Assembly (NCBI GenBank): GCA_040005235.1
Contig: JBDTZG010000011.1
Span: 57,785 to 121,784 of the forward strand
Source of the DNA: Acidobacteriota bacterium
Lineage (GTDB): Bacteria; Acidobacteriota; Thermoanaerobaculia; Multivoradales; UBA5704
Reading direction: 5' to 3'
DNA length: 64,000 nucleotides
The position numbers and the translations under genes are program-made. Under the pieces are notes generated by a model. The model had not been told where the DNA came from and ran no database searches. It saw nothing but the letters and a program-made list of their open reading frames with translations. Positions 1 to 64,000 of the stretch are shown piece by piece; the first letter of the stretch is position 1, and every line of letters starts with the position of its first letter.

Positions 1-116
1 CGGCGTTTGACGACTGCGCGGCGACGCGCGGCGCAGTGCCGGTCCGGTCGCTGCCGTAACCCGACCGCGACCGATGCGCCACCTGTCCTTCGCGCCGGCT
101 GCGCACACTCGCGGCC

Positions 117-992
117 GTGGCAGAGGATCGCGTCGTTTCCCATCTCCGACCGGTGGCACGGCTCACCGAGGCGCTGTTCTTCCCCTTGGCCGTCCCGGGC
201 GGCAGGGCGCGCGACGGCGCACTGCGCGCGCTGCTCGCCGCGTTCGGCAGGATGCTCGAAGTCGAGGGAGCCGAACGGCTCTCCGCTTCAGGCGCGCCGG
301 TCCTCTTCGCGCTCAACCATGGCAATGCCGCGGAGGCGCTGCTCGCGCCGGCCGCGCTGATCTGGCTCACCGGCGGCCGGCCGGTCCATTTCCTCGCCGA
401 TTGGATGTACCTGGAGCTGCCGTTGATCGGCCGCCTGCTCCGCCTCTCCCAGCCGATCCCCGTGTTCGGCAAGCCGGCTCGCTGGCGTTGGCGGGAAGAG
501 GTCCGCCGCGCGGGGCAGGCCCAGCCGGCGCTCGATCGCGCGCTCGCGCTGCTTGCGCGCGGCGAGAGCGTAGGTATTTTCCCCGAAGGGACGCGCAACG
601 GCGATCCCGACCGCCTCCGTCCGGGGCGCTTGGGTCTGGGCGAGCTGGCTCTCTGTTCCACCTCGACGATCGTGCCGGTTGGGCTCCACTACCCGGCGGC
701 CGCGCGGCTCGGTCGGATTCCCCGTCTCGGCCGGACGATCCTCCGCGTCGGCGAGCCGCTCGACTTCGCCGAGGAGCGGGAGCAGCTCCGCGCCGCAGGA
801 TTCGAGCGATCCGCCCGCCGGGCGCTCGCCCGCGCGGTGGTTTCCCGAACGCTCGCGGCGCTCGCCGAGCTGGCGGAAAAGCGCGTAGCCGACGCCGACG
901 AGCGGCCCGCCCGTCGCCCTCGTTCCGTGACTCCGCGGAAAACCCGCACACCGTTCGATTCCCCATTTCACCCCGGGAGGGACTCCGCATGA
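117..992 (+). CDS. Lysophospholipid/PlsC-family acyltransferase
   Basis: Motifs ALNHGNAAE (HxxxxD-like, with E) and GIFPEGTR; stop overlaps next ATG (ATGA). Confidence 0.85.
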   Translation: MAEDRVVSHLRPVARLTEALFFPLAVPGGRARDGALRALLAAFGRMLEVEGAERLSASGAPVLFALNHGNAAEALLAPAALIWLTGGRPVHFLADWMYLELPLIGRLLRLSQPIPVFGKPARWRWREEVRRAGQAQPALDRALALLARGESVGIFPEGTRNGDPDRLRPGRLGLGELALCSTSTIVPVGLHYPAAARLGRIPRLGRTILRVGEPLDFAEEREQLRAAGFERSARRALARAVVSRTLAALAELAEKRVADADERPARRPRSVTPRKTRTPFDSPFHPGRDSA

Positions 993-1660
993 GAAACCCC
1001 GTTGCGATCGACAAAGTCCTCGACCCCGTTTCCCGAGCCGCCGCGCTCGCGGTGCTCGAACAGGTCTACTGCCAGGAAAAGCGTTGGATCCGCGACGTCG
1101 AGAGCGAAATCCCCGCCGTGTTCGACGAGCTCGACCCCCGATCCTGGTACGTCGCGACGATCGGCGACGAGCCGGCGGGAGCGATCCGCCTGGTGTACGA
1201 CCCCGACCTGGCGCTGCCGGCGGATTACGGGGTCACTCTCGAACCGGGGATCGATCTCGACCGCCTGCGCGCAGCCGGCCGGTTCGTCGACATCGGTCGC
1301 TTCATGATCGTGCCGCGCCACCGCAGGAACGTCCGGATCGCCCTCCAGCTGATGCAGGCGGCGATCGCCGAGGTGGTCGAGCGGGGCTATACCCATTTCC
1401 TCACCGACGTGTTCGAGAGCGATCCGCACTCGCCGCTCGGCTTCCACACCCGGGTGCTCGGCTTCGAGCGGATCGGCACCCACCGCCGTGGGGAGCTCGC
1501 TTGCGAAAGCGTCCGCGTGCTGTTGATCCTCGACATTGCCCGCGCCTACCGCCGGCTGAAAATGCGCGGCAACCGGATCTTCCGCCAGGTCGCCTCCGGG
1601 CTCGACGAAGCGCGTCTCGCGCCCGCGCCTTCCGGCTCCGAAGCCTACGTCTCAGGCTAG
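989..1660 (+). CDS. GNAT-fold N-acyltransferase (FeeM/LuxI-like N-acyl amino acid synthase superfamily)
   Basis: C-terminal part of ORF 74..1660 from ATG 989 (GGGAGG RBS): VYCQEKRW, GAIRLV, FVDIGRFMI, LGFERIG. Confidence 0.7.
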   Translation: MRNPVAIDKVLDPVSRAAALAVLEQVYCQEKRWIRDVESEIPAVFDELDPRSWYVATIGDEPAGAIRLVYDPDLALPADYGVTLEPGIDLDRLRAAGRFVDIGRFMIVPRHRRNVRIALQLMQAAIAEVVERGYTHFLTDVFESDPHSPLGFHTRVLGFERIGTHRRGELACESVRVLLILDIARAYRRLKMRGNRIFRQVASGLDEARLAPAPSGSEAYVSG

Positions 1661-1738
1661 AAACCCTTTTGAAAGCTCGCCGCCTCGTCGATCTCCCGTC
1701 ACGCCCGCGCCATCGGCGCCTGCCATCCTGATCGGCGT

Positions 1739-2317
1739 ATGAACGCGAAGCCGCTCCTCCACTCTCTTTCCGAGCCGCTGCCCGCAACCGGGATTCGCAC
1801 CCTGCGCGCCCGGCTCGATCGGTGGGATCGCCATCTGCTCCTCGGCGTCTGCCGTTTTCATTCGCGGCTGGCGACGCGGATCCTTTCCGCTCTCACCCGC
1901 CTCGGCGATCCGGCCAGCTGGATGGTCGTCTGCCTAGTGCTCGCGGGCTCGGGCGCCGAGGGTCGAAAGAGCGCCGCTCTTCTTGCGGAAGCGGCGATCG
2001 GCGCCCTTGCCCTCTCGCAGATTTTGAAGCGGCTGTGGAACCGGCCGCGTCCGGCGGCCTCGGGGCTCCAAGGGTTCTCGGCCCTGATCGAAAGCCCGGA
2101 CGCCTTTTCCTTTCCCTCCGGTCACACCGCCGTGGCGTTCGCGATCGCCGTGGCGCTCGCCGGAGCCGGCCAGGGGCTCGGCGCGCTGATGCTCGGCCTC
2201 GCCCCGGCTATCGCCATCTCCCGGGTCTATCTCGGCGCCCACTACCCGCTCGACGTCCTCGCGGGCTCTCTGGTCGGAACGGGAGTCGGGTTGGTCGTGC
2301 GGGCGCTCGCGGGCTGA
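1739..2317 (+). CDS. PAP2-family membrane phosphatase
   Basis: KxxxxRPRP, SFPSGH, SRVYLGAHYPLDV motifs. Confidence 0.92.
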   Translation: MNAKPLLHSLSEPLPATGIRTLRARLDRWDRHLLLGVCRFHSRLATRILSALTRLGDPASWMVVCLVLAGSGAEGRKSAALLAEAAIGALALSQILKRLWNRPRPAASGLQGFSALIESPDAFSFPSGHTAVAFAIAVALAGAGQGLGALMLGLAPAIAISRVYLGAHYPLDVLAGSLVGTGVGLVVRALAG

Positions 2318-2361
2318 GGCGCTCGAAGGCCGGAGACTCTGGTCGTTGGAGATCTGGACAG

Positions 2362-3564
2362 CTAGCGTTCGAACGAGAACGTCTCGGCGTTCGGATGATC
2401 CCTTCCCGCCACCTTCGCGGTGAGGATCTCCGCTGCGATTGCGCTGTAGGTGATTCCGTTGCCGCCGAAGCCGAGCGCAAAAAGGATGCGCGGATCGGCT
2501 TTCGGGTGGGCGCCTATGTAGGCCAAGCCGTCTTCGGTCTCGGCAAAGGTGCCCGCCCAGGAGTAGGCAGGCTTCATCGGGATGGCCGGAAACATTTTGC
2601 GCGCCTGTTCGAACAGTTTCGCCGCGGTTTTCGGCACCAGGGCGTCACGGAGCGCCGGGTTGCGAAACCGCCGGTCCATTCCTCCGATCAGCACGCGGTC
2701 GTCCCCGGTCGTTCGCAGGTAGAAGTAGGGTCGCGCCGATTCCCAGATCAAGCAGCGCTCGGGCCAGCCGGGAAAGGACTCGACCGGCTCGGTCACCAGC
2801 GCATACGTACTATGGAGGCGAGAAACCTTTCTCGGCAGGAAACGGTCCGCTTCATAGCCGGTCGCCACGACCAGGTGTTTGGTCCGGATGCGACCGCGAT
2901 TCGTGGCGACCTCAAGGGCGCCTTTCCTCGCGATCACGCCCGAGGCTTCGGTGCGGCCGTAGAGAGCGAAATCGCGACCGGCGCTCCTGGCGAGAAGCGC
3001 TTTCGCCAGGCGCCAGGGATCGACTTCCGCCGCGGCGGAGCTCCAAAGGGCTCCGGGGACGTCGAAGCCAAGGCGTCGGACTTCTTCGGCGTTCAAGAAT
3101 TCGCAGGGCAAGCCGGCGTCGCGGCGGGCCTCGGCTTCTCTCTGCAACGAACGAACGTGACGGCGGCGAGAGGCAAGGTAGAGGCTGGGCCTGCGTTTGA
3201 ACTGGAGACGTTCGGCTCCCAACTCTCCCGCCAGGCGGCCGATCGTTTCGACGCCGTCGAGGCACGCCCGATACGCCGCGACGGCCCGCGGCCGGCCGAG
3301 GGTTTCGATCAGATCCGCGAGATGGCGGTCGATTTCATATTGCAACAGGGCGGTCGAAGCCGAGGTCGATCCCTCGCAGGGGTGACGCCGGTCGATGACC
3401 AGAACCGACAGACCCGCGGCGGTCATCGCGTCGGCGATCAACGCGCCGGTAATGCCAGCCCCGATGATCAGGACATCGCAACCGGCATCGCCCGGCAGCT
3501 GCGGCGGAACGTCGCCGATGCCGTTCTTCAGCAGCCAGAAGGCGTGAGGAGAGGTTAGATTCAA
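2362..3564 (-). CDS. FAD-dependent oxidoreductase (DAO/glycine oxidase-like)
   Basis: DVLIIGAGITG dinucleotide fold, GSTSASTALLQYEID, GFGGNGITYS. Confidence 0.88.
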   Translation of the reverse strand: MNLTSPHAFWLLKNGIGDVPPQLPGDAGCDVLIIGAGITGALIADAMTAAGLSVLVIDRRHPCEGSTSASTALLQYEIDRHLADLIETLGRPRAVAAYRACLDGVETIGRLAGELGAERLQFKRRPSLYLASRRRHVRSLQREAEARRDAGLPCEFLNAEEVRRLGFDVPGALWSSAAAEVDPWRLAKALLARSAGRDFALYGRTEASGVIARKGALEVATNRGRIRTKHLVVATGYEADRFLPRKVSRLHSTYALVTEPVESFPGWPERCLIWESARPYFYLRTTGDDRVLIGGMDRRFRNPALRDALVPKTAAKLFEQARKMFPAIPMKPAYSWAGTFAETEDGLAYIGAHPKADPRILFALGFGGNGITYSAIAAEILTAKVAGRDHPNAETFSFER

Positions 3565-3752
3565 AAGTCGCTCGGTCTATAGAGGCTTTAAGAGACGGCG
3601 TACCACGGCGGAAAAAAGAGACGCCCTGACGGCTCACCGGGGAGTACGGTTTTGACGTAGGACGTCTCGCCCTGCTCTGGACTCTTAAGTCTCGGCCGGT
3701 CTAACTGGACTCGGCCGACGGGTGGTCGTCGTGCTTGCGGCTCGAACGGGGC

Positions 3753-4283
3753 TTACTTACCCTTGGCTCCCGTTTTTGCCGCAAGGTCCTGCGCCATTTT
3801 CAGGTGCTCCTTGAGAGTCGGCAGGGTCGAGGCGGCGAATTTCTTGATGTCCGCGTCTTTGGCGTCCACGCTCTCGGTCTGGAATTCGGCGACGTCCTTC
3901 ACGTGATCTTCCGCCATGTGCTTCATGTACTGGCGGTCGAAATCCGCGGCGGACAGGCCCGCCAACTTTTCTTTCATCGACTTCTGCTCGGGGTTGATGT
4001 GACCCGGAAGCTTGAAGGACTTCGAGTTGGCGAGCGCCTTCAGGCGTTCGTTGGCCTTGCCGTGATCGTCGATCATCCTCTGACCAAATGCTTTTACATC
4101 CGGGCTCGACGCCTTTTCGACCGCCAGATGGCCCATCGCCACTTCGGCCATACCACCTTGCGCAGCTGCGCGAAGAAACTTCTGGTCGTCGGCCATCAGG
4201 CCGCTCTTGGCGAACGCTGCACCGGTGAGAACCACAGCCGCCCCGAGGGCGGTCATGATCATTTTCTGAGCTCGATTTCGCAT
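3753..4283 (-). CDS. DUF4142 secreted general-stress protein
   Basis: Signal peptide; DQKFLRAAAQGGMAEV, VKAFGQRMIDDHGKAN, LPTLKEHL; AAGGAGG RBS. Confidence 0.9.
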   Translation of the reverse strand: MRNRAQKMIMTALGAAVVLTGAAFAKSGLMADDQKFLRAAAQGGMAEVAMGHLAVEKASSPDVKAFGQRMIDDHGKANERLKALANSKSFKLPGHINPEQKSMKEKLAGLSAADFDRQYMKHMAEDHVKDVAEFQTESVDAKDADIKKFAASTLPTLKEHLKMAQDLAAKTGAKGK

Positions 4284-4316
4284 GGATGACTTGCCTCCTT
4301 AGGAATCCCGGAAACC

Positions 4317-4331
4317 GCAAGAAGAATGCCA
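4317..4331 (-). promoter_or_regulatory. Putative sigma54 (-24/-12) promoter for DUF4142 gene
   Basis: Minus strand TGGCATTCTTCTTGC = GG-N10-GC, close to the TGGCAC-N5-TTGC consensus. Confidence 0.65.
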
Positions 4332-4459
4332 TCGCGAGAGGGGTGAGGAGCGGGCCTCTTCCTCGGAAGATCCTGCGGCGGCGGCGGGACCCTCTCGGCA
4401 GGAAATTCCAGGGCCCCGGCAAGGGTCGATGCAGCGGGTCTCGTCCACAGTCGGCCGAT

Positions 4460-4475
4460 CGGCATGAAGGGTGCA
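4460..4475 (+). promoter_or_regulatory. Putative sigma54 promoter for ligD
   Basis: CGGCATGAAGGGTGCA = GG-N10-GC, about 45 bp upstream of the ligD ATG. Confidence 0.5.
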
Positions 4476-4519
4476 GTCGCCCCCCGTGGATTGTTGCGGA
4501 TTGTTAAGGAGGCGTGCGC

Positions 4520-7222
4520 ATGGCACTGGAGGAGTATCGCCGCAAGCGTCGATTCGATCGAACGCCGGAGCCCGGTGGAAAAGTCGGCTCTAAGACTCAA
4601 GCGCAAGCGGGGCGATTCGTGATTCAGAAGCACGACGCCACCCGGCTGCACTACGACTTCCGCCTCGAAAGCGACGGCGTGCTCAAGAGCTGGGCGGTGC
4701 CGAAAGGTCCATCGCTCGATCCCACGGAGCGCCGGCTGGCGGTCGAGGTGGAGGATCACCCGCTCGAATACGGCTCGTTTGAAGGCATCATTCCCGAGGG
4801 CGAATACGGCGGCGGCACGGTCGAAGTCTGGGATGAGGGCCGCTGGCAGCCGAGGGGAGATCCGGCCGAAGGGTTTCGCAAAGGGCATCTCAAGTTCCAG
4901 CTCGACGGCGAGAAGCTTCAAGGCGGCTGGAACTTGGTGCGCCTCAAAGGCGACGAGAAGAAACCCAACTGGCTGCTGATCAAGGAAAACGACGCGACGG
5001 CCCGGCCGCACGCCGAAGGCGACATTTTGGAGGAGCGGCCGGAGAGCGTCGCGAGCGGCCGGACGCTCGACCAGATCGCGAAGGACCCGAAGAAGGTCTG
5101 GAGCTCCAAGGGCAAAGCCGAATCGGTCAAAGCGCCGGTCAAAGCCCCGGCCCCCGCTCCGGCCCCAAAGAAGGCCCCGAAAGAATCCTCGAAAGAGCGG
5201 GCTCGCCGAGGCAAGCTGCCTCCGGCCGTCTCGCCGCAGCTCGCGACACTTGTCGCCGAGCCGCCCGAGGGAGAAGGCTGGTTGTTCGAGATCAAGCTCG
5301 ACGGGTACCGCATCCTGGCCGCGGCGGGCGGCGGGAAGGTGCAATTGACCTCGCGCAACGGCAAAGATTGGACCGATCGTTTTCCCACGATCGCCGAAGC
5401 GGTCGGTCGCCTGGACGCCGAGTCCGTCCTGCTCGACGGCGAGGTGGTCGCCCTCGACGACGAAGGGCGCTCGTCGTTTCAACGGCTGCAGAACGCCCTG
5501 AGGGCCGACCGCACGGCGAACCTGGCCTATTTCGTCTTCGACCTGTTGCATCTGAACGGCAAGGATCTGACCGGGCGGCCGCTCGTCGAACGCAAGGAAG
5601 CCCTGCGCGGGCTGTTGACGTCGGCCGGCGAGGAGACCCTCCGCTACAACGATCACGTCGAAGAAAAAGGCGCGGCGTTCTTCAAGCAGGCGTGCGACCT
5701 CGGGATCGAAGGCATCGTGGCGAAACAGGGCGAGGCGCCGTATCGAACCGGACGGGGCGCGGGCTGGCTCAAGATCAAATGCCTCGGCCGTCAAGAGGTG
5801 GTGATCGGCGGATTCACCGCCCCCAAGGGCTCGCGATCCGATCTAGGGGCGCTGCTGGTCGGCACCTATCGCGAAAAGGAGCTCCAATTCGCCGGCAAGG
5901 TAGGGACCGGTTTCAATGACGAAACGCTCGCCGACCTGGCCCGACGCCTGAAGCCGTTGATCCGGAAGACCTCCCCCTTCGTCGACCCGCCCAAGGGAGC
6001 CGAAGCGCGCGAGGTCACCTGGGTCGATCCCAAACTGGTGGCCGAGGTGGCTTTCACCGAATGGACCGACGACGGACGGATGAGACATCCCTCGTTCCAG
6101 GGCCTGCGAGAAGACAAGACGGCCGCCGAGGTCAAGCGGGAGGTGGAGTCGCCGGTCCCGACTCCTGGCAACGCCGCGAAAAAGGCCCCGGCAAAACCCG
6201 CTGCGAAGACCGCTGAGAAACCCGCGGCAAAATCCGTGGCGAAACCCCCGGCGGCCAAGACTCCTGGGGCCAAGGCGCCTGCGAAGAAGACCGCCCCGGC
6301 CCCCAAGCCGGCTCCCGTTTTGGCGAAGGGCGACGCCGACGTGGCCGGAGTCCGTTTGAGTCATCCGGATCGCGTGCTCTACCCGGAGCAGGGGGTGACC
6401 AAGCTCGATCTCGCCCGGTACTACCAGGCGGTCGAGGAGTGGATTCTTCCCCACGTCGCCAAGCGCCCCCTGACGCTCGTTCGCTGTCCCGAGGGCCGCA
6501 AGAAGGCGTGCTTTTACCAGAAGCATTTCCGCGACGGGATGCCGAGCTCGATCCGCTCCGTGCCGATCCACGAAGAGGGAGGCGCCAAGGAGCCGTACCT
6601 CTACGTCGACGATCTGGCCGGCCTCGTCGGCCTGGTCCAGTTCGGTGTCCTGGAACTGCACGGCTGGGGCGCCTTGATCGACGACGTCGAGCGCCCGGAC
6701 CGCCTGGTCTTCGATCTCGACCCCGACCCTGCGGTCGCTTGGGCGCAGGTGGTCGAAACGGCGGAGCTGGTGCGCGGCGGCCTTTCCGACCTGGGCCTCG
6801 AAACGTTCGTCCAGACCACTGGTGGCAAGGGTCTCCACGTCGTGGCGCCGCTCCAGCGCGGCCGGCCCTGGGCGGAGGTGAAGGATTTCGCCCAAGCCTT
6901 CGCGGAGCGGCTGGTCGGCATCGCCCCCGACCGCTTCGTCAGCAAGGCTTCGAAAGCGGCCCGGACGGGGAAGATCTTCACCGACTGGCTGCGCAACGCG
7001 CGCGGCGCCACGGCGATTGCTCCCTACTCCAGCCGGGCCCGCGAGGGAGCCACGGTCGCGACACCGCTTAGGTGGAACGAGCTGAAGAAGGTATCCCCGG
7101 GCGACTTCACGGTTGCCACGGTCCCGGGCCGCCTCGCTAAGCTCAAGAAGGACCCGTGGGAAGGATTCTGGAAAACCCGCCAGACGATCCGGGCGGAGGC
7201 GTTGCGCGCGCTGGGCTTGTAG
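4520..7222 (+). CDS. ligD: NHEJ DNA ligase D (phosphoesterase-ligase-polymerase)
   Basis: PE domain FVIQKHDATRLHYDFRLE/SWAVPKGPS; ligase EIKLDGYR, EGIVAK; polymerase PDRLVFDLDP, TTGGKGLHV; K/P/A-rich linkers. Confidence 0.97.
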   Translation: MALEEYRRKRRFDRTPEPGGKVGSKTQAQAGRFVIQKHDATRLHYDFRLESDGVLKSWAVPKGPSLDPTERRLAVEVEDHPLEYGSFEGIIPEGEYGGGTVEVWDEGRWQPRGDPAEGFRKGHLKFQLDGEKLQGGWNLVRLKGDEKKPNWLLIKENDATARPHAEGDILEERPESVASGRTLDQIAKDPKKVWSSKGKAESVKAPVKAPAPAPAPKKAPKESSKERARRGKLPPAVSPQLATLVAEPPEGEGWLFEIKLDGYRILAAAGGGKVQLTSRNGKDWTDRFPTIAEAVGRLDAESVLLDGEVVALDDEGRSSFQRLQNALRADRTANLAYFVFDLLHLNGKDLTGRPLVERKEALRGLLTSAGEETLRYNDHVEEKGAAFFKQACDLGIEGIVAKQGEAPYRTGRGAGWLKIKCLGRQEVVIGGFTAPKGSRSDLGALLVGTYREKELQFAGKVGTGFNDETLADLARRLKPLIRKTSPFVDPPKGAEAREVTWVDPKLVAEVAFTEWTDDGRMRHPSFQGLREDKTAAEVKREVESPVPTPGNAAKKAPAKPAAKTAEKPAAKSVAKPPAAKTPGAKAPAKKTAPAPKPAPVLAKGDADVAGVRLSHPDRVLYPEQGVTKLDLARYYQAVEEWILPHVAKRPLTLVRCPEGRKKACFYQKHFRDGMPSSIRSVPIHEEGGAKEPYLYVDDLAGLVGLVQFGVLELHGWGALIDDVERPDRLVFDLDPDPAVAWAQVVETAELVRGGLSDLGLETFVQTTGGKGLHVVAPLQRGRPWAEVKDFAQAFAERLVGIAPDRFVSKASKAARTGKIFTDWLRNARGATAIAPYSSRAREGATVATPLRWNELKKVSPGDFTVATVPGRLAKLKKDPWEGFWKTRQTIRAEALRALGL

Positions 7223-7257
7223 CGGATTCGCCTGTCAAATCCGATGCTGCTTGACGG

Positions 7258-8934
7258 TCAGTGCTTCGCCTCAGTAGCCTCAACAGTCCCGTCGCCCGCG
7301 AGGGCTTGGTCCACGATCTCCTGCGCTTCCTCAAGAATGCGGCGCAGGTGATCCGGCCCACGAAAGCTTTCCGCGTAAATCTTGTAGATGTCTTCGGTGC
7401 CCGAAGGTCGCGCGGCGAACCAGCCGCCGTCCGCTACGACTTTCACCCCGCCGATCGGCGCATCGTTGCCAGGGGCACGGCTGAGAACGCTTCGGATCGT
7501 CTCGCCGGCGAGCTGGGTGCAGCTCAGCTGTTCCGGCGAGAGGGCGGCCAGGCGCCGCTTCTGGTCGGGATTGGCGGGCGCCTCGATCCGGTCGAAGAAC
7601 GGTTCGCCAAGCTCGTGCGTCAGCTCGACGTAGATCTCGCCGGGATCGCGTCCCGCGCGGGCGGTGATCTCCGCCGCCAACAGCGCCAGGACGATGCCAT
7701 CCTTTTCCGTCGTCCAGACCGTGCCGTCGCGGCGCAGGAACGATGCCCCCGCGCTCTCTTCGCCGCCGAAGCCGAGCGATCCGTCGAACAGACCGTCGAC
7801 GAACCATTTGAATCCGACCGGGACCTCGTAGAGCTTGCGGTGTAATTTCGCGGTCACCCGATCGATCAACCCGCTGCTCACCACGGTCTTGCCCACCGCC
7901 GCGTGCTCGGGCCATTGCGACCGATGCGAAAAAAGGTGATCGATTGCGACCGAGAGGTAATGATTGGGCGGCAGCAGCCCTGCGCTTCGGGTGACGATCC
8001 CATGCCGGTCGTGGTCCGTGTCGCAAGCGAAGGCGACATCGAAGCGATCTTTCAGCTCGATCAATGGTTGCATCGCGTAGGCCGACGACGGGTCCATTCG
8101 AATACGTCCGTCCCAATCCACCGCCATGAAGCCGAACGTCGGATCGACGGTCTCGCGGACCACCGTGAGGTCAAGTCCGTAACGCTCGGCGATCGGAGCC
8201 CAATAGTGGACTCCCGCCCCGCCCAGCGGATCGACGCCCAGCCGCAGGCTCGCGCCGCGGATCGCCTCCATATCGACGACCCCGCCGAGATCGTCCACAT
8301 AAGGGTGAAGAAAGTCGTGGCGATGAGTCGTCGCGGCGCGGAGCGCGCGCTCGATGGGTATTCGCTTCACGCCCTCAAGGCGACGCTCTAGAAACTCGTT
8401 GGCCCGCGCCTCGATCCAGCGGGTGACCTCGGCTTCCGCCGGCCCCCCGTTCGGCGGGTTGTACTTGAACCCTCCGTCCTCCGGCGGATTGTGCGAAGGC
8501 GTGACGACGATGCCGTCCGCCCAACCGGTGGTCCGCCCCCGGTTGTAAGCGAGGATCGCATGGGAGACCACGGGAGTCGGCGTGTACTCGTCGTCCTTGG
8601 CCAGCATGACATCCACGCCGTTGGCGGCCAGCACCTCCAGCGCACTCTGGCCGGCCGGCAAGGACAACGCATGCGTGTCGAGCCCAAGAAACAACGGCCC
8701 GTCGATCGCATGCTGCGCACGGTAAAGGCATATCGCCTGAGCGATCGCCAGGACGTGCCATTCGTTGAAGGTTCCGAGGTACGACGAGCCCCGATGCCCC
8801 GAGGTGCCGAACGCGACGCGCTGAGCGGCAATCGCGGCATCGGGCACCTCGGTGTAATAGGCATCGACGAGCCGGGGCACGTCGACCCACATCGCGGCCG
8901 GAGCCGGCTTGCCGGCGAGAGGACTGATTTTCAT
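7258..8934 (-). CDS. pgm: Phosphoglucomutase
   Basis: [35 protein letters not shown]. Confidence 0.96.
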
Positions 8935-8982
8935 TGCGCCTGTGGCTGGAACCGGCCGGTCGAGTCTCGATCGGCCGCGGAT

Positions 8983-9243
8983 CTACGCCGACAACTGTTT
9001 GACGATCTTGTCCCAGGTGTCGGCATGCACCGCTTTACGCGTCAGAACATTGCCCAGCGACCCGGTGTCGTCGTTGGCGCTCTGAACGCCTTGGTCGAGG
9101 TTCTCCAAGTCCAGGTATTCCTCTCCGTACGCGAGGCTCGCGGCCGTTTCCGCGGTACTGACGCTCGCCACCTCGTCGTCGGAGAGCAGCTTCAGGATCG
9201 CTTCGCGGGTGATGTATGCGGCCTTTAGATCGGTGTCGCTCAT
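8983..9243 (-). CDS. Small conserved hypothetical protein
   Basis: Compact acidic ORF (TREAILKLLSDDEVASVSTAE) in the xfp-pgm run. Confidence 0.7.
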   Translation of the reverse strand: MSDTDLKAAYITREAILKLLSDDEVASVSTAETAASLAYGEEYLDLENLDQGVQSANDDTGSLGNVLTRKAVHADTWDKIVKQLSA

Positions 9244-9390
9244 GTCGGTCTCCAATCGGTCTAGCGTTCAGAGGCCTTCGGCGCAAGAACAGTGCCACCG
9301 CGATGGGTCGGCGGCCAGCTCACCGCCGGAAGATCGTGCGGCCGAAGGGGGAGGAGCTGCGGCAGGAAGTGCGATCCAGGATCGGCGATC

Positions 9391-11799
9391 TCATTTAGCG
9401 GTTCTTTCCCAGACCCAGTTCCGAACTTCCGGCAGATCCTGGCCGTTCTCGCAGATGAAGGCCCTGTGCTCGGCCAGTTTGGCGCGGAGGCGCTCCTGAA
9501 GCGCGACGCCTGGGGCGCCGGTCTGGGGCAGGCGATCGATGGTGTCGATCACCAGGTGGAAACGGTCGATGTCGTTCATCACCGTCATGTCGAACGGGGT
9601 TGTGATCGTCCCCTCTTCTTTGTAGCCCCGGACGTGGAGGTTGTCGTGGTTGGTGCGCCGATAGGTGAGCCGGTGAACCAGCCAAGGATAGGCGTGGAAG
9701 GCGAAGATGACCGGCTTATCCTTCGTGAACAAGGCATCGAACTTCTCGTCCGAGAGGCCGTGCGGGTGCTCCGAGGGGGGCTGGAGCTTCATCAGGTCGA
9801 CGACGTTGACCACCCGAATTTTGAGCTCGGGCAGGTGCTCGCGAAGGATAGAAACGGCGGCGAGGGTTTCGAGCGTCGGCACGTCGCCGCAGCAGGCCAT
9901 CACCACGTCGGGTTCGCCGCCTTGATCGCTGCTCGCCCAATCCCAGATGCCGATTCCTTGGGCGCAGTGCTTGTCGGCCGCTTCGATCGACAGCCATTGC
10001 GGCGAGGGGTGCTTGCCCGCGATCACCACGTTCACGTAGTGGCGGCTTCTCAGGCAGTGATCCATCACCGACAGCAGGCAATTGGCGTCGGGCGGAAAAT
10101 AGACCCGCACCACCTCGGCTTTCTTGTTGACGACGAGGTCGACGAACCCCGGGTCCTGGTGGGTGAAGCCGTTGTGATCCTGGCGCCAGACGTGCGAGGC
10201 GAGCAGGTAGTTGAGCGAGGCAATTTTCTTGCGCCAGGGCAGGCGAGAGCTCACCGCCAGCCATTTGGCGTGCTGGTTGAACATCGAGTCGACGATGTGG
10301 ATGAACGCCTCGTAACAATTGAATAGACCGTGGCGGCCGGTGAGCAGATAACCTTCGAGCCAGCCCTCGCATTGGTGCTCGCTCAACATTTCCATTACGC
10401 GGCCGGTTTTGGCCAGGTGCTCGTCGTCCGGCACCGTCTCCGCTTCCCACTGCCGTTCGGTCACCTCAAACAGAGCTTCGAGACCGTTGGAAAGGGTTTC
10501 GTCCGGACCGAAGACGCGGAAGTTTCTTTGCGGTTCGTTCAGTTTCGTCACGTCACGCAGGAAGCGCCCCAGAACGTGGGTGTCGCCGATGCCTCGCACC
10601 CCCGGCTGGGGAACGTCGACCGCATAGGCCCGATAGTCCGGCATCGCCAGGTCCTTGAGCAGCAGGCCGCCGTTCGCCTGGGGATTGGCGCCCATCCGCC
10701 GGCTGCCCTGGGGCGCCAGCGCGGCCAGCTCGGGTCTCAAGCGACCTTCCTCGTCGAACAGCTCTTCCGGCCGGTAGCTTTTGAGCCACTCTTCCAGCTG
10801 CGCAAGGTGCTCGGGGTGGACGGCCGGATCGGAGAGCGGCACCTGGTGCGAACGAAACGAGCCTTCGATCTTCTTGCCGTCGATCGTCTTGGGTCCCGTC
10901 CACCCCTTGGGCGAGGCGAGCACGATCATCGGCCAGCAGGGCCGCTTCCGAGCGCCATCGGCGCGCGCTCCCTGTTGAATCGCGTGGATATGCTCGATCG
11001 CCTGGTCGAGCGCGGCGGCCATCGCTTCGTGCATCGGCCCGGGCTCTTCGCCTTCGACGAACAGGGGCGCCCAGCCGTAGCCGCGGAGCAGCTGCTCCAG
11101 CTCCTCTCTGGGGATGCGCGCGAACAGCGTCGGGTTCGCGATCTTGAATCCGTTCAGATGAAGGATCGGCAGAACCGCGCCATCGGTCGCCGGATCGAGA
11201 AACTTGTTCGAATGCCAGGCGGTCGCGAGCGGCCCGGTCTCCGCCTCGCCGTCGCCGATCACGCAGGCGACGACCAGCTCGGGATTGTCGAACGCCGCGC
11301 CGAACGCGTGGCTGAGCGAATAGCCCAGCTCTCCCCCTTCATGGATGGACCCCGGGCACTCGGGCGAAGCGTGGCTAGGGATGCCGCCGGGAAACGAAAA
11401 CTGCTTGAACAGCTTCTTCAAGCCCGCCTCGTCCTGGCTGATGTCGGGATAGACCTCGCTGTAGGTGCCTTCGAGATACGTATGGCCGACGACCGCCGGC
11501 CCGCCGTGCCCGGGGCCGCAGATGTAGATCATGTCGAGGTCGTATTTTTGGATCACCCGGTTCAAGTGAACGTAAATGAAGTTCTGCCCTGGGGTCGTCC
11601 CCCAATGGCCGATCAACATCCGTTTCACGTCGGCGAGCGCCAACGGCCGGCGGAGCAGCGGATTGTCGCGCAGATAGATCTGACCGACCGAAAGATAATT
11701 CGCGGCGCGCCAGTAGGCATCCATTTTGTCGATAAGATCGGGGGCGATAAGATCGGGGGCGGCGATCTGGGGTTCGAGCGTCGGGGTATTGCTGCTCAT
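9391..11799 (-). CDS. xfp: Xylulose-5-P/fructose-6-P phosphoketolase
   Basis: [32 protein letters not shown] motif, [14 protein letters not shown]. Confidence 0.97.
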
Positions 11800-13001
11800 C
11801 GGGTCACCTCTTTATCGGAACCGAAGACCAGGCGCTCGACCGAGCGCGCGATCATCAGCTCCTCGTCCGTATGGATCACGCGGACCTTAACCCACGAATC
11901 TTTGACCGAAATCAAACCCTCTCCCTCGGCGTTCTTCGCGGGGTCCAATGCGAGCCCCACAAATCCGAGCCGCTCGCAGATCCGGGCACGGATGGGCGGC
12001 GCGTTTTCGCCGATCCCCCCCGCGAACACCAGCGTGTCCAGCCCGCCCAGAGCCGCGGTGAACGCGCCGATCCCTTTGCTCGCCTGATAGCAGAACATCT
12101 CGACCGCTTCGGCCGCCCGCGGGTCCGTCGCCTCCTTGTCGAGCAATTCCCGCATGTCCGAGCTGATCTCCGAAACGCCGAGCAGGCCGGATTCCGCGTT
12201 CACCATTCCGTGAAAGCTCTCGGCATTCATGCCTTCGGTCCGCGCAAGGTAGCCCACGAGCCCGGGGTCCAGATCGCCGGAGCGGGTCCCCATCGGCAGC
12301 CCCCCCGTGGGAGTGAATCCCATGGTCGTATCGATGCTCTGGCCCTTTCGGACGGCGGCCAAGGAAGCGCCGTTGCCCAAATGGGCCAGGACCACCCGGC
12401 CGCCAGTGGCCGCCGGGTCGCCGAGCCGCGCCAGCTCCTCGATCAAATAGGCGTAGGAGAGCCCGTGAAAACCGTAGCGCTCGACCCCCGCCGCAAAGTA
12501 GCGGCGCGGAATGGGAAGCATCCGCGCGACCGGCGGCAGCGTGCGGTGAAACGCGGTGTCGAAACAGGCGACCTGCACAAGACCCGGAAAACGCTCGCCG
12601 AAGATCCGGATCAGCTCGATCTCGGCCGGCATGTGCTCGGGATCGAACGGGCTGATGCGTTCAAGATCGTCTAACAATCCGTCCGTCACCACCTCGGGCT
12701 CGCTGTGGCGCATCCCGTGGACCACCCGATGCCCGACGGCGCGGAGCGAAGCGAAGGCGCCGCGCTTCTCCAGAGCATCGATCAGAAAAGTCGCCGCGGC
12801 GCGGTGATCCGCCCTTTCGAGGCTCAAGCGCTCCGGCGGAGATCCGGGCCGCCCATCGAATGCGAGCGCGGTACCCGGCAGACCGATCCGGTCGATCTTG
12901 CCGGAGAGTTGCCGTTCCAAGGGGTCGCCGACCTGGTAGAGCGCGAACCGGAGGCTCGACGAGCCGCCGTTCAGGGCGAGGAGGTGGGGTGCAGGCTCCA
13001 T
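11796..13001 (-). CDS. ackA: Acetate kinase
   Basis: [42 protein letters not shown]. Confidence 0.95.
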
Positions 13002-13004
13002 GCG

Positions 13005-14096
13005 TCAGACGGCCTTCGCCTTGCGATCAGCGCTGAGTGTTGCAAGCCAACGTTCCAGGCTGATCAGGCGACCTCTGTCGATGTGTTCGATCACCTTGCG
13101 CATTGACTCCTCCCCGGCCGGACCGTACGTTGCACTGAGCGCATCGGTGTTGATGTGTACGACATAAGTGAACATAGGTGCGTTGCCGGCCAGCTTTTCA
13201 CATGCACGCATCAGCCGTGCGGGATCAAACTCGTTGGTCACGAACACATATTCGAAGGGTTTCCCGTCTGACTCTGCGTTTAAATAGTCACCGAAGTCTG
13301 CCGCAAACTGCTTCTCTCGGTCAGCGCGAACGCTCCACTTGGCGGTTACGAGGGTCCGCATCTGAGGCCGAATCACCGCCACGTCGACCTTGTTCGCCTT
13401 TTCACCTCTCTTGGGGCGGTTGAAGCCAGGAAGTTCGTGCAGGAGGCGCCGTGTGTGGACCTCAAGCGAGGATGCCTGACAGCTAAGGCGAATGACGTGC
13501 GCCAGGACGTCTTCGAAGCCTTCTCCTACCAGGTTCTTCCGCTTGTTCTCAAGAGCAAGGTACTGACGGATACGCTGGACGAGTTGCTGCCACGCCTCAG
13601 CGGATGGTTCTTGTTTCAAGTGCCCGCCCAAGACTTCCTTCACGATCGAAACCAGTTCGGGGTCTTCGCCAGGCTTTGGAAAGCCCTTCTCCTCGTACGG
13701 CTGTCGCTGTTTCGAAGCCGAGGCAGCTATCCTGGAGGCATTCCGCATAACCTCTGTGGCTAGGTCGGCTGTGGCCTTCCGAAATAACCAGTCGATCTCT
13801 TCGGCGACCTTGGTTGGTGCAACATCTAGCGATGTGGAAACCCAATCATGAAATGCCAGGGACCTTGAGTACCAGTTTTTTCCGGGCTGGGCCTTATCGC
13901 TTTCGTAGCAGTGTGCGAGACCCGTGGTTTGGTCTGCCCAAAGAAGCAGTCTGTAGACGTGCGACCACGCTAGCGGCGCAGTGACGCCAGATTCAACTTG
14001 CATGGAGAAATAGGCGTCAATGAGGCGGCTGCGGTTCTTTGCTCCGAATGCCGCCTTAACGAACGCGCCCTCTGAGCTGCCCTGATGAGACGTCAT
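13005..14096 (-). CDS. Putative type II restriction endonuclease (NgoMIV/Cfr10I/EcoRII-like)
   Basis: Follows a C5-MTase; RKNLVGEGFE...KVDV...TAKWSVRADREKQ resembles the KxxxRxDR motif of CCGG-family REases; visibly lower GC. Confidence 0.7.
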   Translation of the reverse strand: MTSHQGSSEGAFVKAAFGAKNRSRLIDAYFSMQVESGVTAPLAWSHVYRLLLWADQTTGLAHCYESDKAQPGKNWYSRSLAFHDWVSTSLDVAPTKVAEEIDWLFRKATADLATEVMRNASRIAASASKQRQPYEEKGFPKPGEDPELVSIVKEVLGGHLKQEPSAEAWQQLVQRIRQYLALENKRKNLVGEGFEDVLAHVIRLSCQASSLEVHTRRLLHELPGFNRPKRGEKANKVDVAVIRPQMRTLVTAKWSVRADREKQFAADFGDYLNAESDGKPFEYVFVTNEFDPARLMRACEKLAGNAPMFTYVVHINTDALSATYGPAGEESMRKVIEHIDRGRLISLERWLATLSADRKAKAV

Positions 14097-14109
14097 ATCG
14101 ACTCCGCGG

Positions 14110-15504
14110 TCAACCGGTCCGAGTGCGAAGGGCCTCTCGCTGCCGGGAAGACCGCAGCTCTGCCAGCAAGCTCTGTGCTACAGCTCGTGCGAGGAGGGGG
14201 GGCACTGCATTCCCAGCCTGGCGGTAACGAGAATGAGCGGGTCCCCCGTCATGCCGTCCTGGGATTGGCCCCCGTCTTGGGTCCGTTGTAAAAGTGAATC
14301 GATCGGGAAAAGACTGAAGGCGGGCAAACTCGCGCACCGAAAGGGCTCGCGCTTGTTCGTAGTGGTAGACCGAGTCGGCCTTGGTGTTCAGAGTCCAAGC
14401 CCAAATCCCAGGATGAAGGCGACGGTAAGCGTAAAAGTGTCGCCTTGAGAGCCGCCCGGTTCCGTTGTCCTGCCCCCACCGCTGGCCCGTGATGTACCGG
14501 TCGAGAAGGTCTTCGGCTAGATCTCGGTGGTTGCCACCTTGGGGTATTCCACCAAGCCGTAGTTCGGTGTCGAGAATGATCCGAGGAACTTGGACGTTTG
14601 TAAGGAGTTCGCCGGCACCAGAACGCATTAGCCGTTGATATTCGCTCCTCGGGCCGGGTAGCTCCGTATATGGGAGCGCATCGTTGCGGTTTCCAACGGA
14701 GAGACCGACGAGGTCTGAAATCGCATCGGCCGCACTGACAACCGAAGAATTCTCTGGATCAGAGAGAGCTTCGCCGATGCGCAGGCTGAACAGGCGTTCT
14801 TGAACTACGACCTGATACCGTGATCGACGACTGCCATTGTAACGCACTAACTCCAATGATTCCGTCGCTCCGGTCCCGCTCAGCTTTGGCGGGACCATTC
14901 CTAGCGAACTGCGAACGCCTATGAAGAGAATGCGTTTCCGTGTTTGAGGAACACCAAAATCCGCCGCATCCACTACTTGAGGTAGCACAGCGTACTCGCC
15001 CTCCAGCTCGAGGTCGGCGAGTATCTGTTCGCGCACGCCCATCTGGTCCATTCCCGTGACGTTTTCGACCACAAATGCCATTGGCAGCGATTGCCGAAGG
15101 ACACCGACGAATTCCCGATAAAGGGTGTTGCGCGGGTCTTCGATCAGCCGCGCGTGGTTACGGACCTGAGAGAATGCCTGGCATGGCGGCCCCCCGATGA
15201 GCACGCTGGCCGAACGAGCTGCGTCAAGAATCTGCTCCTTGATCGCGTCGTTTCGGATGTCGCCCGTGATGACTCTCGACTCCGGGAAGTTGAGCCCGTA
15301 GGTTGCGGAAGCATCGGGATCGTTGTCGGACCCGGCGATGATCGAGAAGCCGGCCTGTCGGAAACCCTCCGATAGTCCACCCGCACCTGCAAACAAGTCC
15401 ACTACGGAAAACGCCGCTCCGCCTTCGGAGGACCCCACCCCTCGACGGCGCAAGCTCCCTGAGGTGGGTTCGGCGGCTCGCCAATTCGCTCTGTTGATCA
15501 TCAC
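14110..15504 (-). CDS. DNA (cytosine-5)-methyltransferase
   Basis: Motifs I DLFAGAGG, IV GGPPCQAFS, VI ENV, VIII QTRKR, IX RALSVREFARLQSFP, X YRQAGNAVPP; exact start uncertain. Confidence 0.95.
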   Translation of the reverse strand: MMINRANWRAAEPTSGSLRRRGVGSSEGGAAFSVVDLFAGAGGLSEGFRQAGFSIIAGSDNDPDASATYGLNFPESRVITGDIRNDAIKEQILDAARSASVLIGGPPCQAFSQVRNHARLIEDPRNTLYREFVGVLRQSLPMAFVVENVTGMDQMGVREQILADLELEGEYAVLPQVVDAADFGVPQTRKRILFIGVRSSLGMVPPKLSGTGATESLELVRYNGSRRSRYQVVVQERLFSLRIGEALSDPENSSVVSAADAISDLVGLSVGNRNDALPYTELPGPRSEYQRLMRSGAGELLTNVQVPRIILDTELRLGGIPQGGNHRDLAEDLLDRYITGQRWGQDNGTGRLSRRHFYAYRRLHPGIWAWTLNTKADSVYHYEQARALSVREFARLQSFPDRFTFTTDPRRGPIPGRHDGGPAHSRYRQAGNAVPPLLARAVAQSLLAELRSSRQREALRTRTG

Positions 15505-15603
15505 CGTCAGGGAGTATCTCAGAATCTCCGCGCGATTGTGCCCAATCTGCGGTCCGAAGCAGCCCCGCCTGTCGCTCCAGGCTCGAACGCTCCGGCGGAG
15601 AAG

Positions 15604-15825
15604 CTACCCGATGATCTCGGACATGCACTTTGATGGCTGGCGTCCCGCTTGGCGTCGGCGCTGGAATTCGCGACGCGCCGTCTCGCGATCAACTCCGTTC
15701 GCCTGGGCATAAACCTCCAAGCCGCGCTCCCCGAGCCGGAGAATCAGCTCAAAGCGCTCCTGGAGCGGAAGATTCTCCATCTCGTCGCGAAGCTCGTCTC
15801 TCAAATCGTCGGCTACGGACCGCAT
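15604..15825 (-). CDS. Small helical hypothetical protein (antitoxin-like)
   Basis: 73-aa charged ORF MRSVADDLR...; function not assignable. Confidence 0.5.
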   Translation of the reverse strand: MRSVADDLRDELRDEMENLPLQERFELILRLGERGLEVYAQANGVDRETARREFQRRRQAGRQPSKCMSEIIG

Positions 15826-15897
15826 AGCGGAAGTATAGCCCTGGCTCGATGGGACTCAGGGCCTCGTCAACGTCGGTGTTCCTGTTGTCACTCGGTT

Positions 15898-16322
15898 GTT
15901 GCGATCCAGATCTGGAAGGTTCGGACCAAGCTCTAGGTCGTCTCGATCCAGGTCCGGACGACTCGGATCCAGGTCTGAACGGTCGGGACCGAGGTCTGAG
16001 CCGTGAAATCCAGGTCCGGGCGACTCAGGACTGGATCCGGACCGTTGCGATCCAGGTCCGAATGGCTCAGACCTAGGTCTGGTGTATCGCGATCCAGGTC
16101 TGGACGACTCAGACCAAAGTCTCGTGTGCCGCGATCCAGGCCGGACGACTCGGTCCCAGGTCTGAACGATCGGGACAGAGGTCTGGACCGTCGCGATCCA
16201 GGTCCGGGAGACTCAGAACTAGATCTCGTGTGTCGCGATCCAGGTCTGGACGACTCAGACCACGTTCTCGTGTGTCGCGATCAGGGTCCGGTCGGCTCGG
16301 ACCTGGGTCCCGACCGTTGCGA
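15898..16322. repeat. Degenerate 21-bp tandem repeat (42-bp super-period), about 20 units
   Basis: Units such as GATCCAGGTCTGGACGACTCA / GACCAAAGTCTCGTGTGCCGC; same family as the array at 63739-64000. Confidence 0.85.
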
Positions 16323-16367
16323 CGGACTATCAGTATGTTGCAAGGTCCAGACGAGGACGGGATGTAC

Positions 16368-17085
16368 GTCGCAATCCCACCTGACAGATCAGGGACATTC
16401 GGACATGATAGTGCGCCTCCTTGAGCACGGGGGTTAAGCGAGTGTCGCAATCCCACCTGACAGATCAGGGACATTCGGACGTTTTTCGCCGGCCTGGCGG
16501 CGTGGGCTGTAATGGTCTACGTCGCAATCCCACCTGGCAGATCAGGGACATTCGGACCACGGTGGTTTTGACAGCTTCGCCCCACTACACCGAGCGTCGC
16601 AATCCCACCTGACAGATCAGGGACGTTCGGACACAAAGATGGCTGCGAGCATCGCGGCATAGGCAAGGTGAAGTCGCAATCCCACCTGACAGATCAGGGA
16701 CGTTCGGACGGAGAGCTGAAGAAACTCCTCTGTCGCAAGTAGGAAAGATGTCGCAATCCCACCTGACAGATCAGGGACATTCGGACGGCCGGAAGCTGCC
16801 TGCGCGCCGAAGGTTACGCACCCGTCGCAATCCCACCTGACAGATCAGGGACATTCGGACTACGCGACGACTACGCCGCCTCCCTCGTGTTCCGTACCGT
16901 CGCAATCCCACCTGACAGATCAGGGACATTCGGACCTGAATGAAGCCCGGGAGACTAGTTCGTTCGCTCCTGTAGTCGCAATCCCACCTGACAGATCAGG
17001 GACATTCGGACGGCCATGCGATCGAAGTTCCTCTTGATCCTTCTTTCTGTCGCAATCCCACCTGACAGATCAGGGACATTCGGAC
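16368..17085 (-). CRISPR. CRISPR array, 10 repeats (37 bp), 9 unique spacers (37-40 bp), no cas genes in window
   Basis: Repeat starts 16368, 16444, 16521, 16596, 16673, 16750, 16824, 16899, 16975, 17049. Minus-strand repeat GTCCGAATGTCCCTGATCTGTCAGGTGGGATTGCGAC with CCTGA/TCAGG hairpin and an ATTGCGAC 3' end. Single-base variants in repeats 3-5. Confidence 0.98.
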
Positions 17086-17375
17086 CCCTGCCTCCGCAAC
17101 CTCTTCTGAATCAGTGGGTTGCAAGGGCGATTTCCGGAACCTCGCGACATACGCTTGCCTTACGCTGGTCGATGCTTCGTTTTTACCCGCCGAGGCGGCT
17201 CGCAAAGCTTTGATTGTCAAGGAGCTTACGGCTGTTTCCGGAACCTGGGTGCCAAATTGGCGAAGAGGTCTCGAAAACTGGTATGACTTTTGCCTGGCTC
17301 CGACGATATACACCTTCGGGTCCTCTGTCCATCCGCTCGCAGATTGGGCGTTTGCGGGGCTTCGGTGGGCGCGGG
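17086..17375 (-). promoter_or_regulatory. Probable CRISPR leader
   Basis: Lower-GC non-coding stretch next to the array; IHF-like AATCAGTGGGTTG at 17109-17121; direct repeat TTTCCGGAACCT at 17131 and 17235. Confidence 0.7.
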
Positions 17376-19754
17376 TCAACCGCAGGCGACCCGCACGCGG
17401 AGGATTTGCCCCGCCTCCACCTCTTGTAGCAGCTCTCCTTGCAATCGACGTCCATCGACCTCCACAATCACCTCACCCGCCCGCAGCCCCGTCTGCCGCT
17501 CGATTTCGATCTCCAACATCGCGCCCCGGTAGGGCCGGCGCATCTTCGCTCGCGGCCAGGTTGGGGGAAGGCAGGGATCGAAGAGGAGGCCGTCCCACGT
17601 CGGCCGGACGCCGAGGACGTTTTCGGCGAGGATGCGCGGCAGCCAGGCGGCGGAGCCGGTGTACCAGGTCCAGCCGGCTCTTCCGCGGTAGGGGGATTCG
17701 GGGCCGTCGACGTTGCCGGGGAGCACGTACGGCTCGGCCCAGTAGGTGTCGGGATCGTGGAGCGAGGGGTTGATCCAGGTGAGCAGCCGCCCGACCGTTT
17801 CGCCGTCGTTCATCGCCGCCGCGGCCGAGATTGCCCAGGTTGCGGCGTGGGTGTAGACCCCGCCGTTTTCGCGCAGGCCCGGGGCGTAGCGGGTGATGTA
17901 GCCGACCGTCTCGTCCGGCTCGCTCCAGGCGGGCGCGAGCAGCAGGGCGCCCACCCCTTCGCACAGCAGGTGTTCGCGCACGGCGGCCCAGGCTGCCGTG
18001 GCGCGCTCGGGGCGGGCGGCGCCAGAGAGGATCGCCCAGGTTTGGGCGTTGAGAAAGATCCTTCCGAAGCGGTTCTCCTTGGCTCCTATCCAGGTGCCGT
18101 CATCGCGCGTCGCGCGGCGGTACCAGGCGCCGTCCCAGGCGTGCTCTTCAATCGCCGCGAGGTAACCGGCGCGGCGAGCAAGGAGATCGGCCGCTTTCTC
18201 CGGCGCGCCGCGTCGGCGGGCGATCTCGGCCCAGTCTTCTAGCAGGCCGATCAGGAACCAGCCGAGCCAGACCGACTCGCCGCGCTCTTCAAGCCCCACC
18301 GCAGACAGGCCGTCGTTCCAATCGCCCTCGCCGATCAGCGGCAGGCCGCGTGGGCTGGTGCGCGAAAAGACCCGGGCGAACGCTCGCTCGACGTGATCGG
18401 AGAGCGGGCTGGGCTGCGCCTCGTCGAGGAAAGACGATTCGTCGTCGAGCAGCGAGAGGTCGCCGGTCTCTTTCGCATAATTGGCGGTCACGAACCCCAG
18501 CCAGAGCAGATCGTCGGTCATCTTCGTGACGTGTCCCTGCTCGGTGAGCGGATGCCACCAGTGGACGACCGAGCCGTCTTTGAACTGGTGCCCGGCGTGC
18601 AGCGCGATCTGCGCGCGGCAACGCGGCGGATCGATCGTCAGCCAGACTTGCGAATCCTGGAGCTGATCGCGAAAACCGTACGCGCCGCTCTGTTGGTAAT
18701 AACCGGCCCGGCCCCAGAGCCGCGCCGAAATCGCCTGATAGCGCAGCCAATCGTTGGCGAGTAGGTTGAGCGACGGCTCGGGCGTTTCGATCCGCTGCGC
18801 GGCCAGGAGATCGCGCCAACCCGCCACCGCGCGGGCGAACGAAGCGGCCATCGCGGAAGGCTGAGCGAAGCGGGTGGCGAGCGCCGTCGCCGATTCCGGA
18901 TCGGCCGTGGTCGCCAGCACGAAGCCCCCTTCGAAAACTCCATGCGGGGCGAGGTCGATCTCCGCGCGCAGCGCGGCGACCGGATCGTAATGCCGGCCGA
19001 ACAGCCCCGCCCAAGGAGCGTCCGAATCGAGCGCCGCGGGGCGCTTCCAATCGCCGCCGGCCCCTAAGAACGCCGCCTTGTCCCCCTCCGCCCCGGCGAG
19101 CGGTTGGGCGGAGGCGAACGCGCTCCAGAACGGAAACGGCGTGTTCCAATGGCCCCAGCGGGGATTTCCGACGTCCCACATGTGGCTGCCGGCGACGATC
19201 CCGGGAAGGTCGGGAAGCCAGCGCGTTTCCATGAACAACTTTTGGAACTCGCGCCGCGGCGCGGGCGAGGTGCCGCAGTTCCATTCGAGGAACGGCACGA
19301 GCACGAGCCTGCGCGCCCGGCCCTCCTTCTCGGTCAGCGAGACGCGCCAGATCTCGACCGTCTCGTCCGGGTCGACGAATAGCGTCCAGCTCGCCGAAAC
19401 GCCGTCGTGCTCGGACTCGAACGTCGTGTAGCCGAGGCCATGGCGGCAGACGTGGTGCGCTTCGCTTAAACCGCAAGGAGCCGGAGCGAGCGAGGAGACC
19501 CGGCCGGCGTCGCGATCGCGCAGGTAAAGAAAGCGCCCGGACCGGTCGTCGGCCAGATCCTGCTGCCAGCGCACGATCGCCGCGAGCTGCGAGTTGTCGA
19601 TCCAAGAAAAACCGCTGCCGGTCTGCGATACCGCAAGGCCGATCCGCGGATTGGTGATCACGTTCGCCCAAGGACGCGGCGTGTTGGGATCGGTGATCAC
19701 GTATTCAGAGCCATCGGCGGAGAAATGGCCGTAGCGATTTTGCCCTGCGCTCAT
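17376..19754 (-). CDS. GH94 glycoside phosphorylase
   Basis: TPRPWANVI, YQQSGAYGFRDQLQD, GDWNDGL, GLRENGGVYTHAA, GWTWYTGSA; ATG overlaps upstream stop. Confidence 0.9.
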   Translation of the reverse strand: MSAGQNRYGHFSADGSEYVITDPNTPRPWANVITNPRIGLAVSQTGSGFSWIDNSQLAAIVRWQQDLADDRSGRFLYLRDRDAGRVSSLAPAPCGLSEAHHVCRHGLGYTTFESEHDGVSASWTLFVDPDETVEIWRVSLTEKEGRARRLVLVPFLEWNCGTSPAPRREFQKLFMETRWLPDLPGIVAGSHMWDVGNPRWGHWNTPFPFWSAFASAQPLAGAEGDKAAFLGAGGDWKRPAALDSDAPWAGLFGRHYDPVAALRAEIDLAPHGVFEGGFVLATTADPESATALATRFAQPSAMAASFARAVAGWRDLLAAQRIETPEPSLNLLANDWLRYQAISARLWGRAGYYQQSGAYGFRDQLQDSQVWLTIDPPRCRAQIALHAGHQFKDGSVVHWWHPLTEQGHVTKMTDDLLWLGFVTANYAKETGDLSLLDDESSFLDEAQPSPLSDHVERAFARVFSRTSPRGLPLIGEGDWNDGLSAVGLEERGESVWLGWFLIGLLEDWAEIARRRGAPEKAADLLARRAGYLAAIEEHAWDGAWYRRATRDDGTWIGAKENRFGRIFLNAQTWAILSGAARPERATAAWAAVREHLLCEGVGALLLAPAWSEPDETVGYITRYAPGLRENGGVYTHAATWAISAAAAMNDGETVGRLLTWINPSLHDPDTYWAEPYVLPGNVDGPESPYRGRAGWTWYTGSAAWLPRILAENVLGVRPTWDGLLFDPCLPPTWPRAKMRRPYRGAMLEIEIERQTGLRAGEVIVEVDGRRLQGELLQEVEAGQILRVRVACG

Positions 19755-22700
19755 CTGTACAACCCCTTCCCTTCCAGCTGTAGATCGACCATCGCGGGCA
19801 GCTGTCGTAACGTGAACGTTCCGTCCGGTCCGATCGCCGCCGGCTTGCCATCCACCCACACTCCACCCGCCCGCCCTTCGAGCGGCCACGAGAGCACGAG
19901 CCCGCCGGGCGGCAGCTCCAGCCCCTTCTCCGCGATCTCGTAATGGACCCCCGTGCCGCGCCGAGCGAGGCGGTAGGTGAGCGTTCCCCACGGGGTCCGC
20001 AGGTCGCGCACCGCGATCCCTTCCGGGCGATCGAGCCATGCCGCGGAAACGCCCGCCGCGAGCACCAGCGAGTGATCCCCGCGCCGCTCATAGGCGAACA
20101 GGTCGAGCGCGGAGCGGACGAAGTCCGTCGCCACCCAGCCGTGCGGCAGATCGCCGATGAAATGCGCCTGGCGCGGGTCGCGGCTCACCACCTCCGGCCA
20201 TTGGTTCCAAGGAACTGGACGCCGGTCGGCGAGGTAGAAATCGAGCGCGGAGAGCGCCCGCTCCTTCCAACCGAGCCGGAGGAACGCGCCGATGTGGCGA
20301 ATCTCATAGGGGGTGTAGATCTCCCACTCTTTGGCGCCCGAACGGCGGGCGGACAGCTCGGCGTAAAACCTTTCGAACGTGGCGTCGAGCGCGGCCTTCG
20401 GCAGGTACCCTTCGAGCCCCGCGGGATCGAGCGCGATCGTAGTTGCGGTCGAATCGAAATCGGCGAGATCTTCCGAGCCGGGGATGTAGGCGATCTTCGC
20501 CCGCTCTCGCGTGTGCTCGATCGAGGCGAGCAGGTCGGCGCGGAACTCGTCGCGGCGCGCGCCCCACTTCGCCGCGAAGTCCTCGTGCCCCAGCGCGTGT
20601 GCCAGATCGACCGCGTCTTCCAAGCCGCGATAGGCGAAGAAATCGTCCCAATAGGAATGAACCGCTTTGGCCGAATACCCCTCGTGGCTGATCGATTCCG
20701 GCAGCAGACCGAAGGCGTCTTTGCCTTTCCAGTCTTCCGTGCGCCGCGACTGGCGGAGCGCTTCGAGGTGATCGACCGCGCGCGCCACGACCGGCAGCAT
20801 CTTCTCCGCCCACGCGCGGTCTTTGCCGTAGCGATAGACCTCGGTGATCAAATGGATCAGCTCGCCGTGGCTGTCGTGCTCGGGGACCGAATCGGCGCCC
20901 CGCTTGTCGACGCAGCAAGGCACCGTTCCGTCGGCCGACTGAAAGCCTGAAAACCACTCGACGAACTCGCGCGCCGTATCGACCTCGCCGAGGCGCAGCA
21001 GTGCCACCCCGGTCAAGGCCCCGTCGCGAATCCACGATCTGGCATAGGCGCGTGAACCGGGCTGAAGCGCCGGGCCGTCGCGATGGATCAACACCCAGGC
21101 GAGGCTCGATCGGATCGCCCGGGCGATGGGCGCGGCCGCTGGCGGCAGGTCGAGGCCGACTCGCGACAGCCGCTGCCGCCAGTTGGCGGAAACCTCTCGT
21201 TCGAGCGCGGCGAAACGTTCTCCTCCACCCGCCGCGATCTTCGCCGCTGCGCCGCGCGCTTCCGGATTCGAGCCGCCCGCCGCGATGACTTCGAGCGAGG
21301 CGCCCGGCGCGAGGTCGAAAGGCCAGGCGAGAATCCCGGTCGCTTGGGCCTCAGGGTCGTTCACTTCGGTGCGGCGGGGGAGCGTGCCGGCGGCGAGACG
21401 CTCGAAGGGGCTCCCTTCGTCGAAAGTCATCGCGCCGAATTTCGCCGCAGGAGAAACGAAGAGGGAGGGCTCCCCTTCGATCGCGAGGCCGTGCTCGTCT
21501 CCCGCGAGGTGCGAAAGGCGCGAGACGCCGCCCGGATCGTTCAGAAACTGCTGGGGCGGGTTGACTTGGAACGGCCGGGCCGCCAGTTGGAGCGTGCCGG
21601 TTCGGCGCGTCGTGGAAAGGTTTGCCAGATGGTAGCGGGCGAGCAGCGCACTTCCACCGGGGACCGGCGTCGCGAGCGCGGTGATCGAGAGACGTAGGGC
21701 GGGGTGGTCGGCGGGAAACTCCCAGGTGACGGTGGGGATCGGAAGGTCGCCTTCCGCGAGCGATTGGGTGATGCTCGAATTCGCCCAGGTGATCAGCCGC
21801 CCGTTCGGTTCATTCAGCCGCACGAACGGTTCGAGCGAATAGCGCTCGGCCAGCTCGGTCAGTTCAATCGTGCCGTCTTCGGAGACGAGCATCTCGACGG
21901 GATCTTTGTCGACGCCGACCACCGTCCAGTAACTCTGCTCGTTGAGGAAGGCGCGTGGATAGGCGCCGCGTGGCACTTCCGAGGCGAGCATCGAGACGAA
22001 AGCGTTGCGCGAGGCTCCGACCGAGAGGGGCCGGATTTCCGCCCCGGCAATGCCGAATCCCTTCGGCCCGGGCTCGCGAAGGTGGAGGCGAAGCGCCCGG
22101 GCTTCGGATTCGGGGAGGTAGAAATCGGTTCGCGCGGCGCCTCGCGGCTCGGCTTCGCGCACAGGGCGGAACGTCGAGCCGTCCTCCGAGATTTCGAGCG
22201 CCACCCGTCCCGGCGCACGCCCGGGCTCCCAACGAAGGGTCAAACCGCCCAGCTCGGTGAGCCCGCCGAGGTCGATCGCGATCTCCTGCTCGCCCTTTTC
22301 ATTCGGTGAACTTTTCGTGAGGTCGAGCGCCTTGGGGCTCGCGCTCGGCTCTTGGCGGGGGACGACTTCGAGGTTGGAAATCCAGACCGTGCCGTGCCCG
22401 CCGGTGGCCGCGGTGACGGTGAGCTCCAATTCGGCGATCCGCCGCAGGGGAGGCGGCGCGCCGGAGTCCGGCCCCCAGGCGAACGCAACCTGCCGCTCCT
22501 TGACCCTCACGGTCTCGGCCGCTTTGGGCCAGGCGACGTTCCGCAGCACGTGCCAGTAGACGTTCTCGTGGGCATCCAGCAGCTTCACTTCCAGATGGTT
22601 CGGCGGCCCTTCGCCGCGGAGATCGAAGCGCAACTCCCAGGTGGCGGGCAGCTCGATGTCTAAAGATCGCCGCGCCGCCGCCCAGCCCGCCTTGCCGTGA

Positions 22701-22876
22701 AAGTCGTAATCGAGCCGGAGGGCGGGTTGTCCCGGCTGCCCGTCGGCGGCGATCGCGAGGGATACGCCGTCGGAAGGAAGAGCGCGCCAGGCGGCGGGAT
22801 CGAGGAGGTCCGCGGCGAAAAGTGCGGAAGAGGCGCCGAGGCACAGCAAGGCTGTGATCAGCAGGTTGCCGCTCAT
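19751..22876 (-). CDS. Secreted discoidin (F5/8)/CBM plus six-hairpin glycosidase-like protein
   Basis: Start MSGNLLITALL signal peptide; QPGSRAYARSWIRDG, PEHDSHG, ESISHEGYSAKAVHSYWDDF. Confidence 0.8.
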   Translation of the reverse strand: MSGNLLITALLCLGASSALFAADLLDPAAWRALPSDGVSLAIAADGQPGQPALRLDYDFHGKAGWAAARRSLDIELPATWELRFDLRGEGPPNHLEVKLLDAHENVYWHVLRNVAWPKAAETVRVKERQVAFAWGPDSGAPPPLRRIAELELTVTAATGGHGTVWISNLEVVPRQEPSASPKALDLTKSSPNEKGEQEIAIDLGGLTELGGLTLRWEPGRAPGRVALEISEDGSTFRPVREAEPRGAARTDFYLPESEARALRLHLREPGPKGFGIAGAEIRPLSVGASRNAFVSMLASEVPRGAYPRAFLNEQSYWTVVGVDKDPVEMLVSEDGTIELTELAERYSLEPFVRLNEPNGRLITWANSSITQSLAEGDLPIPTVTWEFPADHPALRLSITALATPVPGGSALLARYHLANLSTTRRTGTLQLAARPFQVNPPQQFLNDPGGVSRLSHLAGDEHGLAIEGEPSLFVSPAAKFGAMTFDEGSPFERLAAGTLPRRTEVNDPEAQATGILAWPFDLAPGASLEVIAAGGSNPEARGAAAKIAAGGGERFAALEREVSANWRQRLSRVGLDLPPAAAPIARAIRSSLAWVLIHRDGPALQPGSRAYARSWIRDGALTGVALLRLGEVDTAREFVEWFSGFQSADGTVPCCVDKRGADSVPEHDSHGELIHLITEVYRYGKDRAWAEKMLPVVARAVDHLEALRQSRRTEDWKGKDAFGLLPESISHEGYSAKAVHSYWDDFFAYRGLEDAVDLAHALGHEDFAAKWGARRDEFRADLLASIEHTRERAKIAYIPGSEDLADFDSTATTIALDPAGLEGYLPKAALDATFERFYAELSARRSGAKEWEIYTPYEIRHIGAFLRLGWKERALSALDFYLADRRPVPWNQWPEVVSRDPRQAHFIGDLPHGWVATDFVRSALDLFAYERRGDHSLVLAAGVSAAWLDRPEGIAVRDLRTPWGTLTYRLARRGTGVHYEIAEKGLELPPGGLVLSWPLEGRAGGVWVDGKPAAIGPDGTFTLRQLPAMVDLQLEGKGLYR

Positions 22877-23772
22877 TCCTTCACGCTCCCCATCAAAATC
22901 CCCTCGACGTAATGCTTCTGGAGCGCGAAGAACAGCAGCAGCACGGGAAGGACCGTGATCACCGCTCCGGCCATCATCAGCTCGGTGTCCTGGACGTGCT
23001 CGCCGGAGAGGTTCGCGAGCGCCACGGGGAGGGTCTGCTTCGCCTCGTCGGTGAGGACCACGAGCGGCCACATGAAATCGTTCCAGGCGGCGAGAAACGT
23101 GAAGACGCCGAGGGTGACCAGGATCGGCTTCAAAGACGGCAGGACGATCGAGGTGAAGATCCGCATCTCGGAGGCTCCGTCGACGCGCGCCGCGTCGAGC
23201 AGCTCGTCGGGAATCGACAGCGCGAACTGGCGGACCAAGAAGATCCCGAACACGGTGGCGATGCCGGCGACCAACACTCCGAGCCGCGAGTTGACCAGAC
23301 CGAGCGATTTGATCTCCAGGAAGAGGGGGAGCACCCCCACCTGAGGCGGCACGACGAGGGTCGCGAGCAGGAGGGCAAACAGCCGGTCTCGGCCCTTGAA
23401 TCGGAGCTTCGCAAATGCGTAGCCCGCGGCGGCGTTGCAGAACAATGAGACCGCGGTGATCGAGAGCGAGAGGAACAAACTGTTCAGGAATGCCCGGCCC
23501 AGGTGCAGGCGTTGGAACAGCGCCACGTAATGTTCGAGCGTCGGCCGGCTCGGGACCCAGCGAAGCGGCAGCGCGAGCGCTTCGCCCGCGGGCATCAGAG
23601 ACGCCGAGATCATCCAGAGCAACGGCAGCAGGGTGAATACCGCGCCGAAGATCAGCAGGGCGTTGATGGCGAGCGCGGCAAGCCGCCCCCGCCATCTCGG
23701 GGCGGGCCGCCAAGTCGGCCCCGCCGCGTTTACCGCAAGCGCGGCGAGGCGTCGCTTGATCGTTGCGCTCAC
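22873..23772 (-). CDS. Carbohydrate ABC transporter permease (MalG-like)
   Basis: ELLDAARVDGASE EAA loop, WNDFMWPL; GTG start overlaps upstream stop. Confidence 0.92.
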   Translation of the reverse strand: MSATIKRRLAALAVNAAGPTWRPAPRWRGRLAALAINALLIFGAVFTLLPLLWMISASLMPAGEALALPLRWVPSRPTLEHYVALFQRLHLGRAFLNSLFLSLSITAVSLFCNAAAGYAFAKLRFKGRDRLFALLLATLVVPPQVGVLPLFLEIKSLGLVNSRLGVLVAGIATVFGIFLVRQFALSIPDELLDAARVDGASEMRIFTSIVLPSLKPILVTLGVFTFLAAWNDFMWPLVVLTDEAKQTLPVALANLSGEHVQDTELMMAGAVITVLPVLLLFFALQKHYVEGILMGSVKE

Positions 23773-24683
23773 GATTCCTCCGCCTGGCGCAGGCGGCGGA
23801 TCGCGAGCTGAATCGCCGACGCCGCGAGGATCAGCAGGAAGAGCAAAAACGCGATCGCCGCAGCGCGCCCGAGGCTCCACCAGCGGAAGCCCTGGTCGTA
23901 CATCATCAACGCGAGCGAGGTCGTTGCTTCGAGCGGCCCGCCGCGGGTGATGACGTAGGGTTCGGCGAAGATTTGAAACAGGCCGACGCTGGTGATCACC
24001 GCGACGAAGAAGGTCGTGGGCCGAAGCAGCGGGAGCGTAATGTCCCTCGTCAGCCGCCAGGTGCCCGCCCCTTCGAGTTTCGCCGCTTCGTAGAGCGAGA
24101 CCGGAATGCTCTGAAGGCCGGCGACGAAGATCACCAGGCAATAGCCGAACGTCCGCCAGACCGAGAGCGACACGATCGCGAGCGTCGCCCAGCGCGGATT
24201 GCCCAACCAATCGATCGCGGGAATGCCGACCGCGCCCAAGATCCGATTGACCGGCCCGAACGTCGGGTGAAGAAACGCGCGCCAGACGACCGCGGCGGCC
24301 ACAAGGGTCGTCACCACGGGCGCGAAATAGACGGTGCGGAAAAAACCCCGGAAGCGCGCGAGCTTCGAGTCGACCAATACCGCCCCAAAGAGAGCCGCGA
24401 CGATCGTCGCCGGCCCTCCCAGTATCGCGAAGACCAGCGTGTTGCGCACCGCCCGCCAGAAGCGCGGATCGGCGAGCAGGTCGGTGTAGTTGCCGATCCC
24501 CACGAAGCGGACCGTCCCCAGATCGGCGATGCCGTAGAGATCGAAATCGGTGAGCGAAAGAAACAGCGCGGCCAGGAGCGGCACGGCAAAGAACAACCCG
24601 ATCGCGATCAGCGCGGGCGACAAAAGCCACCAAGCGGCGCGCGCTTCGGCGCTCGAACCGCCCTCCGTGCGCGGGGAGCTCAT
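23769..24683 (-). CDS. Carbohydrate ABC transporter permease (MalF-like)
   Basis: LYEAAKLEGA EAA loop, ITLPLLRP, TRGGP. Confidence 0.92.
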   Translation of the reverse strand: MSSPRTEGGSSAEARAAWWLLSPALIAIGLFFAVPLLAALFLSLTDFDLYGIADLGTVRFVGIGNYTDLLADPRFWRAVRNTLVFAILGGPATIVAALFGAVLVDSKLARFRGFFRTVYFAPVVTTLVAAAVVWRAFLHPTFGPVNRILGAVGIPAIDWLGNPRWATLAIVSLSVWRTFGYCLVIFVAGLQSIPVSLYEAAKLEGAGTWRLTRDITLPLLRPTTFFVAVITSVGLFQIFAEPYVITRGGPLEATTSLALMMYDQGFRWWSLGRAAAIAFLLFLLILAASAIQLAIRRLRQAEES

Positions 24684-26008
24684 CGATTTCTCCCGGTAGC
24701 TTTGAGGCTCGCTTCTCGGTCGAGAAGAAAGCGCCGCTTCTCCAAGATCCGATCGGTATCGGCGTCGAGCGCCGCGAGCGCCGAATCCGCATCGCGTGCT
24801 CCCCGCACCACCTGCTCGGTCGCCACCGCGAGCCGGGCGCCGATCTGCTCCCACTCGGGCACCTTGGGCGACGGCGACACGTAGCCCAGCTGGGTGAGAA
24901 ACGCCACGGCGCGTGTGTCGCTCGCCAAGCCGGTCGAGGTCCATGCCGAACGCCGCGAGGGGAGGTCGCCCGCCCGGCGGAAGAACTCCGCCTGCTGCGC
25001 CGGCTCGGAAAGGTATTCGATCCACCGCCAGGCGCCCTCGGACTGCGTTGCGCCGCTGAAAACCACCAGGCTTGCGCCCCCCGCGAGCGATGTGCCGGGA
25101 TAGTCCCCACCGGCTTCAGGAGGAGGCATCGGCGCGGTCGCCCAGCGGTCCTGCATCTCGGGCGGCAGGCGGCGCTCCATCTCGGCGAGGTTCCACGGTC
25201 CCGAGATGAACATCGCGAAATACCCTTCCGCGAACTGCTGGTACAGATTCGCGAGTCCCGACTGGTCGAGCGGCGGCGCCAAGCCATCGCGAAACAGGCC
25301 GGAATAGAAATCGAGCGCGGCGCGGAAACGCGGCTCGGCGAAACCACCCCGCCGGCCGCCGTCCTTCAAAAGCGGAGCGCCGCGCTGCTGGCCGAGCGTC
25401 ATCACCTGCGCCCATTCGTCGATCGGCAGCAAGATCGCGAAATGATTGGGGGAGAGCGCCCGCAGCTTCTCCATCGCGCCCCGCCACTCGGCCCAGCTCT
25501 TGGGCGGCCAGGGCGCATGCGTCTGAGCGAGCAGATCGGTGCGATAGAAGATCACTCGCGTATCGACGTACCAGGGCACGCCCCAGAGCTCGCCGCCGAC
25601 TTCGTTCGAGTCCCAGACTCCGGCGAACGAGTCGGCGCGGTCGAAGCTCTTGGAGCGGGAGATCCGGCTCCCGAGCGGCGCGAGCACCCCCAGCGCCTCC
25701 ATCTCCGGAATCCAGGTGTTGCCCATCTGCGCCGCGTCGGGGAGCGCATTGCCCACGTAGGCGGTCAACAGCTTTTCGTGCGCGGCGGACCAGGGGACCT
25801 GCTGCACGTCGACGCGTAGATCGGGATTTCGGCGCTCGAATTCGGGCACCAGGGCGCGCACCTCTTCCCCCTCGCGGCCGAACGCCCAGAAACGCACGGT
25901 AGTGCGGTCGCCGTCTTGGCCCTTGCAGGCGACGATCCCCGTCGCCGCGAGCAGGACGAGCCCGAAACCGAGAGGGCGGGTCCGGCTCAAGGCGCTCCGT
26001 CGAGCCAT
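24680..26008 (-). CDS. Sugar ABC substrate-binding lipoprotein
   Basis: Lipobox IVAC; FERRNPDLRV, VPWYVDTR, GGASLVVF. Confidence 0.9.
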   Translation of the reverse strand: MARRSALSRTRPLGFGLVLLAATGIVACKGQDGDRTTVRFWAFGREGEEVRALVPEFERRNPDLRVDVQQVPWSAAHEKLLTAYVGNALPDAAQMGNTWIPEMEALGVLAPLGSRISRSKSFDRADSFAGVWDSNEVGGELWGVPWYVDTRVIFYRTDLLAQTHAPWPPKSWAEWRGAMEKLRALSPNHFAILLPIDEWAQVMTLGQQRGAPLLKDGGRRGGFAEPRFRAALDFYSGLFRDGLAPPLDQSGLANLYQQFAEGYFAMFISGPWNLAEMERRLPPEMQDRWATAPMPPPEAGGDYPGTSLAGGASLVVFSGATQSEGAWRWIEYLSEPAQQAEFFRRAGDLPSRRSAWTSTGLASDTRAVAFLTQLGYVSPSPKVPEWEQIGARLAVATEQVVRGARDADSALAALDADTDRILEKRRFLLDREASLKATGRNR

Positions 26009-27483
26009 CCGCCGGCAAAGCCCGCGCGCGTCAAGCCGCGGCGCAGATGAGGGTTCTTACGCATCGTTTTCCAGATCAGGCCCGATCGATAATTCTCGAT
26101 CATCGCGAGGAGCGGCCCCTGGTCGATGCCCAGCCAGTCGGTGTCAAACCAGCCGACGCCCGGCACCCGGTGTCCGTGGTGCAGTTTCGCCGAATAGTCC
26201 CAAGAGGGGTTGAACGCATCGACGAAGCCGTAGCGGCCGTAGAGCGGCGCGCCGTAGCGCTCGCTCATCGCGCGGAGCGCGGGGATGGCCACCTCGGGCG
26301 CGAAAGGCACCGAGCCGCCCGCCGCGGTCGGCGCGATCGTGCCGTCGTCGAGCACGAAATCGGCGCCCACGCCCCGGCCGGCGTAGGTCCAGAACCGGCG
26401 GGTCTCATTGCCATAGGGAAGCTCCACGTCCGCCGGACCGTCGCAGGCCGAGACGCCCCAGACGTCGGCTCCCAGGCCCTTCCAGCTGCGCGGATTGCGG
26501 ATCGCCCAGGCCCGCTGCGCGAGTGTGGCGCGGCGCGAGTTCTCGAAATAATCGAGGCCGGCATTCCGGATCGCCGGATCTGCGATGCCGCGAAAATCGA
26601 TCCAGACGTGGCTGTAGTGATGGCCGAACAACGGCGCGAACTGGAGATATCGCTGCCCCTCGAAGTCGGCCACCTTGTAGCGGCTGGTCCACTCGCCCCA
26701 AGCGTCGTCGCCCACCGGGTGGGTGGTCGAGCCGAGCGCCATCAGGTAGACGAGCATCGCCTCGTTGTAGCCGCGCCAGTCGGAATGGATGAAGCCGCTT
26801 TCGGGGTGCCAGCCGAGGACGATCGAGGGCGGGCGCGGCTGCGCCCAGGTCCAGTCGGCGCCGTCGTAGAGCCGTTCGGCGAGCTGGCGGATCTCCTGTT
26901 CTTGGGGATCGGAGCCGTCGAAATACTCGCCCGCAAACATCACCCCCGCGAGCAGCAGGGCGGTATCGACCGTCGATAGCTCGACCGTCTCGAAGCGGCG
27001 GCCGGTCGAGAGATCGAGGAAGTGGTAGTAGAAACCGTGGTACGCGGTCATCCCCGCGGGGGCATCCCCAACGGGTGCCGCGGCGAGAAAGCGCAGGGTC
27101 TTCAAAGTCCGCTCGCTCGCCGCCTCGCGCGTGATCCAGCCGCGCTCGGCGCCGATCGGGTAGGCGGTGAGGCCGAACCCGGTCGCCGCCACCGAAGCGA
27201 ACGAGCGGGTCGGCCAACGATCGGGAATCAGACCGGTGTGGGGATCCGCCAGCTCCCAAAAGTAGAGGAAGGTGCGATGGGCAACGTCGTCGAGAAATGC
27301 CTCGTCGGTGGCGTTCGGACCGATCGCGCGTAAAACGCCGGCCGCGGGAGGGACGCAAAGAGCCGTCCCCCCGCAGCCGGTCGTAAGGGCAGGAAGGAGG
27401 AGGACGAACAGCGCGACGAGAGCCGCCCCGGCTCTCCGACTGGATGCGCGGACCCTCCGCGCCCGGGGCGTGCTCTCGCTCAT
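25987..27483 (-). CDS. GH144-like endo-beta-1,2-glucanase ('glucoamylase family')
   Basis: SVAATGFGL, HGFYYHF, ELSTVDTALL, WRGYNEAM, PLFGHHYSH, GIDQGP. Confidence 0.82.
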   Translation of the reverse strand: MSESTPRARRVRASSRRAGAALVALFVLLLPALTTGCGGTALCVPPAAGVLRAIGPNATDEAFLDDVAHRTFLYFWELADPHTGLIPDRWPTRSFASVAATGFGLTAYPIGAERGWITREAASERTLKTLRFLAAAPVGDAPAGMTAYHGFYYHFLDLSTGRRFETVELSTVDTALLLAGVMFAGEYFDGSDPQEQEIRQLAERLYDGADWTWAQPRPPSIVLGWHPESGFIHSDWRGYNEAMLVYLMALGSTTHPVGDDAWGEWTSRYKVADFEGQRYLQFAPLFGHHYSHVWIDFRGIADPAIRNAGLDYFENSRRATLAQRAWAIRNPRSWKGLGADVWGVSACDGPADVELPYGNETRRFWTYAGRGVGADFVLDDGTIAPTAAGGSVPFAPEVAIPALRAMSERYGAPLYGRYGFVDAFNPSWDYSAKLHHGHRVPGVGWFDTDWLGIDQGPLLAMIENYRSGLIWKTMRKNPHLRRGLTRAGFAGGWLDGAP

Positions 27484-27486
27484 ATC

Positions 27487-30450
27487 CTAGAAGCCGATCC
27501 GCGCGCCGATCTGGAAGCGGCGGGTGTTGAACTGGCTGTTCGGCTGGCCGAAACGGGCATTGGTGTTCGGCAGCCGGGGCTTGAAGTTCTCGAAGCTGGA
27601 GTTGTTGTCGAAGTTGAAGATGTTGAAGCCTTCGCCGACCAGCGTGACTTTCACGTGCTGGGCGATCACCGGCGCGTCCCATTCGAGGCGCAGATCGACG
27701 CTGCGATACGCGAACGCGTTCGGGACCAGGAAGTCGTCCTTCGCCGGCCGACCCTCGTTCCAGCGGACGGTGAACGGATCGTGCGAGTCGTCGAACACGG
27801 TGAACGGTACACCCGAACCGAGGGTGATCAAGCTAGACGCCCGGAAGCTCCAGGGCAGGGCGATCGTGCCCGAGACCACCAGGCGGTGGCGCTCGTCGTT
27901 GGTGCCCGGGAACTTGTAGTAGCTGCCCGAATTGAGGTAATCGAACGCGCCGAACGCGATCCCTTCGCCCGGATTGTCGGTGCCGTTCTGGTACGCCTTG
28001 GCGTAGGTGTAGGCGATATTCAAGGCCCACTTCGAGCCGGCGGTATACGGCTTGTCGAGGGTCAGGAACACGCCGTCATACCAGGTTTTCCGGACCGACG
28101 AGGTGACGAACACGCGGCCATACCCCGGGACCGAGACGTTGCCGCCGAAGCGGTCGTTGAACCTCGTGCCCGGCGGGTTGTCGCCGAAGAAGTACGACAG
28201 GCCGTTGTAGCCGCGAACTCCGGCGTAGGTCACCGAGGCGAGCCACCGGCCGAGCTGCTGGCGCACGCCCAAGTTCCACTGGTTGGAGCGAGGCGGTTTG
28301 AGGTCGTTCGCCACCAGATAGGCCTCGGGACCGGGGACCTGACCGCTCGCGATCAGGGAGCGCAGCCCCGCGGCGCTCTGGTACTCGGGGCGCCACTTGA
28401 TCGTAGGGCTACCGCAGCTCAGGTTCGGGCTGCCGTCGGCCGAGAAGCAGAAGCTGTAAATGCTCCACTGCTGGCGGTAGGCCTCATCGAAGATGTCGTT
28501 CAACACGACGCGGTCGATGTACTTGCCCCAGCCGCCGAACATCACCGTCTTGGCGTCGCCGCGCACGTCCCAGGCGAAGCCGAGCCGCGGCTGGATCGCG
28601 CCGTAATAGGGCTTCCGGTCGTTGCCGTTGGTCGTGTACTTGTCGAGGTCGAGGAAGTCGCGAATGCACCAGGTCGTCTGGCCTCCGACCGGCTGGCCGT
28701 AGGACCGGCAGGCGTTGTTCAGCGCGTTGACCAACGAGTCGGGCGTCTTGTAGTCGTTGTTCAACATGTTCGACTCGTAATCCCAGCGGACTCCGAGGTT
28801 CAACGTCAGGTTCGGCCGAATCCGCCAGTCGTCCTGGAGGTAGAGGCCGAGCTGGTTGTTGTCGAACTTGAGCCCCGGATCGCCGAAGCCGAGCCGCGCC
28901 TGGAACGGGAACTGCCACTGCTCGCCGCTCCGGAACTCGAACAGCGGGTTGTCGAACAGCTTCTTGTTCACCTCGTAGTTCTGATGGTTGAGCGAGAGGC
29001 CGGTCTTCATCAGATGATCGCCGTGCCAGGTGGTCGGCAGCGAGAAGTCGTCGCGCACGGCAAGCTTCTTTTGGGAGAAGTCCTGCGACGCGTCCTTGCC
29101 GCCGATGTCCAGAATACCGATGTAGTTGAGATGCGGCGTGGCCGGCGTGAGAGCGGTCGGATTCCACTGCAGCTTCTGATACGAGAAGGCCGCCTCGTTG
29201 AGCGCGTTGCCAAGGATCGCCTGATGCTTGACGACGAACGCGTCGGTTCCCACCTCGAAGCTCTCGGCTCCATCGCGCGTACGCTGGCCGCCGAAGCCGC
29301 GAATCTCCTGCTCGTCCCGCACGTTGCCCGAGAAATCGACCGTCTGCCCGGCGGTCGGTTGCCACGAGAGTTTGCCGAAATAGAGACGCGATTCAAACGG
29401 CGCGGTGAGCACGCCGGTCGCCTGCTGGGAGAGAAGCGCCTGCACGTTGGCGGGGGCGTTGGCGAAATCCGGACCGCGGAAGACGGTCGCGTTGCGGTCC
29501 TGGTCGTTGGTTTCGAGCGACAGGAAGAAGTGGAGCTTGTCCTTGATTAGCGGCCCGCCGAACGACAGCCCGCCCTGCTTGCGCTTGTAGTCGGCTTTCT
29601 TCTCGCCGCGCGCCTTGGCGAAATCATCCTGCGCGACGAGGTTCTTGTCCTGGGTGAAGTAGAACAGATCGCCGTGGAAGGAGTTTCCGCCCGACTTCGT
29701 GACCGCGGAGATCACCGCGGCGGCGGCCTTTTCGTACTCGGCCTTGTAGTTCTGGGTGAGGACCCGGAACTCCTGCACGGCGTTTTGCGGGAACGGGTTG
29801 CCGCGCGAGGAATCCTGCGCGAACGCACCGCCTGAGAGCACGTCGTTCTTGTACGACAGGCCGTCGATGAAGACGTTGACCTGGCGGGAGTCGGCGCCGC
29901 CGCTCCGGAACTTCTGCCCCGCGTCGTCCTGGTTATCGGTCGCCCGGACGCCGGGGGCCAACGCCGCGAAATTGAGGAAGTTGCGGCTCCCCTGCGGCAG
30001 CCCCTCGATCTGCTCGGGAGTGATGCTGGTCGCGATCTCGGAAGTCCGCGTTTCGATCAACAGCTGCACCGAGTCGCCGACCACCGTGATGTCGTCGGCG
30101 ATCACCTCGCTCGGCGAGAGGACGAAGTCGACCACCACGTCCTGGCCCAACAGCACCTGCACTTTTTTGCTCTGCTCGGCGTACGCATCCGACGAAACCT
30201 TGATCTCATACTTGCCGGGCCGCAGGCCCTGGAGCGCGAAACTTCCGTCCGGCCCCGCCTTCGACTCGTAGTGGAACCCGCTTTCGGAGTCCTCAGCCGC
30301 GACCGTGGCCCCAGCGAGCGGCCCGCTCGAATCGAGCACGGCACCGCGGATCGAAGCGTTGGTGTCTTGGGCGCGCGCGCCCACCGCGAGCAGCGCCGCA
30401 AAAACGAACGCGGCCAGGGCTCGCCAATTTCTTCCATACATCCCACTCAT
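27487..30450 (-). CDS. TonB-dependent receptor (Oar-like)
   Basis: Carboxypeptidase-regulatory N-domain, AVQEFRVLT plug, LYLQDDWRI, C-terminal RIGF. Confidence 0.92.
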   Translation of the reverse strand: MSGMYGRNWRALAAFVFAALLAVGARAQDTNASIRGAVLDSSGPLAGATVAAEDSESGFHYESKAGPDGSFALQGLRPGKYEIKVSSDAYAEQSKKVQVLLGQDVVVDFVLSPSEVIADDITVVGDSVQLLIETRTSEIATSITPEQIEGLPQGSRNFLNFAALAPGVRATDNQDDAGQKFRSGGADSRQVNVFIDGLSYKNDVLSGGAFAQDSSRGNPFPQNAVQEFRVLTQNYKAEYEKAAAAVISAVTKSGGNSFHGDLFYFTQDKNLVAQDDFAKARGEKKADYKRKQGGLSFGGPLIKDKLHFFLSLETNDQDRNATVFRGPDFANAPANVQALLSQQATGVLTAPFESRLYFGKLSWQPTAGQTVDFSGNVRDEQEIRGFGGQRTRDGAESFEVGTDAFVVKHQAILGNALNEAAFSYQKLQWNPTALTPATPHLNYIGILDIGGKDASQDFSQKKLAVRDDFSLPTTWHGDHLMKTGLSLNHQNYEVNKKLFDNPLFEFRSGEQWQFPFQARLGFGDPGLKFDNNQLGLYLQDDWRIRPNLTLNLGVRWDYESNMLNNDYKTPDSLVNALNNACRSYGQPVGGQTTWCIRDFLDLDKYTTNGNDRKPYYGAIQPRLGFAWDVRGDAKTVMFGGWGKYIDRVVLNDIFDEAYRQQWSIYSFCFSADGSPNLSCGSPTIKWRPEYQSAAGLRSLIASGQVPGPEAYLVANDLKPPRSNQWNLGVRQQLGRWLASVTYAGVRGYNGLSYFFGDNPPGTRFNDRFGGNVSVPGYGRVFVTSSVRKTWYDGVFLTLDKPYTAGSKWALNIAYTYAKAYQNGTDNPGEGIAFGAFDYLNSGSYYKFPGTNDERHRLVVSGTIALPWSFRASSLITLGSGVPFTVFDDSHDPFTVRWNEGRPAKDDFLVPNAFAYRSVDLRLEWDAPVIAQHVKVTLVGEGFNIFNFDNNSSFENFKPRLPNTNARFGQPNSQFNTRRFQIGARIGF

Positions 30451-30489
30451 CGTAGTTTCCTCCTCAGATCCTGCCGTTTCTCTCCCGTT

Positions 30490-31554
30490 TTACTCGGTAC
30501 CTGGAAGTTCTTTCCGCCCGGCGGTCGAGGCTCGCACCACGAGCACGGCCGGGATCGTTTCTTCGAGCGGCTCCGCGCCGCGTTCCTCCAAACCGGCGAG
30601 CAGCCGCGCCATCGCCCGCTCGCCCATCTCGGCGATCGCCACCCGGACGGAGGTGAGCGGCGGCGAGAGATAGCGCGCGATCGGCACGTCGTCGAACCCG
30701 GCGAGCGCCACGTCTTCGGGCACCGAAAGCCCCAGCTCTCGAAGCGCCGAAAGGCAGCCGATCGCCATTGCGTCGTTCGCCGCGAAAATTGCCGTCGGCC
30801 GCTCTTTCCGCCCGGTGAGAGCCAAGGCCGCCGCGCGGCCCGACTCCTCGCGAAAATCGCCGGAGACGAGCTGCTCCGGATCGAGCTCGACCCCGCGGGC
30901 ATCAAGAGCCGCGCGGAATCCGAGCAGCCGCGCCTCGGCGTCGGAGTTCTCCGAGGGTCCCGAGATCACCGCGATGCGCCGATGCCCGAGGTCGAGCAGA
31001 TGTTCGGCGACAGCTCGGGCTCCCCCCGAGTTGTCGATCCGCATCGAGGGGTGACTCCCCCGCGTGGGCGGATCGCCCAGAAAGACGGCGGGAACGCCCG
31101 GCGGAATCCGGATCGACCCGGCGTTCCGCGTCGAGGCCATGATGATCAAACCGTCGACCCGGCCGTGGAGGGCGCGAATCAACGCGTCGACTTCCGCGGG
31201 GTCGCTGTGCGAACCGGAGACCAGCAGGTGGTACCCCGCGCGCTTCGCGCCCAAGTCGATGCCGCGGATCAGCTCGGAGAAGAATTCGCCGTAGACGTCG
31301 GGTAAAATCACCCCGACGCTCGAGGTCCGCCGAGTGCTCAAAGATCGGGCGCCGCTGTGCGGCACGTACCCCAGCTCGGCCACCACTTCGAGCACCCGCT
31401 GGCGGGTGTCCGGGTGGATCGGCCCTTTGCCGTTCAAGACGCGCGAGATGGTCGCGACCGACACACGGGCCGCCGCCGCCACCTCTCGAATCGAGATGCT
31501 GGGGTTGCTCTTCGGGTCCAAGACGGAACCTCCCGAGATCAGAGTGCGCGTCAA
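30490..31554 (-). CDS. LacI-family transcriptional regulator
   Basis: SIREVAAAARVSVATISRVLN HTH, AGFDD, PPLTSV; start uncertain. Confidence 0.95.
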   Translation of the reverse strand: MTRTLISGGSVLDPKSNPSISIREVAAAARVSVATISRVLNGKGPIHPDTRQRVLEVVAELGYVPHSGARSLSTRRTSSVGVILPDVYGEFFSELIRGIDLGAKRAGYHLLVSGSHSDPAEVDALIRALHGRVDGLIIMASTRNAGSIRIPPGVPAVFLGDPPTRGSHPSMRIDNSGGARAVAEHLLDLGHRRIAVISGPSENSDAEARLLGFRAALDARGVELDPEQLVSGDFREESGRAAALALTGRKERPTAIFAANDAMAIGCLSALRELGLSVPEDVALAGFDDVPIARYLSPPLTSVRVAIAEMGERAMARLLAGLEERGAEPLEETIPAVLVVRASTAGRKELPGTE

Positions 31555-31563
31555 AACACTTGG

Positions 31564-31599
31564 GGTAAGCGTTTACAGCACGACGTGTAACCGGTTACA
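31564..31599. promoter_or_regulatory. Two LacI-type operators
   Basis: GGTAAGCGTTTACA (31564-31577) and perfect palindrome TGTAACCGGTTACA (31586-31599) between divergent lacI and GH1. Confidence 0.8.
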
Positions 31600-31647
31600 G
31601 TTGACGGGAATGTAACGCCATCGATTCCGCCGCGTCAAGGAGGCAAT

Positions 31648-32988
31648 GTGCCCGACACCTTCCCGCAGGGCTTCTTATGGGGTGCGGCGACCGCCGCCTA
31701 CCAGATCGAAGGCTCGCCGCTCGCCGACGGCGCGGGCCCGAGCATCTGGCATCGCTTCGCCCATACGCCCGGCCGGATGGCGAACGGCGACACCGGAGAC
31801 GTCGCCTGCGACCACTACCGCCGCTGGGCTGACGACGTGGCCTTGATGCGCGAGCTGAACTTGAACGCCTACCGCTTCTCGATCTCCTGGTCGCGCATCC
31901 TCCCCGAGGGCACCGGCCAAGTGAACCAGAAAGGCCTCGACTTCTACCGCCGCCTGGTCGAAGCACTCCGAGAGGCCGGAATCGCCCCCTCCGCCACGCT
32001 CTACCACTGGGACCTCCCCGCGGCGCTCGACGACCGGGGAGGCTGGCTCAACCGAGATTCCGCCGCCTGGTTTGGCGACTACGCCGAAGTCTGCTTCAAA
32101 GCCCTCGGCGACCAGGTCGAAATGTGGGCGACGCTCAACGAACCCTGGGTGATCGCCGACGGCGGCTACCTCTACGGAACCCTGGCCCCCGGCCACAGCA
32201 ACCTGTTCGAAGCCCCCCGCGTGGCCCACCACCTCCTGCTCGCCCACGCCACCGCGGTAGAAGCCTTCCGAACCCACGGCCCAGGAAAAATCGGCATCGT
32301 GGTGAACATCGAGCCCAAACACTCGGCCTCCGACTCGTCCGATGACCTAGCGGCCACCCAAAGAGCCGACGCCGCCATGAACCGCCACTACCTCGACCCC
32401 CTCTTCCTAGGCCGCTACCCGGAAGAGCTCGCCCAGGTCTACGGCCCCGCCTGGCCCCACTTCCCGGAAGCCGACCTCGACCGAATCCCCATCCCCTTCG
32501 ACTGGCTCGGCCTCAACTACTACACGAGAGCCGTCGTCCAAGCCGACCCTCGCGCCTGGCCCACCGGAGCCATCAAAGTCCACCAACCCCGCTCGACCTA
32601 CACCGAGACCCACTGGGAGGTCTACCCGCAAGGGCTAACCGAAACCCTCCAATGGCTCGCCGACCGCTACGGCCCCATCCCCCTCTACGTCACCGAAAAC
32701 GGAGCGGCGTTCTACGACCCGCCAACCGCGGAGGGTGGAAAGGTGGACGATCCGCTACGGGTCGAGTACCTGCGGGAGCACCTGCGGGCGGTGGGTAGAG
32801 CGATTGACGCCGGAGTGGACGTGCGGGGGTACTTCGCCTGGTCGCTATTCGACAATCTGGAGTGGAGCCTGGGGTACGCGAAACGGTTCGGGATCGTGCA
32901 TGTCGATTTCGCGACGTTGGAACGGACGGTGAAGGCTAGCGGGCGGTTTTATGCGGGGGTGGTTCGGGCGGGTGGCTGCAGATTTTAA
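31648..32988 (+). CDS. GH1 beta-glucosidase
   Basis: FLWGAATAAYQIEG, TLNEP, YVTENG, DNLEW..GY.KRFG. Confidence 0.96.
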   Translation: MPDTFPQGFLWGAATAAYQIEGSPLADGAGPSIWHRFAHTPGRMANGDTGDVACDHYRRWADDVALMRELNLNAYRFSISWSRILPEGTGQVNQKGLDFYRRLVEALREAGIAPSATLYHWDLPAALDDRGGWLNRDSAAWFGDYAEVCFKALGDQVEMWATLNEPWVIADGGYLYGTLAPGHSNLFEAPRVAHHLLLAHATAVEAFRTHGPGKIGIVVNIEPKHSASDSSDDLAATQRADAAMNRHYLDPLFLGRYPEELAQVYGPAWPHFPEADLDRIPIPFDWLGLNYYTRAVVQADPRAWPTGAIKVHQPRSTYTETHWEVYPQGLTETLQWLADRYGPIPLYVTENGAAFYDPPTAEGGKVDDPLRVEYLREHLRAVGRAIDAGVDVRGYFAWSLFDNLEWSLGYAKRFGIVHVDFATLERTVKASGRFYAGVVRAGGCRF

Positions 32989-33002
32989 GCACCATGCTGA
33001 TC

Positions 33003-33031
33003 TTGACATCCTATTTTTCGCAGAATATAAT
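33003..33031 (+). promoter_or_regulatory. Consensus sigma70 promoter
   Basis: TTGACA (33003-08)-N17-TATAAT (33026-31), then AAGGAG and GTG 33055. Confidence 0.85.
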
Positions 33032-33054
33032 TGGCTCTTTAAAGGAGAACCGCC

Positions 33055-33252
33055 GTGAAAAAGAAGCATCGTACGCTTACCTTGCGCCGAGAAACTGTTC
33101 GGGAGCTAGCCGCAGGAACGACCGGCTTTATAGCAGGCGGCGCTTCCCTTGCGGTGACCGTTTGCACAAGTTGCCGCCAAACCTGCGGGAGATCCTGCTG
33201 GTGCAGCGAAGATACTGCCAATTGCACCGCGGACTGTAGTGCGATTTGCTAA
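33055..33252 (+). CDS. Putative RiPP (lanthipeptide-like) precursor peptide
   Basis: Leader MKKKHRTLTLRRETVREL, double-Gly FIAGG, core with 8 Cys and 10 Ser/Thr; own promoter and RBS. Confidence 0.78.
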   Translation: MKKKHRTLTLRRETVRELAAGTTGFIAGGASLAVTVCTSCRQTCGRSCWCSEDTANCTADCSAIC

Positions 33253-33327
33253 CACGGTTCCTTCTGGGAGCTGAGTCGGTTCGTCGACCAAGAGCCGGCC
33301 TTCGTGAACGTGAGTCCTTAGAGTCAA
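33253..33327 (-). pseudogene. Truncated antitoxin-like N-terminal fragment
   Basis: TLRTHVHEGRLLVDEPTQLPEGTV resembles small antitoxin N-termini; similarity appears to stop at the precursor stop codon. Confidence 0.35.
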
Positions 33328-33399
33328 TGATGAAAGGATAACACGAGGACAGAAGGGCCTCGCCGCCCGGAAGGGTTGGTCGCCTCGCGCGGCGAGATC

Positions 33400-33825
33400 T
33401 CAACCCAACGAGGGCGTCTGGAGCGTGACCGACGGAAAATAGGTTCGGAAGCGCCCCCCGTCGGCTGTCGCGAGCGTCCACCCCTTTACCTGGGCATGCG
33501 CGCCGATGAAGAAATCGGGCAACGGCACGGAGGGAGCCTCGCGACCGGATTCAGCGCGTCGACGCTCTCGGTACTCCACATAAGCTTTAGCGCACGGCTC
33601 TGCGGCGGCAACCGGGACATCAAGGAGGGTGATTCCCCAACTTCGGAGCCGGTCGGCGACGGCAGCCGGTTCGGCTTCGCCAACGCAAACCTCCGCGAGG
33701 CAAACTGCATTGACTGCCGCTCCATCCTCCGACACCGCTTCGGCAATCGTTCGCTGTGCCCATTCGAAAAAGGGCGAAGGTTCGGTGAAAGCGTAGATCA
33801 GGACGTTGGTGTCGATGAGGATCAT
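33400..33825 (-). CDS. vapC: PIN-domain toxin (VapC)
   Basis: MILIDTNVL, CLAEV, LPDFFIGAHA, LATAD..RFRTYFP. Confidence 0.9.
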   Translation of the reverse strand: MILIDTNVLIYAFTEPSPFFEWAQRTIAEAVSEDGAAVNAVCLAEVCVGEAEPAAVADRLRSWGITLLDVPVAAAEPCAKAYVEYRERRRAESGREAPSVPLPDFFIGAHAQVKGWTLATADGGRFRTYFPSVTLQTPSLG

Positions 33826-34055
33826 GGTTCCCGGGTCATGGCCCTCAAGGCCTCCCAGGTCATTTTGGGTCGCAGGGGAGCTGCGGCCATGGCTTCGAGG
33901 CATCGATCCAGAGTCATCCTCGGTTCCGGCTTTGGATGCTCAAGGCGCACCAAGAGCAGGCGGCCTTCACCCTGACTCTGGATATCGAAGATGTCTCCGG
34001 GATTGACCGCAGGAAGTACCACTCGCCTTTTCGCATCCGCTGTCGCCGTAGCCAT
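33822..34055 (-). CDS. AbrB/MazE-like antitoxin (VapB)
   Basis: DAKRRVVLP...PGDIFDI N-terminus; ATGA overlap with the PIN toxin. Confidence 0.75.
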   Translation of the reverse strand: MATATADAKRRVVLPAVNPGDIFDIQSQGEGRLLLVRLEHPKPEPRMTLDRCLEAMAAAPLRPKMTWEALRAMTREP

Positions 34056-34241
34056 GGTGGGATTATCCCACCGAATCCTTAAGGACGCAACTGGCCGCCG
34101 AAAGCAGGATCGCGAAGCGGGCCGAAAGTCTGCGCATGCCGAATGCTGGCGACGAGAGGGCGGAAGCCGAACTTGAGAGGGTCCCGCTGCCGAATCCGTG
34201 CTTCCACTGTTCCAACCGTCGATTGCGGTGGATCGGGCCAG

Positions 34242-35786
34242 TTACCCCGGTTGATTCGGGGCAGCGGCCATTTCTTCCCGCAGCTCCTGGATCGCAGCGA
34301 ACAGGGTTTCTCGATCCTCTACAGGGAACACCACCACGACCTCCGGGGCGAGAGCATCAAACGCCTCTGGGCCGATCTTCTTTCTGAGGAGTGCCACTCG
34401 GACCAAATCGTCCTGCGGATCGAAGTCGGCGCTCAAGGAAAGTAGAAAGCCGGCCAAGGCTTCCCGCAGAGCTTCTGGGGCTCGACGGCTCGTGCGGTAG
34501 AGGTCTGAGAAGCTCTGGCAACACTTGGTCTGCCCGACTCTTTCTTCGATCGCCACGAAGATCGAACGGGCGGCCTGGAGGTGTTGCTCTCCTTCTTCGG
34601 TGCGGTGTTGAAAGGCGCACAGACGTCCCAAGGCCAGGAGCGTGTTGGCCTCGCCGAGGCGAAACTGATGTGACTGAAACAGCGCCAAGGCCTGCCCGTA
34701 GTGCGCCTCCGCCTCCTCTAGCCGGGAGGTTTGCGCGTACACCTCGCCCAAATTCAGCAGGGTGTTGGCTTCACCGTGACGATCACCGACCGATCGGAGG
34801 AGCGGTAGGGCCTCTTCGTAGTGCGACTCCGCCTCCGGCAGCCGATCCGTATGCCGGTACAGAACGCCCAAAGCTCCCAGGGTGTTCGCCTCGCCTAGGG
34901 GTTCTTGGCTCAACCGATATAGGGCCAACGCCTGCCGAAACAGCGGCTCCGCCTCCGGCCTTCGAGAGGTGCGCAGGTACAGATCGGCCAAAGACCGTAT
35001 CGTGTTGGCCTCGCCGACAGGCTCCTCGACCGACCGGTACAGTTCCAACGCTTCCTTGAATCGAGGCTCCGCCTCCGACGGCCGAGACATCCGGACATAG
35101 AGATCGCCCAGCGACAGCAGGGTGTTGGCCTCGCCGAGACGATGCTCGACCGACCGGTAGAGCGGCAAGGCCTCCCGGAAGCGCAACTCCGCCTCCGCCA
35201 GCCGGTCCGTCTGGGCGAACAGGACGCCCAGAGACCGGAGGGTGCTGGCTTCGCCCGGTCGATCCCCGGCCGACTGGTACAGCGGCAAGGCATCCTCATA
35301 ACGCGACTCCGCCTTCGAAAGATCGAAGGTCCGCGCGTATAGGTCGCCCTGGGCCTTGAGCGTATTGGCTTCGCCGAGAAGAGACTTCACCGACCGATAG
35401 ATCGGCAGTGCCTCCCAAAATAGCGACTCCGCTTCCTCCAACCTGGAGGTCCGCAGGTACAGGTCACCTATTGACTTGAGCGTATTGGCCTCACCGACGT
35501 GAGATTGGATCGACCGATAAAGCGGCAACGCCTCCCCAAAACGAACCTCCGACTCCGCCAGTCGAGAGATCCGCGAATACAGAAGGCCCAGAGCCAGAAC
35601 CGTATTGGCCTCGCCGTGTCGATCCTCCATCGACCGATAGAGAGCTAAAGCCTCGATATAAAGCGACTCCGCCTCCGAGGGCCGAGACCTTTGCACGTAC
35701 TGGTCGCCCTCTAAGAGCAACGCGTCGGCCTGCCGGCTCGTCGTTCCAGCCCAGCGACGGAGACTCTGGATCCACTTTGTGACCAT
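34242..35786 (-). CDS. TPR-only protein (about 10 repeats of 40 aa)
   Basis: Repeated GEANTL..LGDLY.RTSRL.EAE..F.EAL.LYRS with 120-bp period. Confidence 0.9.
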   Translation of the reverse strand: MVTKWIQSLRRWAGTTSRQADALLLEGDQYVQRSRPSEAESLYIEALALYRSMEDRHGEANTVLALGLLYSRISRLAESEVRFGEALPLYRSIQSHVGEANTLKSIGDLYLRTSRLEEAESLFWEALPIYRSVKSLLGEANTLKAQGDLYARTFDLSKAESRYEDALPLYQSAGDRPGEASTLRSLGVLFAQTDRLAEAELRFREALPLYRSVEHRLGEANTLLSLGDLYVRMSRPSEAEPRFKEALELYRSVEEPVGEANTIRSLADLYLRTSRRPEAEPLFRQALALYRLSQEPLGEANTLGALGVLYRHTDRLPEAESHYEEALPLLRSVGDRHGEANTLLNLGEVYAQTSRLEEAEAHYGQALALFQSHQFRLGEANTLLALGRLCAFQHRTEEGEQHLQAARSIFVAIEERVGQTKCCQSFSDLYRTSRRAPEALREALAGFLLSLSADFDPQDDLVRVALLRKKIGPEAFDALAPEVVVVFPVEDRETLFAAIQELREEMAAAPNQPG

Positions 35787-35910
35787 CGGAGGGACCTCGG
35801 GTTAGCTGCTAGTTCGGTCCCACAGTATGCCGTTTCGGCAATAGGGTGTCCCGCCCCACACCCTTTGCTGATTTGACGGTAGGCCTGGGTTTTCTTAGGC
35901 TCCCACTTCC

Positions 35911-36573
35911 GTGGTCTCCCGTCCGCTTCTCCTCGCCTGCCTTTGGCTCGCCGCGCTACCGGCGCTGGGGGAGAGGTTCGAATTCGTCCAGCCGGTGACG
36001 GGATCGACGCTGACGGCGGGGGACGAGGTGGCCGTCCGGTGGGCGGGTGCCCCCGCGGCGGTCCGGGAGATGGAGCTTTTGCTGTCGGTCGACGGCGGTC
36101 GTCGATTCGCGGTGCGGCTGACCCGCGAACTCGCGGGGGATGCTTCGACCTACCTTTGGCGCGTTCCCCAGCTGCCTTCGGGCGCTGCGCGGCTCGCGTT
36201 GCGAGTGAACCTGGACGGGCGCGAGGTGGAAGTGGGGACGAGCGCGCCGTTTGCGATCGCAGCCGGTGTCGAAACTGCGGGACCGGCCGGTTCGATCGAG
36301 CTGATCCGCGGCGAGCTCTGGTGGACGGAACGGGCGGTTCCGGGGAGTGAGGGAGAGCACCTGGCGCTCGCCGGGCTCGATGCGCCTCTGCCCGAGCCGC
36401 GGGTTCTGCCGGCGGCGGGCGAATCGATGCTCGCCGATCTTCGATCTCCCGCTTTTGCGCCGCGGCCGGCGGCGCTCTCGACCTACGTTCCCAGGATGCC
36501 GGCGGCCTCCGGCCAGCCCCTTTCGACGCGCCCCGAAGCGCGTGCCCTCCTGCTTTCCCCTCTGCGTATTTGA
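35911..36573 (+). CDS. Secreted protein: Ig-like domain plus Pro/Ala tail
   Basis: Signal peptide; ELLLSVDGG...YLWRVP; ends LLSPLRI; sits upstream of a TBDR. Confidence 0.7.
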   Translation: MVSRPLLLACLWLAALPALGERFEFVQPVTGSTLTAGDEVAVRWAGAPAAVREMELLLSVDGGRRFAVRLTRELAGDASTYLWRVPQLPSGAARLALRVNLDGREVEVGTSAPFAIAAGVETAGPAGSIELIRGELWWTERAVPGSEGEHLALAGLDAPLPEPRVLPAAGESMLADLRSPAFAPRPAALSTYVPRMPAASGQPLSTRPEARALLLSPLRI

Positions 36574-36740
36574 CGGCGCCGCCGGACCCCGACGGAACCT
36601 TTCGCGCGACCTCGGAATCTTCGAGGTCGTAGAGCTTTTCTTCCGGCGGCGTTACCGCCCGGTCGCGCTCCTCCATGAATCGAGACGATTCCATTCGCGC
36701 GACGAAGCGGTGGTGCCGCGGGACAAATAAGGACGCCCTC

Positions 36741-39608
36741 ATGCGTACTCTTCGTTCGACCGGCTCGATGCGCCTTTCGCGCTTCGCGCTCGCATTTCTC
36801 CTCTTGCTTGCCCCCCTTCTTCTCTCCCTGCCGCTCGCGGCGCAGGCCCCGGGCATCGGTGCGCTGCGCGGCCAGGTGGTCGATGCTTCGGGCGCGCCGA
36901 TTGGCGGCGCCGTGATCTCGGTATGGAACGAGGACACCGGCTTTACCCGTACCGTCTCGACCGACGCCCTGGGCACCTATGCCTTCTCCGGTCTGCCGCT
37001 CACCGGCCATTACGAGATCTCGTTTGCCCACGAAGGGCTCGCTGCCGAGAAGCGTTCGGGTCTGGAGCTGCGCGCCGGAGCGACCGCCACGGCCGATGCG
37101 GTGCTTCAGGCGCTGCCGGTGGAAGATGCGATCACCGTCTACGGCACGACCGAAGGGGTGCACGCGGATTCGCCCCAGATCGGCACGCGGATGGACGCCG
37201 AGCGGATCGCGGAGACGCCGATCCTCGGCGGCAAGGTGACGGCGTTGCCGCTGCTCAACTCGGCGGTGCGCTCCGCCCGCGGCACGGGCGATCTGTTCTT
37301 GAACAACACACTGTTCGTGATCGAGGGGGGCGGCCGGCGCCAGGCGACCTACGTGATCGACGGCAGCGGTGCCGACGACTCGTGGGGCCGGCAGACGATC
37401 TTCACCAACGTTCCGCTCGCCGCGATCCAGGAGTTCTCGGTCCTGACCAACGCTTTCTCCGCGGAGTACGGCCGGACGACCGGCGGCGCGATTAACCTGG
37501 TTACCCGTGCGGGAACCCATGACTTGAAGGGCGATTTCAACCTCACCGGGCGGCCGGGCGGCCTCCAGTCGAAGACCCCCGTCACCCAGCAGGACGCGCA
37601 GGACGAGCTGTGGCAGGGAAGCGTGTTCGTCGGCGGGCAGTTGATCCCCGACCGGGCGTATTTCTCGTTCGGCGGCGAGTACAACCGGCAAGATCGCGAC
37701 TCGGTGATCACCTCGGCTTTGGCGCCCGGCGTGTTCACCGGCGAATATCGCCAATCGCTCCTGTTCGGCCGCATCGACGCAGACCTGTCGCCCGCACATC
37801 ACCTGGTGGGGCGCGCGAACCTCGACCGCTTCACCGACTCGAATCCCGCCGACGCGGTGGGCGGCATCGCTCTGCCGAGCGCCGCGCGCACCTTCAAGCG
37901 GGCGGCCGAGGCGGCGCAGCTCGCGGAGAGCTGGGTGGTGAACGGCTCGACCTCGAACGACGCTCGGCTGGTCTGGCAGAACGGCGATCCGATCACCGAG
38001 TTCGAGCCGGCGCATCCTTCGACTCAGTTCGTCCGTCCGGGCGTTTCGACCGAAGGCGAGTCGCGCGTCGCGCACCTCACCAACCGGCAGGTGCAGTTTG
38101 CCGACACGGTCTCGGTCATCGCGGGCGAGCATCTGATCAAGGCGGGGGGCGATTACGTCCGGTCCCGTTCGGGCGGCGACGGCCAGGAGTTCGGCTCGCC
38201 GTTCACCCTCGGCCAGTTCACGTTCAAGACCGGCATTTCGCCGACCATCCCGACCTCGGCCCTCAAACTTTCGGACGTTGCGCGCTTCACCCAGGGGTTC
38301 GGCAACGTCGACTACAAGGTAACCGAGTCGCTTTGGTCGCTGTTCGCGCAGGATGATTACCGCGTCCGCCCCGATCTGGTATTGAACCTGGGGCTGCGCT
38401 ACGACCGGCAGAGCCTGACCGATGCCACCGACAACATTTCGCCGCGGCTCGGCTTCGCCTGGACGCCGGGCAAATCGGCGAAGACCACCTACCGCGGCGG
38501 CTACGGCATCTACTACTCAGAGATCCGCGCCAACATCGTCGCCGGCTGGGAGCTGGGCGGCCCGCAGGGCTTCTTCAACTTCAGCGCCGCCCCGGGACAG
38601 CTGGGATTCCCGACCTCGCTCAATCCCTTGCCGGCCTTCCCGCCGGGAGCCGTGCTGCCGCCGCGCGACATCACGATCCGGCCCGGCCGCGCCTCGTTCT
38701 ACAACCAGTTCTTCGACGTCTCTAAGCTCTCGGGCTATCCAAGCGAGCTCAAGAACCCCAAGACCGCGCAGGCGACGCTGGGCGCCGAGCACGACTTCGG
38801 CGGCGGCTGGTTCGGCAGCGCGGACGTGGTCCACGCCGTGACGACCGATATCGATCGCAACATCGACCTGAACGCCCCCTCGGCGTTCGTCCGCACCACC
38901 CCGGGCCAGACCCGCTCGGCGGCGGCCGCCGACCTCACCCGGCCGATCGTGCCGGTCGCGAACGGCTACCGGCGCATCCTCGTCACCATCAACCAGGGGG
39001 AGAGCCGCTACGACGCGCTGCAGCTCGACCTGCGCCATGAATGGTCGGGCCGCGGCTCGCTCCGGCTGTCGTATACCTGGTCGCACACCCGCAACAATTT
39101 CGAGGCCGACGCGCCGGGCGGCGACCCGAGCGACGCCCGCCTGCTCGGTTCCGAATTCGGCGACAGCCTGCTCGACCAGCGGCACCGCGTGGTGATTTCG
39201 GGCGCCGCCCACCTGCCGTTTGGCTTCGTCGCGGGCGGCGTCGGCCAGTACGCGACCGGCCGGCCCTACAACGCGACGACCGGCGCGGACAACAACGGCG
39301 ACGGCTCGAACGCCGACCGGCCGGTGATCGACGGCAACGTGATCAGCCGGAACGCCTTCCGCGGCGACAACCTCTACGACCTGACGCTGTTCGTCGAGCG
39401 CGGCTTCCGGGTTTCGGGGGCGGCGACGCTCACCCTGCGGGCGGAGGTGTTCAACATCACCGACCACGAAAACGTGGTGGGCCGAAACGCCGTCTACGGC
39501 AACGCCACTACGGCCGTGCCGCTCTCGACGTTTGGCCAGGAGCTGGGAGGCATCGCGAACGTCGATCCGGGGCGGCAGTTCCAGCTCGGCGCGCGGTTGC
39601 GCTTCTAA
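36741..39608 (+). CDS. TonB-dependent receptor (Oar-like)
   Basis: GQVVDASGAPIGGA N-domain, AIQEFSVLTNAFSAEYGR plug, FAQDDYRV, C-terminal RLRF. Confidence 0.92.
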   Translation: MRTLRSTGSMRLSRFALAFLLLLAPLLLSLPLAAQAPGIGALRGQVVDASGAPIGGAVISVWNEDTGFTRTVSTDALGTYAFSGLPLTGHYEISFAHEGLAAEKRSGLELRAGATATADAVLQALPVEDAITVYGTTEGVHADSPQIGTRMDAERIAETPILGGKVTALPLLNSAVRSARGTGDLFLNNTLFVIEGGGRRQATYVIDGSGADDSWGRQTIFTNVPLAAIQEFSVLTNAFSAEYGRTTGGAINLVTRAGTHDLKGDFNLTGRPGGLQSKTPVTQQDAQDELWQGSVFVGGQLIPDRAYFSFGGEYNRQDRDSVITSALAPGVFTGEYRQSLLFGRIDADLSPAHHLVGRANLDRFTDSNPADAVGGIALPSAARTFKRAAEAAQLAESWVVNGSTSNDARLVWQNGDPITEFEPAHPSTQFVRPGVSTEGESRVAHLTNRQVQFADTVSVIAGEHLIKAGGDYVRSRSGGDGQEFGSPFTLGQFTFKTGISPTIPTSALKLSDVARFTQGFGNVDYKVTESLWSLFAQDDYRVRPDLVLNLGLRYDRQSLTDATDNISPRLGFAWTPGKSAKTTYRGGYGIYYSEIRANIVAGWELGGPQGFFNFSAAPGQLGFPTSLNPLPAFPPGAVLPPRDITIRPGRASFYNQFFDVSKLSGYPSELKNPKTAQATLGAEHDFGGGWFGSADVVHAVTTDIDRNIDLNAPSAFVRTTPGQTRSAAAADLTRPIVPVANGYRRILVTINQGESRYDALQLDLRHEWSGRGSLRLSYTWSHTRNNFEADAPGGDPSDARLLGSEFGDSLLDQRHRVVISGAAHLPFGFVAGGVGQYATGRPYNATTGADNNGDGSNADRPVIDGNVISRNAFRGDNLYDLTLFVERGFRVSGAATLTLRAEVFNITDHENVVGRNAVYGNATTAVPLSTFGQELGGIANVDPGRQFQLGARLRF

Positions 39609-39609
39609 G

Positions 39610-40389
39610 GTGACGACGCGAAGGCCCGCTCCGTCGGCATCGGCCGCTTCGATCCCTTCGAACGCCGATCTGCTCGCCGTCGCCGGGCTCGGCAAGAGTT
39701 ACGGCCGGCGGCGGGTGCTCGACGCAGTGAGCTTTTCGGTCCGGCCGGGCGAGGTGCTCGGCCTGGTCGGACCGAACGGCGCGGGCAAGACCACCCTGTT
39801 CAGTTGCCTGGCCGGCATCCTTCCCACAGCCCCGGAGGATGCCGGCCGGGTGGTGGACGGCCAGGGCCGAACGCTCCCGCCGGGCGGTCGCCGGGATCTC
39901 CTTTTTTTCCTTCCCGACGGCATTCTCCCTTGGCCGGAGCAGAGTTTGGATCAACTGCTCGCCCGTTGGCGCGACCTCTGGGGCGCACCCTCGACGCGCG
40001 AGCCCTCGCTCGAAACCCTTCTCGAACGGTTGGATTTGAAACGCCTTCGCGGCGCGGCGGCGGAGTCGCTCTCGAAAGGCGAGCGCAAGCGTTTTCTCCT
40101 CGCGCTCAGCCTGCTGACTCCCCAGCCGTTGCTGCTGCTCGACGAGCCGTTCGACGGCCTCGACCTGCGCCAGACCCGCGATGTGGCCGCCCTATTGAAA
40201 GAGGTCGCGGCGGCGGGGCGCACGCTCTTTCTTTCGATCCACCAGCTGGTGGACGCCGGACGCGTTTGCGACCGAATCGTCATGCTGGCCGACGGCAAAG
40301 TCGCGGGGGTGGGCACGCTCGACGAGCTGCGCGAACGGGCGGGCCTGGTCCAGGGCACTCTCGAAGAGGTGTTTCTTGTCCTCACGTAA
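39610..40389 (+). CDS. ABC transporter ATP-binding protein
   Basis: GPNGAGKTT, LSKGERKR, LLLDEPFDGLD. Confidence 0.92.
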   Translation: MTTRRPAPSASAASIPSNADLLAVAGLGKSYGRRRVLDAVSFSVRPGEVLGLVGPNGAGKTTLFSCLAGILPTAPEDAGRVVDGQGRTLPPGGRRDLLFFLPDGILPWPEQSLDQLLARWRDLWGAPSTREPSLETLLERLDLKRLRGAAAESLSKGERKRFLLALSLLTPQPLLLLDEPFDGLDLRQTRDVAALLKEVAAAGRTLFLSIHQLVDAGRVCDRIVMLADGKVAGVGTLDELRERAGLVQGTLEEVFLVLT

Positions 40390-41716
40390 AAATTCTTCCG
40401 GAATCGGCGCGTTGTTCCGCCTCGATCTCGGCGAACTGGTCGCCGCGCGATCGTTCTGGCTGCTGCTCGCGATGATTGGCCCGCTGGTGGGGCAGGCGTT
40501 CATCACCGCCGTGGCCTCCTACGCCGAGGCGAGCGGCGCGGGGGGTGGACCGGCGGCGCTCGCTCAGGGGCTCTCGCCGCTCGATGGGATCGTCGTGCCG
40601 ACGTTCGGCGCCTATGACCTCGCGGTCACGTTTCTGCTGCCGTTCGTCGCGATCCGGCTGCTCGCGGCGGAGCGCGAAAGCGGCGCGGCGCTGCTGCTCG
40701 CTCAGGGCCGCGTGAGCCTGCCCGCGCGGCTGGCGGTCAAGCTCGCCGTGCTCGGGTTGGGCGGTCTCGCCGCCGCGATTCCGGGCCTCCTGGCGCTCGG
40801 GCTTTGGCGTTCCTACGGCGGTCATCTCGGCGGGGCGGAGACGGCGAACGTCCTGCTCGGCCACTTGCTTCACGCGCTGCTCGCGACCGGGATCGCTTTT
40901 GCCGCCGCCGCGGTCTGCCGTTCGAGCGCGAGCGCGGCGATCGCGACGCTCGGCCTCACGGTCGGGGGCTGGGCGCTCGACTTCATCGCCGCCGGTCGCT
41001 CCGGCTGGATCGCCGAAGCCGCCCTCTTCACCCCCGCCGCGGCGCTCCGGCGCTTCGAACAGGGGGATCTGTCGATCGCGCTGCTCGCGGCGTTGGCCGT
41101 AGCGACCCTCGGAGCGCTCGGCTTTGCCGCATTCGAGCTCGATCTCTACGCCGGCCCCGAGAAGCGCCACCTGCGCGCGGGGTTGGCGATCGTCCTGGCG
41201 GTCGGCGCCATCGGCGGCATCGCAGGGATCTCGACGCTGCGCGCCGGCTGGGACCTTTCCGAGGACCGCCGCAGCTCGTTTTCTCGAGCGGACGAGGCTG
41301 CCTTGCGGCAAATCGAGAAGCCCGTCAAGGTGAGCGCGAACCTCGCGGCGGAAGACCCGCGGCTCACCGATCTCGAACGCAACGTCCTCTCGAAGCTCCG
41401 CCGCGTGCTCCCCGATTTTTCGGTCACGCTCGCCGCCGCCGGCCGCTCCGGTCTGTTCGACGGCCCGGGCTATGGCGAGGTCTGGTACCAGGTGGGCACG
41501 AAGCGCGCGATGCTCCGCTCGACGATCGAGCCGGTCGTCCTCGCCCAGCTCTACGAGCTGGCGGGAGTAGCGCCACCCGCCTCGGACTCCGACCCGGCCT
41601 ACCCTGGTTACCCGCTCGCCGCCTTCCCCCGCGGCGCGGCCCCGCTCTTCTATATCGCCTGGCCGCTGGTCGCGGGCCTCGCGTTCTTTACTCGCGACCG
41701 CTGGAGATCGAAATGA
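40376..41716 (+). CDS. ABC-2 permease with GldG-like soluble domain
   Basis: Multiple TM helices, AAERESG, WDLSEDRRSSFS. Confidence 0.8.
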   Translation: MSSRKNSSGIGALFRLDLGELVAARSFWLLLAMIGPLVGQAFITAVASYAEASGAGGGPAALAQGLSPLDGIVVPTFGAYDLAVTFLLPFVAIRLLAAERESGAALLLAQGRVSLPARLAVKLAVLGLGGLAAAIPGLLALGLWRSYGGHLGGAETANVLLGHLLHALLATGIAFAAAAVCRSSASAAIATLGLTVGGWALDFIAAGRSGWIAEAALFTPAAALRRFEQGDLSIALLAALAVATLGALGFAAFELDLYAGPEKRHLRAGLAIVLAVGAIGGIAGISTLRAGWDLSEDRRSSFSRADEAALRQIEKPVKVSANLAAEDPRLTDLERNVLSKLRRVLPDFSVTLAAAGRSGLFDGPGYGEVWYQVGTKRAMLRSTIEPVVLAQLYELAGVAPPASDSDPAYPGYPLAAFPRGAAPLFYIAWPLVAGLAFFTRDRWRSK

Positions 41717-42696
41717 ACCGAACCGGTCTAATCGCGCTGCCCGCCCTCGCCGCTCTCCTGATCACCCTCCCGGTCCTCGGCGCGCCGCCCAAATCGGCCG
41801 CCAAGCCCGCAGCCAAACCGAAACCCGCGGCGAAAGCCGCGCCGAAGAAAGCCGAAAACTCGCCCGTCCGGGTCGATCTGTCGAAAGAAAAAGTAGGGAC
41901 CGAGCCGGTCCGCTTCCTCGCGATGGTCGGCGACTGGTCGATCGCCAAAGAGGAAGGAAAACCGGTGCTCCTAGTCGACGGCCGCACCTGGAAGAACGGC
42001 CAGCCGGCCGGAGGCCTCGCCGACAAGGCCCGAGCGATCTACGGCTCGCGCCACGAGGAGTTCATCGACAACGTCAAGGCGTTCGCCTACTTCCCCTACG
42101 CCGTGGCGCAGGACATTCCCGAATTTCACGACGGCACGATCGAAATCCGCTTTCGCCTCCTGGGCGGAGCGCTCGACCAGTGTGCGGGAATCCTGTTCAA
42201 CCTGAAGCCGAACGGCGACTACCTCGCGGTGCGCGTCAACGGCAAAGAAGACAACCTCGTGCTCTGGAACTTCGAAAACGGCAAGCGCAGCTTCGTCCAA
42301 AAAGGCGTCCACGACGCCCCGATCCCCTTCAAGCTGTGGCACACGATGAAGATCGCCGTCCACGGAACCAAGCTCGAAGCCTGGTACGACGGCGAGAAGC
42401 TGCTCGACCGAACGTTAGTAGCGCCGGTCACCGGAAGGGTTGGAGTCTGGTCGAAAACCGACAGCGTCTCGGAGTTCGCCGACTACGTGGTAACGCCCGA
42501 AGCGGCGCCGGCGGCTGCGGTTCCGGCTCCGGTGAAGGCGCCCTCGAAGCGGGCTGCTCGTATCTCACAAACCGCCGGCTCGGGCCGGCGGTTTTCTCTG
42601 CCACTCGATGGAAAATCGAGTTATGGAACCAGCTCCAAGGTCGCGACCGTCAGCACGTCGTCTTTCACTTCGCCGGTCACGTCGGCGCGCAGGTGA
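41713..42696 (+). CDS. Secreted DUF1080-like (concanavalin fold) protein
   Basis: Signal peptide; DQCAGILF, WHTMKIAVHG, GRVGVWSKTDSVSEF; 3' tail overlaps the convergent gene. Confidence 0.7.
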   Translation: MNRTGLIALPALAALLITLPVLGAPPKSAAKPAAKPKPAAKAAPKKAENSPVRVDLSKEKVGTEPVRFLAMVGDWSIAKEEGKPVLLVDGRTWKNGQPAGGLADKARAIYGSRHEEFIDNVKAFAYFPYAVAQDIPEFHDGTIEIRFRLLGGALDQCAGILFNLKPNGDYLAVRVNGKEDNLVLWNFENGKRSFVQKGVHDAPIPFKLWHTMKIAVHGTKLEAWYDGEKLLDRTLVAPVTGRVGVWSKTDSVSEFADYVVTPEAAPAAAVPAPVKAPSKRAARISQTAGSGRRFSLPLDGKSSYGTSSKVATVSTSSFTSPVTSARR

Positions 42697-42968
42697 TCCT
42701 TCTTCGTCGAGGCCTTGAGCGCGGCGAGCGCTTTTTCGGAACCGGCCGCGTCGAGCTTCAGGTACTTGCCTTCGGGGGTGTAGATGCCGTAACCGGTCTT
42801 CGAGCATTGGAGCGCGCAGTCGCGGGTGTGGGAATCGGGATTCGCCTTGGCCTTTACGGAGCAGCCTTGATCGATCAGCGAGACGTTCTTCCAGGTGGCG
42901 GCGGATGCCGGAATCGCGAGCAGCGCGAGGACGAAAGCGGCGGCGAGGGCGGTGCGTGTACGGTTCAT
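42621..42968 (-). CDS. Small periplasmic protein with H/C motif
   Basis: Signal peptide; DQGC...HTRDCALQC..TGYG. Confidence 0.75.
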   Translation of the reverse strand: MNRTRTALAAAFVLALLAIPASAATWKNVSLIDQGCSVKAKANPDSHTRDCALQCSKTGYGIYTPEGKYLKLDAAGSEKALAALKASTKKDHLRADVTGEVKDDVLTVATLELVP

Positions 42969-42996
42969 GGTCTTCTCCTCTTGGGGGTTGAGATTT

Positions 42997-43395
42997 TCAG
43001 CGCGCGGGGGGAACGGTCGCACGCCATTCGGTGAGCTTGGCGAGGGTGAAGGCGCCGAGCGCGAGCACCACGTCGCGGACGGCGAGGTCGAAGAACATGC
43101 CGGTCGAGACCAGCTGGAGCGCGATCGCGAGCAGCCAGGCGGCGACGATGTAAGCTCCGAGCCGGGGCCACTTGGTGAGCACGAGCAGGCCCGCGATCAT
43201 TTCGATGACGCCGATCACGCCGAAGAAGGTGGCGGAAGAGACCGGCAGCAGGTTGGCCATCCAGGGGGCCAGGTACATGTCCCAATTGGTGAGTAGGTTG
43301 AAGAACTTGTCGAGGCCGGCGAGAAACGCCATCAGGCCGAAGCCGATGCGGAGCAGCCGGCGCGCGAGGTCGAGACCGTTTTCGGTGGTGGTCAT
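42997..43395 (-). CDS. DoxX-family membrane protein
   Basis: AGLDKFFNLLTNWDMYLAP, GVIEMIAG, DLAVRD; GGAGG RBS. Confidence 0.85.
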   Translation of the reverse strand: MTTTENGLDLARRLLRIGFGLMAFLAGLDKFFNLLTNWDMYLAPWMANLLPVSSATFFGVIGVIEMIAGLLVLTKWPRLGAYIVAAWLLAIALQLVSTGMFFDLAVRDVVLALGAFTLAKLTEWRATVPPAR

Positions 43396-43414
43396 GGTGA
43401 ATTCCTCCCACCCG

Positions 43415-43496
43415 TACAGAGCGGGTAGGCGGCGATCGGTTACAAACCGGCCGGCGAAAGATTCTTTGTAACCTTTCGCCTTTCTCCGACTCTGTA
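43415..43496. promoter_or_regulatory. Back-to-back ECF-type promoters
   Basis: TTTGTAACC-N2-TCGCC-N5-CC-N2-CTCTGTA on + (43465-43496) and on - (43446-43415). Confidence 0.75.
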
Positions 43497-43503
43497 GGTG
43501 GAG

Positions 43504-44313
43504 ATGAACGCGCTCGATCTCGCTATCGCGGCTCCCAAGGCTCCCATCGCGCCGCTGTCGATCCCACAGGAGCTTTCGGACGAGGCGCTCGCGCGCCGGA
43601 TCGTCTCGGGCGAAAAGGAGCTGTTCGAGCTGCTGATGCGGCGGCACAACCAGCGCCTGTTCCGCGTCGCGCGCGGCGTGGTCGACAGCGATCTCGAAGC
43701 CGAGGACGTCCTACAGGATGCCTGGGTGCGCGCCTACGAGCACCTCGCGGAGTTCCGCGGCGAGGCGCAGCTGACCACCTGGCTGTCGAAGATCGCGCTC
43801 TACGAGGCGTTCGCGCGGAAGCGGCGCGAGCAGCGCTTCGTGGACCTGGCCAGCGTGGATCGCCATTCTGCGGAGGACCTCAAGATGTCCGGAGTCGACG
43901 AGCCCAAGACCGCAGAACCCGACCCCGAGCATGCCGCCTTGAACGGCGAGCTACGCGCGGCACTCGAGCGGGCGGTGGGGGCGATGCCCTCTCGCTATCG
44001 CGCGGTCTTCCTGATGCGCGAGGTCGAAGGGCTGTCGACCGCGGAAACCGCCGCAAGCCTCGACCTCTCGCTCGAAGCGGTGAAGGTCCGCCTCCATCGC
44101 GCCCGCGCCCGTCTGCGCAGCGACCTCGAACGCCGCCTGGGGCTCGTAGCCCACGGGGCCTTCAGCTTCGCCGCACACCGCTGCGACCGAGTGGTGGCGG
44201 GCGTGTTGGCGCGAATCGGCAGCCGGGAAGATTCTGCTCAACCTATTGGGTTCGGCGAACGATCGCCTCAACGATCGACTCAGCGAGAAGACCACCGAGC
44301 AGAGTCACCATGA
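43504..44313 (+). CDS. ECF RNA polymerase sigma factor
   Basis: FELLMRRHNQRLFRVAR, AEDVLQDAW, AVFLMREVEGLSTAETA, VKVRLHRAR; C-terminal FAAHRCDR extension. Confidence 0.93.
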   Translation: MNALDLAIAAPKAPIAPLSIPQELSDEALARRIVSGEKELFELLMRRHNQRLFRVARGVVDSDLEAEDVLQDAWVRAYEHLAEFRGEAQLTTWLSKIALYEAFARKRREQRFVDLASVDRHSAEDLKMSGVDEPKTAEPDPEHAALNGELRAALERAVGAMPSRYRAVFLMREVEGLSTAETAASLDLSLEAVKVRLHRARARLRSDLERRLGLVAHGAFSFAAHRCDRVVAGVLARIGSREDSAQPIGFGERSPQRSTQREDHRAESP

Positions 44314-45892
44314 ACATGCCAACGAAACTGACAATGGGAATGGCCGAAAGATCCTGCCAAATGTTTGCCGAAGGCGCGATTTTTTCGAGCCACGTGAGTT
44401 TGTTGAACACCGCCAGGAGTAGGACCAGGACGCCGACAAATCCACCTACTGTGAGAGTGCGCACCAACGGAGCCTTGCGTCCGCCCTTGAAGGTTCGCCG
44501 TATCAAGCTCCCGACGAATCCACCTCCGAGCGCAACGGCGATCATCCATAAGTCGAGCTGATAGGAAATGGTTTTGGTGGCGTCATCCAGGTGAGGAGCG
44601 CTGGCTCGGATCGTGTACCTGCCGTGACGATCGAGAGTCAGCTCCACCGGAGCTTCCTCCTCGTTGGGAAGAATCGTCACCTCTTTCATTTGCGTCTCGG
44701 CATCTCCCTGGACGAACACCTTTACCTTAACCAGGGAAGCAGCCGGAACGGCCTGGTTCTTGGCATTTAACAAACGGACGGAATATTGAGGTTTGACCAC
44801 GGAGAGGCCGGTATAGGTCTCTCGTCCCCACAAGTCGAGGTGAGTGGGATCGTCGGCTAAGAAATGCACTTTGACCGGCACCGAGCTTCCGCCGCTATAC
44901 AGCGCGGTGATGCTCAACTCGCCGCGACGGAGCGCACGTATCACCGCGGGTTGCGAGGCAACGATTTCGTTCTGAGGAATCGTCAGGTTTAGGGGCAGGA
45001 CGTCGCCCCCCGGCCCTTCGGCGATCAGGCGAAGGTTCACCGCTTGGGCGGCGGGTATCGGTACTCGGTTTGGGCCTTGGACCCAGAAAGCATCGAGTCG
45101 CGAGACCGGCCAGCCGGTCTCCTCTCTCTCGATCTCGGCCTGCTGAGGGATGAGCTCGACCCGCGGACTTAAGATAGAAGCGGCGGGTGGCATGGTGGGC
45201 ATTGACGCCGAGGGCGAAGGTACCTGGTGGTTCGACTCTGGTGCCTCCGAAGGATTGGCGCCATTCGACGCGACTTCGCCGGTTTTCTCACGAACCCGCG
45301 ACTCAAGATCCTGGATGGCCTCTTGCCATCGAGTCTCAGGCCGCGAGCGAGCCTCGTCGTAAGACAAGGTCTTGAAGCTTCCCTCGCCAACGCTCAGCGG
45401 CTCCGCTCCGGAGGGTAGCGCCACCGCAACTTCTACCGGGAGGCCAACCGGCTCCGAAGTCATTTCTGACGTTTGACCAGAAGTAGGCTCCTCTACGGCG
45501 CTTCGGATTGCAGCTACGCCATGTCCTGCGCTCATCCCCTCGGCCCGCACTTCAATCCCGACTAAACCGGGCTCCTTCGGCGTGACGACAACATCCACAC
45601 CCGAGTCGCCCGCCTTCAACTCGATCGTACGGGGCAAGCCAAATTCGCTATCGCTGGCGAGATCAAGGGTGAGCGGCCGAGGGGTGGGCGAGGCCTTGGC
45701 CTCGGAGTCCGTCAAACGTATTTCGATCTGCCCCGGATGCCCTGCCAGAAACCCCTTATCCGGAAATCGAATCTCTAAACGCGAAGGCGGCGCGCTCACC
45801 TCTAGTCGAGCCTCTGTGCATCCGCTCGACAGGGCGACACAAATCAACATCTGAACCAAGCATGAGCGCATGGTGTGGGCGATCCTCGACAA
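44243..45892 (-). CDS. Hypothetical membrane-anchored protein with Ig-like domains
   Basis: Lipobox-like LSSGC, beta-rich domains, three C-terminal TM helices; lower GC. Confidence 0.65.
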   Translation of the reverse strand: MSRIAHTMRSCLVQMLICVALSSGCTEARLEVSAPPSRLEIRFPDKGFLAGHPGQIEIRLTDSEAKASPTPRPLTLDLASDSEFGLPRTIELKAGDSGVDVVVTPKEPGLVGIEVRAEGMSAGHGVAAIRSAVEEPTSGQTSEMTSEPVGLPVEVAVALPSGAEPLSVGEGSFKTLSYDEARSRPETRWQEAIQDLESRVREKTGEVASNGANPSEAPESNHQVPSPSASMPTMPPAASILSPRVELIPQQAEIEREETGWPVSRLDAFWVQGPNRVPIPAAQAVNLRLIAEGPGGDVLPLNLTIPQNEIVASQPAVIRALRRGELSITALYSGGSSVPVKVHFLADDPTHLDLWGRETYTGLSVVKPQYSVRLLNAKNQAVPAASLVKVKVFVQGDAETQMKEVTILPNEEEAPVELTLDRHGRYTIRASAPHLDDATKTISYQLDLWMIAVALGGGFVGSLIRRTFKGGRKAPLVRTLTVGGFVGVLVLLLAVFNKLTWLEKIAPSANIWQDLSAIPIVSFVGMFMVTLLGGLLAESIVEAIVRRTQ

Positions 45893-45962
45893 TAGAGACG
45901 GAATCTGCGCGAAAATTCCGAGGAGAAAGCCCGCGCAACGCCGCGAACAAGCTCAATTGTCC

Positions 45963-46013
45963 CTGCGCGACGACCTCGAAAGGCGTTTGGGTTCGTCTCC
46001 CATGAGGCGTTCA
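45963..46013 (+). pseudogene. Remnant of an ECF sigma 3' end
   Basis: Aligns to 44113-44164 (LRDDLERRLG/FVSHEAF vs LRSDLERRLGLVAHGAF) with a 1-nt gap. Confidence 0.65.
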
Positions 46014-46019
46014 AGAATC

Positions 46020-47327
46020 TCAGCGACTGTAGGGATGTTCGTGGATCCAGTGAAACCCCTTACTCACCAGTCGGAATTCAGGGGGGTCGATCCGGCGTAG
46101 TTGCGCCTGGACGGCGTGACCGTCGAACGTCCCTTCGATCGCGAGGGTCTTCGGATCGATACGCCGGTACGTAAGCACGGAGCTCCAGCGGGGATCGTCG
46201 ATCTTCGCCAGAGACAGCCGCAGAGCGCCGAAATTCGGCTCGAGTTGGAAGCGCTCCCGCGAGCCGCTGGTGAGGATGGCCAGGGTGTGGGGCTGATCGA
46301 ATACCACTCGCCGCCAGCGGGTCTCATCAGTGAAAGATAGCGGACGCTCTTCCCCGTCGAGAAAGAATTCCTCGACGTTCCAGATGCCGTAGAGAGGCCG
46401 CTTCGGCGCTTGTCCCAACCGCTGCCACCGCTCGCGCGCCTGCAGCAATGGGGCGACGGCGAAAGCGAGGATGAAGATCATGGGCAGTGCTGGTCTTGCC
46501 CAGCGCAGCCACTTTTTTTCGACGTACGGCCGAGCCGGGGCGGCCTCCACCGGGCGACCGAAAACGAAAAGGTTGGCCAACCTTCTCAGATCGGGGAGGA
46601 CGATGAAGACAGCCAGCACGAGGAGGTGAGAGGAAAACAGCTTGAGCGGCACGTCGTAGCAAAAATTCAGCACGACGACGTGGGTGAACACACCGACGCC
46701 GACCAAAGCTCCCAACAGCGCGGTTCGACGGAAGACGAGAAGGAACCCACCGAGCATCTCGGCCAGGCCGGAAAAGACTTTGTAGGCGACCGATGCCGCC
46801 ATGAAGGACCAGAAAAAACCCTCCGGAGAGGAGTCCCCGATGGGTTGCAGAAGGCGGTCGAGCGTCAGGCTCCCGCCCTGGAGCGGAAAGACTTTGATCG
46901 AACCATAGGCGAACATCCAAAAAGCGAGCGCGAAGCGAACGTAAACGTGGAGCGCCCCCTGGAGCCGTGCGTAATGGGGGCGCTTCCGATCGAGAAGCGT
47001 CCAGATCGCCGTCGCCGTCAACGCCAACAAGAAGAAGCAAAACACCTGGACGTAGTTGTACGTCGTATCGCCGCTGCCGTTGGGGAGCACGCTGGCATCC
47101 GCTTGGAACACCGCTGCGCCCACCCAAGGGACGAGAGAATCCCAGAACGCCAGATAGGGCCGGACGACGAAATCGGGGAGCGGCACGAAGTTCAGGAAGT
47201 ACAGGGCATAGGTGGTGGTACACAGGAGGAGGTAGGCGAAGGCGAAACGGAAGAGAATTCGCCGGGCCAGACTCCAGCGGGGAGGCACCGGAGAATCGGG
47301 CTCCAAACGAATCACGGGGTCGGCCAT
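46020..47327 (-). CDS. Long DoxX-family membrane protein
   Basis: NGSGDTTYNYV, YGSIKVFPLQ, LNFCYDVPLKLFS, FRLVSKGFHWI. Confidence 0.82.
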   Translation of the reverse strand: MADPVIRLEPDSPVPPRWSLARRILFRFAFAYLLLCTTTYALYFLNFVPLPDFVVRPYLAFWDSLVPWVGAAVFQADASVLPNGSGDTTYNYVQVFCFFLLALTATAIWTLLDRKRPHYARLQGALHVYVRFALAFWMFAYGSIKVFPLQGGSLTLDRLLQPIGDSSPEGFFWSFMAASVAYKVFSGLAEMLGGFLLVFRRTALLGALVGVGVFTHVVVLNFCYDVPLKLFSSHLLVLAVFIVLPDLRRLANLFVFGRPVEAAPARPYVEKKWLRWARPALPMIFILAFAVAPLLQARERWQRLGQAPKRPLYGIWNVEEFFLDGEERPLSFTDETRWRRVVFDQPHTLAILTSGSRERFQLEPNFGALRLSLAKIDDPRWSSVLTYRRIDPKTLAIEGTFDGHAVQAQLRRIDPPEFRLVSKGFHWIHEHPYSR

Positions 47328-47476
47328 GTCGCTCTCCTTTCGCCCAAGCGGTCGTTGCGCGCGGCTTGGTTAGAAGATTGGATCGAGCGATGCAGGCATC
47401 GGTTCCCCTGGCAGAACTGTTACCCGACGTAGCGTGATCATGGCGCACCGGCCCCGGCCGCGAGGGGCGTAGCGTC

Positions 47477-47492
47477 TGGCACCCGCCGTGCT
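47477..47492 (+). promoter_or_regulatory. Putative sigma54 promoter
   Basis: TGGCACCCGCCGTGCT (GG-N10-GC) upstream of GGAGG RBS and TTG 47541. Confidence 0.6.
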
Positions 47493-47540
47493 TAATACCT
47501 CCGTGTCGTTCTGTCGTCATCTCTTGGAGGAGGTATCCCA

Positions 47541-50213
47541 TTGAGCACCCGTGTGCGGGACTTTGCGGTCTTGTCGTTTCTACTCTTGTGCCTTGTCGGG
47601 GCGAACGCCGCTTTCGCGGTGCGGCCGTTTCCGATCCTCTTCGTCACCCAGGTGCCGATTCCGAACGACGACCAGGGCGCCCTCTCGGTCTTCGCCAATC
47701 ATCAGGCGCAGATCGATCTCACGCCGCGGGGCGGCGATCTGTGGATTCTCTACCCCGACAACACGCTCAAGAATCTGACCGCGGCGGCCGGGTTCGGCGT
47801 TCCTTGCTCGGTCGGCTCGCTCTGTTTTCAAGGATCGACTTCGATCGCGGTGCGCGAGCCGTCGATGCATTGGAGCGGCACGAAAGCCGTGTTCAGCATG
47901 GTGGTGGGAGCGCCGACGGCGCAACACGTGCCGGTCGCTTCGTTCTGGCAGCTCTATGAGATCACCGGCCTCGGGGCCGCCCAGACTCCGGTGATCACCA
48001 AGGTTCCTAACCAGCCCACGAGCTACAACAACGTGAGCCCGTTCTATGGCATGGACGAGCGGATCCTGTTCACCTCCGACCGGCCGCGCAGCGGCGAGAG
48101 CCATCTGTATCCTCAGCTCGACGAATACAAGTCGCAGCCGACGGTGACCGGGCTTTGGAGCCTCGATCCGCCGACCGGCGATTTGAAGATCTTGAACCAC
48201 ACGGTCTCCGGCCTGTTCACTCCGATCCTCGACAGCTTCGGGCGGATCGTGTTCACCCGCTGGGATCACCTCCAACGCGACTCGCAGGCCGACAAGGATT
48301 TCCAGGCCGCGCAGATGAGCCTGCCGCCCATGTTCGGGACGTTCGATTACGCGAACGAAACCGCGGGCGCCTCGCGCTCGACGACCACGGTCGAGATCTT
48401 CCCCGAGCCGCAAGGATCGCGCACCGACCTGCTGAATGGCACCAACGTGGTCGGCATGGAGTTCAATCAGTTTTTCCCCTGGGTGATGAACGAGGACGGC
48501 ACGAGCGAGGAGATCATCGACCACTCGGGGCGGCACGACTTCCGTTTCGCGCTCGGCAAGGCGTTCAACGACAATCCGGAGCTGTTGAACCTGTCGATGG
48601 TGTCGATGCCCCCGCCGCCGCGCACCAATCAAAACTACGCGAGCAATTTCCTTCAGATGAAGGAAAGCCCGACGGTGGCCGGCCGCTATTTCGGGGTGGA
48701 CGCGACAGAGACCGGCACCCACGGCGGCGGCCAGATCGTGCAGATCGATGCGGCGCCGACCAACCGGCCGGATCTGATTCCGCTCACCTGGTGGACCGAT
48801 CGGTCGGGGAGCTTCGTCTTCCAAGGCGCCGGCCCCGATCCGAACGCGATCCATACCGGCCACTACCGCAATCCGCTGCCGCTGTCGGACGGGACGCTGA
48901 TCGCCTCCCACACCGCCGAAATGCGAGGCGACGCGAACCAAGGGACGCGCGCGCTGCCGCAGTCGCTCTACTCCTATCGGATGAAGACGATCACCGGCAG
49001 CGCCGCCGCCCCGTCGCAGCAATCGGGCGCTGTGGCGACCGCGGGCGCCTTGCTCACGCCCGGGATCGTCCGCTCGGTCTGGTGGTGGGATCCGGACGTT
49101 GCGGTCACCTACAACAACGTCACGCTGTGGGAGCTCGATCCGGTCGAGGTCCGCTCGCGGACGAAGCCGATCGCCACGATTCCGCCCTTGGGGCAGCCCG
49201 AGCAGGACGCCTTTACTCTGGCAGGCGTTTCGCCCACCGCGCTGCGCAACTGGATGGCCGCCAACGACGTCGCCCTGATCGTCAGCCACAACCTCACCAC
49301 CCGCGACGGCGACGACAAGCAGCAGCCGTTCAACCTGCGGGTGAAGCAGCACAACGGAACGCTCGGCGCGACGACCACCGCCACGAGCTACGTGCCCGGC
49401 ACCAGCCACCTCTACGACGTGACGCACCTGGAGCTGTTCCAAGCCGACCAGCTGCGCGGCTTGGGCGGCACGGTCGCCCCGAAACCGGGACGCCGCCCGC
49501 TCGCCCGGCACCTGCACGACAATGCGTCGCTCAATCCGCCGAACACCAATCCTTCCGCCCCCTCGGGCACTGTCGAGCTTTCGACCGACGGCTCGATGGC
49601 CGCGTTCGTCCCCGCGCACCGGGCGCTCTCGTGGCAGCTCTCGGACGACACGTTCACGCCGGTCGTTCACGAACGATATTGGCTCACTTTCCAGCCGGGC
49701 GAGATCCGCGTCTGCGCCTCCTGCCATGGCACCAGCCACGTCGACCAGGCGGGGCATGCGGCGCCGAACAATCTGCCGCAGGCGCTGCGCACGCTGCTCG
49801 AATATTGGAAGACCCAACACCCGGCGGCTCCGGGTGCACCCGGCTTCTACGCCATCACCCCCTGCCGCGTGCTCGACTCCCGCCAAGCCGACGGCGCCGG
49901 CGGCGGCCCGGCGCTCGCGCCCATGGGCACCCGCCTCTACCACTTCGCCAACCGCTGCGCCCTTCCCGCCTCGGCCAAGGCGGTTTCGATCAACGTCACC
50001 GTCACCCAACCCGCCTCAGGCGGTTTCTTCCTTCTCTACCCCGGCGACAGCAACGCCCCGCTCACCAGCACCCTCAACTTCTCCGCCGGCCAGACGCGCA
50101 CCAACAACGCAGTCCTCTCCCTCTCCGCCGACGGCGTCGGCACCCTGAAGATCCAAAACGGCAGCCCCGGAGCGGCGCAGGTGATCGTGGATGTGAACGG
50201 GTATTTTCAATGA
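47541..50213 (+). CDS. Secreted hydrazine synthase alpha (HzsA)-related beta-propeller protein with c-type heme motif
   Basis: Signal peptide; RILFTSDR, GRIVFTRWDH, DGSMAAFVPA..WLTFQPGEIRVCASCHG; C-terminal TPCRVLDSR...DVNGYFQ domain. Confidence 0.72.
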   Translation: MSTRVRDFAVLSFLLLCLVGANAAFAVRPFPILFVTQVPIPNDDQGALSVFANHQAQIDLTPRGGDLWILYPDNTLKNLTAAAGFGVPCSVGSLCFQGSTSIAVREPSMHWSGTKAVFSMVVGAPTAQHVPVASFWQLYEITGLGAAQTPVITKVPNQPTSYNNVSPFYGMDERILFTSDRPRSGESHLYPQLDEYKSQPTVTGLWSLDPPTGDLKILNHTVSGLFTPILDSFGRIVFTRWDHLQRDSQADKDFQAAQMSLPPMFGTFDYANETAGASRSTTTVEIFPEPQGSRTDLLNGTNVVGMEFNQFFPWVMNEDGTSEEIIDHSGRHDFRFALGKAFNDNPELLNLSMVSMPPPPRTNQNYASNFLQMKESPTVAGRYFGVDATETGTHGGGQIVQIDAAPTNRPDLIPLTWWTDRSGSFVFQGAGPDPNAIHTGHYRNPLPLSDGTLIASHTAEMRGDANQGTRALPQSLYSYRMKTITGSAAAPSQQSGAVATAGALLTPGIVRSVWWWDPDVAVTYNNVTLWELDPVEVRSRTKPIATIPPLGQPEQDAFTLAGVSPTALRNWMAANDVALIVSHNLTTRDGDDKQQPFNLRVKQHNGTLGATTTATSYVPGTSHLYDVTHLELFQADQLRGLGGTVAPKPGRRPLARHLHDNASLNPPNTNPSAPSGTVELSTDGSMAAFVPAHRALSWQLSDDTFTPVVHERYWLTFQPGEIRVCASCHGTSHVDQAGHAAPNNLPQALRTLLEYWKTQHPAAPGAPGFYAITPCRVLDSRQADGAGGGPALAPMGTRLYHFANRCALPASAKAVSINVTVTQPASGGFFLLYPGDSNAPLTSTLNFSAGQTRTNNAVLSLSADGVGTLKIQNGSPGAAQVIVDVNGYFQ

Positions 50214-50252
50214 AGGCGGTTTAAGGCTAGGGCTTCACCGGAAGACTGATTT

Positions 50253-51134
50253 TCAAGTCAGGATCGCCATCGCAGACTCGAACCGCATTCCATTCCCCGA
50301 GGGATCACGAGTGAAGAGGCCTTCGTCCTGGACCTCGATGGCGACGCCGGCCGCGCGCAGCCGCTCCTCTACCCGGTCGAGCGTCTGCCGGTCGCTCAGG
50401 CGGATCGAGAACTGAAGCAGGCCCGCGGCATCCGGCGGCGGCGGGGGCGCGCCTTCGCCCTGCCAAGTGTTCAATCCCACGCGGTGGTGGTAACCGCCGG
50501 TCGAGACGAACAGCGCCGAGGGGCCGTAGCGCTGCATCTCTTCGAATCCAAGCACTCCGGCGTAGAACCGTTCCGCCTCGGCGAGATTGCGGACGTGCAG
50601 GTGGACGTGGCCCATGACTGTGCCGGCCGGGAGGGCGGCGATGGACGGCTCTCCTGCGACTTCTTCGAGCAGCGTCTCCAGGTCGAGCGCCTCGGTGAAC
50701 ATGGCGAGCTTGCCCCCCTGGCGCGGCCAGTCTTTCTCCGGTCGGTCGCGGTAGATCTCGATGCCGTTGCCTTCCGGATCGGAGAGGTAGAGCGCCTCGC
50801 TCACGCCGTGATCGGCCGCTCCTCCAAGCCGCGTGCCGGTCGAGGCGAGGCGCGTCAGAACCGCGCCCAGGTCGCGCCGGGTGGGGACCAGGAGGGCGAA
50901 ATGGAACAGGCCGGTGGTGCCGCGGACGGTTCGCGCGGCGGGGTTTTCGACCAGCGAAAGCAGAGGAAATCCGGCGGCGCCGAGCTGGACCGAGCCGGAG
51001 TCGTTTCCGGGCAGCCGTTCGAGGCCGATCCCTTGGGTGTAGTAGGCCAGAGACCGATCCAGATCGCGAACGGTGAGCTCGACCGGACCGACCGCGGTTT
51101 CGGCAGGAAGTCGGGCGGGAAGAAGTTCAGTCAT
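50253..51134 (-). CDS. VOC/glyoxalase family protein (CatE-like)
   Basis: GLFHFALLVP, ADHGVSEALYLSDPEGNGIEIY, MGHVHLHV, GGYHHRVGLNTW. Confidence 0.9.
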   Translation of the reverse strand: MTELLPARLPAETAVGPVELTVRDLDRSLAYYTQGIGLERLPGNDSGSVQLGAAGFPLLSLVENPAARTVRGTTGLFHFALLVPTRRDLGAVLTRLASTGTRLGGAADHGVSEALYLSDPEGNGIEIYRDRPEKDWPRQGGKLAMFTEALDLETLLEEVAGEPSIAALPAGTVMGHVHLHVRNLAEAERFYAGVLGFEEMQRYGPSALFVSTGGYHHRVGLNTWQGEGAPPPPPDAAGLLQFSIRLSDRQTLDRVEERLRAAGVAIEVQDEGLFTRDPSGNGMRFESAMAILT

Positions 51135-51200
51135 GCACGACAGAACCGCCGCGGGGAACAGGGGATTCCAGCACCTCGACCGGGGATACCATCCCTCGCC

Positions 51201-51473
51201 GTGCCCTTCGTCTACATCCTCTGCTGCCGCGACGGCTCGCTCTACACGGGAGCCGCCGTCGACCTCGCCAAACGCCTCCGCGAACACCAGGCGGGCAGGG
51301 GCTCCCGCTACACCCGCTCGCGCCTGCCGGTGGACCTCGCCTGGTCGGTCGAAGTCGAAACCTGGAGCGACGCGCTGCGCGAGGAGCGGCGGATCAAGCG
51401 GCTGCGGCGGGTTAAGAAGGAAGAGCTGATGGAGGAAGGTTCGGCCGCGCCGGAAAACGCCCCGGCACCCTGA
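51201..51473 (+). CDS. GIY-YIG nuclease family protein (UPF0213)
   Basis: FVYILCCRDGSLYTG...RLREHQAGRGSRYTRSRLPV. Confidence 0.88.
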   Translation: MPFVYILCCRDGSLYTGAAVDLAKRLREHQAGRGSRYTRSRLPVDLAWSVEVETWSDALREERRIKRLRRVKKEELMEEGSAAPENAPAP

Positions 51474-51548
51474 GCTTCTCCATCAATACTTTTAGCGGCA
51501 CGGGCATAGAATGAACCCGCCTGCACTACGGGCAGACGGAGACCATCA

Positions 51549-51770
51549 ATGCAAAAACAACTCACCGCTATCATCGAACGCGAGGATGACGGCTACTCGG
51601 CGCTCTGCCCGGAGCTGGATATCGCGAGCCAGGGCGGAACCGTCGAGGAGGCAAGGGGGAATCTCCGTGAGGCTTTGGAGCTTTTTTTTGAGACCGCCTC
51701 AGAGGACGAAGTTCATCGCCGTCTTCACGATGAGGTCTATGTAACGCGGTTGGAGGTTGCGGTTGGGTAA
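51549..51770 (+). CDS. hicB: HicB-family antitoxin (short)
   Basis: YSALCPELDIASQGGTVEEARGNLREAL. Confidence 0.88.
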   Translation: MQKQLTAIIEREDDGYSALCPELDIASQGGTVEEARGNLREALELFFETASEDEVHRRLHDEVYVTRLEVAVG

Positions 51771-51984
51771 GCTGCGCATCCTCTCGGGCAAGGATGTCTG
51801 CGGGATTCTCTCAGGGCACGGATTCGTCGCCGTTCGGCAGGCCGGCAGCCACATCGTGATGCAGCTGCGGCTTCAAGGAACTACGGTTACGGTCCCGGTG
51901 CCCAATCATTCGACCCTTCGGATTGGAACCCTCCAATCGATCATTCGACAGTCGGGCGTTCCGCGCGGCGAATTCGAGTCGTAG
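51757..51984 (+). CDS. hicA: HicA-family toxin
   Basis: GFVAVRQAGSHIVM, VPVPNH, GTLQSIIRQSG. Confidence 0.88.
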   Translation: MRLGKLRILSGKDVCGILSGHGFVAVRQAGSHIVMQLRLQGTTVTVPVPNHSTLRIGTLQSIIRQSGVPRGEFES

Positions 51985-51990
51985 GCCGCA

Positions 51991-52020
51991 GGCCTGACAG
52001 GGTGGAGTTCCTGTCAGGCC
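51991..52020. terminator. Hairpin between convergent genes
   Basis: GGCCTGACAGG-N8-CCTGTCAGGCC, 11-bp perfect stem. Confidence 0.55.
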
Positions 52021-52053
52021 CTCCTTAAACAACCTAAGTCGTGCGAGGTCGCC

Positions 52054-53553
52054 CTACGGCGTCGGAGCCGAAGCTTCCGCGGTTGCCGCCGGCTCGGATT
52101 TAGCCGGCTCCTCCCACCCGCCCCCCAGTGCCTTGAACAGAGCTACTGCCGCCACCAGCTCGTCCCTCCGGACTTGGGTCCAGGTGATTTGCGCGAGGAA
52201 TTGGCTGCGTTGGGCGTCGAGGACTTCGAAGTAGGAGGACTCTCCGGCGTCGTAGCGGATGTCGGCGAGGTTTCTGGCGCGGCCCAGGGCTTCGACCTGG
52301 CGGGCTCGGGCTTCTCGTTCTTCGATTCCGGTCGAGCGGGCGACGAGGGCATCTTCGACCTCGGCGAACGCCGTTTGGATCGACTTCTGGTAGACGGCTT
52401 CGGCTTGGTGTTCGCGGGCGGTGGCAGCTTCCACCTGGCGGCGGGTGCGGCCGGCGTTCCAGATCGGCTGGAGGACGCCGAGCGCGGCCTGCCAGATTCC
52501 CGTTCCGGAGCCGAACAGGTCGGCAAGGTCGGTGCTTTCCGAGCCGGCGTAGCCGGTGAGCGAGATCGAGGGGAAGTACGCCGCGCGGGCGATGCCGATG
52601 CGGGCGTCCGCCGCGATCAGGCGCTGCTCGGCGGCGACCAGGTCGGGCCGGCGGACGAGGAGCTGAGAGGGCAGGCCGACAGGGACCTCCGGCAGGGTCG
52701 GAGATTCGAGCGAGCTTCCGGCGTGATCGATACTGCCGCCGATCCGTCCCAGCAGGACGTTCAGCCGATTTTCGGTCTGGCGGATCGCGCGGTGGAGCGC
52801 GGGAACGGTCGCTTCGGTCGAGGCCACTTCGGACTGGGCCTGGGCGAGATCGAGCTCTGAGATGGTGCCCGCGTCGTAGCGCGCTTTTTGCAGGCGGACC
52901 GATTCGCCCCTCGTGCCCAGGGTATCGCGGGCGATCGCGAGTTGGGCGTCGAACGAGAGCAGGTCGAACCAGGCGGTCGCTATCTCGGAGGCGAGGGCGA
53001 GCCTGATGTTTCTTTGTCCTTCTTCCGTCGCCAGCAGCTCCGCCCGCGCGGCTTCCGTGGCGCGGCGATAGCGACCCCAGAAGTCGAATTCGTACGAGAT
53101 GCCTACGGTCGTGCGGAACGAATCGAATTCGAGCGGTACCCCGGGCGGAAACTGCCCCGAGGCGTTTGAGAATCGGGTGCGCGAGGCCCCGCCGTTGGCG
53201 TCGATCTCGGGGAACTGCTCGGCGCGGGCGAAACCGGCGAGCGCGCGGGCTTCTTCCACCCGTGCCGCCGCGGCGGCGAGGTCCTGGTTGGCGCCGAGCG
53301 CCTCGTCCACCAGCCGGTCGAGGTTCGGATCGGCGAACAGTTTCCACCAGGCGTCGGGGATGGCCGAGGCGGACCCGGCGGCTTGAGAATAAGCCTCGGG
53401 CAATGCGACCTTGGGGCGCTCGTACTTCGTCCGGAGCGAAGCGCAACCGGTGAGCAGCACGGCGGCGGTGGTGAGAGCCAGGCCGAGACCTGCATATCGA
53501 ACAGCCCGGAGCCCGGAACGGAGACTCGGAGCGGAGGGGCGGAAGGGAATCAT
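52054..53553 (-). CDS. RND outer-membrane factor lipoprotein (OprM/NodT family)
   Basis: Lipobox LTGC, WWKLFADP, LPSQLLVRRPD, LFKALGGGW. Confidence 0.93.
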   Translation of the reverse strand: MIPFRPSAPSLRSGLRAVRYAGLGLALTTAAVLLTGCASLRTKYERPKVALPEAYSQAAGSASAIPDAWWKLFADPNLDRLVDEALGANQDLAAAAARVEEARALAGFARAEQFPEIDANGGASRTRFSNASGQFPPGVPLEFDSFRTTVGISYEFDFWGRYRRATEAARAELLATEEGQRNIRLALASEIATAWFDLLSFDAQLAIARDTLGTRGESVRLQKARYDAGTISELDLAQAQSEVASTEATVPALHRAIRQTENRLNVLLGRIGGSIDHAGSSLESPTLPEVPVGLPSQLLVRRPDLVAAEQRLIAADARIGIARAAYFPSISLTGYAGSESTDLADLFGSGTGIWQAALGVLQPIWNAGRTRRQVEAATAREHQAEAVYQKSIQTAFAEVEDALVARSTGIEEREARARQVEALGRARNLADIRYDAGESSYFEVLDAQRSQFLAQITWTQVRRDELVAAVALFKALGGGWEEPAKSEPAATAEASAPTP

Positions 53554-56500
53554 GAAGCGCTCCTTTCAACGGTCACGCGGCGCGCCGAGATCGGGTCGGT
53601 TTCGTCGAGGTCCGGTTTCGGCTCTTTGTCTCTGGACACCCAGCGGTAGAAGAGCGGGATGAACAGCACGGCGACGAGTGTGGCGACCAACATGCCGCCG
53701 ACCACTCCGGTGCCCATCGAGCGGCGGGCCGCGGAGCCCGCGCCGGTCGAAAGCGCGAGCGGCAGAACGCCGAGGATGAACGCGAACGAGGTCATCAGAA
53801 TCGGCCGGAAGCGCAGCCGGGCCGCCTCGGCCGCGGCTTCGATGACCGATTTGCCCTGCTCGCGTTGCTGAGAGGCGAACTCGACGATCAGAATCGCGTT
53901 CTTGGCCGAGAGTCCGATCAGGGTCACCAAACCGATCTGGAAGTAGACGTCGTTCGGCATGCCGCGGAGATAGACCGCAACCAGGGCGCCTAAGAACGCG
54001 AACGGCACCGAGAGGAGAACCGCGATCGGCAGCGACCACTTCTCGAACTGGGCGGCGAGGATCAAGAACACGAACACCATGCCGAACAGCAGAACCTGGG
54101 TGGAGGAGCCGCCGCTCTTCTTTTCCTGATAGGCGCTGCCGGTCCAGGCGATGCCGAAGCCCGGCGGCAGTTCCTTGGCGGCGACCTCTTCGACCGCGGC
54201 CAGCGCCTCGGACGAGCTTCGGCCCGGCGCCGGGGCGCCGAGGATCTTGATCGACGGATAGAGGTTGAACCGTTCGAGCGTCTCGGCGCCCGCGCTGTAG
54301 TCGAGCGTGAGCAGCGAGGAGAGCGGCACCATCGAGCCGCTGCTCGAACGGACGAAGCTGCGGATGAGGTCCTCGGGCTTCGCGCGGTACTCGGCGTCGG
54401 CTTGGACCTGGACGCGGAAGACCCGGCCGGCCTTGTCGAAGTCGTTGACGTAGAGCGAGCCGAACGACGCCTGGAGGGTCGAAAAGACGTCATCGACCGA
54501 GACGCCGAGCGACTTGGCCTTCTCCCGGTCGAGGCGGACGTGGATCTGCGGCGAGTCGGCGCGGAAGAGCGAATACGCGCCGAACAGACGCTTGTCCTGG
54601 TTCAGCTTGCCCATCAGCTGTTGGGCTACCTGGTTCAGGCGCGCGGTGTCGCCCTCGCCGCGGTTTTGGACGTAGACCTCGAAGCCGCCGGTTTGGCCCA
54701 GGCCTTGGATCGGCGGCGGGTTGAAGCCGAACACCTGCGCCTCTTTGATCCCGGCGATCCCGCCGAAGAAGCGGCCGAGCGTGGCGTCGAGCGACAGGTT
54801 CGGCGTCTTTCGATCGCGCCAGTTCTTCAAGATGACGAACATGGTCGAGACCGAGCCTTTCGAGCCGCCGCCGATGAAGTCGAGACCGTTGATCGTCGCC
54901 ACGTGCTCGACCGCAGGATCGGCGCGCAGGAAGGTTTCGACCCGTTCGGCCACCGCATGCGTGCGTCCGAGCGTCGCCCCTTCGGGCAGCAGCGCGGCCG
55001 CGATGAAGAAGCCTTGGTCCTCGGCCGGAACGAGCGCGCCGGGGACTTTGCCGAACATGAAGATGGCGCCGACCACGACGAGCGTGAAGAGCACGGCGCC
55101 GAGCGCCGGCAGTCCGAGCAGCCAGCGGACGGCGCGCACGAAATGGCCGGTGCCGTTGTCGAAACGGTGGTTGAAGCCGCGGAAGAACGCGCCGAGCGGA
55201 CCGCGCGGCTCGCGATGCTCGCGCAGGACGAGGGCGCAGAGGGCGGGGGTGAGGGTCAAGGCGACGAGCCCCGAGATCGCGACCGAGATCGCGACGGTGA
55301 TCGCAAACTGGCGGTAGAGCTGACCCGCGAGGCCGCCCAGGAACGCGACCGGCACGAATACCGAAATGAGCACGAGGACGATCGCGACCACCGGGCCGGT
55401 GACCTCGGTCATCGATTCGAACGCCGCCTCGCGGGCGGACTTGCCCTCGGTACGCATGATGCGTTCGGTGTTTTCGAGCACGACGATCGCGTCGTCGACG
55501 ACGATGCCGATCGCCAGGACCAACCCGAACAGGGTGAGCGTGTTGATCGAAAAGCCGAGGGCGTACATGCCGGCGAACGTGCCGATCAGCGACACCGGCA
55601 CGGCGACCATTGGAATCAGCGTCGCGCGGAAGCTCTGGAGGAACAGGTAGACCACCAGGAGCACTAGCAGCAGCGCCTCGGCGAGGGTTTTGATCACCTC
55701 TTCGATCGACACCTGGACGAACCGCGTGGTGTCGAACGGAATCTGGTACTCAATACCCGCCGGGAACGATTTGGACAGCTCGTTGAGCTGCTTGATCACG
55801 CCGTCGGCGGTGGCGAGCGCGTTGGCGCCCGGCTGGAGGAAGACGCCGATGAAGATCGCCTGTCGGCCGTCGAGGCGCGCCTCGGAATCGTAGGAACTGG
55901 AGCCCAGCTCGACCCTCGCCACGTCGCCCAGCCGTAGGATCTTGCCGTCCGGTTGCGCCCGCAGGACGATCGCCTGAAATTGTTCCGGCGTCTTCAGCCG
56001 GTCTTCGGCGGTGACCGTGTAGGTCAGCTCCTGTTCCGTGCTCGCCGGCCCCTGGCCGATCTTGCCGACCGCGAACTGCGCGTTCTGCTCGCGGATCGCG
56101 GCGGCGACGTCGTTAGGCGTGAGGCTGTAGAGCGCCAGCTGGTCGGGGTGCAGCCAGATCCGCATCGCGTAGTCGCGGGCGCCGAAGATCTGCGCATTGC
56201 CGACGCCGGGAACGCGCTTCAAGGGCTCGAGAATGTTGATCGAAATGTAGTTCGACAGGTACACCGGGTCGTAGCGCCCGCCGGGCGACGAGAAGGTGAC
56301 GATCTGGATGAACGAGTTGCTCTGTTTCTGGACCGTGACGCCGTTCCGGCGCACCTCTTCGGGCAGGCGCGGCTCGGCGAGGCGGACGCGGTTGGACACG
56401 TTGTTCGCCGCGAGATCGATGTCGGTGCCGATCTCGAAAGTCACCGTGGTGGTCACGAGCCCGCTCGAAGTCGAGATCGAGCTCAGGTAGAGCATTCCCT

Positions 56501-56720
56501 CGACGCCATTGATCTGCTCTTCGATCGGCGCGGCGACGGTTTTCTGGAGCGCTTCGGCGGTGGCGCCCGGATAGATCGAGGTCACCGTGATCTGCGGCGG
56601 CGCGATCTCGGGATATTGCGCGATCGGCAACGACTTGATCGCGACGAAGCCCGCGAGCAGGATGACGATCGAGACGACGCTGGCGAAGATGGGGCGACGA
56701 ATGAAGAAGTGCGAAAACAT
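53550..56720 (-). CDS. HAE1 RND efflux permease (AcrB/MexB family)
   Basis: FFIRRPIFA, LPIAQYPEIAPP, GIVVDDAIVV, LSAKNAILIVEFA, RFRPILMTS. Confidence 0.96.
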   Translation of the reverse strand: MFSHFFIRRPIFASVVSIVILLAGFVAIKSLPIAQYPEIAPPQITVTSIYPGATAEALQKTVAAPIEEQINGVEGMLYLSSISTSSGLVTTTVTFEIGTDIDLAANNVSNRVRLAEPRLPEEVRRNGVTVQKQSNSFIQIVTFSSPGGRYDPVYLSNYISINILEPLKRVPGVGNAQIFGARDYAMRIWLHPDQLALYSLTPNDVAAAIREQNAQFAVGKIGQGPASTEQELTYTVTAEDRLKTPEQFQAIVLRAQPDGKILRLGDVARVELGSSSYDSEARLDGRQAIFIGVFLQPGANALATADGVIKQLNELSKSFPAGIEYQIPFDTTRFVQVSIEEVIKTLAEALLLVLLVVYLFLQSFRATLIPMVAVPVSLIGTFAGMYALGFSINTLTLFGLVLAIGIVVDDAIVVLENTERIMRTEGKSAREAAFESMTEVTGPVVAIVLVLISVFVPVAFLGGLAGQLYRQFAITVAISVAISGLVALTLTPALCALVLREHREPRGPLGAFFRGFNHRFDNGTGHFVRAVRWLLGLPALGAVLFTLVVVGAIFMFGKVPGALVPAEDQGFFIAAALLPEGATLGRTHAVAERVETFLRADPAVEHVATINGLDFIGGGSKGSVSTMFVILKNWRDRKTPNLSLDATLGRFFGGIAGIKEAQVFGFNPPPIQGLGQTGGFEVYVQNRGEGDTARLNQVAQQLMGKLNQDKRLFGAYSLFRADSPQIHVRLDREKAKSLGVSVDDVFSTLQASFGSLYVNDFDKAGRVFRVQVQADAEYRAKPEDLIRSFVRSSSGSMVPLSSLLTLDYSAGAETLERFNLYPSIKILGAPAPGRSSSEALAAVEEVAAKELPPGFGIAWTGSAYQEKKSGGSSTQVLLFGMVFVFLILAAQFEKWSLPIAVLLSVPFAFLGALVAVYLRGMPNDVYFQIGLVTLIGLSAKNAILIVEFASQQREQGKSVIEAAAEAARLRFRPILMTSFAFILGVLPLALSTGAGSAARRSMGTGVVGGMLVATLVAVLFIPLFYRWVSRDKEPKPDLDETDPISARRVTVERSAS

Positions 56721-56729
56721 TCGGCCGCC

Positions 56730-57947
56730 TCAGTTCTTGCCGCCGGCCGCATCGGCGCCGGATTTTGCCGCGTCGCCGGCCGGGGCGGTTGCGTCACCTA
56801 CCTTTACGGCAGCGCCCGGCTGGACTTTGACCGCGCCGTCGACGATCACCCGGTCGCCCGGCTCAAGCCCCGAATTGATGATCCAGTCCTGGCCCAGCCA
56901 ATCGCCCGCGACGACCGGCTTCACCACGGCCTTGCTCTCCGCATCCACCACGAACACGAACTTGCCTTCCGCGTTCTGCTGCACCGCGCGCTGCGGCACC
57001 AGGATCGCGCCCTGCCGCTCGACACCGAGCAGATGCACGCGCACGAACTGACCGGGCACGAGAGAGCTGGTGGCGTTCGGCAGCTGGGCGCGCCAATCTT
57101 GTGAGCCGGTGGCCGGATCGATCAGCGAATCGGCGAAGTTGACCCTGCCGCGCTCGGGGTGGACCGAACCGTCCGGCAGGACCAACTCGACCTCCAGGTT
57201 CCGGTTGCCCGGCGAGCTGAGCTTGCCGCTCGAAATGCCCTCGCGCAGCGCCCGCATGGTCTGGTCGGCGGCACTGAACCGCACCCAGATCGGCTGCACC
57301 TGAGAGATCCGGGTGAGCAGGCCGGTTTCGCCGGGACCGACCAGGCTGCCTTCCGATTTTTCGGCCCGGGAGGAGACGCCGGAGATCGGCGCCGTGACGC
57401 GCGTGTAGGAAAGGTTGAGCTTCGCCTCGTCCAGCCGCGCCTGCGCCGCCTGCACCGTGGCCTTGGCCTCGTCGACGTCGGACACCGCGTTGTCGTAATC
57501 CTTCCGCGGGGTCGCATGGGCGGCGAGCAACGGCTCCAACCGCGCGACGTCGCGCTGAGATCGGGCGAGCTTCGCCCGTTCTTCGGCCAGGCTCGCCTCC
57601 GCCGCCCGAACCTGGGCGCGGTACTCGGACGGATCGATCGTGAATAGGGCCTGGCCCTTTCGGATCGGCCGCCCTTCTTCATAGTCGCGCGAGAGCAAAA
57701 TGCCGGAGACCCGGGCGCGCACTTCGATCTCGCGCGAGCCTTCGATCCGGCCGGTCAGCTCGTAAGGAACGGGCACCGTGCGCGGCGCCACTGAGACCAC
57801 GGTGACCTGAGCGGGCGGCGGTGCTTGCGCGCCCGCTTCGGGCGCCTTTTTGCCGCATCCGGCGATCGAGAGCAGCGCCGACAGCGGCAGCACGACGGAG
57901 AAAACCCGGACGGCGATGCGCCGCACCGGTGGATTGGATCGATTCAT
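56730..57947 (-). CDS. RND periplasmic adaptor (AcrA family)
   Basis: Lipobox IAGC, EVRARVSG, LSYTRVTAPISG. Confidence 0.94.
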   Translation of the reverse strand: MNRSNPPVRRIAVRVFSVVLPLSALLSIAGCGKKAPEAGAQAPPPAQVTVVSVAPRTVPVPYELTGRIEGSREIEVRARVSGILLSRDYEEGRPIRKGQALFTIDPSEYRAQVRAAEASLAEERAKLARSQRDVARLEPLLAAHATPRKDYDNAVSDVDEAKATVQAAQARLDEAKLNLSYTRVTAPISGVSSRAEKSEGSLVGPGETGLLTRISQVQPIWVRFSAADQTMRALREGISSGKLSSPGNRNLEVELVLPDGSVHPERGRVNFADSLIDPATGSQDWRAQLPNATSSLVPGQFVRVHLLGVERQGAILVPQRAVQQNAEGKFVFVVDAESKAVVKPVVAGDWLGQDWIINSGLEPGDRVIVDGAVKVQPGAAVKVGDATAPAGDAAKSGADAAGGKN

Positions 57948-58711
57948 TGCTCGCTCCTAGTTGGATTCGCCTTCAAAGTACGAGAGGACGGCCGGGAAGT
58001 TCGGGGACGGATCCCGGGGTCGGCGCCATAGCCGTTGAGAAACACATCGACCGCGCGATGCACTTGATGAGTTACGCGCTCGGCCGAGAGGTCTACTTCG
58101 TCGCCGCAGACGGCGGCGAACAGGATTTCGCTCTTGAGCAGGGCGATGAAATGCCCCGCCGCCTCGCCCGAATCGTCGAGGCGCAGGAGGCCCGAGTGCG
58201 CGTTGGCGGCGAGATAGTCCGCCAACCGGGCGCGTACCCGGCCGGGGCCGCTCCGGAGCAGTGCCTCGCGCAGGGCTGGAAACTGATGCCCCTCGGCCAG
58301 GCACATGCGATGCCAGCGCAGCGCGTTGGGGCAGAGAATCATCCCCAGGAAACGCTCGCCGAACAACAGCAGCGCCTGTTCGATCGACTGCGATTCGAGC
58401 TCAGGTTCGGCGAACTCGATCAGGATCTGCTCCGAGATCTCGGCCACGATCGCCTCGAACAATCCCTCTTTCGAGCCGAACGCCGAGTACAGCGTCGCGA
58501 GCGAGCCGCCGGAGAGCTTCACCACGTCGCCGAGGCTGGTCTTTTCATAGCCCCGTTCGAGAAACAGCTCCGCCGCCGCTTCGATCATCGCGCGCCTTCG
58601 CACATCGCCCCGCCCGGAACCGGCGCCATGGGAAGCCGGAGAACCCGCGGGATCGGTAGAAGGTTGGGACGCGGCAGAGCCGCCGGGGGGAGAGAACAGA
58701 AGATTCGTCAC
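57944..58711 (-). CDS. TetR/AcrR-family regulator
   Basis: AAAELFLERGYEKTSLGDVV..GGSLATLYSAFGSKEGL. Confidence 0.92.
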   Translation of the reverse strand: MTNLLFSPPGGSAASQPSTDPAGSPASHGAGSGRGDVRRRAMIEAAAELFLERGYEKTSLGDVVKLSGGSLATLYSAFGSKEGLFEAIVAEISEQILIEFAEPELESQSIEQALLLFGERFLGMILCPNALRWHRMCLAEGHQFPALREALLRSGPGRVRARLADYLAANAHSGLLRLDDSGEAAGHFIALLKSEILFAAVCGDEVDLSAERVTHQVHRAVDVFLNGYGADPGIRPRTSRPSSRTLKANPTRSEQ

Positions 58712-58714
58712 AAA

Positions 58715-58748
58715 CCGTAACGTAGCTTACATTACGGACGCTCGTCAA
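58715..58748 (-). promoter_or_regulatory. TetR operator overlapping a sigma70-like promoter
   Basis: Imperfect palindrome CCGTAACGTA-GCT-TACATTACGG (58715-58737); minus-strand TTGACG-N18-TACGTT just before the GTG start. Confidence 0.65.
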
Positions 58749-58972
58749 GCCGGAGGTTGCGGCTTCGCCTGCCCCCCGATCGCCAGGAACAGCTCGTGGA
58801 CGATCTCTTTAAGCTCGACCGTGTAGCCGGCGAGGTCGCGCATCGCCGCTTCGAGCTGCTCGGGGTTTGGTCGGGTGAGCGCGCCGCCTGGGCGGGGTTT
58901 GACCTTGTAAGTCATCCGGTCGTCGAGCAGTTGGAGCTTCTGGTACGCGTCGCGGAATCGCTGCGGGTCCAT
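58745..58972 (-). CDS. Small hypothetical protein
   Basis: MDPQRFRDAYQKLQLL..., tightly packed after the cytochrome genes. Confidence 0.65.
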   Translation of the reverse strand: MDPQRFRDAYQKLQLLDDRMTYKVKPRPGGALTRPNPEQLEAAMRDLAGYTVELKEIVHELFLAIGGQAKPQPPA

Positions 58973-58974
58973 TG

Positions 58975-59328
58975 TCAAGCTCCATTCTTCGCCGGGGCGG
59001 CGAGCGCGATGCATCGGTTGACCAGCTGGCCGATCTCTTCGGGTTGCAGCTTCCCTTGAAAACCGGGCATCGTCGTATAGCCGCGGGTGATGCGATCGTG
59101 GATCAGAACGCGCTCGCGCGCGGCCCCCATCGGCGAGTGAGTCAGATCGGCGCGTGGGTAGAGCGGCAGGATGCGCGGATCGCCCTTGCCGTCGGCGCCA
59201 TGGCAGTGGGCGCAGTTTTCGGCGAAAAGGATCTCGCCCGACCGAACCGCCTTCGTGGGTCCGCAACCGCCGATCAAAACGCCCAGGACGAACAGGGCTC
59301 CGAACCTGCCGGCGAACGAACGGCTCAT
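58975..59328 (-). CDS. Monoheme cytochrome c lipoprotein
   Basis: IGGC lipobox, CAHCHG, MPGF axial Met. Confidence 0.85.
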   Translation of the reverse strand: MSRSFAGRFGALFVLGVLIGGCGPTKAVRSGEILFAENCAHCHGADGKGDPRILPLYPRADLTHSPMGAARERVLIHDRITRGYTTMPGFQGKLQPEEIGQLVNRCIALAAPAKNGA

Positions 59329-59717
59329 TTCGGCGGCGGCTCCGGCGCCCGCTCGCCGCGCAGCACCTGGAGGTAGTAGGTGACTTGCCGGATCTCGTCC
59401 GCGCTCAGCTGGCTGCCGAAGGCCGGCATCTCGCCGAACACGCCGGTCTCGATCAGTGCCTCGATCGATCCCTCGTCCGCCGCCGCGGTCCGCCAGGTGT
59501 TGTCGCGCAAATCGGCATAGGCGTTGCCCATGTAGCGCGGCGTGTTGCCCCGGGCATCGACGCCATGGCATTCGGAGCAGTGCTTCCGGAACAGAACCTC
59601 GCCCGGCGAGCGGTGGGGGAACAGCTGATTGCAACCGGCGAGGCTCATCATCCCCACCATCGCAGCGGCCAGGCAGACGGCGAAAGCGAGCGGAAGCCTG
59701 GTTCGGCGCGGGATCAT
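59325..59717 (-). CDS. Monoheme cytochrome c lipoprotein
   Basis: LAGC lipobox, CSECHG, MPAF. Confidence 0.85.
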   Translation of the reverse strand: MIPRRTRLPLAFAVCLAAAMVGMMSLAGCNQLFPHRSPGEVLFRKHCSECHGVDARGNTPRYMGNAYADLRDNTWRTAAADEGSIEALIETGVFGEMPAFGSQLSADEIRQVTYYLQVLRGERAPEPPPK

Positions 59718-59868
59718 CGGCAAACTCCTCGGTTGGCGAATCGTAGAAGATCGACGGTTGGCGATATTATCCCACCTCGGTTCGGACCCCGAAACTCGAC
59801 GGCCCAAAGTTCAGGCGCAGGGGCGCGAGGTCAGTCTCCAAGCGAACGTCGCGCGGCAACCGTGTCGC

Positions 59869-60348
59869 GCACAGGTGCATCGCCGAATTGCACCGCTGCA
59901 ACGGGTCCGTGTACCTGTACGCTGCCGGATTGCACGACTACAAAATGCCCGCGCACCTGTGCACTGCCGGGTTGCACGACTGCAAAATGTCGGCGCACCT
60001 GTGCACTGCCGGAATGCACGACTGCAAAGTGTCGGCGCACCTGTGCACTGCCGGGTTGCACGACTGCAAAATGTCGGCGCACCTGTGCGCTGCCGGATTG
60101 CACAGCTACAAAATGCCGGCGTACCTGTGCACTGCAGGATTGCAGAACTGCAAAATGCTGGTACACCCGCGCAATGACGGATTGCAGAACTGCAAAATGC
60201 TGGTACACCCGCGCAATGACGGATTGCGGGACCGCAAAATGCCGGTGGACTTGCGCGGTGCGGGATTGTCCGACCGCAAATTGTCGACGCACTTGTGCGA
60301 TGCCAAATTGTACGACTGCAAGATGTCTATGTAGCTTTGCACTGCCGA
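59869..60348. repeat. 42-bp tandem repeat, about 11.5 units
   Basis: GCACCTGTGCACTGCCGGGTTGCACGACTGCAAAATGTCGGC at 59953, 59995, 60037 etc.; degenerate at both ends. Confidence 0.92.
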
Positions 60349-60360
60349 TGCGATCGCCGA

Positions 60361-60744
60361 TCAGGACAAATCCTCGCGCCCAGCTGGGGTGAGGTTAAAC
60401 CATGGCAGGACACCAAAATGATGGAGATCACGAGTGTCCCAGTTGAAGCGAGCGGTGAAACTCGCGGCCTGATGGTTGACGCTAAGGTAGTAGGCGGACC
60501 AGGGCGACTGTCGGTCATATTTCGTCGCAGTCCAGGCGTAAAAGAAGGGCTGAGGAATCCGCGGCCCATTCGCATCTGGAATCCAAATCTCGACTCCAAT
60601 CACAGCGACCTCGGCCTTTCCTGCCGCCTGGATCACAAGGCTGGCATCTCCTCCCTGCCATGCGGCCTCAGTACCGTGCCAGAAAGCCGTTTGCCTGAGC
60701 TTCTCGGGCAGCCAATCGCCAAAGGGCTGAGCAACCTCGATCAT
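60361..60744 (-). CDS. Hypothetical protein, possibly Imm40-like immunity protein
   Basis: AAWQGGDASLVIQ...VAVIGVEIW pattern; AAAGGAG RBS; lower GC. Confidence 0.5.
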   Translation of the reverse strand: MIEVAQPFGDWLPEKLRQTAFWHGTEAAWQGGDASLVIQAAGKAEVAVIGVEIWIPDANGPRIPQPFFYAWTATKYDRQSPWSAYYLSVNHQAASFTARFNWDTRDLHHFGVLPWFNLTPAGREDLS

Positions 60745-60812
60745 TGGGTAAGCTCCTTTACTGAACGGGCTGCGGAATCTTCTTCGACTCAAATTGAGCT
60801 GAAGCGAAACGC

Positions 60813-61646
60813 TCAGGCTGCGCCGTCAGCCCACCCCAACGCGCTCGCCTCGTCGAGCAGCCCCGGATCTTCGCCGGCCCCCTCGGCGAACCGGCGCTTT
60901 CCTCGTTCGAGCGCCTCTCCTGCGGCGGCCGGGTCGCCCGCCGCCCGCAACGCCTGGGCGGTGCGGATCTCGGCGTAGCCGGAAAGCCGCGCGCGCCGCC
61001 CTTCCGGGCCGGGGATCTTTTCGGCCACGTGCCCGGCCAATCGCGCCAGTTCGAGCGCTTCTTGAGGGTCGCTCTCGACTGAACGTGCGCTCCTCGCGGC
61101 GAGCAGCTCGCCCATCTCCCAGGTTTGAAAGTCCGGGAGGCGATTGATGATGAGCCTCTGTTCTACCACCCGCAGCCCTTCGACTTGACCCCAGAGCGCC
61201 TCGGCCGCCGCGCGATCTTCCGCCGTCGGCGGCCAGGATGAGCTTGGCCGGGAGCGGGCCGCCTCGCGTAGGGCGGCGATTTTCGGCGCCAGGCGGGCGC
61301 GGAGGTGGGTCCCTATCGTGGCCGCGACGGTCGGCCCGTCCTGGCCGCGGGTGCTCGCCCACTGGCGGAAGGCTTCGGACGCGACCTCTTCGATCCAGGG
61401 GAGCCTCACCCGGACGGAAGAGGCAAACTTGGCCATCCGCTTCCGCCGGGGGATGATCCTGCCGTACCGATAGAGGGTCATCTGCGAGGCGGTAATTTCC
61501 GCCAGGTCCGTTAGCTCGCTCACCTGCGGGCCGGCCAATGCGCTCAAGATCCGCACCTGGAGCGCCGAGCGCTCGGCCGGAACGTCTTCCGGAGGTTGCC
61601 ACCGTATCCGCAGCCGCCGCCTCGCCGCCTGTCGCTCGTTTCTCAC
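60813..61646 (-). CDS. Degenerate XRE-HTH plus helical-domain protein (short paralogue of 62101-63540)
   Basis: ELTDLAEITASQMTLYRYGRIIP HTH-like segment; DRAAAEALW...FQTWEMGELL..S...DP..ALELARLA..VAEKIPGPE aligns with the neighbour. Confidence 0.75.
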   Translation of the reverse strand: MRNERQAARRRLRIRWQPPEDVPAERSALQVRILSALAGPQVSELTDLAEITASQMTLYRYGRIIPRRKRMAKFASSVRVRLPWIEEVASEAFRQWASTRGQDGPTVAATIGTHLRARLAPKIAALREAARSRPSSSWPPTAEDRAAAEALWGQVEGLRVVEQRLIINRLPDFQTWEMGELLAARSARSVESDPQEALELARLAGHVAEKIPGPEGRRARLSGYAEIRTAQALRAAGDPAAAGEALERGKRRFAEGAGEDPGLLDEASALGWADGAA

Positions 61647-61684
61647 CGGTGATCTCCCCGCGGGCGGGCGTTCCGTTCCATGAT

Positions 61685-61712
61685 CGCGGCACCCAAAATT
61701 TTGGGTAACGCG
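61685..61712. promoter_or_regulatory. Palindromic operator candidate
   Basis: Perfect 16-bp ACCCAAAATTTTGGGT (61691-61706) with symmetric CGCG arms. Confidence 0.6.
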
Positions 61713-61799
61713 GTGAACCCCGAAACGACGAGTCCCGCCCCGGGTGAGACCGACCCTATCGGCCGGCCGCAGCCCGGGCGAACCAAGGAGACCTCACCC

Positions 61800-62096
61800 A
61801 TGACCATCCCCACGAAGCGCCTTTTCGTCCTCCTGCCGCTCACCCTGCTGCTCGCCCTGCCGGCCGGCGCGATGCCGAGGGGGGATTCCCCGTCGATCCT
61901 GGCCCGCCTCTCCGGCTTCCTCTCCGCGCTCTGGGCCGAAGGCGGGTGCATGATCGACCCTAACGGCGGCTGCACGACTGCACCGATCGTGAGCGACGAG
62001 GGTTGCATGATTGATCCGAACGGCAGGTGCAAAGACTCGTCGATCGTGAGGGATGAGGGCTGCATGCTCGACCCGAACGGCAGGTGTCGGCAGTAA
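61800..62096 (+). CDS. Secreted 98-aa peptide precursor with three GCM(I/L)DPNG(G/R)C repeats
   Basis: AAGGAG RBS 61785-90; Sec signal ending PAGA; 19-aa-period repeats with synonymous codon changes. Confidence 0.85.
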   Translation: MTIPTKRLFVLLPLTLLLALPAGAMPRGDSPSILARLSGFLSALWAEGGCMIDPNGGCTTAPIVSDEGCMIDPNGRCKDSSIVRDEGCMLDPNGRCRQ

Positions 62097-62100
62097 CTCC

Positions 62101-63540
62101 TCACACCGCTTCGACACCAAAAGACCTCCAGGCGACGGCCGCCGCTCTCGCCAGGGCGGCCGTCGCCACCTGGCGCTCGATCGCTTGAAGGAACAGCCAG
62201 AGGCTCGCGAGCTCTTCACGCCGGGCCTTATGGGCGTGGAAAGTCGGCAGCACCCCGGCCAACCGGCGCGCGGCTTCGGCCGGCCGGCCGGCTTCGAGTA
62301 GTAGTGCCGAGAGCTCGAGGGCGGCGAGCGCGGCGTCAAACGACATCTTTCGGCGGTGGAAGCGGTCGAGGATGTCGGCGAGCGCTTCGATGGCCTCGGT
62401 CCGGCGGCCGTGGGCCGCGGCAAGAATCGCTTCGAGCCATTCTAGCCGGAGCATATCGACGTCGTGATTCTGGGCGAACGCCAGCGCACGGACCTCGGGC
62501 ATCAGCGCTTCCATTTCCGCCACTCGATCGAGATAAATGAGGTTTGCGGCCAGGTTGAATCGCGTTACGCAGCGCAGGCGATCGTCGGTGCCGGCATCAA
62601 CCAGCGGAAGCGCCTCCCGGAGCGTCGCAATCGCCGCCTCGAAGTTCCCGGCTTGTTGATAAATGCCCGCGGTCTGCACGGCAACGCGAGCTGACAGTAC
62701 GAGATCTCCGGAAACGTCGATGGATTCAAGGCAGGCCAGCGCCTCGGCGAACCGGCGTTGGTTGCGCCGGAGCGAAGCCTTGAGATTCGGGATTCGAGTC
62801 AAATCCAGCGGGATCACCTCTCCCTCCTCCACCGCCGGTAACAGCCGCTCAACCTCGGCAAACGCCGCGTCCGCCGCTTCGAGGTCGCCCTGCACCCTCT
62901 GGGCGTTGCCCAGGTGCGCCCAGCAGAAGGCGGCGAGGAAGTCGAGGAAGCGTTCCGGCCCGGTGACGTTACTAGCCACTTCCAGAGCCAGCTCGGCGAG
63001 AGCTCGGCACGCGGCCGGGTCGTGCGGCGCCGCGGCGAGGCTCTCCTGGCAGAGCCGCTCGGCGAGGCCCCAGGTCCAGAACATCGGGCGCGCGGCGACG
63101 AGCGGGCGGCGCTCCGGGTCGCAGGCGGCGAGGATCTGCCAGAGGTGCTCGGCCTCCTCCCGTTCGGCGGCGAAGCGGGCGGCGCGGGCCTCGGCGACCA
63201 GGTCGTAGCGCAGTTCGCCGAGGACGTCCACGAGGGCGCCCTCGATCACCAGGGCCATCGGGGGCGAGATCCAAGGGTCGGCCTGTTCGAAGCCCGAGAC
63301 CGCTTCGGTCAGGCCGTAGACGATCTCGATCACCCCGGGCGGCGGGTTCAAGCTCCCCGCCAGCTCCTGGTAGCGCCTGCGGCCGATCACCTTGGCGCGG
63401 CCGGTTTCGACCTCGCGAAACAGACTGAGCCGCCCGAGCCGCAGACCCGCCTCCCCCTGGCCGATGCGGAGCAACACGCGCACCACGCGCAACGCATGGC
63501 ACGGCACGGGGACGGGTGCTTTCGGTTCCTTCGGTTCCAC
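62101..63540 (-). CDS. Degenerate XRE-HTH plus TPR protein (RRNPP-like architecture)
   Basis: GTG after AGGAG; N-terminal ALRVVRVLLRIGQGEAG...REVETGR; TPR-like WAHLGNAQRVQGDLEAA, ASLRRNQRRFAEAL, AGIYQQAGNFEAAI, ALAALELSALLLEAGR. Confidence 0.8.
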   Translation of the reverse strand: MEPKEPKAPVPVPCHALRVVRVLLRIGQGEAGLRLGRLSLFREVETGRAKVIGRRRYQELAGSLNPPPGVIEIVYGLTEAVSGFEQADPWISPPMALVIEGALVDVLGELRYDLVAEARAARFAAEREEAEHLWQILAACDPERRPLVAARPMFWTWGLAERLCQESLAAAPHDPAACRALAELALEVASNVTGPERFLDFLAAFCWAHLGNAQRVQGDLEAADAAFAEVERLLPAVEEGEVIPLDLTRIPNLKASLRRNQRRFAEALACLESIDVSGDLVLSARVAVQTAGIYQQAGNFEAAIATLREALPLVDAGTDDRLRCVTRFNLAANLIYLDRVAEMEALMPEVRALAFAQNHDVDMLRLEWLEAILAAAHGRRTEAIEALADILDRFHRRKMSFDAALAALELSALLLEAGRPAEAARRLAGVLPTFHAHKARREELASLWLFLQAIERQVATAALARAAAVAWRSFGVEAV

Positions 63541-63738
63541 CAATCTCGCTCCTACGTTCTGAAGGGAATCTCTAACAGAATAGGTTGCCGCCACGGCACT
63601 TTTCGTGACAAGAAAAGACGATTTCGAGTGAACTTGTGGAACCTGAGTGCTTGGCGCTGCGCGAAATCGCAAGCCAGTTGCGGTTTTGAAATTGGCCCAA
63701 GAAAACAGTGGGGGCGGCAAGCCCCGAAAGACTCCACA

Positions 63739-64000
63739 TCCGGACGATCCGGCCCCCGGTATCGACCGTTGCGACCTGGGTCCGGACGGCTCGGACCTCG
63801 ATCCCAATCGTTGCGACCTGGGTCCGGACGGCTCGGACCTCGATCCCAATCGTCGCGACCTGGGTCTGGACGGTTCGGACCTGGGTCCCGATCGGTGCGA
63901 CCTGGGTCCGGGCGGCTCAGACCTGGGTCCCGGCCGCTGCGACCTGGTCCGGACGGCTCGGACCTCGATCCCAATCGTCGCGACCTGGGTCTGGACGGTT
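63739..64000. repeat. 21/42-bp tandem repeat, runs off the window edge
   Basis: GTTGCGACCTGGGTCCGGACGGCTCGGACCTCGATCCCAATC units; related to 15898-16322. Confidence 0.9.

Follow-up and report, generated by a model that had tools for sequence, protein, structure and literature searches.

A predicted multihairpin peptide gene at the center of a conserved TPR-regulator cassette in Thermoanaerobaculaceae-like Acidobacteriota

The closest described systems to the locus reported here are the RRNPP(A) families (PlcR-PapR, NprR-NprX, Rap-Phr, AimR-AimP, Rgg-SHP, and PrgX). In these systems, the gene for a small Sec-exported pro-peptide adjoins the gene for a cytoplasmic receptor composed of a helix-turn-helix (HTH) domain and a TPR solenoid, the regulated promoter contains a palindromic box, and many diverged paralogous pairs occur per genome. 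Their hosts are Bacillota and the phages and plasmids of Bacillota. Peptide signals have been described as a Bacillota mode (PMC10075063), and genetically encoded peptide signals read by a cytoplasmic TPR protein are treated as a speciality of that phylum. A literature search returned no paper that joins RRNPP with Acidobacteria, and the titles and abstract openings retrieved for Thermoanaerobaculia, quorum sensing, and peptide held nothing relevant. Here, we describe a peptide gene in the window (the whole 64,000-nucleotide stretch of acidobacterial DNA that was analyzed) which resembles the RRNPP(A) arrangement in its predicted export, its adjoining HTH and TPR regulator, its candidate palindromic box, and its many diverged paralogous pairs, but which belongs to an outer-membrane phylum, the Acidobacteriota.

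The peptide gene occupies positions 61800 to 62096 of the forward strand, with its stop codon at 62094 to 62096, and its translation is a 98-residue pre-pro-peptide (P0001). The start codon is backed by a ribosome-binding sequence, AAGGAGA, at 61785 to 61791, 8 nt 5′ of the ATG, and Met1 is aligned throughout the paralogues in family alignments. Residues 1 to 24 (61800 to 61871) were called by eye, from sequence features, as a Sec-type signal peptide, having MTIPTKR as its n-region, then 13 residues of hydrophobic core, with A-G-A preceding the predicted cleavage site; such n, h, and c regions are conserved throughout the family. AlphaFold2 models helices at residues 5 to 18 and 33 to 45 and three short hairpins across the C-x7-C units. 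The second helix (LARLSGFLSALWA; 61896 to 61934) is a predicted amphipathic pro-helix that ends in a near-invariant Trp45, which is invariant in one family alignment (A1) and at least 90% conserved in another (A3). Downstream of it, on the same strand, lie unit 1 (C50 to C58, CMIDPNGGC; 61947 to 61973), for which the model places strands at residues 50 to 52 and 58 to 60, unit 2 (C69 to C77, CMIDPNGRC; 62004 to 62030), delimited by repeat comparison, family loops, and the AlphaFold2 model, and unit 3 (C88 to C96, CMLDPNGRC; 62061 to 62087), delimited by repeat comparison and family loops. The protein then closes with a 2-residue tail, RQ. Of 150 representatives examined, 149 have a C-x7-C unit, and a tail of this length is the commonest among them (85). 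A preliminary description of this DNA had read the same order of signal peptide, pro-helix, and cores, and the Sec-type features and modeled helices and hairpins agree with it. After signal cleavage, the pro-peptide would comprise ~74 residues, with one amphipathic helix followed by three beta-hairpin units joined through short linkers rich in Ala, Pro, Ser, and Thr. Once outside the cytoplasm, the two cysteines of each unit would most likely join in a disulfide, giving a ring of 9 residues.

The three cores (EGGCMIDPNGGC, DEGCMIDPNGRC, and DEGCMLDPNGRC) begin at 61938, 61995, and 62052, an exact 57-bp spacing that had been noted at the outset and is recovered by Tandem Repeats Finder at 61947 to 62086 (period 57, 2.5 copies, 80% matches, score 180). 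They share the unit consensus G-C-x-[IL]-D-P-N-G-x-C and are separated by the spacers TTAPIVS and KDSSIVR. By the Nei-Gojobori method, the 12-codon cores have a pS of 0.57 to 0.77 versus a pN of 0.03 to 0.17, small numbers that rest on ~7 synonymous and 29 nonsynonymous sites, while the single spacer pair has a pS of 0.55 and a pN of 0.39. The preliminary description had proposed protein-level selection from the synonymous codon differences and the varying spacers, and these values bear it out. Since pS lies well above pN and the differences are mostly synonymous, the cores appear, within the limits of such small numbers, to be old copies held alike at the protein level. Judged from its sequence, the open reading frame (ORF) at 61800 to 62096 is a real gene whose multi-unit product is under purifying selection.

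A profile of 10 paralogues matched 1,321 clusters at E values of ≤1e-3 and 449 at ≤1e-10 among 1.84 billion representatives. No Pfam or NCBIfam model matches the peptide family or the short regulator described below. Family members carry two to five C-x7-C units behind a conserved pre-ring helix. The 150 best representatives contain 461 C-x7-C loops, in which the turn residues Asp (442), Pro (453), and Gly (457) are nearly always kept, as is the Gly preceding the first Cys (453 of 461). The C-x7-C loop with a DPxG turn, modeled as a hairpin in the window peptide, is thus the conserved module that the preliminary description took it to be. Its expectation that homologues would conserve both Cys and DPxG holds across these loops but fails in Cys-less relatives, which retain DPxG without the cysteines; at the sequence level, the constant of the superfamily is the DPxG turn and not ring closure. 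Apart from that turn, the best-conserved segment is the pre-ring helix (W..L..LW), which Cys-less members also keep. Structure searches of the Atlas with the peptide gave only matches with TM scores below 0.4, and no family was named.

The source genome holds 25 family genes as detected by HMM. Of the other genomes in its taxonomic family, 85 of 91 carry the peptide, compared with none of 300 sampled elsewhere in the phylum; the regulator was found in 3 of 150 sampled phylum genomes. Atlas clusters of the family are mostly from Acidobacteriota, and eight of nine related loci lie in Thermoanaerobaculia or Thermoanaerobaculaceae MAGs, the ninth being from Holophagales. Sequencing runs listed with this sequence comprise four DNA metagenomes (soil, root, and rhizosphere) from a single study, two of which may be the source of the DNA, and no RNA run. 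The peptide family is confined to Thermoanaerobaculaceae-like Acidobacteriota.

Rings within one precursor are similar without being the same. At ring positions 1, 5, and 7, within-protein likeness is 0.40, versus a mean of 0.20 and a maximum of 0.23 in shuffles, and identical rings within one precursor were seen in only 1 of 144 proteins; the three rings of the window peptide all differ. In 20 close pairs, chosen at ≥75% identity over the 22 residues before the first ring, a choice that biases toward a conserved leader and diverged rings, the four variable ring positions were identical at 116 of 240 comparisons, and 7 pairs differed in ring number. Yeast alpha-factor, plant and fungal repeat precursors, and cyanobactin-type RiPPs are all multi-copy precursors, in which similar short units and spacers follow a common leader and the units are kept alike by selection, as appears to be the case here. 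Unlike in those precursors, the units of this family are almost never identical, no processing signal for a known protease is evident, and maturation enzymes are absent nearby. The RRNPP(A) signal, for its part, is one short, linear, unmodified C-terminal oligopeptide rather than two to five predicted Cys-closed DPxG hairpins.

The turn also invites comparison with YD/RHS repeats: their hairpin turn, Y-D-x-x-G-R-L, is similar to the [ILV]-D-P-x-G-[RK] turn found in the rings and in P0151. The latter, a 783-residue protein with ~40 tandem x-[ILVM]-D-P-[ND]-G-[KR] units and no known domain, was the sole protein recovered in a search for fused or longer forms. However, P0001 has no Pfam RHS/YD match, and it would form isolated Cys-stapled 9-residue loops rather than a continuous beta-sheet shell.

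Both neighbors of the peptide gene encode putative regulators on the minus strand, and neither product carries an export signal. The long regulator (~480 residues; 62101 to 63543), identified through TPR families, AlphaFold2, and paralogue alignment, starts at TTG 63543 or GTG 63540 with AGGAG upstream and is convergent with the peptide gene, their stop codons lying 4 nt apart. Its model (pLDDT, 90.1) comprises an N-terminal helix-turn-helix-like bundle, one long helix, and a TPR solenoid. Pfam detected no HTH in this particular protein, which has a one-residue deletion in the HTH alignment; HTH_3 or HTH_31 exceeded the Pfam cutoff in three of four paralogous long regulators tested, and both were under it in the fourth. 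The short regulator (277 residues from GTG 61646; 60813 to 61646) is divergent from the peptide gene and is paralogous to the long regulator over the N-terminal half of the latter, aligning to positions 22 to 262 of the regulator HMM; its orthologues have ~290 to 300 residues. A convergent order with stops 4 nt apart is not the order known from classical RRNPP pairs, and the cassettes differ from them further in having an additional regulator, often truncated, beyond the other end of the peptide gene.

The best structural matches of the long regulator include Rap, NprR, and PlcR (Z scores of 15 to 20), with the phi105 Rap-peptide complex at 19.7 (rmsd 3.9, 290 residues aligned), RapH at 19.1, NprR-NprX at 18.6, and PlcR-PapR, which spans model residues 10 to 374, at 15.2; Rap entries also match at TM scores of 0.56 to 0.60. 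These matches are not specific, since unrelated eukaryotic TPR proteins score equally high (APPBP2, 21.6; LGN, 20.1; Pins, 20.0). More broadly, the region from ~120 to 460 superposes at Z scores of 15 to 22 on peptide-binding TPR proteins (LGN/Pins, APPBP2, the O-GlcNAc transferase TPR, and MalT domain III) that hold extended peptides or ligands in a concave groove. These proteins are not HTH transcription factors, MalT excepted, and have no dedicated secreted peptide partner. As read from the model, the structural similarity indicates fold, not function. No link to RRNPP families was found at the sequence level: the long regulators matched generic TPR and HTH models and no RRNPP-specific family in Pfam, and a PDB sequence search with the long regulator returned only HipB (E value, 0.02) and OGT (E value, 0.022). 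Complex prediction with residues 90 to 480 of the long regulator and 25 to 98 of the pro-peptide scored 0.15 versus a mark of 0.32, which speaks neither for nor against binding.

Between the divergent genes lies a perfect 16-bp palindrome, ACCCAAAATTTTGGGT, at 61691 to 61706 (arms, 61685 to 61698 and 61699 to 61712), which we regard as a candidate operator. Within the divergent promoter region, it precedes the peptide ATG by 94 to 109 nt and the GTG of the short regulator by 45 nt, and its 14-bp core is unique in the 6.2-Mb source genome. Related palindromes of the form ACCC-AT-rich-GGGT occupy the same position in the closest paralogue, its orthologues, and other cassettes. AT-centered 16-mers with at least 7 of 8 pairs were found upstream of 3 of the 25 family genes versus 4 of 666 control genes, and in most cassettes, as read by eye, the sites are imperfect or differently spaced.

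The association of peptide and regulator is pervasive. Twenty-four of the 25 family genes in the source genome have a TPR-regulator homologue within 2.5 kb, and all 10 clear Cys-type genes have a convergent full-length HTH and TPR gene within 5 to 125 nt. In other genomes, each represented by its best match, a convergent regulator was present at all 33 unique loci and a second, divergent regulator at 27 by a strict position rule, with three more visible by reading. Nine Cys-less family genes of the source genome instead share a strand with TPR proteins that have an N-terminal H-x4-C-x2-C motif in place of the HTH. A zinc-finger anti-sigma (ZAS) assignment for that N terminus was set aside, with no Pfam match at an E value of ≤0.01 and a spacing of H-x4-C-x2-C. 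One genus that lacks Cys-type peptides (none in five genomes) still has 10 to 24 regulator matches per genome, and at one of four of its loci that were read, the TPR gene is immediately preceded by a gene for a Cys-less peptide with one unit. The pairing thus outlasts changes in output domain and in the order of the genes, so that what stays constant beside the peptide is the TPR part of the regulator. The peptide gene is thus the center of a conserved regulator-peptide-regulator cassette with a palindromic candidate operator, a context that the preliminary description missed, although its view of a real multi-unit peptide with hairpin modules stands. This arrangement points to signaling rather than to a free-standing natural product.

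By analogy with RRNPP, we consider it plausible, at slightly under an even chance, that the TPR regulators on either side of the gene respond to its product, an exported hairpin peptide stapled by disulfides, as their signal. The peptide gene would then be the signal half of a self-contained cassette in which the full-length HTH and TPR regulator and its truncated paralogue, both cytoplasmic, bind and act at the candidate 16-bp operator. Once exported, disulfide bonded, and perhaps processed, the peptide or a piece of it would be taken up again and sensed by the TPR solenoid of the long regulator. The result would be an autoregulatory loop reporting density or kin, as in the RRNPP quorum sensing of Bacillota. 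The signal-like evolution of the rings and the co-restricted range of peptide and regulator fit this reading. Against it, an exported peptide must recross the outer and inner membranes to reach cytoplasmic regulators, transporters and proteases are absent within 1.5 kb at all 33 foreign loci, and differing rings in one precursor are awkward for one receptor with one ligand. It also counts against the predicted disulfides that the source genome, which is rated 100% complete, has no DsbB or VKOR match; two DsbA-like genes were found. It also has one SBP_bac_5 gene with permease-like neighbors, which indicates capacity only.

A wider form of the signaling proposal, which we advance tentatively and with some doubt, is that Thermoanaerobaculaceae-type Acidobacteria communicate in a peptide-pheromone language specific to them, in which one genome may have as many as dozens of private channels. 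A channel would pair a Sec-exported precursor bearing several disulfide-stapled DPxG hairpin rings with a cognate cytoplasmic TPR receptor that has an HTH or H-x4-C-x2-C output, ring positions 1, 2, 5, and 7 would serve as a specificity code, and the system would either have arisen independently or be very distantly related to RRNPP. If so, peptide communication would extend to an outer-membrane phylum whose members are abundant, mostly uncultured, and found in soil and rhizosphere. It would also provide a natural set of many orthogonal peptide-regulator-operator triplets and a function for a family of more than 1,300 unannotated protein clusters.

Alternatively, the peptide might be the output of the cassette, a regulated secreted effector that the regulators switch on in response to some other TPR-sensed cue. 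Competition or antimicrobial action, binding of metal or calcium, and an envelope role are possible jobs for such a molecule. We think this rather unlikely, although a Sec signal and loop architecture are typical of stable extracellular peptides, the fast divergence of rings and their variable number would also fit antagonistic molecules, and the cassette is without an uptake system. The tight turn, with its conserved Asp and Asn/Asp, could serve as a cation site, and P0151 illustrates that a large structural repeat can be made from the motif as well. However, neighbor clustering in the source genome revealed no recurrent immunity, export, or maturation gene beside family genes, and no other neighbor family recurs beyond three to five loci. 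One or two private regulators for each of 14 HTH-class genes in one genome would be a costly way to control an effector, and the tracking of the TPR part through swaps of output domain and gene order is what would be expected if the TPR recognizes the peptide. Cys-less members further argue against the cysteines as metal ligands essential to the family. Were the peptide an effector after all, the family would nonetheless define a new class: small peptides, secreted and looped by disulfides, every one with its own regulator.

The difficulty that the ligand is exported while its receptor stays in the cytoplasm would disappear if the TPR domain held the unexported pre-peptide, for instance through the W..L..LW helix, and export freed or changed the regulator. 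In that case, what the cassette reports would be the flux of its own secretion instead of cell density, and the peptide would not have to be taken up again. A precedent comes from type III secretion, in which TPR chaperones are known that also act as co-regulators. The strong conservation of the pre-ring helix, including in Cys-less members, is compatible with such feedback, as is its persistence between close relatives while rings change. Nevertheless, we judge this improbable, since it would leave the fast ring evolution and strict DPxG conservation inside the loop without explanation, Sec substrates normally leave quickly and unfolded, and binding between peptide and regulator is itself hypothetical.

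A conserved leader-like helix followed by several similar cores is also the layout of a multi-core RiPP precursor, and the family is large, diverse, and unannotated, so that modification in trans by enzymes encoded elsewhere, before or after export, deserves mention. We consider it very unlikely. Whereas RiPP leaders, which serve modification in the cytoplasm, have no Sec signal, the N terminus here has one and would take the peptide beyond cytoplasmic RiPP enzymes, and the conserved Gly, Asp, Pro, and Gly are turn formers rather than typical modification sites. The neighbors in the window are a TetR gene, two cytochrome c genes, and the regulators, in keeping with the earlier remark that modifying enzymes are absent nearby. 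Beside the family genes of the source genome and within 1.5 kb at the 33 foreign loci, no enzyme, RRE-type partner, or dedicated transporter was recurrent; at the foreign loci, the recurrent neighbors were regulators, at 33 of 33. That the ORF is a chance frame or a decaying repeat in high-GC DNA has a negligible likelihood, for although some paralogues are visibly decayed (C107, C59_56847, and C59_65559, whose first unit lacks its second Cys), the gene has a ribosome-binding site, a pN well under pS, 1,321 homologous clusters, and strictly conserved synteny.

Scans of 61400 to 62400 for sigma-70 promoters and T-run terminators found nothing, and the consensus patterns used may not apply to this phylum. 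A 13-bp perfect inverted repeat with an 11-nt loop (62131 to 62167) lies 35 nt past the peptide stop codon, inside the 3′ end of the long regulator gene, and may form a stem-loop at the end of the convergent transcripts.

The open reading frame at 61800-62096 on the plus strand translates into a 98-residue protein, P0001, whose ATG is preceded at a distance of 8 nt by AAGGAGA. The preliminary description of a secretion signal followed by an amphipathic helix and three cores holds for this protein: residues 1 to 24 form a predicted Sec-type signal (MTIPTKR, a 13-residue hydrophobic core, and A-G-A), residues 33 to 45 form an amphipathic helix, and the three core units follow on the plus strand as EGGCMIDPNGGC (start, 61938), DEGCMIDPNGRC (61995), and DEGCMLDPNGRC (62052). 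The starts are spaced by exactly 57 bp and the spacers vary (TTAPIVS and KDSSIVR), as had been claimed, and Tandem Repeats Finder reports a 57-bp period at 61947-62086 with a score of 180. Selection on the cores at the protein level, also proposed earlier, is borne out by pairwise comparison of the 12-codon cores, which gave pS of 0.57 to 0.77 versus pN of 0.03 to 0.17 (about 7 synonymous sites, small counts); the spacers, which provide one pair only, gave pS of 0.55 and pN of 0.39. Despite the small site counts, these values suggest that the units are old copies kept alike at the protein level.

Neither Pfam nor NCBIfam holds a model for this peptide family. Searching the source genome (6.2 Mb in 140 contigs, rated 100% complete) with an HMM built from clear paralogues returned 25 family ORFs, including that of the window. 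Ten are clear Cys-type genes, each with two to four C-x7-C units, while other members lack cysteines and retain the signal, a W..L..LW helix, and a G-x-x-[ILVA]-D-P-x-G turn (e.g., GLEADPNGRP). A profile of 10 paralogues, searched against 1.84 billion representatives, matched 1321 public clusters at an E value of ≤1e-3 and 449 at ≤1e-10. All of the best 150 of the 1321 clusters are 82 to 169 aa long, and their representatives contain 461 C-x7-C loops, in which Asp3 (442/461), Pro4 (453/461), Gly6 (457/461), and a Gly preceding the first Cys (453/461) are kept, I, L, or V occupies position 2 in 406/461, and positions 1, 5, and 7 are free to vary. Among these 150 representatives, three units are present in 90 and four in 33, and the last Cys is followed by a 2-residue tail in 85 and a 4-residue tail in 36.

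AlphaFold2 applied to P0001 (114 sequences) produced no global fold (pTM, 0.28; mean pLDDT, 68.9) and a short hairpin over every C-x7-C, the two cysteines lying on opposing strands. The units are therefore conserved beta-hairpin modules joined by flexible Ala/Pro/Ser/Thr linkers. Since Cys-less members keep DPxG, this turn is the constant of the superfamily, and the Cys pair appears to be an added staple, which we infer to be a disulfide. The source genome contains two DsbA-like (Thioredoxin_4) genes (contigs C36:41185-41661 and C8:107069-107539), and no Pfam match to DsbB or VKOR was found in the whole genome. One of the two DsbA-like genes lies within a 413-aa open frame that might include an extra domain. 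The DPxG-type turn motif is also employed as a large repeat array in P0151, a secreted metagenomic protein of 783 aa that is poor in cysteines, matches no Pfam domain, and carries about 40 tandem x-[ILVM]-D-P-[ND]-G-[KR] units.

The P0001 gene is flanked by two genes of one protein family, which clusters beside the peptide genes of the source genome. The long regulator (62101-63543, minus strand, about 480 aa) is convergent and downstream, 4 nt separating the stop codons of the two genes; its preferred start is TTG 63543 or GTG 63540, with AGGAG in front. In 3/4 of its paralogues tested, the N terminus matched HTH_3 or HTH_31 over the Pfam cutoff, the remainder being TPR; the window's copy has Pfam TPR matches only and carries a one-residue deletion within the HTH region. 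The short regulator (60813-61646, minus strand, 277 aa) is divergent and upstream and spans HMM positions 22-262 only. Orthologous short forms of about 290 to 300 aa occur in relatives, so the truncated form is conserved in its own right. In these orthologues, the start codon is the ATG within a conserved ...CCATGATC... motif. At 61643-61682 on the minus strand of the window, the motif ATG begins a frame of 12 codons (MERNARPRGDHR, followed by a stop) that is off-frame to the body, so the short regulator either starts at GTG 61646 or has a 5′ frameshift.

The AlphaFold2 model of the long regulator (mean pLDDT, 90.1; pTM, 0.81) consists of an N-terminal bundle of four to five helices, a long helix at residues 94-139, and a TPR solenoid. 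Foldseek placed LGN/Pins, OGT, and designed TPRs on top, with Rap next (TM by target, 0.56 to 0.60). Exhaustive structural alignment of the model gave Z scores of 21.6 for APPBP2, 20.1 for LGN, 20.0 for Pins, 19.7 for Rap of phage phi105 with its peptide (rmsd, 3.9; 290 aligned), 19.1 for RapH, 18.6 for NprR-NprX, 18.4 for RapI, 17.6 for pLS20 Rap, 15.5 for MalT domain III, and 15.2 for PlcR-PapR, the last over model residues 10-374, HTH included. The modeled fold is of the peptide-binding TPR solenoid type. Receptors of the RRNPP group, the peptide quorum-sensing pairs of Bacillota, are among the best fold matches, yet unrelated TPR proteins score as high, and Pfam and PDB sequence searches gave no sequence-level link to them. 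We therefore describe the modeled regulator as RRNPP-receptor-like in architecture only, short of established family membership.

A regulator homologue lies within 2.5 kb of 24/25 family genes in the source genome. Fourteen loci share the layout of the window with HTH-type regulators, the full-length one convergent and a second usually divergent, and all ten clear Cys-type genes fall among them; the C107 locus shows decay. In nine cases, a Cys-less gene shares its strand with the gene of a TPR protein that has a non-HTH N terminus, in which a conserved H-x4-C-x2-C segment is not recognized by Pfam. Pairs of this kind are found on contigs C103, C24, C42, C20, C52, C81, C104, and C126 (loci L085-L091). 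In foreign genomes, 33 unique loci, a sample biased because each is the best match of its genome, have a convergent regulator in 33/33 and a divergent second in 27/33 by a strict rule, with three more visible. The only genus devoid of Cys-type peptides (0/5 genomes) still has 10 to 24 regulator matches per genome, and one of four loci read there has a single-unit peptide gene (...GLAGDPNG end) just upstream of a TPR gene. Pairing tracks the TPR part through a changed output domain and a changed gene order, which is the strongest argument here for the TPR domain and the peptide acting together. At this more general level, P0001 is very probably a DPxG-hairpin peptide that is secreted and has a functional link to the adjoining TPR regulators.

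Related loci came from Thermoanaerobaculia or Thermoanaerobaculaceae MAGs in 8/9 cases and from Holophagales in 1/9, and most Atlas clusters of the peptide belong to Acidobacteriota. The peptide profile matched 85/91 other genomes of the taxonomic family (10/11 genera; at most 29 matches in any one genome) and 0/300 genomes sampled from the remaining phylum (E ≤ 1e-5), where scoring was limited to 16 candidates per genome and weak members could therefore be missed. P0001 alone as the query gave weak matches (E ≤ 1) in some genomes of the same order. The regulator family was found in 3/150 sampled phylum genomes (E ≤ 1e-20; 10 candidates per genome scored), suggesting a range as narrow as that of the peptide.

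Between the short regulator and the P0001 gene lies a perfect 16-bp palindrome, ACCCAAAATTTTGGGT (61691-61706), whose 14-bp core occurs once in the source genome. The closest paralogue, on contig C59, and its orthologues have AACCCAAAAACTTGGGTT or CCCAAATATTTGGG at the equivalent place, about 25 and 100 nt from the ATGs of the short regulator and the peptide, respectively, and further cassettes carry ACCCGTTTAAACGGGT, ACCTAAAAACTAGGT, or ACCGGAAAAGTCCGGT. By a strict rule, such palindromes lie upstream of 3/25 family genes versus 4/666 control genes. This pattern fits a candidate operator whose half-sites are cassette-specific and which a dimeric HTH protein would bind. Four Cys-less peptide genes (C20, C52, C126, and C81) have in common a conserved GC-rich hairpin 25 to 90 nt upstream, GCCCCCGCGGGCGCGGGGGC with AACGCGTT ahead of it, which may be a shared leader, a repeat element, or a terminator.

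Our best reading, held tentatively at somewhat under even chances, is a putative peptide signaling cassette. The peptide would be exported and oxidized into three 9-residue rings, its linkers possibly cleaved, and the product taken up again and recognized by the TPR solenoid, with expression controlled at the palindrome. Such a cassette would be of a known type, but its phylum would be unexpected and its multi-ring peptide unusual. Peptide signals are described as a Bacillota mode in a passage of PMC10075063. Literature searches found no paper linking RRNPP with Acidobacteria and nothing relevant on diderms with RRNPP or, in titles and abstract starts, on Thermoanaerobaculia with quorum sensing and peptides. 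One weak point is that a returning signal must cross two membranes, and no transporter is present within the cassette. The genome has a single SBP_bac_5 gene, for an oligopeptide-binding protein of lipoprotein type, accompanied by two permease-like ORFs (C8:64166-67907). It is situated about 3.4 kb away from a different regulator-peptide-regulator cassette (C8:57949-60791), a proximity that is only a lead, since its chance is roughly estimated at 1 in 25 (25 cassettes, 6.2 Mb). The genes in between encode a secreted protein of 444 aa and a membrane protein of 505 aa.

A second weak point of the signaling reading is that rings of one precursor are unlike one another. At positions 1, 5, and 7, rings of the same protein resemble each other more (0.40) than shuffled ones do (mean, 0.20; maximum, 0.23), and all rings are identical in only 1/144 proteins. 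In 20 pairs with similar leaders, chosen for at least 75% identity over the 22 residues before the first ring and thus biased towards the result obtained, 116/240 comparisons at the four variable ring positions show the same residue, and unit number differs in 7/20. No orthologue of P0001 above 60% identity was found in the seven other genomes of the genus; its nearest relative is the C59 paralogue (55 to 57% identity). A conserved leader with fast-changing loop positions is compatible with diverging signal specificities and also with antagonistic effectors. A regulated secreted effector is a less likely reading. Secretion-coupled feedback, in which the TPR protein would hold unexported pre-peptide, perhaps via the conserved helix, seems improbable. 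A RiPP modified in trans is very doubtful given the Sec-type signal and the lack of a recurrent enzyme, and that the ORF is no gene is scarcely credible.

Directly downstream of the short regulator, a 143-aa ORF (60361-60792, minus strand) matches nothing significantly in Pfam or NCBIfam (best E value, 0.058), and neighbor clustering did not find it beside other cassettes of the genome. Further left (53550-58711) are a TetR-family gene (57944-58711, TetR_N and TetR_C_7) and, on the same strand beside it, large ORFs of 405 and 1056 aa; two cytochrome c genes lie at 58975-59807. These left-hand genes look like ordinary chromosomal genes unconnected with the cassette. Tandem arrays with a 42-bp period occur on both sides of it, at 59863-60327 (11 copies) and 63767-64000 (at least 5.5 copies), the latter running into the contig end and probably causing the assembly break; each array has weaker relatives on two to four other contigs of the genome.
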